Below, in pieces: positions 1 to 18,919 of a stretch of DNA of 18,919 nucleotides (its first letter is position 1; every line of letters starts with the position of its first letter). Below the pieces are notes generated by a model. It did no database searches. It was not told where the DNA came from and worked only from the letters and a program-made list of their open reading frames with translations. The DNA lies in assembly GCA_039810425.1 (NCBI GenBank), contig JBDHWW010000055.1, forward strand, positions 1 to 18,919, in the 5' to 3' direction. The translations under genes were made by a program, and so were the position numbers. Source of the DNA: Pseudobdellovibrionaceae bacterium. Lineage in GTDB: Bacteria; Bdellovibrionota; Bdellovibrionia; Bdellovibrionales; Bdellovibrionaceae.

Positions 1-329
1 AAACCGCTCCCAGCACCTACGAAGTCGTCAAATCGCGAAAGTCATAACGCCAGGCATGTGGATATGGAGGTAATTTTTTTTTCATTTTCAAGTAACCATA
101 CATTTGGTCTGCGATGTTGTCTAGAAAGGGAATGAATAAATGGCAGTGGTCGATCACTGGCAAAGAGACTTTCTGAACGAGGACTTAACTGGTGACCAAA
201 AGGCCAGCTCACCTGAGCACGCCGGACAAATTCAAACAGCCTTGTCGTGTTTCCGGACCGCAGCGCCAATGCTGCCATCAATAAAGCGATCCTAAATGAT
301 CATGGCAGTTGCAGATACGGCCTCTGCCG

Positions 330-1835
330 ATGTCTGTACCCAATGCCCAAACCTATCACTATCAGCGCCACGAACCCGAAAAAACCACACTCTATAAGCT
401 GATTCAGGAAAATTGGCTGACGTTCCAACAGCAGGTCGAACATGACCTGGGGTATCCGCTGCCAGATTTTGTGATCAAAGAGTTTGAAGAGTATTTACGC
501 TGCGGAATTTTGGCCCACGGATTCTTAAGGGCTCAGTGCACCAGCTGCCATCACGAGATGCTGGTGGCGTTTAGCTGCAAAAAACGAGGATTCTGTCCAT
601 CATGTGGAGCAAGGCGGATGTCAGAGACCGCAGCGCATTTAGTCGATCACGTTCTACCACACAAAAACATTCGCCAGTGGGTGCTGACATTCCCGGTGCC
701 GATCAGGCTGTGTTTGGCAGTTCGTCCAAAAGTTATGGCGCGCGCTTTAGACATAGCACATCTGGTGATCGGTCAATACTACCGCAAAAAAGCAGGGCTT
801 ACTGTGAGCAACTCGAAGTCCGGAGCAGTAACACTAATTCAGCGATTCGGCGGAAGCCTGAACCTGAACATCCATTTCCATCAGCTGTTCGTTGATGGCT
901 GCTATGAACTGAACCAACAAAAAGAACCCATCGACTTCTGGGTAGCAAACCCACCAACGGTTAAAGAGATCGAAGAGGTTCTAACAAAAATCATTAACAA
1001 ATTAACCAAGTACCTGGAACGACTAAAAATCATCATCCGCGATGATGACGACGATGGATTCCAAATCCCAATACCAGACGAAGATACTTTGTCAAAGCTT
1101 CAAGCCACATCAGTGACCTACAGATTTGCCACAGGCAAAAGTAAAGGCAAAAAAGCAATGGTGCTGAAGTCCATCACCGACAACGATCACACAGCTACAA
1201 AAGGGCTTGTTGCCAAACACTCAGGGTTTTCGCTGCACGCAGGAGTTGCCACCAAAGCTCATGAACGGGATCGATTGGAAAAAGTGTGTCGGTATATCGC
1301 TAGACCTGCTGTCGCCGAAGAGCGACTTTCTACCAACGATCAAGGTGACGTGATTTACAGGTTCAAAAAACCGTGGGATGACGGAACCACCGCAATGAAG
1401 CTAGCACCGATGGAGTTGATGGAACGGCTTGTGGCGCTGGTTCCACGGCCTAGGGTTCATCTAACACGATACCACGGCGTACTTGGACCCCATTATAAAC
1501 ACAGAAAACAAATAGTTCCAAAACCACCGCAACTAAAACTAGTACAAGATCAAGAAATCATCGAGTCAAAGCAGCTGGAACTGGAAAAGAAAAACATCCC
1601 CTGGGCAAGACTGCTTGCAAGGGTCTTCAACATTGACGTGGAAACCTGCGCCAAGTGCGGAGGCCAAATGAAAATCATTGCTGCCATCGAGGACCCCAAA
1701 GTGATTCGAAAGATTCTTGATCATATGGGGCTACCCACAAAACCACCGCCGTTGCAACCAGCCAGGGGGCCACCATCGCGAGATAGTCACCTCACAGATG
1801 ACTTTTGCCAGCAGCATTTCGAAGACTTTCAATAA
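330..1835 (+). CDS. IS91/ISCR-family HUH transposase (ATG 330 preferred over TTG 309)
   Basis: N-terminal Zn-binding domain (LRCG..HGF..CTSC..FSCKKRGFCPSC), RQWVLTFP, IQRFG, HUH motif NIHFH, GFSLHA, single-Tyr CRYIARP motif typical of ISCR, HLTRYHGVL, and C-terminal WARLLARVFNIDVETCAKCGG. Confidence 0.95.
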   Translation: MSVPNAQTYHYQRHEPEKTTLYKLIQENWLTFQQQVEHDLGYPLPDFVIKEFEEYLRCGILAHGFLRAQCTSCHHEMLVAFSCKKRGFCPSCGARRMSETAAHLVDHVLPHKNIRQWVLTFPVPIRLCLAVRPKVMARALDIAHLVIGQYYRKKAGLTVSNSKSGAVTLIQRFGGSLNLNIHFHQLFVDGCYELNQQKEPIDFWVANPPTVKEIEEVLTKIINKLTKYLERLKIIIRDDDDDGFQIPIPDEDTLSKLQATSVTYRFATGKSKGKKAMVLKSITDNDHTATKGLVAKHSGFSLHAGVATKAHERDRLEKVCRYIARPAVAEERLSTNDQGDVIYRFKKPWDDGTTAMKLAPMELMERLVALVPRPRVHLTRYHGVLGPHYKHRKQIVPKPPQLKLVQDQEIIESKQLELEKKNIPWARLLARVFNIDVETCAKCGGQMKIIAAIEDPKVIRKILDHMGLPTKPPPLQPARGPPSRDSHLTDDFCQQHFEDFQ

Positions 1836-1963
1836 ATCAACGACTAAGAAATTCAGTCGCAATGGGCTCCTTCGTTCAAAATCTAAAAAATCATTCTAGA
1901 AAATAAATTTCACGGCGAAATCTTCGGAAAATTATGAAATTCATTGCCAAAGACACGTCCTAA

Positions 1964-2968
1964 TCACACAATTTTAACAATAAGTACGGAAAAACTGATG
2001 TTCATATTGAGTAATTCGGCCTTTAAAATTCCTATCCTCATCCACTCAACATCCGGGGCCAGTCCAATCAAAATGAAACCTATCCCTAAAAAGAGAAGCC
2101 CGTAAAAATAAAGCTCCCATAACCTTTTTCTTTCCCTATTCCCAAAGTAAAGGGCGCCAATAAAGTTACCTACTCCGTATGAGGCCATAACCAATCCGAA
2201 ATAACGGGGGTCATTGCCACTCATCTCATGCACCAGAAGTGGAAAGCCAATCGCGATAACCAAGTTCCAGCAACCGGCTGTGACGGCCTTAGAAAAGAAA
2301 ACGTAACTCATTCCTGGGACACTGCGGGCCAGGTGAAAACCAGAGAGCACTGCCGTTTTAAAATTACTCTTAGGCATCTTCGAGTAATCCATTGGCGGAA
2401 GATATTTCTTTAACGAGTAAATGCAGTAAGCTGACACACAAAATGTCACAGCATCAATAGTGAAGAAATGAATCATCGGGATAAAGGCAGATAAAAGTCC
2501 AACGATGGCCGGACCTATCATGCGGGCCATGCGAATGGTAGTGCTCATCAAACCATTCGTTGACTGCATCAGCTCAGTGTTGCCGGCAAGAATAGGAATA
2601 AGACCTTGAGTGGCTGGATCAAAAAAAGCACTGAGTCCGGCAAGTGTAAAGGCCATCACCCACAATAGGACCAGTGGTGTCGGCATAAAAAAAGAAACGA
2701 CTACGGGAGTAAGAACAATCAATGCGCGGATGAAATCCACACACATCATCGTTCGCCTGGGATTCCAGCGATCGGCCCACTTGCCTCCGATAAAAGAAAG
2801 CAGCATAAGCGAAGCGGTCTGTCCTGCTGCCAAGTAACCTGTGTCGGGACCCATAAGGCCTACAGCAAGCCAGATAAGACCTACGCGGTAGATTTCATCC
2901 CCAATAGAAGAGAAGGCCTGGCCGAACCAGAGACGCAAAATTTGAGGCTGCTTAAGTGCCTTGATCAT
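1964..2968 (-). pseudogene. MFS transporter (DHA3/MefA-like efflux type), 3'-truncated by the ISCR oriIS; likely start ATG 2968
   Basis: LWFGQAFSSIGD, motif A GGKWADRWNPRR, FFDPA and RMIGPAIVG are present. The native part is only about 310 aa and lacks the last TM helices. After ...APDVEWM the frame runs through oriIS DNA (RIGILKAE...). Confidence 0.85.
2019..2038 (+). other. oriIS-like end of the ISCR element
   Basis: GCCTTTAAAATTCCTATCC resembles the G..TT.AA.TTCCTAT.C end of ISCR/IS91 elements (recalled consensus) and coincides with the MFS break. Confidence 0.75.
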
Positions 2969-3081
2969 AGAAGATAAATTAGCACTTATTTCAGAAGTCG
3001 CCTCGAGAAATATATCCGAGTGATGCACTTTTATTTCTGCGTAATATTTATTTAAAGACGCTTTTATCCGATAGGATTTTC

Positions 3082-3525
3082 ATGAAAAAATTAAACATCA
3101 CATTCTTGTTTTCTCTACTTCTTCTTAACACTGGATGCGCTCAATTTTCTGAGTCAGAAAGAATCCCCGCTTCTGGAGCAACAAATATTATTTCAACACC
3201 CAAGAGCATTGGTTTTATCTTTTTAGGGAAAACAAAATCATTAAGAGAAGAGATCTCTTCTGCCAAGTATGTTTTAGGCGAAGACATAGAGCGCGATAGA
3301 TTAATCCAAAAAGACTGGACGCCAATTGGCGACTTCATTGTCAGACCTGGAACAGTTTTAAAACTGACAAAAAACACCTATATGTACACCAAGGCCGCTG
3401 ACATCATTCGCGGTGTCGATAAAAATAGCGCGCTTTTTCTAAAAGAAGGCACTAAGGTGCGCATTCTTCAATACAACCAAAGCTCTTTGACGGCCACGAC
3501 GGCCATCATTGAAGTAATAGATTAA
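3082..3525 (+). CDS. Hypothetical lipoprotein with RIPAS motif after the lipobox
   Basis: MKK plus hydrophobic stretch plus LNTG-C19; 147-aa ORF; AGGA upstream. Confidence 0.75.
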   Translation: MKKLNITFLFSLLLLNTGCAQFSESERIPASGATNIISTPKSIGFIFLGKTKSLREEISSAKYVLGEDIERDRLIQKDWTPIGDFIVRPGTVLKLTKNTYMYTKAADIIRGVDKNSALFLKEGTKVRILQYNQSSLTATTAIIEVID

Positions 3526-3612
3526 TTCTCACACTGCAACATTCTACTTATTATCTTCATTTTTTCTAAATATCTTATATAGTATTGGGCATAACAATTT
3601 TTTGGAGATTTT

Positions 3613-4083
3613 ATGAAGAAGAGTTTATCCCTGATCGCTATGTTGGCCGCAGCACTTGTGGTTTCAAGCTGCGCAAGCAACAAAACAACATCTGAAAAAG
3701 TAGAACAAAAAGTAAAGGCCGTTCCTACTTCAATGACAAAATCAATTGAGCACACTGTAAAGGAACAAATCCAGACGTCTACTCTTTCTCAAGACAAAAA
3801 AGACAAGCTTCTTGCTCTTGAAGAAAAAGCAGCAGCTGAGCGCAAAGAAATTACAGAAGAAATCGAAAAAACAAAAGTTGTCATGATTGAAACTGTTCTT
3901 GCTCCAAAAATGAACGAGAAAGAGTTCAATTCGCTAAGAAGCAAAATCAAAGCTCTTGATAAAAAGAGACTGGACAATGGTTTTAAAACTCTAAGAGAAG
4001 TTCGCAATATCATCGATCCAAAATCAGCTGAACACCAAGAGATCTACAAAGCAGTTATTGAAAACCGCCTAAGAGGCTTCTAA
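3613..4083 (+). CDS. Hypothetical helical lipoprotein (possibly Spy/CpxP-like periplasmic protein)
   Basis: GGAG RBS, signal peptide with VVSS-C lipobox, charged amphipathic helices (LSQDKKDKL), followed by a terminator. Confidence 0.8.
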   Translation: MKKSLSLIAMLAAALVVSSCASNKTTSEKVEQKVKAVPTSMTKSIEHTVKEQIQTSTLSQDKKDKLLALEEKAAAERKEITEEIEKTKVVMIETVLAPKMNEKEFNSLRSKIKALDKKRLDNGFKTLREVRNIIDPKSAEHQEIYKAVIENRLRGF

Positions 4084-4087
4084 TATC

Positions 4088-4116
4088 AAGGCCCGCTTTA
4101 AGCGGGCCTTTTTTTT
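4088..4116 (+). terminator. Rho-independent terminator
   Basis: Perfect stem AAGGCCCGCT-TTA-AGCGGGCCTT followed by a T run, immediately after stop 4083. Confidence 0.9.
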
Positions 4117-4156
4117 GCAATCTTTTCTCTTAAGGAATAAACCTTAGGAGATAACA

Positions 4157-4825
4157 ATGGATTTGCGCTCTTCTGAAAATTTCTGGCCGATCAAAAATGG
4201 ACTTTTGGGGATTTTTCCCTCACTCAAGCAATCACTCAAAGGCGACATTGCCATCATGGGGGCCGGTATTTCCGGGGCCATCATGGCCGACACTCTCTGC
4301 AAACTTGGATTTGACGTCATCATGCTGGACAAGCGCCACTGTGGATTTGGCAGTACAGCTGCAAGCACTGCCCTCATCCAATATGAGATCGACACTCCCC
4401 TTTATGAATTAATAAAAAAACGCGGAGTCAATCATGCCGTCCAAAGCTACAGGCTTTGTGTCGAGGCCATCGGGCATCTTGAAGCCCTGGCAAAACAATT
4501 TCCCCAAACCGGATTTAAACGTCATCCAAGCTTTCAATTTACTTCCTCAAAATCTCATCTTCACGACCATCAAAAAGAAGAAGAACTCAGAAAGCTCTAC
4601 CATATTTCAGACACCGAATGGCTTACCTCTGCCGATATCAAAAAAATGTTCTCTTTTAATAAGCATGGGGGAATATTCTCAAAGGACGGAGCTGTTCTTG
4701 ATCCCTTTCAGCTCACGTATGCCCTTATCTCCTCTCATCATAAAAAAAACCTGCGCGTCTTCGACAACACAGAGGTGCTCGATATCATCCACCACCAAAA
4801 AGGCGTCACTTTACAATGCTCATAG
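4157..4825 (+). pseudogene. FAD-dependent oxidoreductase (DadA/PuuB-like), 3'-truncated at about 4819
   Basis: AGGAG RBS; Rossmann DIAIMGAGISG and GSTAASTALIQYEID. It stops at 222 aa, where the inverted transposase fragment starts; the family is normally about 400 aa. Confidence 0.85.
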
Positions 4826-5110
4826 CAGCCATCAACGAACAGCTGATGGAAATGGATGTTCAGGTTCAGGCTTCCGCCGAATCGCTGAATTAGTGTTACT
4901 GCTCCGGACTTCGAGTTGCTCACAGTAAGCCCTGCTTTTTTGCGGTAGTATTGACCGATCACCAGATGTGCTATGTCTAAAGCGCGCGCCATAACTTTTG
5001 GACGAACTGCCAAACACAGCCTGATCGGCACTGGAAATGTCAGCACCCACTGGCGAATGTTTTTGTGCGGCAGAACGTGATCCACCAGATGGGCTGCGGT
5101 CTCCGACATC
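4820..5110 (-). repeat. Inverted 291-bp internal copy of the transposase gene (equals 617-907)
   Basis: Manual alignment gives 282/291 identical. 4820-5031 is identical to 696-907, and 9 synonymous differences fall in 5032-5104. Confidence 0.95.
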
Positions 5111-5290
5111 AACCAAATCCCCATGCTCATCCAGCGTTAAATTTGAAATGAGCCTTTTAACTCGAATTTAACGGGGGCCTGAGTTTTAAACTACGACAGA
5201 ATTATCGGGGACAAGTCTGATTTAACCGTGACTGTTGCATAGGTCCCCAGACCGTTGATCAACCAGACTGACCTTTTGTTCACTTTAGAC

Positions 5291-5328
5291 AAAAAAATAG
5301 GGAGCCACCTTATTTGGTGACTCCCTAT
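5291..5328 (-). terminator. Rho-independent terminator downstream of the recombinase
   Basis: Stem ATAGGGAGCCACC/GGTGACTCCCTAT (one wobble), followed by a T run on the minus strand. Confidence 0.8.
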
Positions 5329-5363
5329 CGTTGGCCGCTAATTTTTTTATCCGATAAATCCAA

Positions 5364-6152
5364 TCAGTCATAAGTTTCGTATCCGGCGTGGCCCATGACG
5401 GATTGAACTTTATCACGAGCTTCAGACTCGATTTTTTGTTGCACCTGTTTGACGATGTCATCGGATACGTTCATCGTCTTCATGGTTTCAATTGTTTCCA
5501 AGGTGCTGTTTTGCTTGATCTGATTTTGGAGCTCTTGAATTTTTTCTTGTTCAAGCTTTGCTTTCTTTGCAAGAAGTTCTTTTTTAGACGCTGATACCGA
5601 ACCATGTGAACAGCGAGCGATCCTCGCGACCTCTCTGAAACTAAGACCTGCTTCTAAAAGCGAGTGTATTAGGGCATCGTTTCTTTTGCGGACCCGGCCT
5701 ATGATTTTCCCTTTTGCCTTGGCATTTCTCATTCCGGCCTTTACTCGTTCTTGTATCATTGAACGCTCCAGCTGCGCCAGCGAGCCCAAAATCGTGAACA
5801 TTGCGACCCCCATGCTAGATTCAGTGTCGATTTGCTCAGTAATACTGACAAAACGAGTTTTGCAGTCCTTAAAAATCTGTAATCCTTTAAGTAAGTGCAT
5901 CGTGGATCGGGCAAACCGACTGAAGGCAAAAACGATGACTTGTTCCGCCTCTAAATTTTTTACTCGTTCCATCATTTTATCTAAAGCGGGACGGCTTTCT
6001 TTGGCTCCAGAAACTCCGTGGTCAGTGAATGTTTCAAAATCAATTATATTGTTTCGGCTACACCATTCGTTTAAGGCTCTTGCCTGTGACTCTGCACCTC
6101 CAATTTGATCCAATGTTGAAACTCTGATGTATAAAAATGTTTTTCTCGACAT
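5364..6152 (-). CDS. Serine recombinase (resolvase/invertase family) with HTH and extra C-terminal helical tail
   Basis: YIRVST catalytic Ser motif, DHGVSG..RPAL, FSRFARS, AQLERSMIQERV..G..GR, HTH (GLSFREVARIARCSHGSV), then about 65 extra charged residues; AAAGGA RBS. Confidence 0.93.
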   Translation of the reverse strand: MSRKTFLYIRVSTLDQIGGAESQARALNEWCSRNNIIDFETFTDHGVSGAKESRPALDKMMERVKNLEAEQVIVFAFSRFARSTMHLLKGLQIFKDCKTRFVSITEQIDTESSMGVAMFTILGSLAQLERSMIQERVKAGMRNAKAKGKIIGRVRKRNDALIHSLLEAGLSFREVARIARCSHGSVSASKKELLAKKAKLEQEKIQELQNQIKQNSTLETIETMKTMNVSDDIVKQVQQKIESEARDKVQSVMGHAGYETYD

Positions 6153-6190
6153 GGGCTACGTCCTTTATGAAAAATTTTAATATTTGGAAT

Positions 6191-6224
6191 AAAAAGAAAA
6201 AACCCACGAAGGTCACCCGTGGGT
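6191..6224 (-). terminator. Terminator-like hairpin between the small ORF and the recombinase
   Basis: ACCCACG-N9-CGTGGGT (6202-6224), followed on the minus strand by a T-rich run. Confidence 0.55.
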
Positions 6225-6285
6225 AAAAATAATTTTCATTTTTTTGATTCAGCTTTTTTAAAAAACTGAAAAATTCGTTACACAG

Positions 6286-6453
6286 CTATTTGTCCAAGAG
6301 CATTCTGGTGTACTTGGAATAAGAGATCATGCCTTTTTGAGTTTTTTCGCCAGCCATACCCATCAACTGCAAGGTGCAGAACTTCAGCTGCCCCATGAGC
6401 GCAAGAATAATCCCTAGCCTTACCACAAACGATACAAATTTTACGATTTCCAA
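6286..6453 (-). CDS. Small (55 aa) single-TM hypothetical protein, absent from the ORF track
   Basis: GGAGG SD (6459-6463) 5 nt before TTG. Translates MEIVKFVSFVVRLGIILALMGQLKFCTLQLMGMAGEKTQKGMISYSKYTRMLLDK and is followed by a terminator-like hairpin. Confidence 0.7.
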   Translation of the reverse strand: MEIVKFVSFVVRLGIILALMGQLKFCTLQLMGMAGEKTQKGMISYSKYTRMLLDK

Positions 6454-6592
6454 AAGGACCTCCAAAAAATTAAGATCGAATTCGCTACCAGAGCGAGTTC
6501 AATTTATCAGGCGACTCCATGACGGCGTCCCCGCTAAATCAAAATCAGCCCGGGAGCGAATCCTTGTTAAAATTCCGTCCCCGAAAATTGCG

Positions 6593-6624
6593 TGTAGCAA
6601 AAGTTGTAGCAAAATGTAGTAAAG
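6593..6624 (+). repeat. Three direct repeats TGTAG(C/T)AAA(A), integrase arm-site-like
   Basis: TGTAGCAAAA at 6593-6602 and 6605-6614, and TGTAGTAAAG at 6615-6624, about 120-150 bp from the tRNA 3' end. Confidence 0.7.
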
Positions 6625-6745
6625 TTTTGAAATACCCAGAAATACTCTGAAATATTCTCCGAAGATTTGTGCAGCCTCGTTCGTGTTATTAAGTACTTAA
6701 TGCGATTGATAATTTTGAAATTTGCGATTTTTTCGAGAGAGTAAA

Positions 6746-6835
6746 TGGCGGACAGGGTGAGATTCGAACTCACGGTGGCGGTTAGACCACACACGCGTTC
6801 CAGGCGTGCGCCTTAAACCACTCGGCCACCTGTCC
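6746..6835 (-). tRNA. tRNA-Ser(GGA)
   Basis: Reverse complement GGACAGGTGGCCGAGTGGTTTAAGGCGCACGCCTGGAACGCGTG...GTGAGTTCGAATCTCACCCTGTCCGCCA: 90 nt, long variable arm, GGA anticodon, encoded CCA. Confidence 0.97.
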
Positions 6836-6860
6836 ACTTTGGAACGTAATTGAAGGGCTA

Positions 6861-6890
6861 GGTTTAGCATGCTGAATATCGCCCGGTCAA
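6861..6890 (-). promoter_or_regulatory. Putative sigma70 promoter of the tRNA
   Basis: TTGACC-N18-TAAACC with an extended -10 TG, about 25 bp upstream of the tRNA. Confidence 0.4.
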
Positions 6891-7050
6891 AGCTGGATTT
6901 AGGTAAAAATTAAGGAAAATCGTCGCCAGAGGCCGTTTATTTTGAAATGATATCCCTGGAAGGCGGTCGGGCGTCCAGACCAATCTCCTGAAAATAAGCG
7001 CAAAGATGAAGCGGCTCCCTTTCTTTGGCTATACTGAAAGTGGAGGATGC

Positions 7051-8121
7051 ATGCGCTTTATTGCTCAAATTTTTGGAGTGGCTTCAATTTGTTTTGTTGC
7101 AGGCTGCGTTTCAAGCACCATTCGTCTTCCGGCTTCTTTCAAGCCTAAATATAACAACAACATGGTTGAGCTTTTAAAGAGCGCGGCTAAAAACGGGATC
7201 ATCTTTCAAGTGAGTGACTCTGTTTTCCGCGATGTGCCCGCCCGCCAAGTGGACCGCTGCCGCAAAGCCGAAGCGCCGACATGGGCAGTAATGCTCACCG
7301 ATCTTCTGACCATGCTCAAAGAAAAAGACAAAGAAGCGTACTACAACAAGTTCCACATCGTGGATATCAAACGCGGCGATAAACCACGCGCTGAAATCAG
7401 CGAAGACCTTTCGCATGTCACTTATCTGACCATCACTTACGCGAAACGTGAAACTCGCGAAAAGATGCTTTCCACCACGACAGTTCCTTGCTATGACAGT
7501 GGCACTGATTATGAAGGCAAAGACCTCATCACCACGAATATTGATTGGCCAAATATCGAGGAGATGAAGCTTGTCCTGAAACAAGCGCCAAATAAGAAGG
7601 ACGTTCCGAGCTTTAAGCTCAACCCAGACTTCCTGACTTTCTTAGCGGAGCGCCAGGCGATTCTAAAAATCGGCCCTGAAGTTCCTTATGCGAAAAGTAA
7701 AGAGGCCGAACCTTACTTAAAAATCTGGCTCGAAAAGATGGCGGTGGAAATTCGTGAGCCATCCAACATCGAATATATCAACTACTGGCTGAAAGAAATC
7801 TCCACCCATAGCCGTCAAGCGAGCTCAATTCAGTTCTTCGGGCTCTATCGCGAGGGCGACGCCGCCCATGGAGTGCAGGTCGACACGGTCGGGAAGTATT
7901 CTCGCAAGTTGAACAACTATCAAGAGCCCACTTATATGTTTATGTCCTACGGTGAAGTTGGTGGCGACACCGTGACGGATGACCTTAAAGACCTCAACAC
8001 TTGCCTGCAAAACTTGACGGGCATTTACAACAATCCACTGGCCATGGGGACCCAGCTGGAAGCGGACGGCGATAGCTTTTTATCCCCGGGTTACTCTTGC
8101 AAGATTGAGCGCAAGCACTAA
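7051..8121 (+). CDS. Hypothetical lipoprotein with RLPAS motif (ATG 7051 preferred over 7006)
   Basis: GGAGG just upstream of 7051; FVAG-C19 lipobox; long ORF; no recognised domain. Confidence 0.8.
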   Translation: MRFIAQIFGVASICFVAGCVSSTIRLPASFKPKYNNNMVELLKSAAKNGIIFQVSDSVFRDVPARQVDRCRKAEAPTWAVMLTDLLTMLKEKDKEAYYNKFHIVDIKRGDKPRAEISEDLSHVTYLTITYAKRETREKMLSTTTVPCYDSGTDYEGKDLITTNIDWPNIEEMKLVLKQAPNKKDVPSFKLNPDFLTFLAERQAILKIGPEVPYAKSKEAEPYLKIWLEKMAVEIREPSNIEYINYWLKEISTHSRQASSIQFFGLYREGDAAHGVQVDTVGKYSRKLNNYQEPTYMFMSYGEVGGDTVTDDLKDLNTCLQNLTGIYNNPLAMGTQLEADGDSFLSPGYSCKIERKH

Positions 8122-9377
8122 GCCGCTGAATCCGCCGGCTTCTGGTACTTTTTCATCAGGACTAGCATCAATAGTCCCGGGATCGCGATTAACATGCATG
8201 TATAATAGAAATTCGCCCACCCAAGGTGCTTCACCATGTCCCCGGAGAAGCCAGAGAAGAAGTTACGGCCGAGAGTCGCAATGCTAGAAAGAATCGCGTA
8301 CTGAGTGGCGGTGTAGCGTTTATTCGTGATGGCTGAGATGAACGCGATGAATGCGGACGAGCCCATTCCCGAACTGACATCTTCAAAGCACACAGTAAAT
8401 GCAAGCGCCCAGTTTTGTGGGCCTGTCATTGTAAGGATCGCAAACGCACCGGTTGAAAGGGCCTGCAAAATCCCGAAAATCCACAGCGAGCGGTAAATGC
8501 CGATGTAGTACATCAACGTACTACCAAGGAAGAGCCCCACCATGCCCGAGATCAAACCAAAAGTTTTTGCAATCAAAGCGATGTCAGCGTTGCTGTAACC
8601 CATCTGCACGTAGTACGGATTCAGCATTGCGCCGGATAAGGCATCACCGAGTTTGAACAAGAATACAAAAGTCAGCATGAAATAAGCGCCATCGCGTTTC
8701 AGGAATTCACGGAAGGGATCAATCACCGCGGCCATCAATGTTCTGGGCGGGGCCTCGTTGACCTTAGGTTCTGGCGCCCAAAAAGTCGTCAAGATCCCAA
8801 TTCCCATAAAAGCGGCCATCGCATAGTAGAGTTCGTTCCATGTCAGGCTAAAACCGGGCGCCCCCACCAGTCCCATACCTAAAGCACCAGAAACGAGCAT
8901 CGCAATACGGTAGCCGTACATATTCATCGAAGAACCAAAACCGAGCTCTTCATCATGCAAGAGTTCGCGGCGGTACGCATCGATCACGATATCTTGAGTG
9001 GCGCTAAAGAACGCCGTCAGAACCGAAAGTATCGCCATGTTCATCAGCGAGACTTTTGGGTCAAACATTCCGATGCCGGCGATTGAGCCCGCCAATAGAA
9101 TCTGGCTCAAGAGCATCCAACCACGGCGGCGGCCGAGCGTCTTAGATATAGTAAAACGGTCCAGCAAAGGCGCCCAAATAAACTTGAGTGAGTAAGCCAA
9201 GCCTACCCAGCCGAAATAGCCGATCATACTGATGTCGACTTGTTCGCGTGCCAGCCAGGTCTTCAGCGTGCCGCCCGTCAGTAGGAGTGGCAAACCACTG
9301 GAAAACCCCAATAAAAATATAATGAGCATCTTCTTGCTGAAGATCTCCTTCAAGAGCGGAGTCTTTTTTTCGGCCAT
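8118..9377 (-). CDS. ampG: AmpG muropeptide MFS permease
   Basis: LGFSSGLPLLL, YSLKFIWAPLLDR, GRRRGW, SATQDIVIDAYRRE, GYRIAML and YTATQYAILSS. Confidence 0.95.
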   Translation of the reverse strand: MAEKKTPLLKEIFSKKMLIIFLLGFSSGLPLLLTGGTLKTWLAREQVDISMIGYFGWVGLAYSLKFIWAPLLDRFTISKTLGRRRGWMLLSQILLAGSIAGIGMFDPKVSLMNMAILSVLTAFFSATQDIVIDAYRRELLHDEELGFGSSMNMYGYRIAMLVSGALGMGLVGAPGFSLTWNELYYAMAAFMGIGILTTFWAPEPKVNEAPPRTLMAAVIDPFREFLKRDGAYFMLTFVFLFKLGDALSGAMLNPYYVQMGYSNADIALIAKTFGLISGMVGLFLGSTLMYYIGIYRSLWIFGILQALSTGAFAILTMTGPQNWALAFTVCFEDVSSGMGSSAFIAFISAITNKRYTATQYAILSSIATLGRNFFSGFSGDMVKHLGWANFYYTCMLIAIPGLLMLVLMKKYQKPADSAA

Positions 9378-9389
9378 GGCGCTTCCTTG

Positions 9390-11057
9390 CTAGCTGTTGC
9401 TTAAGATTTTTTTTCTCATTTTCCAGAGGAGGTGGCTGATATATGGGCGGCGATTTTCTTTTGATGCCACCATCAGCAATTTTGTGATTTTCAGATCATT
9501 TGGATCTGTATAGAGCAAAATCATCAATTCCTGAATGAAGTTTGTATTCAACGTCACGTAGTTATCCGTTCCTACGCCAAGCTGCACGTTTTTCTTTTCC
9601 CACCAAGAGAACGGATGATCTTTGTAATCATCGAATTTGCCGGTGAGTTTATTATTTGAAGAGGGGAGAGAGATCAAAGAGATCTCTTTCTGAATCATAC
9701 GGTTCAAAACGTCATGCTGGTAGTGTTCCACCTCGCGTGCCGTATGGAACTTCGCTTTCAAGAAATCCGTATTGTCTTGCTCAGTCAAAAGTACGCCTTT
9801 GAGCAATTTATCCAACACCGGTTTGTAGTTACCCCAATCAAGCTCGGTCAGTTCGCGATAGTGCGGATCTTTCGCTAGGATTGCAATGCCTTGCTTATTC
9901 TTGTGGGAAACTTCCTGATAGAGGCGGTGGAAGTACACGTTTGGGTTAATCCCGAGGCTAATCCCATGTTCAAGCGTGTCTATGTGCCAGATGTTCATGG
10001 CGTTGTCGACGGCCTGAATGCCTTTTTTGAGAGTATGCCAAGTTTCGCCGTGATGGGAACGGATTTTCAAACCGCGGTATTGTAATTTACGGAAGCCGGT
10101 TTGCATCTCGTAGAAATGCTCTTTGCGGTAAAGCTCGCGTTCGTCACCCACGGTGTCCACATCGGTCATATGCTTTTGCAGGAAAGGGTACTTATCCATC
10201 ATGCGGATCATGTCGTTGATTTGAGCTATGAAGTGATCCTTGCGGGATTTGAATCTCGCGGAGTCAAAGAAGCTCGACTCTTTACGGAATGACGGGGAAA
10301 GAACGAAATCAAAATCAGAATGCTCATCCTGGAATTTCTTAAAGCCCTCGTATAAACCAAGAACCACGTCTTCAGGTGTGACATCGTCAATGCCCGGGAT
10401 CTGTTCCGAAGAGCTCGACGTCGCGCGGTCTAACGTAAACTTCAAACGAATGCGGCCGACATTAAATTTGCTATAGAGCTCGTTGGCCATATCGTAAGCT
10501 GCATCCGCATGCGTTTGGCGATCAATAAATACCAACTTTGGAAGATACAGGATCTTCAAGTAAGTCAGGAAGCCTTCGGTCTCATCCAACCGAATCAACT
10601 TATCGACATCGGCAATCGACTTGATCGGCAGAGCTTGGTCGCCGTAAACTTCTTTGATTTTCGTTTCGTAAATATCCTTATGAGGACCTTCGAGAAGTTT
10701 CTTCAGCCGGGGGTACAAAAATTCAGCCGTAATTGAGCCAGTAAGGTGGATGTGCTCCTCGTGATATTTCATTGGGAAATTTTTAAATAGTTCGAACAAG
10801 CACTCTGAAATCGGATGGACGAGCAAAACATTGATATTGATTTTATTGGTAACGAACTGGTCAATGAGGCCACGGAACTCAACCGCCAGATCCAAAGCTT
10901 TTTGGTTTTCAGCATTCAACTCGGAAGAGATCAGAAGATTCAAAGTATCTTTGAGCGAGATCCCGTTGGTTTCGCTCACGATAAGGGTGAGCCATTTTAC
11001 TAAGTCTTTTTTGGTTTTCGGATCTAACGCGCCCGGTTTTTTTTCATTTTTTAGCAT
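9390..11057 (-). CDS. Adenosine/AMP-deaminase-fold amidohydrolase, enlarged (555 aa)
   Basis: Metal-site motifs EHIHLTGS, VGDE, HHGE, LEHG, LPSSN and GTDN, in the order seen in adenosine deaminases. Confidence 0.8.
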   Translation of the reverse strand: MLKNEKKPGALDPKTKKDLVKWLTLIVSETNGISLKDTLNLLISSELNAENQKALDLAVEFRGLIDQFVTNKININVLLVHPISECLFELFKNFPMKYHEEHIHLTGSITAEFLYPRLKKLLEGPHKDIYETKIKEVYGDQALPIKSIADVDKLIRLDETEGFLTYLKILYLPKLVFIDRQTHADAAYDMANELYSKFNVGRIRLKFTLDRATSSSSEQIPGIDDVTPEDVVLGLYEGFKKFQDEHSDFDFVLSPSFRKESSFFDSARFKSRKDHFIAQINDMIRMMDKYPFLQKHMTDVDTVGDERELYRKEHFYEMQTGFRKLQYRGLKIRSHHGETWHTLKKGIQAVDNAMNIWHIDTLEHGISLGINPNVYFHRLYQEVSHKNKQGIAILAKDPHYRELTELDWGNYKPVLDKLLKGVLLTEQDNTDFLKAKFHTAREVEHYQHDVLNRMIQKEISLISLPSSNNKLTGKFDDYKDHPFSWWEKKNVQLGVGTDNYVTLNTNFIQELMILLYTDPNDLKITKLLMVASKENRRPYISHLLWKMRKKILSNS

Positions 11058-11066
11058 GTATCGAAT

Positions 11067-11522
11067 CTATCGAGGATTCAAATACTTGTACATGATTTTA
11101 TGGGGCCCGATCCGGTCCATCTCAAAGAGCGGGCCCTGGTAAGCAAAGCCCATTTTTTCATAGAACGGAAAGGCCCTTATGCGGGCATTGCACCAAAGCA
11201 AGTCGCAGTATTTTTGGCGCAACAAAACCATTCCATGCTGAAGCAGAATCTGGCCGAAGCCTTGGCCGTGATAATTTGGATCTGTCGCCATTCCGCGGAG
11301 ACGATAGGGATTGCCGGCATTGAAAACCGGATGGGATTCCGTGAGGAGGGTGCAAATAGTGACCAGTTTTCTTTCGTGAAACAGGCCCAAATGCAAAGTC
11401 GTCGGGTCGTTGTCTGCCACATTCACGCAATCGTCAATGTGCAGGAAAGGCTTAAGCACTTTCTGTCGTAAAGGGAGCGTATATTCCAAAGGGATTTTAG
11501 AGATGTGGTGGTGTAACTTCAT
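11067..11522 (-). CDS. GNAT family N-acetyltransferase
   Basis: LRQKVL, YRLRGMAT, acetyl-CoA loop YHGQGFG, WCNAR..AFPFYEKMGF. Confidence 0.92.
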   Translation of the reverse strand: MKLHHHISKIPLEYTLPLRQKVLKPFLHIDDCVNVADNDPTTLHLGLFHERKLVTICTLLTESHPVFNAGNPYRLRGMATDPNYHGQGFGQILLQHGMVLLRQKYCDLLWCNARIRAFPFYEKMGFAYQGPLFEMDRIGPHKIMYKYLNPR

Positions 11523-12070
11523 CCTGCCTTAAACCGTAAATACTCCAACCAGATGGGCGGAGCGGAGTTTGATTTCAACTCCATTTCCATCTGGATTTCC
11601 AATTCGCGAATTGGTAGCCATGATGGCATTTTCGGCTCGGTTAATAAAGGCATATTTGCAGTTTGTGGTGTGCGATTGGCTTTGCGTTGGTTGCATTCCC
11701 GGCAGGCGGAAACAACGTTCGTCCAAGTTTTCTTTCCATTTTTTGAAGCGGGAACCACATGATCAAGAGTGAGATGTTTGGCGGCTAGTTTGTCGCCACA
11801 ATACTGGCAGGTAAAATTATCGCGGATATAGACATTTTCGCGGCAGAACCGGACTGCGCCGTTGGACCTGGGTCGAACATAACTTTTCAACCTCAAGACG
11901 CTCGGCATTTGGTAATTAGACCGTGCCGACCGGGCAAACACAGTGTGGTACTCCAAGATCTCTACTTTATCCTGGAACCACAGAATCAAGGCCTTCTGCC
12001 AACTAACAATCCGCATCGGCTCGTAACTCGAATTGAGAAGCAGAGACCTCAGTGAGGATAAATGATGCAT
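11519..12070 (-). CDS. HNH endonuclease (McrA-like, Zn-binding); ATG 12070 preferred
   Basis: LLLNSSYEP, PSVLRL, RDNFTCQYCG, LTLDHVVP, WTNVVSACRECNQRKAN; GGAGG upstream of 12070. Confidence 0.92.
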   Translation of the reverse strand: MHHLSSLRSLLLNSSYEPMRIVSWQKALILWFQDKVEILEYHTVFARSARSNYQMPSVLRLKSYVRPRSNGAVRFCRENVYIRDNFTCQYCGDKLAAKHLTLDHVVPASKNGKKTWTNVVSACRECNQRKANRTPQTANMPLLTEPKMPSWLPIRELEIQMEMELKSNSAPPIWLEYLRFKAG

Positions 12071-12099
12071 TACCCCTCCCATGGAGCTCTCTACCTTAA

Positions 12100-12129
12100 A
12101 TTATAAAGGGTTTGGGCTACGATTTTCAA
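12100..12129 (-). promoter_or_regulatory. Putative sigma70 promoter of the HNH-GNAT-deaminase-ampG operon
   Basis: TTGAAA-N18-TATAAT on the minus strand, 30 bp upstream of the HNH start. Confidence 0.55.
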
Positions 12130-12202
12130 GTACCTGGACCATAATCCCTTGAAATTAGGCCCTTTTCGCGATAGCTCCCTATTAAATCAAAGGAGACCCA
12201 TT

Positions 12203-12679
12203 ATGAAACGCCGAGTTTTCGCATTTAATTATGTCCTAAAAGGAGCCGACGGCCAAACCCTCGACGCTTCAGATGCCGGCGAACCATTGGCATTTTTAGA
12301 AGGTACGGGAATGATCATTCCTAAGTTGGAAGAAGAAGTGGTGAAAATGAAAGTGGGTGACAAGCAAACGATCAAGTTAGCGGCGAAAGACGCTTACGGT
12401 TTGTCAGATCCAAAGATGACCATGGAAGTTCCAAAAGAAGAGCTCGCTCATTTGAAGATCGAACTCGGCGCCTATTTGCAATTGAACTTGGGTGAACAAA
12501 CGAAAGTTGTTCGCGTTGCTAACATTGGCGATAAAACAGTAACCCTCGATGGAAACCACCCTCTGGCGGGAACGGACCTTGTCTTTGACATCGATATGGT
12601 GGCTATCCGTGAAGCGACGGCTGAGGAGCTGCAGCACGGCCATGCTCACGGCGCACAGGGCCACGGTCACCACCATTGA
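12203..12679 (+). CDS. slyD: SlyD FKBP-type peptidyl-prolyl isomerase
   Basis: AAGGAG RBS before ATG 12203; DGNHPLAG, REATAEELQHGHAH and a His-rich tail. Confidence 0.95.
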   Translation: MKRRVFAFNYVLKGADGQTLDASDAGEPLAFLEGTGMIIPKLEEEVVKMKVGDKQTIKLAAKDAYGLSDPKMTMEVPKEELAHLKIELGAYLQLNLGEQTKVVRVANIGDKTVTLDGNHPLAGTDLVFDIDMVAIREATAEELQHGHAHGAQGHGHHH

Positions 12680-12726
12680 TAGAAAATGGATAATGAACAA
12701 GAGAGTTTATTGAGAATGGATTGAGA

Positions 12727-13209
12727 ATGGCTTCATTTGATATTGTTTCTGAAATCAACATTCAAGAAGTGGACAATGCGGTCAATCAGGCTCGTAAAGA
12801 GGTTGAGGGGCGCTATGATTTCAAGGGTAGTCAGGCTGAAATTCAGTGGGACAAGAAGGAAATCACGCTCTTAGCTGAGGATGACTATAAAGTCGAAGCT
12901 ATGGGAAGTATTCTCCAATCCAAGCTGCATCGCCGCGGCGTAGATATAAAATCCTTTAAATTTGAGAAGCCCGAGCCGGCTGGGGGGAAAATGCTCCGCC
13001 AAAAAATCATAATTCAGCAGGGCATCGATAAAGAGGTCGCTAAAGACATCGTAAAATGGATTAAGGACTCAAAATTAAAGGTCCAGCCGCAAATTATGGA
13101 CGACAAGGTGAGGGTTACCTCCAAAAGTATCGACGAGTTGCAGGAAGCTATTGCTAAGGTCCGGTCTGGAGCCTTTCCAATTCCACTACAATTCAATAAT
13201 ATGAGATAG
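12727..13209 (+). CDS. yajQ: YajQ family nucleotide/c-di-GMP-binding protein
   Basis: MASFDIVSE..QEVDNAVNQ..RYDFKGS..QGI..VRVTSKSIDELQ..LQFNNMR. Confidence 0.95.
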   Translation: MASFDIVSEINIQEVDNAVNQARKEVEGRYDFKGSQAEIQWDKKEITLLAEDDYKVEAMGSILQSKLHRRGVDIKSFKFEKPEPAGGKMLRQKIIIQQGIDKEVAKDIVKWIKDSKLKVQPQIMDDKVRVTSKSIDELQEAIAKVRSGAFPIPLQFNNMR

Positions 13210-13218
13210 GAATTTCAC

Positions 13219-13246
13219 TTGCACAGATTGTAGGCTGTGCTAGATT
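13219..13246 (+). promoter_or_regulatory. Putative sigma70 promoter of the RRM gene
   Basis: TTGCAC-N16-TAGATT with an extended -10 TG. Confidence 0.45.
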
Positions 13247-13332
13247 TAACAAAGTTAACAATGTCCCGCGTTCGTAGTTCCTAGAGTCTGTTTTGCTCGT
13301 GGCTCCCGCGGTCTAAGATCCCTGGAGGTACC

Positions 13333-13695
13333 ATGGGTAAAAAGTTATATGTAGGCAATCTTCCTTATTCAATCACTGACGACAGTCTTCACAGCAGATT
13401 TGCTGAGTTCGGTGCTGTTTCTTCCGCGAAAGTTATCACAGACCGTGAAACTGGCCGTAGCAAAGGCTTTGGCTTCGTAGAAATGGAATCAGACTCTGAT
13501 GCTGACATGGCGATTGAAAAGTTGAATGGCGCTCAAATGGATGGTCGCGCGATCAATGTTTCTGAAGCTCGTCCACAAGCTCCACGTGAAGGTGGCGGCC
13601 GTGGTGGCTTCGGTGGCGGTGGACGCGGCGGTGGCGGCGGACGTGGCGGCTTCGGCGGTGGCGGACGTGGTGGTGGCGGCGGTGGCCGTTACTAG
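13333..13695 (+). CDS. RRM RNA-binding protein with Gly/Arg-rich tail
   Basis: RNP2 LYVGNL, RNP1 KGFGFVEM, repeated GGRGG(F)GGG; GGAGG RBS. Confidence 0.96.
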   Translation: MGKKLYVGNLPYSITDDSLHSRFAEFGAVSSAKVITDRETGRSKGFGFVEMESDSDADMAIEKLNGAQMDGRAINVSEARPQAPREGGGRGGFGGGGRGGGGGRGGFGGGGRGGGGGGRY

Positions 13696-13770
13696 TTGCT
13701 GCGATTGTTAACTTGCATTTGCGGTTAATAATACAGTCAGACTTGTCTTTTAAGTCTTAGATAGAGTCTC

Positions 13771-14382
13771 ATGGAACCCATGAGACTCTTTTTATTTTTA
13801 GCCCTTTTATTTTCTTTCTCTTTCTCATTTGCGCAAAGCAAAAAACTCGTAGTGCTTGGCGACTCCCTCACTGAAGGTATCGGCGTCGCAAAGGAAGCCG
13901 CCTATCCCGCGCTTGTTGAAAAAAAGATCCACGACAGCGGTAAGAAAGAGTGGACTGTTGTGAATGCCGGCGTGAGTGGTTCTACGACAGCCTCTGTTGT
14001 GGGTCGCTTGAAGTGGCTCTTCAAATCGAAGCCGGACCTGCTTTTGATTGTCATGGGTGCAAACGATGGCCTTCGCGGTTTGAAAATCGAAGAGAGTGAG
14101 AAAAATCTTGCCGCCGCGATTGAGTTCGCTCAGGCGCAAAAAGTTCCAGTGGCTCTGGGGGGGCTGTATGTGCCGCCAAACTACGGCAAGGACTACACTG
14201 AGAAATTTAAAAAAATGTATCTAGATCTTTCGAGGAAATACAAGACGCCGTTGATTCCGTTTATTCTGGATAAGGTGGCAGGTGATCCTAAGTACAATCA
14301 AGCCGACGGCATCCATCCCAATGAAGCTGGACATAAAATCATCGCGGATACGGTTTATCAGGAAATCAAAGGTCTGTTATGA
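13771..14382 (+). CDS. tesA: Arylesterase/acyl-CoA thioesterase I (SGNH/GDSL), secreted
   Basis: Signal peptide, LGDSLT, NAGVSG, GANDGLRG, PPNYG and DGIHPN. Confidence 0.92.
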   Translation: MEPMRLFLFLALLFSFSFSFAQSKKLVVLGDSLTEGIGVAKEAAYPALVEKKIHDSGKKEWTVVNAGVSGSTTASVVGRLKWLFKSKPDLLLIVMGANDGLRGLKIEESEKNLAAAIEFAQAQKVPVALGGLYVPPNYGKDYTEKFKKMYLDLSRKYKTPLIPFILDKVAGDPKYNQADGIHPNEAGHKIIADTVYQEIKGLL

Positions 14383-15044
14383 GTCTCTATATCAAAAATT
14401 TGCAGAAGTCGTTTCATCAGGGCGAAGACCGTGTAGCGGTGCTCAACGGCCTGACCGCGGATATTAAAAATGGTGAAGTCGTGGCGATTGTCGGTCAATC
14501 AGGCAGCGGGAAGTCCACGCTCCTGTCATTGCTGGCGGGGCTTGATCAGGCCGACATGGGCGATGTTGTTGTGGATGGCGTGAATATCAGCACGATGACA
14601 GAGAAGCAAGTGACTGACTTCCGTGGGCAGAATATCGGAATCGTCTTTCAGCAGTATCATCTCGTATCGCACTTAACCGCGCTTGAGAATGTGATGCTGC
14701 CGATGGAAATCCTCGGAATGCCTGAGGCAGAAAAGCAGGCAGTGGGAATGCTTAAAGAAATGGGCCTTGAGCACCGCTTGCATCAATTCCCCAGCCGTAT
14801 GAGCGGTGGTGAGTGCCAGCGGGTCGCGATTGCGCGTGCATTGGCGGTGCACCCGAAGATTTTGCTGGCCGACGAGCCCAGCGGAAACCTGGACATACAT
14901 ACGGGTGATCGGGTGATGAATATCTTTTTCGAAGCGGCTAAGAAATATCAAATTACCACGATTCTGGTCACTCACAGTGAAGCTTTGGCAACGCGCTGTC
15001 AGAGGACGCTCCGTCTTTCTGAAGGACAGCTTGTGGAGGCCTAA
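14379..15044 (+). CDS. ybbA: ABC transporter ATP-binding protein (YbbA/LolD-like)
   Basis: Walker A GQSGSGKST, signature MSGGECQR, LLADEPSGNLD, VTH; lies between tesA and a YbbP-like permease. Confidence 0.88.
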   Translation: MSLYIKNLQKSFHQGEDRVAVLNGLTADIKNGEVVAIVGQSGSGKSTLLSLLAGLDQADMGDVVVDGVNISTMTEKQVTDFRGQNIGIVFQQYHLVSHLTALENVMLPMEILGMPEAEKQAVGMLKEMGLEHRLHQFPSRMSGGECQRVAIARALAVHPKILLADEPSGNLDIHTGDRVMNIFFEAAKKYQITTILVTHSEALATRCQRTLRLSEGQLVEA

Positions 15045-17594
15045 GTGTTTTTACGTTGGGTGTACCGTGAACTTCTCCGCAGTTGGAAGTTCGGACTATT
15101 TTTTATTTTTAATCTGAGCCTTGGTCTGACTGGATACGTATCACTCGAGGCCTTTAAGGTTTCTCTGCAAGATACCTTGAGTGCGAATGCCAAAGCGATC
15201 TTGTCGGCGGATTTAGCTGTGTCAGCGCGCCGTGAACTGACCGGAACGGAAAAGGACGCAATGACAGGAGTCATGGCCCAAGACTCAGTCATGAGCCAGA
15301 CTTATGAGTTCTATGCGATGATGACTTCGGATAAGGGCTCGCGCCTGGTGATGGTCCGCGCGGTGGATGATGCTTACCCGCTTTATGGCACTGTGGGCTT
15401 GGCTTCGGGTGAAGAGGTCCGTGGGGATTCTCCGAATAAAGAGATCCTGAAATCCATGGCGGCTTGGGTGTACCCGGAGCTCGAAGCACAGATTGGTTTG
15501 CACAAGGGCGACGAGATCCAGCTAGGACAATTGAAACTAAAAATTGCCGATGTCATTTCTAAAGATGGTACGCAGACTTTCCGCGCCGCTTCGATTGCGC
15601 CGCGGGTGTTTATTAACCGTGCATTGTTGCCGCAATCGGGGTTGATTCAGTTCGGGAGTACGTTTTCGGTAAATTACTTTTTTAAATTGAAAAACGACGC
15701 GCTCACCGTCGGTCACAAGGCTGAGTTGCTGAAGGTTTTGAAAGATCCGGCGATTCAGATCGAAACCGCAAAGACCGCGAGCGAGGACTCGAGCCGCCAG
15801 TTAGGTTATTTGTCGGACTATCTTGGCTTGGTTGCGATCATTGCGTTATTCATGTCGGCGCTGGGCGCTGCCTATTTGTTCCGTCTTTTCATGACTCAAA
15901 GAATGCGTGAAGTGGCGATCTTGCGCAGCCTGGGTCTGCAGGCGACCCGCGCGGTGAGCCTCTATGCGGCCCAGGTGACGATCCTGGGGCTGTTGTCTTT
16001 GATCCCGACGGTGATTGTGTCTTCGTTGGTGCTGCCACTCTTAAGTGAGCTATTGGCAAGCCTGACGCCGTTTAATTTGTATCCGAGCATGTCCTTGCGA
16101 GTGGTGTTGATGGCTTTGATCCTGGGGGTGATCGGTAGTTTTGTGATCTGTTTGCCGTTTTTGCTCAAGATCCAAGACTTAAAACCATCCCGCCTGTTTG
16201 CGGAGGAGAAATTTTCTTCTTCGATTGAAATTCAGAAGCCTTGGGTGTTTTTACCCGGGATTTTACTTTTCTGGTTGTTGGCAGTGGCGCAGGCAAATTC
16301 ATTTAAAATCGGCTCCGTGTTCGTCGGCGCCTTCTTTGTGGTGCTTTTGATTCTGTCGGCGACGGGAACGTTGTTGTTGATGGCGCTGCGTGGGGCTGGA
16401 AGATTCAAAAACTGGGTGAGCAAGTATTCACTGTTGGGCCTTTCACGCCGTCGTGCGAGCAGTTTGGCCATTTTTATTGCGCTTGGTTTGGGCTCGCTAT
16501 TGATCAATGTTTTGCCACAATTGAAAGTGAGCTTGCAGAATGAGTTTAAAACGGAGTCTGTGTCTAAGATTCCGAGCCTTTTCATGTTTGATATTCAAGA
16601 CGATCAAGTCGAGCCTATCAAAGCGTTTCTGAAGCAACAGGATATCCCCAGTATTGGTTTTTCCCCATTGGTGCGTGCACGGATATTAAAGGTGAATGGC
16701 CAAGAGTTTGAACGGAAAGCCGCAGAGGGTGGTTTTACCACTCGTGAGCAAGAGGCTGAAGCCCGGTTCCGCAACCGTGGCGTGAATCTCTCTTATCGGG
16801 AAGGCGTCAGTGATTCCGAGATGATCGTTGAAGGCCGGCTACTGGCGCCGATGTTTGATCCGGCAAAACAAAAGTATGCAGAACTTTCGGTGGAAGCCAA
16901 GTATGCCGACCGCTTGGGGATCAAAATCGGTGATGTGTTGCAATTTGATGTTCAAGGAGTTGAGATCGACGGGCAGGTGGTAAACTTACGTAAAGTGAAA
17001 TGGACGAGCTTTCAGCCCAACTTCTTCGTGATCATGCAAAATGGTGTTTTGAATGATGCTCCAAAGACTTTCATTACCGCTTTGCCGAAAATGCCCGAGG
17101 CGGAAAAAGAACAAATGCAGATGGAGCTCGCAAAGCGTTTCTCAAATGTGTCTATCGTGGATGTGCAGAGAACCGTGAATGAGGTTCTTAAAATCGCCGA
17201 TCAGATGAGTTGGTCGCTGGAACTGATGGCTGGCTTGGCGTTATTTACCGGCTATGTGGTGCTTTACTCGATTGTCAGCGGTCAAGTGCGCCTGCGCCGT
17301 TGGGAATTGAATATGTTAAAGGTTGTGGGGGCCAAGTTCGGCGCGGTTTCAAGATATCTGGTGCTGGAGTTTGTGACCCTGTCGTTGGCGGCAGGAATCA
17401 TGGGGGCCGGCCTCAGTGTGATCGTCAGTTACTTCATTTCTTACTATGTATTTGAAGGAAGTTTCGTATTTAATTGGGCGTGGCCCGTGTTTACGGCCCT
17501 CGGAGTGTGCGTGCTGAGTGCGCTCATTGCATATTTTGCCAGCCGTCGGGTCGTGAATGAAAGTCCACTTGTGATTTTACAGGAAGAGCGCTAA
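15045..17594 (+). CDS. ybbP: ABC transporter permease (YbbP/FtsX-type, duplicated)
   Basis: 849 aa, two FtsX-like TM blocks, RAVDDAYPLYG, PSLFMFDIQ and LRKVKWTSFQPNFFV; GTG start abuts the ybbA stop. Confidence 0.88.
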   Translation: MFLRWVYRELLRSWKFGLFFIFNLSLGLTGYVSLEAFKVSLQDTLSANAKAILSADLAVSARRELTGTEKDAMTGVMAQDSVMSQTYEFYAMMTSDKGSRLVMVRAVDDAYPLYGTVGLASGEEVRGDSPNKEILKSMAAWVYPELEAQIGLHKGDEIQLGQLKLKIADVISKDGTQTFRAASIAPRVFINRALLPQSGLIQFGSTFSVNYFFKLKNDALTVGHKAELLKVLKDPAIQIETAKTASEDSSRQLGYLSDYLGLVAIIALFMSALGAAYLFRLFMTQRMREVAILRSLGLQATRAVSLYAAQVTILGLLSLIPTVIVSSLVLPLLSELLASLTPFNLYPSMSLRVVLMALILGVIGSFVICLPFLLKIQDLKPSRLFAEEKFSSSIEIQKPWVFLPGILLFWLLAVAQANSFKIGSVFVGAFFVVLLILSATGTLLLMALRGAGRFKNWVSKYSLLGLSRRRASSLAIFIALGLGSLLINVLPQLKVSLQNEFKTESVSKIPSLFMFDIQDDQVEPIKAFLKQQDIPSIGFSPLVRARILKVNGQEFERKAAEGGFTTREQEAEARFRNRGVNLSYREGVSDSEMIVEGRLLAPMFDPAKQKYAELSVEAKYADRLGIKIGDVLQFDVQGVEIDGQVVNLRKVKWTSFQPNFFVIMQNGVLNDAPKTFITALPKMPEAEKEQMQMELAKRFSNVSIVDVQRTVNEVLKIADQMSWSLELMAGLALFTGYVVLYSIVSGQVRLRRWELNMLKVVGAKFGAVSRYLVLEFVTLSLAAGIMGAGLSVIVSYFISYYVFEGSFVFNWAWPVFTALGVCVLSALIAYFASRRVVNESPLVILQEER

Positions 17595-17603
17595 CTACTT
17601 GTT

Positions 17604-18602
17604 ATGGACGCTAAAATCCAACAAGCCGTAGAACTACTCGCGCAGGGTCAAGTCGTGGGAATGCCCACGGAGACTGTCTATGGCTTGGCCGCGCGCATAG
17701 ACCTGCCTGCGGGGATCGAGGCGATCTTTAAAACCAAAGAACGTCCATTCTTTGATCCGCTGATTGTGCATGTTTCTGATCTCAAGCAAGTTGAACAAAT
17801 CACTTCGAGCTTTCCCGAGATTGCCAGGGTCTTGGCTCAGAAATTTTGGCCAGGCCCATTGACGATGATTTTGCCAAAAAGTGTAAAAGTAAATCCGATG
17901 ATCACTTCGGGTTTGGATTCAGTCGGTGTGCGCATGCCGTCGCATCCGGTGGCGCAACAGTTGATTCGTGCGGTGGGTGTGCCACTCGCGGCTCCGAGTG
18001 CAAACAAGTTTGGTAAAACAAGCCCGACCACGGCGACGCATGTCCTTCAAGAATTTAAGAAGGAGAATGTTTTCGTCCTTGAGGGTGGTGAAAGTGAAAT
18101 CGGAATTGAGTCGACAGTTTTATTGGTGAAAGAGGATGGAAAGCTTTCGATCTTACGCAAAGGTCATGTGTTGAAATCCGACATTGAAAAATTTCTTAAA
18201 ACTAAAGGCCTGAGGTTCGAATTCGTCGAGACAGCCGGTAAGAAAGAATCTCCGGGGCACATGAAGCATCACTATATGCCGTCGGTGCCGTTTATTCTTT
18301 GCTTGGATCCGCAGAAAAAGGAAAACGAGATCAGAGAGCTCATTCAAACGAGACTGGCAGAACTTCCGGACACAATTGAAGACGTAAAAATCATCAAACC
18401 TAAGGGCTCGATTCAGAAAATGGCTCGCCTGCAGCTCTCCGAAGACCCAGTTCTTGCGGCGAGAGGTTTCTACTCTCGGTTGCGTGAGCTGGCGGAGCAA
18501 GCGCCTGATTGTATTTTGTTATATAAAGAGCCGTCGCACTCGGGTGAGCGCTGGGAAAGCCTCTATGATCGCATTAATAAAGCGGCAAGTTTAATTCTGT
18601 AG
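17604..18602 (+). CDS. sua5: L-threonylcarbamoyladenylate synthase, Sua5 (TsaC2) type
   Basis: PTETVYGL, K.RP..DPLIVH, FWPGPLT, AAPSAN, GIESTV, linker SPGHMKHHY and a C-terminal SUA5 domain. Confidence 0.95.
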   Translation: MDAKIQQAVELLAQGQVVGMPTETVYGLAARIDLPAGIEAIFKTKERPFFDPLIVHVSDLKQVEQITSSFPEIARVLAQKFWPGPLTMILPKSVKVNPMITSGLDSVGVRMPSHPVAQQLIRAVGVPLAAPSANKFGKTSPTTATHVLQEFKKENVFVLEGGESEIGIESTVLLVKEDGKLSILRKGHVLKSDIEKFLKTKGLRFEFVETAGKKESPGHMKHHYMPSVPFILCLDPQKKENEIRELIQTRLAELPDTIEDVKIIKPKGSIQKMARLQLSEDPVLAARGFYSRLRELAEQAPDCILLYKEPSHSGERWESLYDRINKAASLIL

Positions 18603-18919
18603 CAGTTGTTGGATCTCATCGTTCCATGCATTGGGCTTAAAGTGGTTCTTGGCAACAGGCTTTCCTGAGCGGTACTCATGTTTATTACGTCGAATTCCTT
18701 CCGATGTTGAAAGTAGTACACGCCTGATCTATCAAACTTCCAATATTTTTGGGACTATATACGCTTAGTTTTTGCGTCAGAGTGCGTTCTCGAGGCGGTG
18801 AGGCCCCCTATAAGAGTTTCTTATACTGCAAATTGATTAAATAAATGGGTATTCCGACTTTCTTGTGGGAAGCAGTGCGTAGCTGGTTGAAATCTGCCTA
18901 AGTTTTGGGCTTTTATTTT

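Follow-up and report, generated by a model that had tools for sequence, protein, structure and literature searches.

An inverted transposase fragment joined to Bacteriovorax-like DNA in a tRNA-Ser island of a Pseudobdellovibrionaceae bacterium, most likely debris of an IS91/ISCR-type element

The window, i.e., the entire stretch of 18,919 nucleotides analysed here, is one whole contig of a 149-contig metagenome assembly, and its host falls in the family of Bdellovibrio and the Pseudobdellovibrionaceae assemblies. A genomic island bounded by a tRNA-Ser gene makes up its left part and holds, from left to right, a complete insertion sequence (IS), a segment of foreign DNA, an inverted fragment of the transposase gene, and a serine-recombinase module (Table 1). 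The Rfam scan returned the tRNA as its only match and none for 5111-5295. Positions 1-72 are the end of another multicopy element, which recurs at the ends of 12 other contigs; two further contigs of the assembly bear a related end. In the core region, 9390-11057 encodes a 555-aa protein with a weak adenosine-deaminase match only.

Table 1. Features of the island and its border, in window coordinates (tnp, transposase gene).
Feature	Position	Strand	Basis
Complete IS91/ISCR-type element, 1,909 bp	131..2039	+	Span of alignment with relatives
HUH transposase; start TTG gives 508 aa, start ATG 330 gives 501 aa	309..1835	+	Pfam, motifs
Left arm of the inverted repeat, inside the intact transposase gene	617..907	+	Repeat search, arm alignment
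Foreign Bacteriovorax-like segment, 2,780 bp, both end genes broken	2040..4819		Identity, gene order
MFS transporter, cut after ~309 of 409 codons, exactly at the oriIS end	2040..2968	-	
Strong intrinsic terminator (4088-4110) and second hairpin over the oxidoreductase ribosome-binding site	4088..4151	+	Predicted folds
FAD oxidoreductase of the DAO family; breaks off behind codon 221 (of 401)	4157..4819	+	Pfam, intact relatives
212-nt part of the fragment, same sequence as tnp 696-907	4820..5031	-	Arm alignment
79-nt part of the fragment, different allele (tnp 617-695) with 9 synonymous differences	5032..5110	-	
Conserved non-coding stretch with inverted repeat 5135-5173	5111..5295		7 loci; likely recombination site (inferred)
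Small serine recombinase (resolvase family); terminator 5296-5329	5364..6152	-	
tRNA-Ser(GGA), whose 3' end bounds island 1-6745	6746..6835	-	Rfam

The limits of the intact element are sharp: alignments with relatives begin at 131 and end at 2039, with divergence outside, and contigs from two read runs, X3 and X4, depart from the window at 125-131 and at 2039. We infer the ori and ter labels of its ends by analogy, calling the downstream end oriIS because the orientation of the gene follows the IS91 layout. The ter-side end starts at an invariant AATG (131-134) and the oriIS-side end reads CCTATCCTC (2031-2039). Each of 28 distinct ter flanks has a loose 12-nt motif and, at its very end, AATG (approximately KKTCMAAAAMSN; window 119-134), while on the ori side CCTATCC(T/G)C precedes 44 distinct flanks, which have no shared tetranucleotide next to oriIS and are biased at a single position, the first after oriIS (T in 22, C in 11, A in 11, and G in none). 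Comparison of empty sites for 13 complete elements gave no clear answer on whether AATG belongs to the element or to its target. The transposase matches the Pfam families Zn_Tnp_IS91 (PF14319) and Y2_Tnp (PF04986), both above cut-off, and carries a zinc-finger part, HFH at residue 189, and one RYIAR tyrosine; a YxxxY pair is absent. It scores below the cut-offs of the NCBIfam models for ISCR clade Ia (458.7 bits against 925) and the IS91 transposase (106 against 125), and the element would resemble ISCR in action while being classed only at family level. No end-to-end terminal inverted repeat of 131-2039 figures among the 25 longest repeats listed. Two pairs of loci have a common ter flank and different ori flanks (L070/L071 over 56 nt, L002/L003 over 15 nt), which hints at one-ended transposition. 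In another locus (L001, 486-4289), ORFs resembling, as judged by eye, a nucleotidyltransferase and a class D beta-lactamase stand on either side of a relative of the element.

The earlier note had called the gene beside the fragment captured, and 2040-4819 is indeed foreign by identity, protein clustering, and gene order. Its GC content is 42% against 49% for the genome; it matches G663 with 97% identity over 1,946 nt and G499 with 87% over 2,089 nt, two genomes of the same phylum and another class, compared with about 70% for members of the host family. The order MFS transporter-lipoprotein-oxidoreductase recurs in G702, a member of that Bacteriovorax-like genus, and the MFS protein shares a 90% cluster with proteins of Bacteriovorax stolpii. 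Two genes inside the captured DNA are intact (3082-3525, and a lipoprotein-like gene at 3613-4083). Full-length relatives of the oxidoreductase (P0149, P0152) have 401 aa, and two further runs, X5 and X15 (the latter probably DNA), contain the gene unbroken through 4819, that is, the sequence as it was before the break. A hairpin is predicted at 4126-4151, over the ribosome-binding site of the oxidoreductase and just behind the strong terminator. Judged by these comparisons, the segment passed recently from one class of predatory bacteria to another. One of its ends lies exactly at oriIS; the other lies bluntly at transposase nt 907, on the opposite strand.

The fragment at this second end is the antiparallel transposase copy of 291 nt described earlier: 617-907 and 4820-5110 are 97% complementary, with 3,912 nt between them (E 3e-136 in BLAST of the genome). 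It spans transposase codons 103-200, thereby covering the HFH motif (nt 873), and ends 6 codons beyond it, much as the earlier note had placed it. The reported fusion to a broken FAD oxidoreductase is likewise confirmed as a blunt joint after codon 221, the ORF (4157-4825) consisting of 221 codons of its own followed by 2 codons of the fragment. All nine mismatches between the arms are synonymous and fall within tnp 623-695, a clustering with a chance of about 1e-5, whereas tnp 696-907 has none. On this alignment the fragment is a mosaic of two alleles, 212 nt being identical to the neighbouring gene and 79 nt stemming from another allele. The assembly contains no other piece of this transposase and only one target copy.

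Evidence on the junctions came from strandless contigs of run X1, possibly the source sample, and run X2, which belongs to another study. A single X1 contig (5038-5874) crosses the fragment's right junction and another (1103-4849) passes the left one by 30 nt, one letter below our bridging rule of 31; depth in X1 is doubled over the shared part, at 31.6 compared with 16-19 on the flanks. Run X2 holds both junctions with 0 differences (contigs 2032-4849 and 5038-5119). A chimeric assembly, raised earlier as a concern, is thus contradicted, since both junctions lie inside contigs of two studies. The shared contig of X2 has T>G at 4903, for which gene conversion or a collapsed variant could account. 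A scan of JGI metagenomes with exact patterns of this allele gave 0 matches.

To the right of the fragment, 5111-5295 is common to 7 distinct loci and the DNA to its left differs in each; the end of the fragment at 5110 coincides exactly with this conserved edge. The serine-recombinase module is linked to a tRNA in relatives as well, and the edge is likely a recombination point. In X2 only 5111-5119 is shared, followed by 6.6 kb of other DNA, and therefore the unit of IS, cargo, and fragment exists in two settings. This same IS lies in the variable zone of two other module loci, in the same direction (L057, L075). Side by side, the module (5111-6776; also in L056, L057, L058, L061, L063, and L075) has a 185-nt non-coding tail past whose edge the DNA differs per genome, like a site-specific capture point. 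A likeness of 16 in 24 positions, in direct orientation, between 2022-2045 (the oriIS/MFS join) and 5111-5134 was noticed post hoc and is probably due to chance.

Of 390 genomes of the class, 89 (the host genome among them) contain pieces of this IS, and most listed matches are partial. For the survey of antisense internal fragments that had been proposed earlier, 40 internal-looking matches were chosen from this list and pooled with the loci compared before, 11 duplicate loci were skipped, and pieces were kept if both element ends were missing, identity was at least 76%, length was at most 800 nt, and at least 300 nt of other DNA lay on each side. Gene calls were crude, and orientation was scored by the genes ending near a piece, regardless of terminators. 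Excluding the window, 26 pieces of 43-494 nt in 25 loci were left, among which there is no antisense bias: with a gene end within 200 nt, 6 were sense-only, 4 antisense-only, 7 both, and 9 neither (p = 0.75). At 100 nt the corresponding numbers were 6, 3, 3, and 14, at 400 nt they were 8, 4, 10, and 4, and in a stricter set without the window's own piece they were 4, 4, 7, and 6 (n = 21). A broken gene running directly into a piece in antisense was found in the window alone among 27 pieces; in sense orientation there are two cases of a gene whose end lies no more than 8 nt from a piece. A lone 66-nt piece between genes (L001, 6842-6907) is 100% identical to window 483-548 and 83% identical to the element of L001 itself. 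Many of the other pieces are 43-130 nt long, and the flanks of 13 small pieces showed no telling match. One further locus (L031, 4868-5083) has a 3' part of the element and, 3.3 kb downstream, an inverted internal piece (tnp 613-804) that is truncated by the contig end.

Taken together, the structure is real and most likely ordinary IS debris of a cross-class capture. As to its history, we lean, with little more than even confidence, towards the fragment being what is left, without function, of a second IS91/ISCR copy in opposite orientation that took part in the capture of Bacteriovorax-like DNA. Two IS copies would first have become attached to the foreign DNA, each with its ori side turned inward; the right copy would then have lost 908-2039 up to the join, probably via a transposase nick there; recombination with another allele would have replaced its 617-695; and finally its 5' part would have been cut at the edge of the serine-recombinase site, the unit ending up in the tRNA-Ser island. 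On this view antisense RNA or inversion by RecA, if either occurs, would be incidental. This sequence of events is consistent with a left junction of the foreign segment exactly at the conserved ori end, with a right junction that shows no microhomology between the unbroken oxidoreductase gene and the transposase and follows a minus-strand AATG, the family's invariant ter-end tetranucleotide (of which the background is about 4 sites per kb and strand), and with end genes that are both foreign and broken. The allele mosaic points to recombination between copies, and the more abundant copies of X2 share the fragment's bases at tnp 692 and 695. The 5' cut coincides with a module edge conserved in 7 loci, pieces of the IS are common in the class and unbiased in orientation, and the element is present, in the same direction, in the variable zones of L057 and L075.

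Several observations weigh against a second copy. No intermediate with a longer copy was found, and the AATG predicted as target at the MFS junction is missing from the donor-like G663 and G499. The AATG at the oxidoreductase break ranks, by its upstream motif, only in the top 19% of 28,876 such sites, and the break has G at +1, a base seen in 0 of 44 ori flanks. Short, sharp pieces also occur elsewhere, and the 66-nt piece of L001, being 100% identical to this allele, implies that pieces may arrive without a whole copy. A strict AATG target at the MFS junction was considered separately: the intact protein fits it (W-I-I), but donor-like DNA has no AATG at the break, so it was rejected there. 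Cryptic ter or ori sites at 907/908 and at 617 were also tried and discarded as weak (-10.3 and -1.7, the latter in the top 13%).

A possible though rather unlikely alternative has the fragment patched in directly, as an internal single-stranded stretch of the IS inserted by strand transfer of the transposase at cryptic nicks or by illegitimate recombination of the host, for instance of the short-patch kind. The 26 internal pieces in 25 other loci, with both ends missing, are what such a process would leave, and so is the L001 piece that matches the window better than its own element. The junctions are blunt, and both joins link a foreign 3' end to a 5' end on the bottom strand of the IS, which is the one that IS91 transposes (10.1101/2025.01.24.634351, PMC13181058). 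That polarity, however, is one of just two possible orientations, 907/908 fits neither end motif (-10.3) and its CTAT is out of register with ori, and the mosaic still requires a recombination step. By patching or as the remnant of a second copy, the fragment is debris either way.

A more speculative scheme, which we regard as improbable, would have the transposase ligate the free 3' ends of foreign linear DNA to the strand of its element that it has nicked, both at oriIS and at cryptic internal sites; the inverted IS arms of the doubly joined duplex would recombine into resident copies, and sloppy nicking would shed short pieces across the Bdellovibrionota. If true, this would be gene capture without insertion into the donor chromosome, here with a competing predator as donor.

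The earlier note had proposed that transcription of the broken oxidoreductase makes antisense RNA against the transposase mRNA of related copies. In the full form of this reading the RNA silences those copies in trans and the fragment is retained for that role, which we consider very unlikely. The lack of a terminator on which the proposal was built holds good, there being no convincing plus-strand terminator from the oxidoreductase start to the fragment (the scan gave 11 sites compared with 8.1 +/- 2.6 in shuffles, with one weak site inside the fragment at 5038-5055). The best plus-strand promoter-like site (4761-4788, 10 of 12 matches) lies 32 nt upstream of the fragment, yet the promoter scan as a whole is at chance level (13 sites against 10.8 +/- 3.7). 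Likewise, the broken gene reading straight into an antisense piece is unique among the 27 pieces, but the survey has 4 antisense-only against 6 sense-only cases (3 against 6 and 4 against 8 at the other distances). The same junction persists in two studies; the samples X1 and X2 share one origin, however, and their junctions are therefore not independent recurrences. IS10 RNA-OUT does work in trans against every copy, blocking ribosome binding at the 5' end of the transposase mRNA (PMC4513863), whereas the fragment, covering nt 617-907, misses both the transposase start (309 or 330) and its ribosome-binding site. The assembly holds one target copy only, and the oxidoreductase itself sits behind the strong terminator, with the predicted hairpin over its ribosome site. 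Two small RNA runs from the study of X1 contain next to no words of the window, which is no proof of absence. The accessible portions of the literature, mostly open-access, contain nothing on truncated IS copies as antisense traps or on this element family. An antisense trap would, if true, be a bacterial counterpart of host-captured silencing loci, a role for which the survey gives no support; incidental antisense RNA across 4820-5110 is possible.

Even less credible is an inversion switch, in which the transposase would alternate between an intact and a divided form, as a state under regulation or selection, whenever a crossover of the arms reverses 908-4819. The inverted identity is perfect over 212 nt, the flip would yield the predicted products (a stub of 226 aa and an ORF of 405/412 aa that lacks the zinc-finger part), a serine recombinase adjoins, and RecA-driven inversion between inverted repeats is known (PMC2327257). 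In that lambda system, though, identical inverted repeats of ~800 bp aided by a Chi site reach just 3e-4 RecABCD inversions per generation (same source), from which rare flipping of 908-4819 is to be expected; by this analogy RecA flipping is possible. The conserved site of the recombinase is present in one copy, outside the arms, and has no inverted partner in 1-7000 (best 15 of 24). Contigs of this allele covering 570-945 are intact in X3 and X4, and in X2 the fragment's 5' side has a depth of 26.7, in keeping with the 23.5 of the oxidoreductase side, as against 39.9 for the 3' side of the transposase. Contigs break at the repeat and cannot reveal a minority flipped form; the other samples support the arm pairing of the window as the ancestral one. 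Three database proteins that start with MSETAAH (P0141, P0142, P0146) were considered as flipped forms and set aside, as their contigs measure 1.5 kb and the genes were probably truncated by the contig ends. The least probable account is that the assembler made the junctions, or the link between host and foreign DNA, at a repeat: the metagenome assembly is fragmented into 149 contigs, this contig begins in a collapsed repeat, the samples hold many IS alleles, and no more than 30 letters reach across the left junction, but contigs of two studies contain both junctions, depth is twofold over the shared part, and both X1 exits of that part enter contig 1103-4849, which ties the foreign DNA to the recombinase side under any resolution of the repeat.

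The locus is a base-exact record of a recent 2.8 kb transfer between two predatory classes, bounded by definable ISCR-type ends. Since this element family also stands beside resistance-like genes in other sludge genomes (L001), its joining of DNA bears on gene flow in wastewater. IS-linked gene gain has been described in a Bacteriovorax (PMC12642874). The transposition of IS91 and ISCR elements is treated in several papers (10.1101/2025.01.24.634351, PMC13181058, PMC9330008, PMC3575428). In common with IS91, IS801, IS1294, and ISCR, our element has an HUH transposase with zinc-finger and Y2_Tnp domains, unlike ends with ori downstream of the gene, adjoining foreign genes, and hints of one-ended transposition. 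It differs from IS91, IS801, and IS1294, which carry an ori-adjacent tetranucleotide (10.1101/2025.01.24.634351), in having none in 44 flanks, and shows AATG with the loose 12-nt motif at the ter side instead; it also stays below the NCBIfam cut-offs of IS91 and ISCR clade Ia and lacks a YxxxY pair. Its cargo lies on the ori side, in contrast to IS91/ISCR, and therefore simple read-through from this copy would not carry it.

As regards antisense control, IS30 has RNA-C, which is antisense to the mid-part of its gene. The fragment resembles IS10 RNA-OUT and IS200 art200 in its perfect complementarity and, in principle, in acting in trans (PMC4513863), but those RNAs have the element's own promoter and pair at the 5' end or the ribosome site, whereas the fragment is internal, reliant on a foreign broken gene, and unconserved among copies. 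With the RecA inversion of Tn10/IS10 in lambda the locus shares long inverted repeats around a segment (PMC2327257), and IS copies are recombination hot spots (PMC9330008). Here, however, the arms are perfect over only 212 nt, flipping would be rare and unregulated, and there is no known toggled promoter or phenotype. Hin, Gin, and Pin invertible switches have short inverted recombinase sites flanking the segment. The locus is like them in having a serine recombinase ('Pin-like' in one source) beside the repeat, but no such pair of sites surrounds the segment, and the arms consist of transposase coding sequence.
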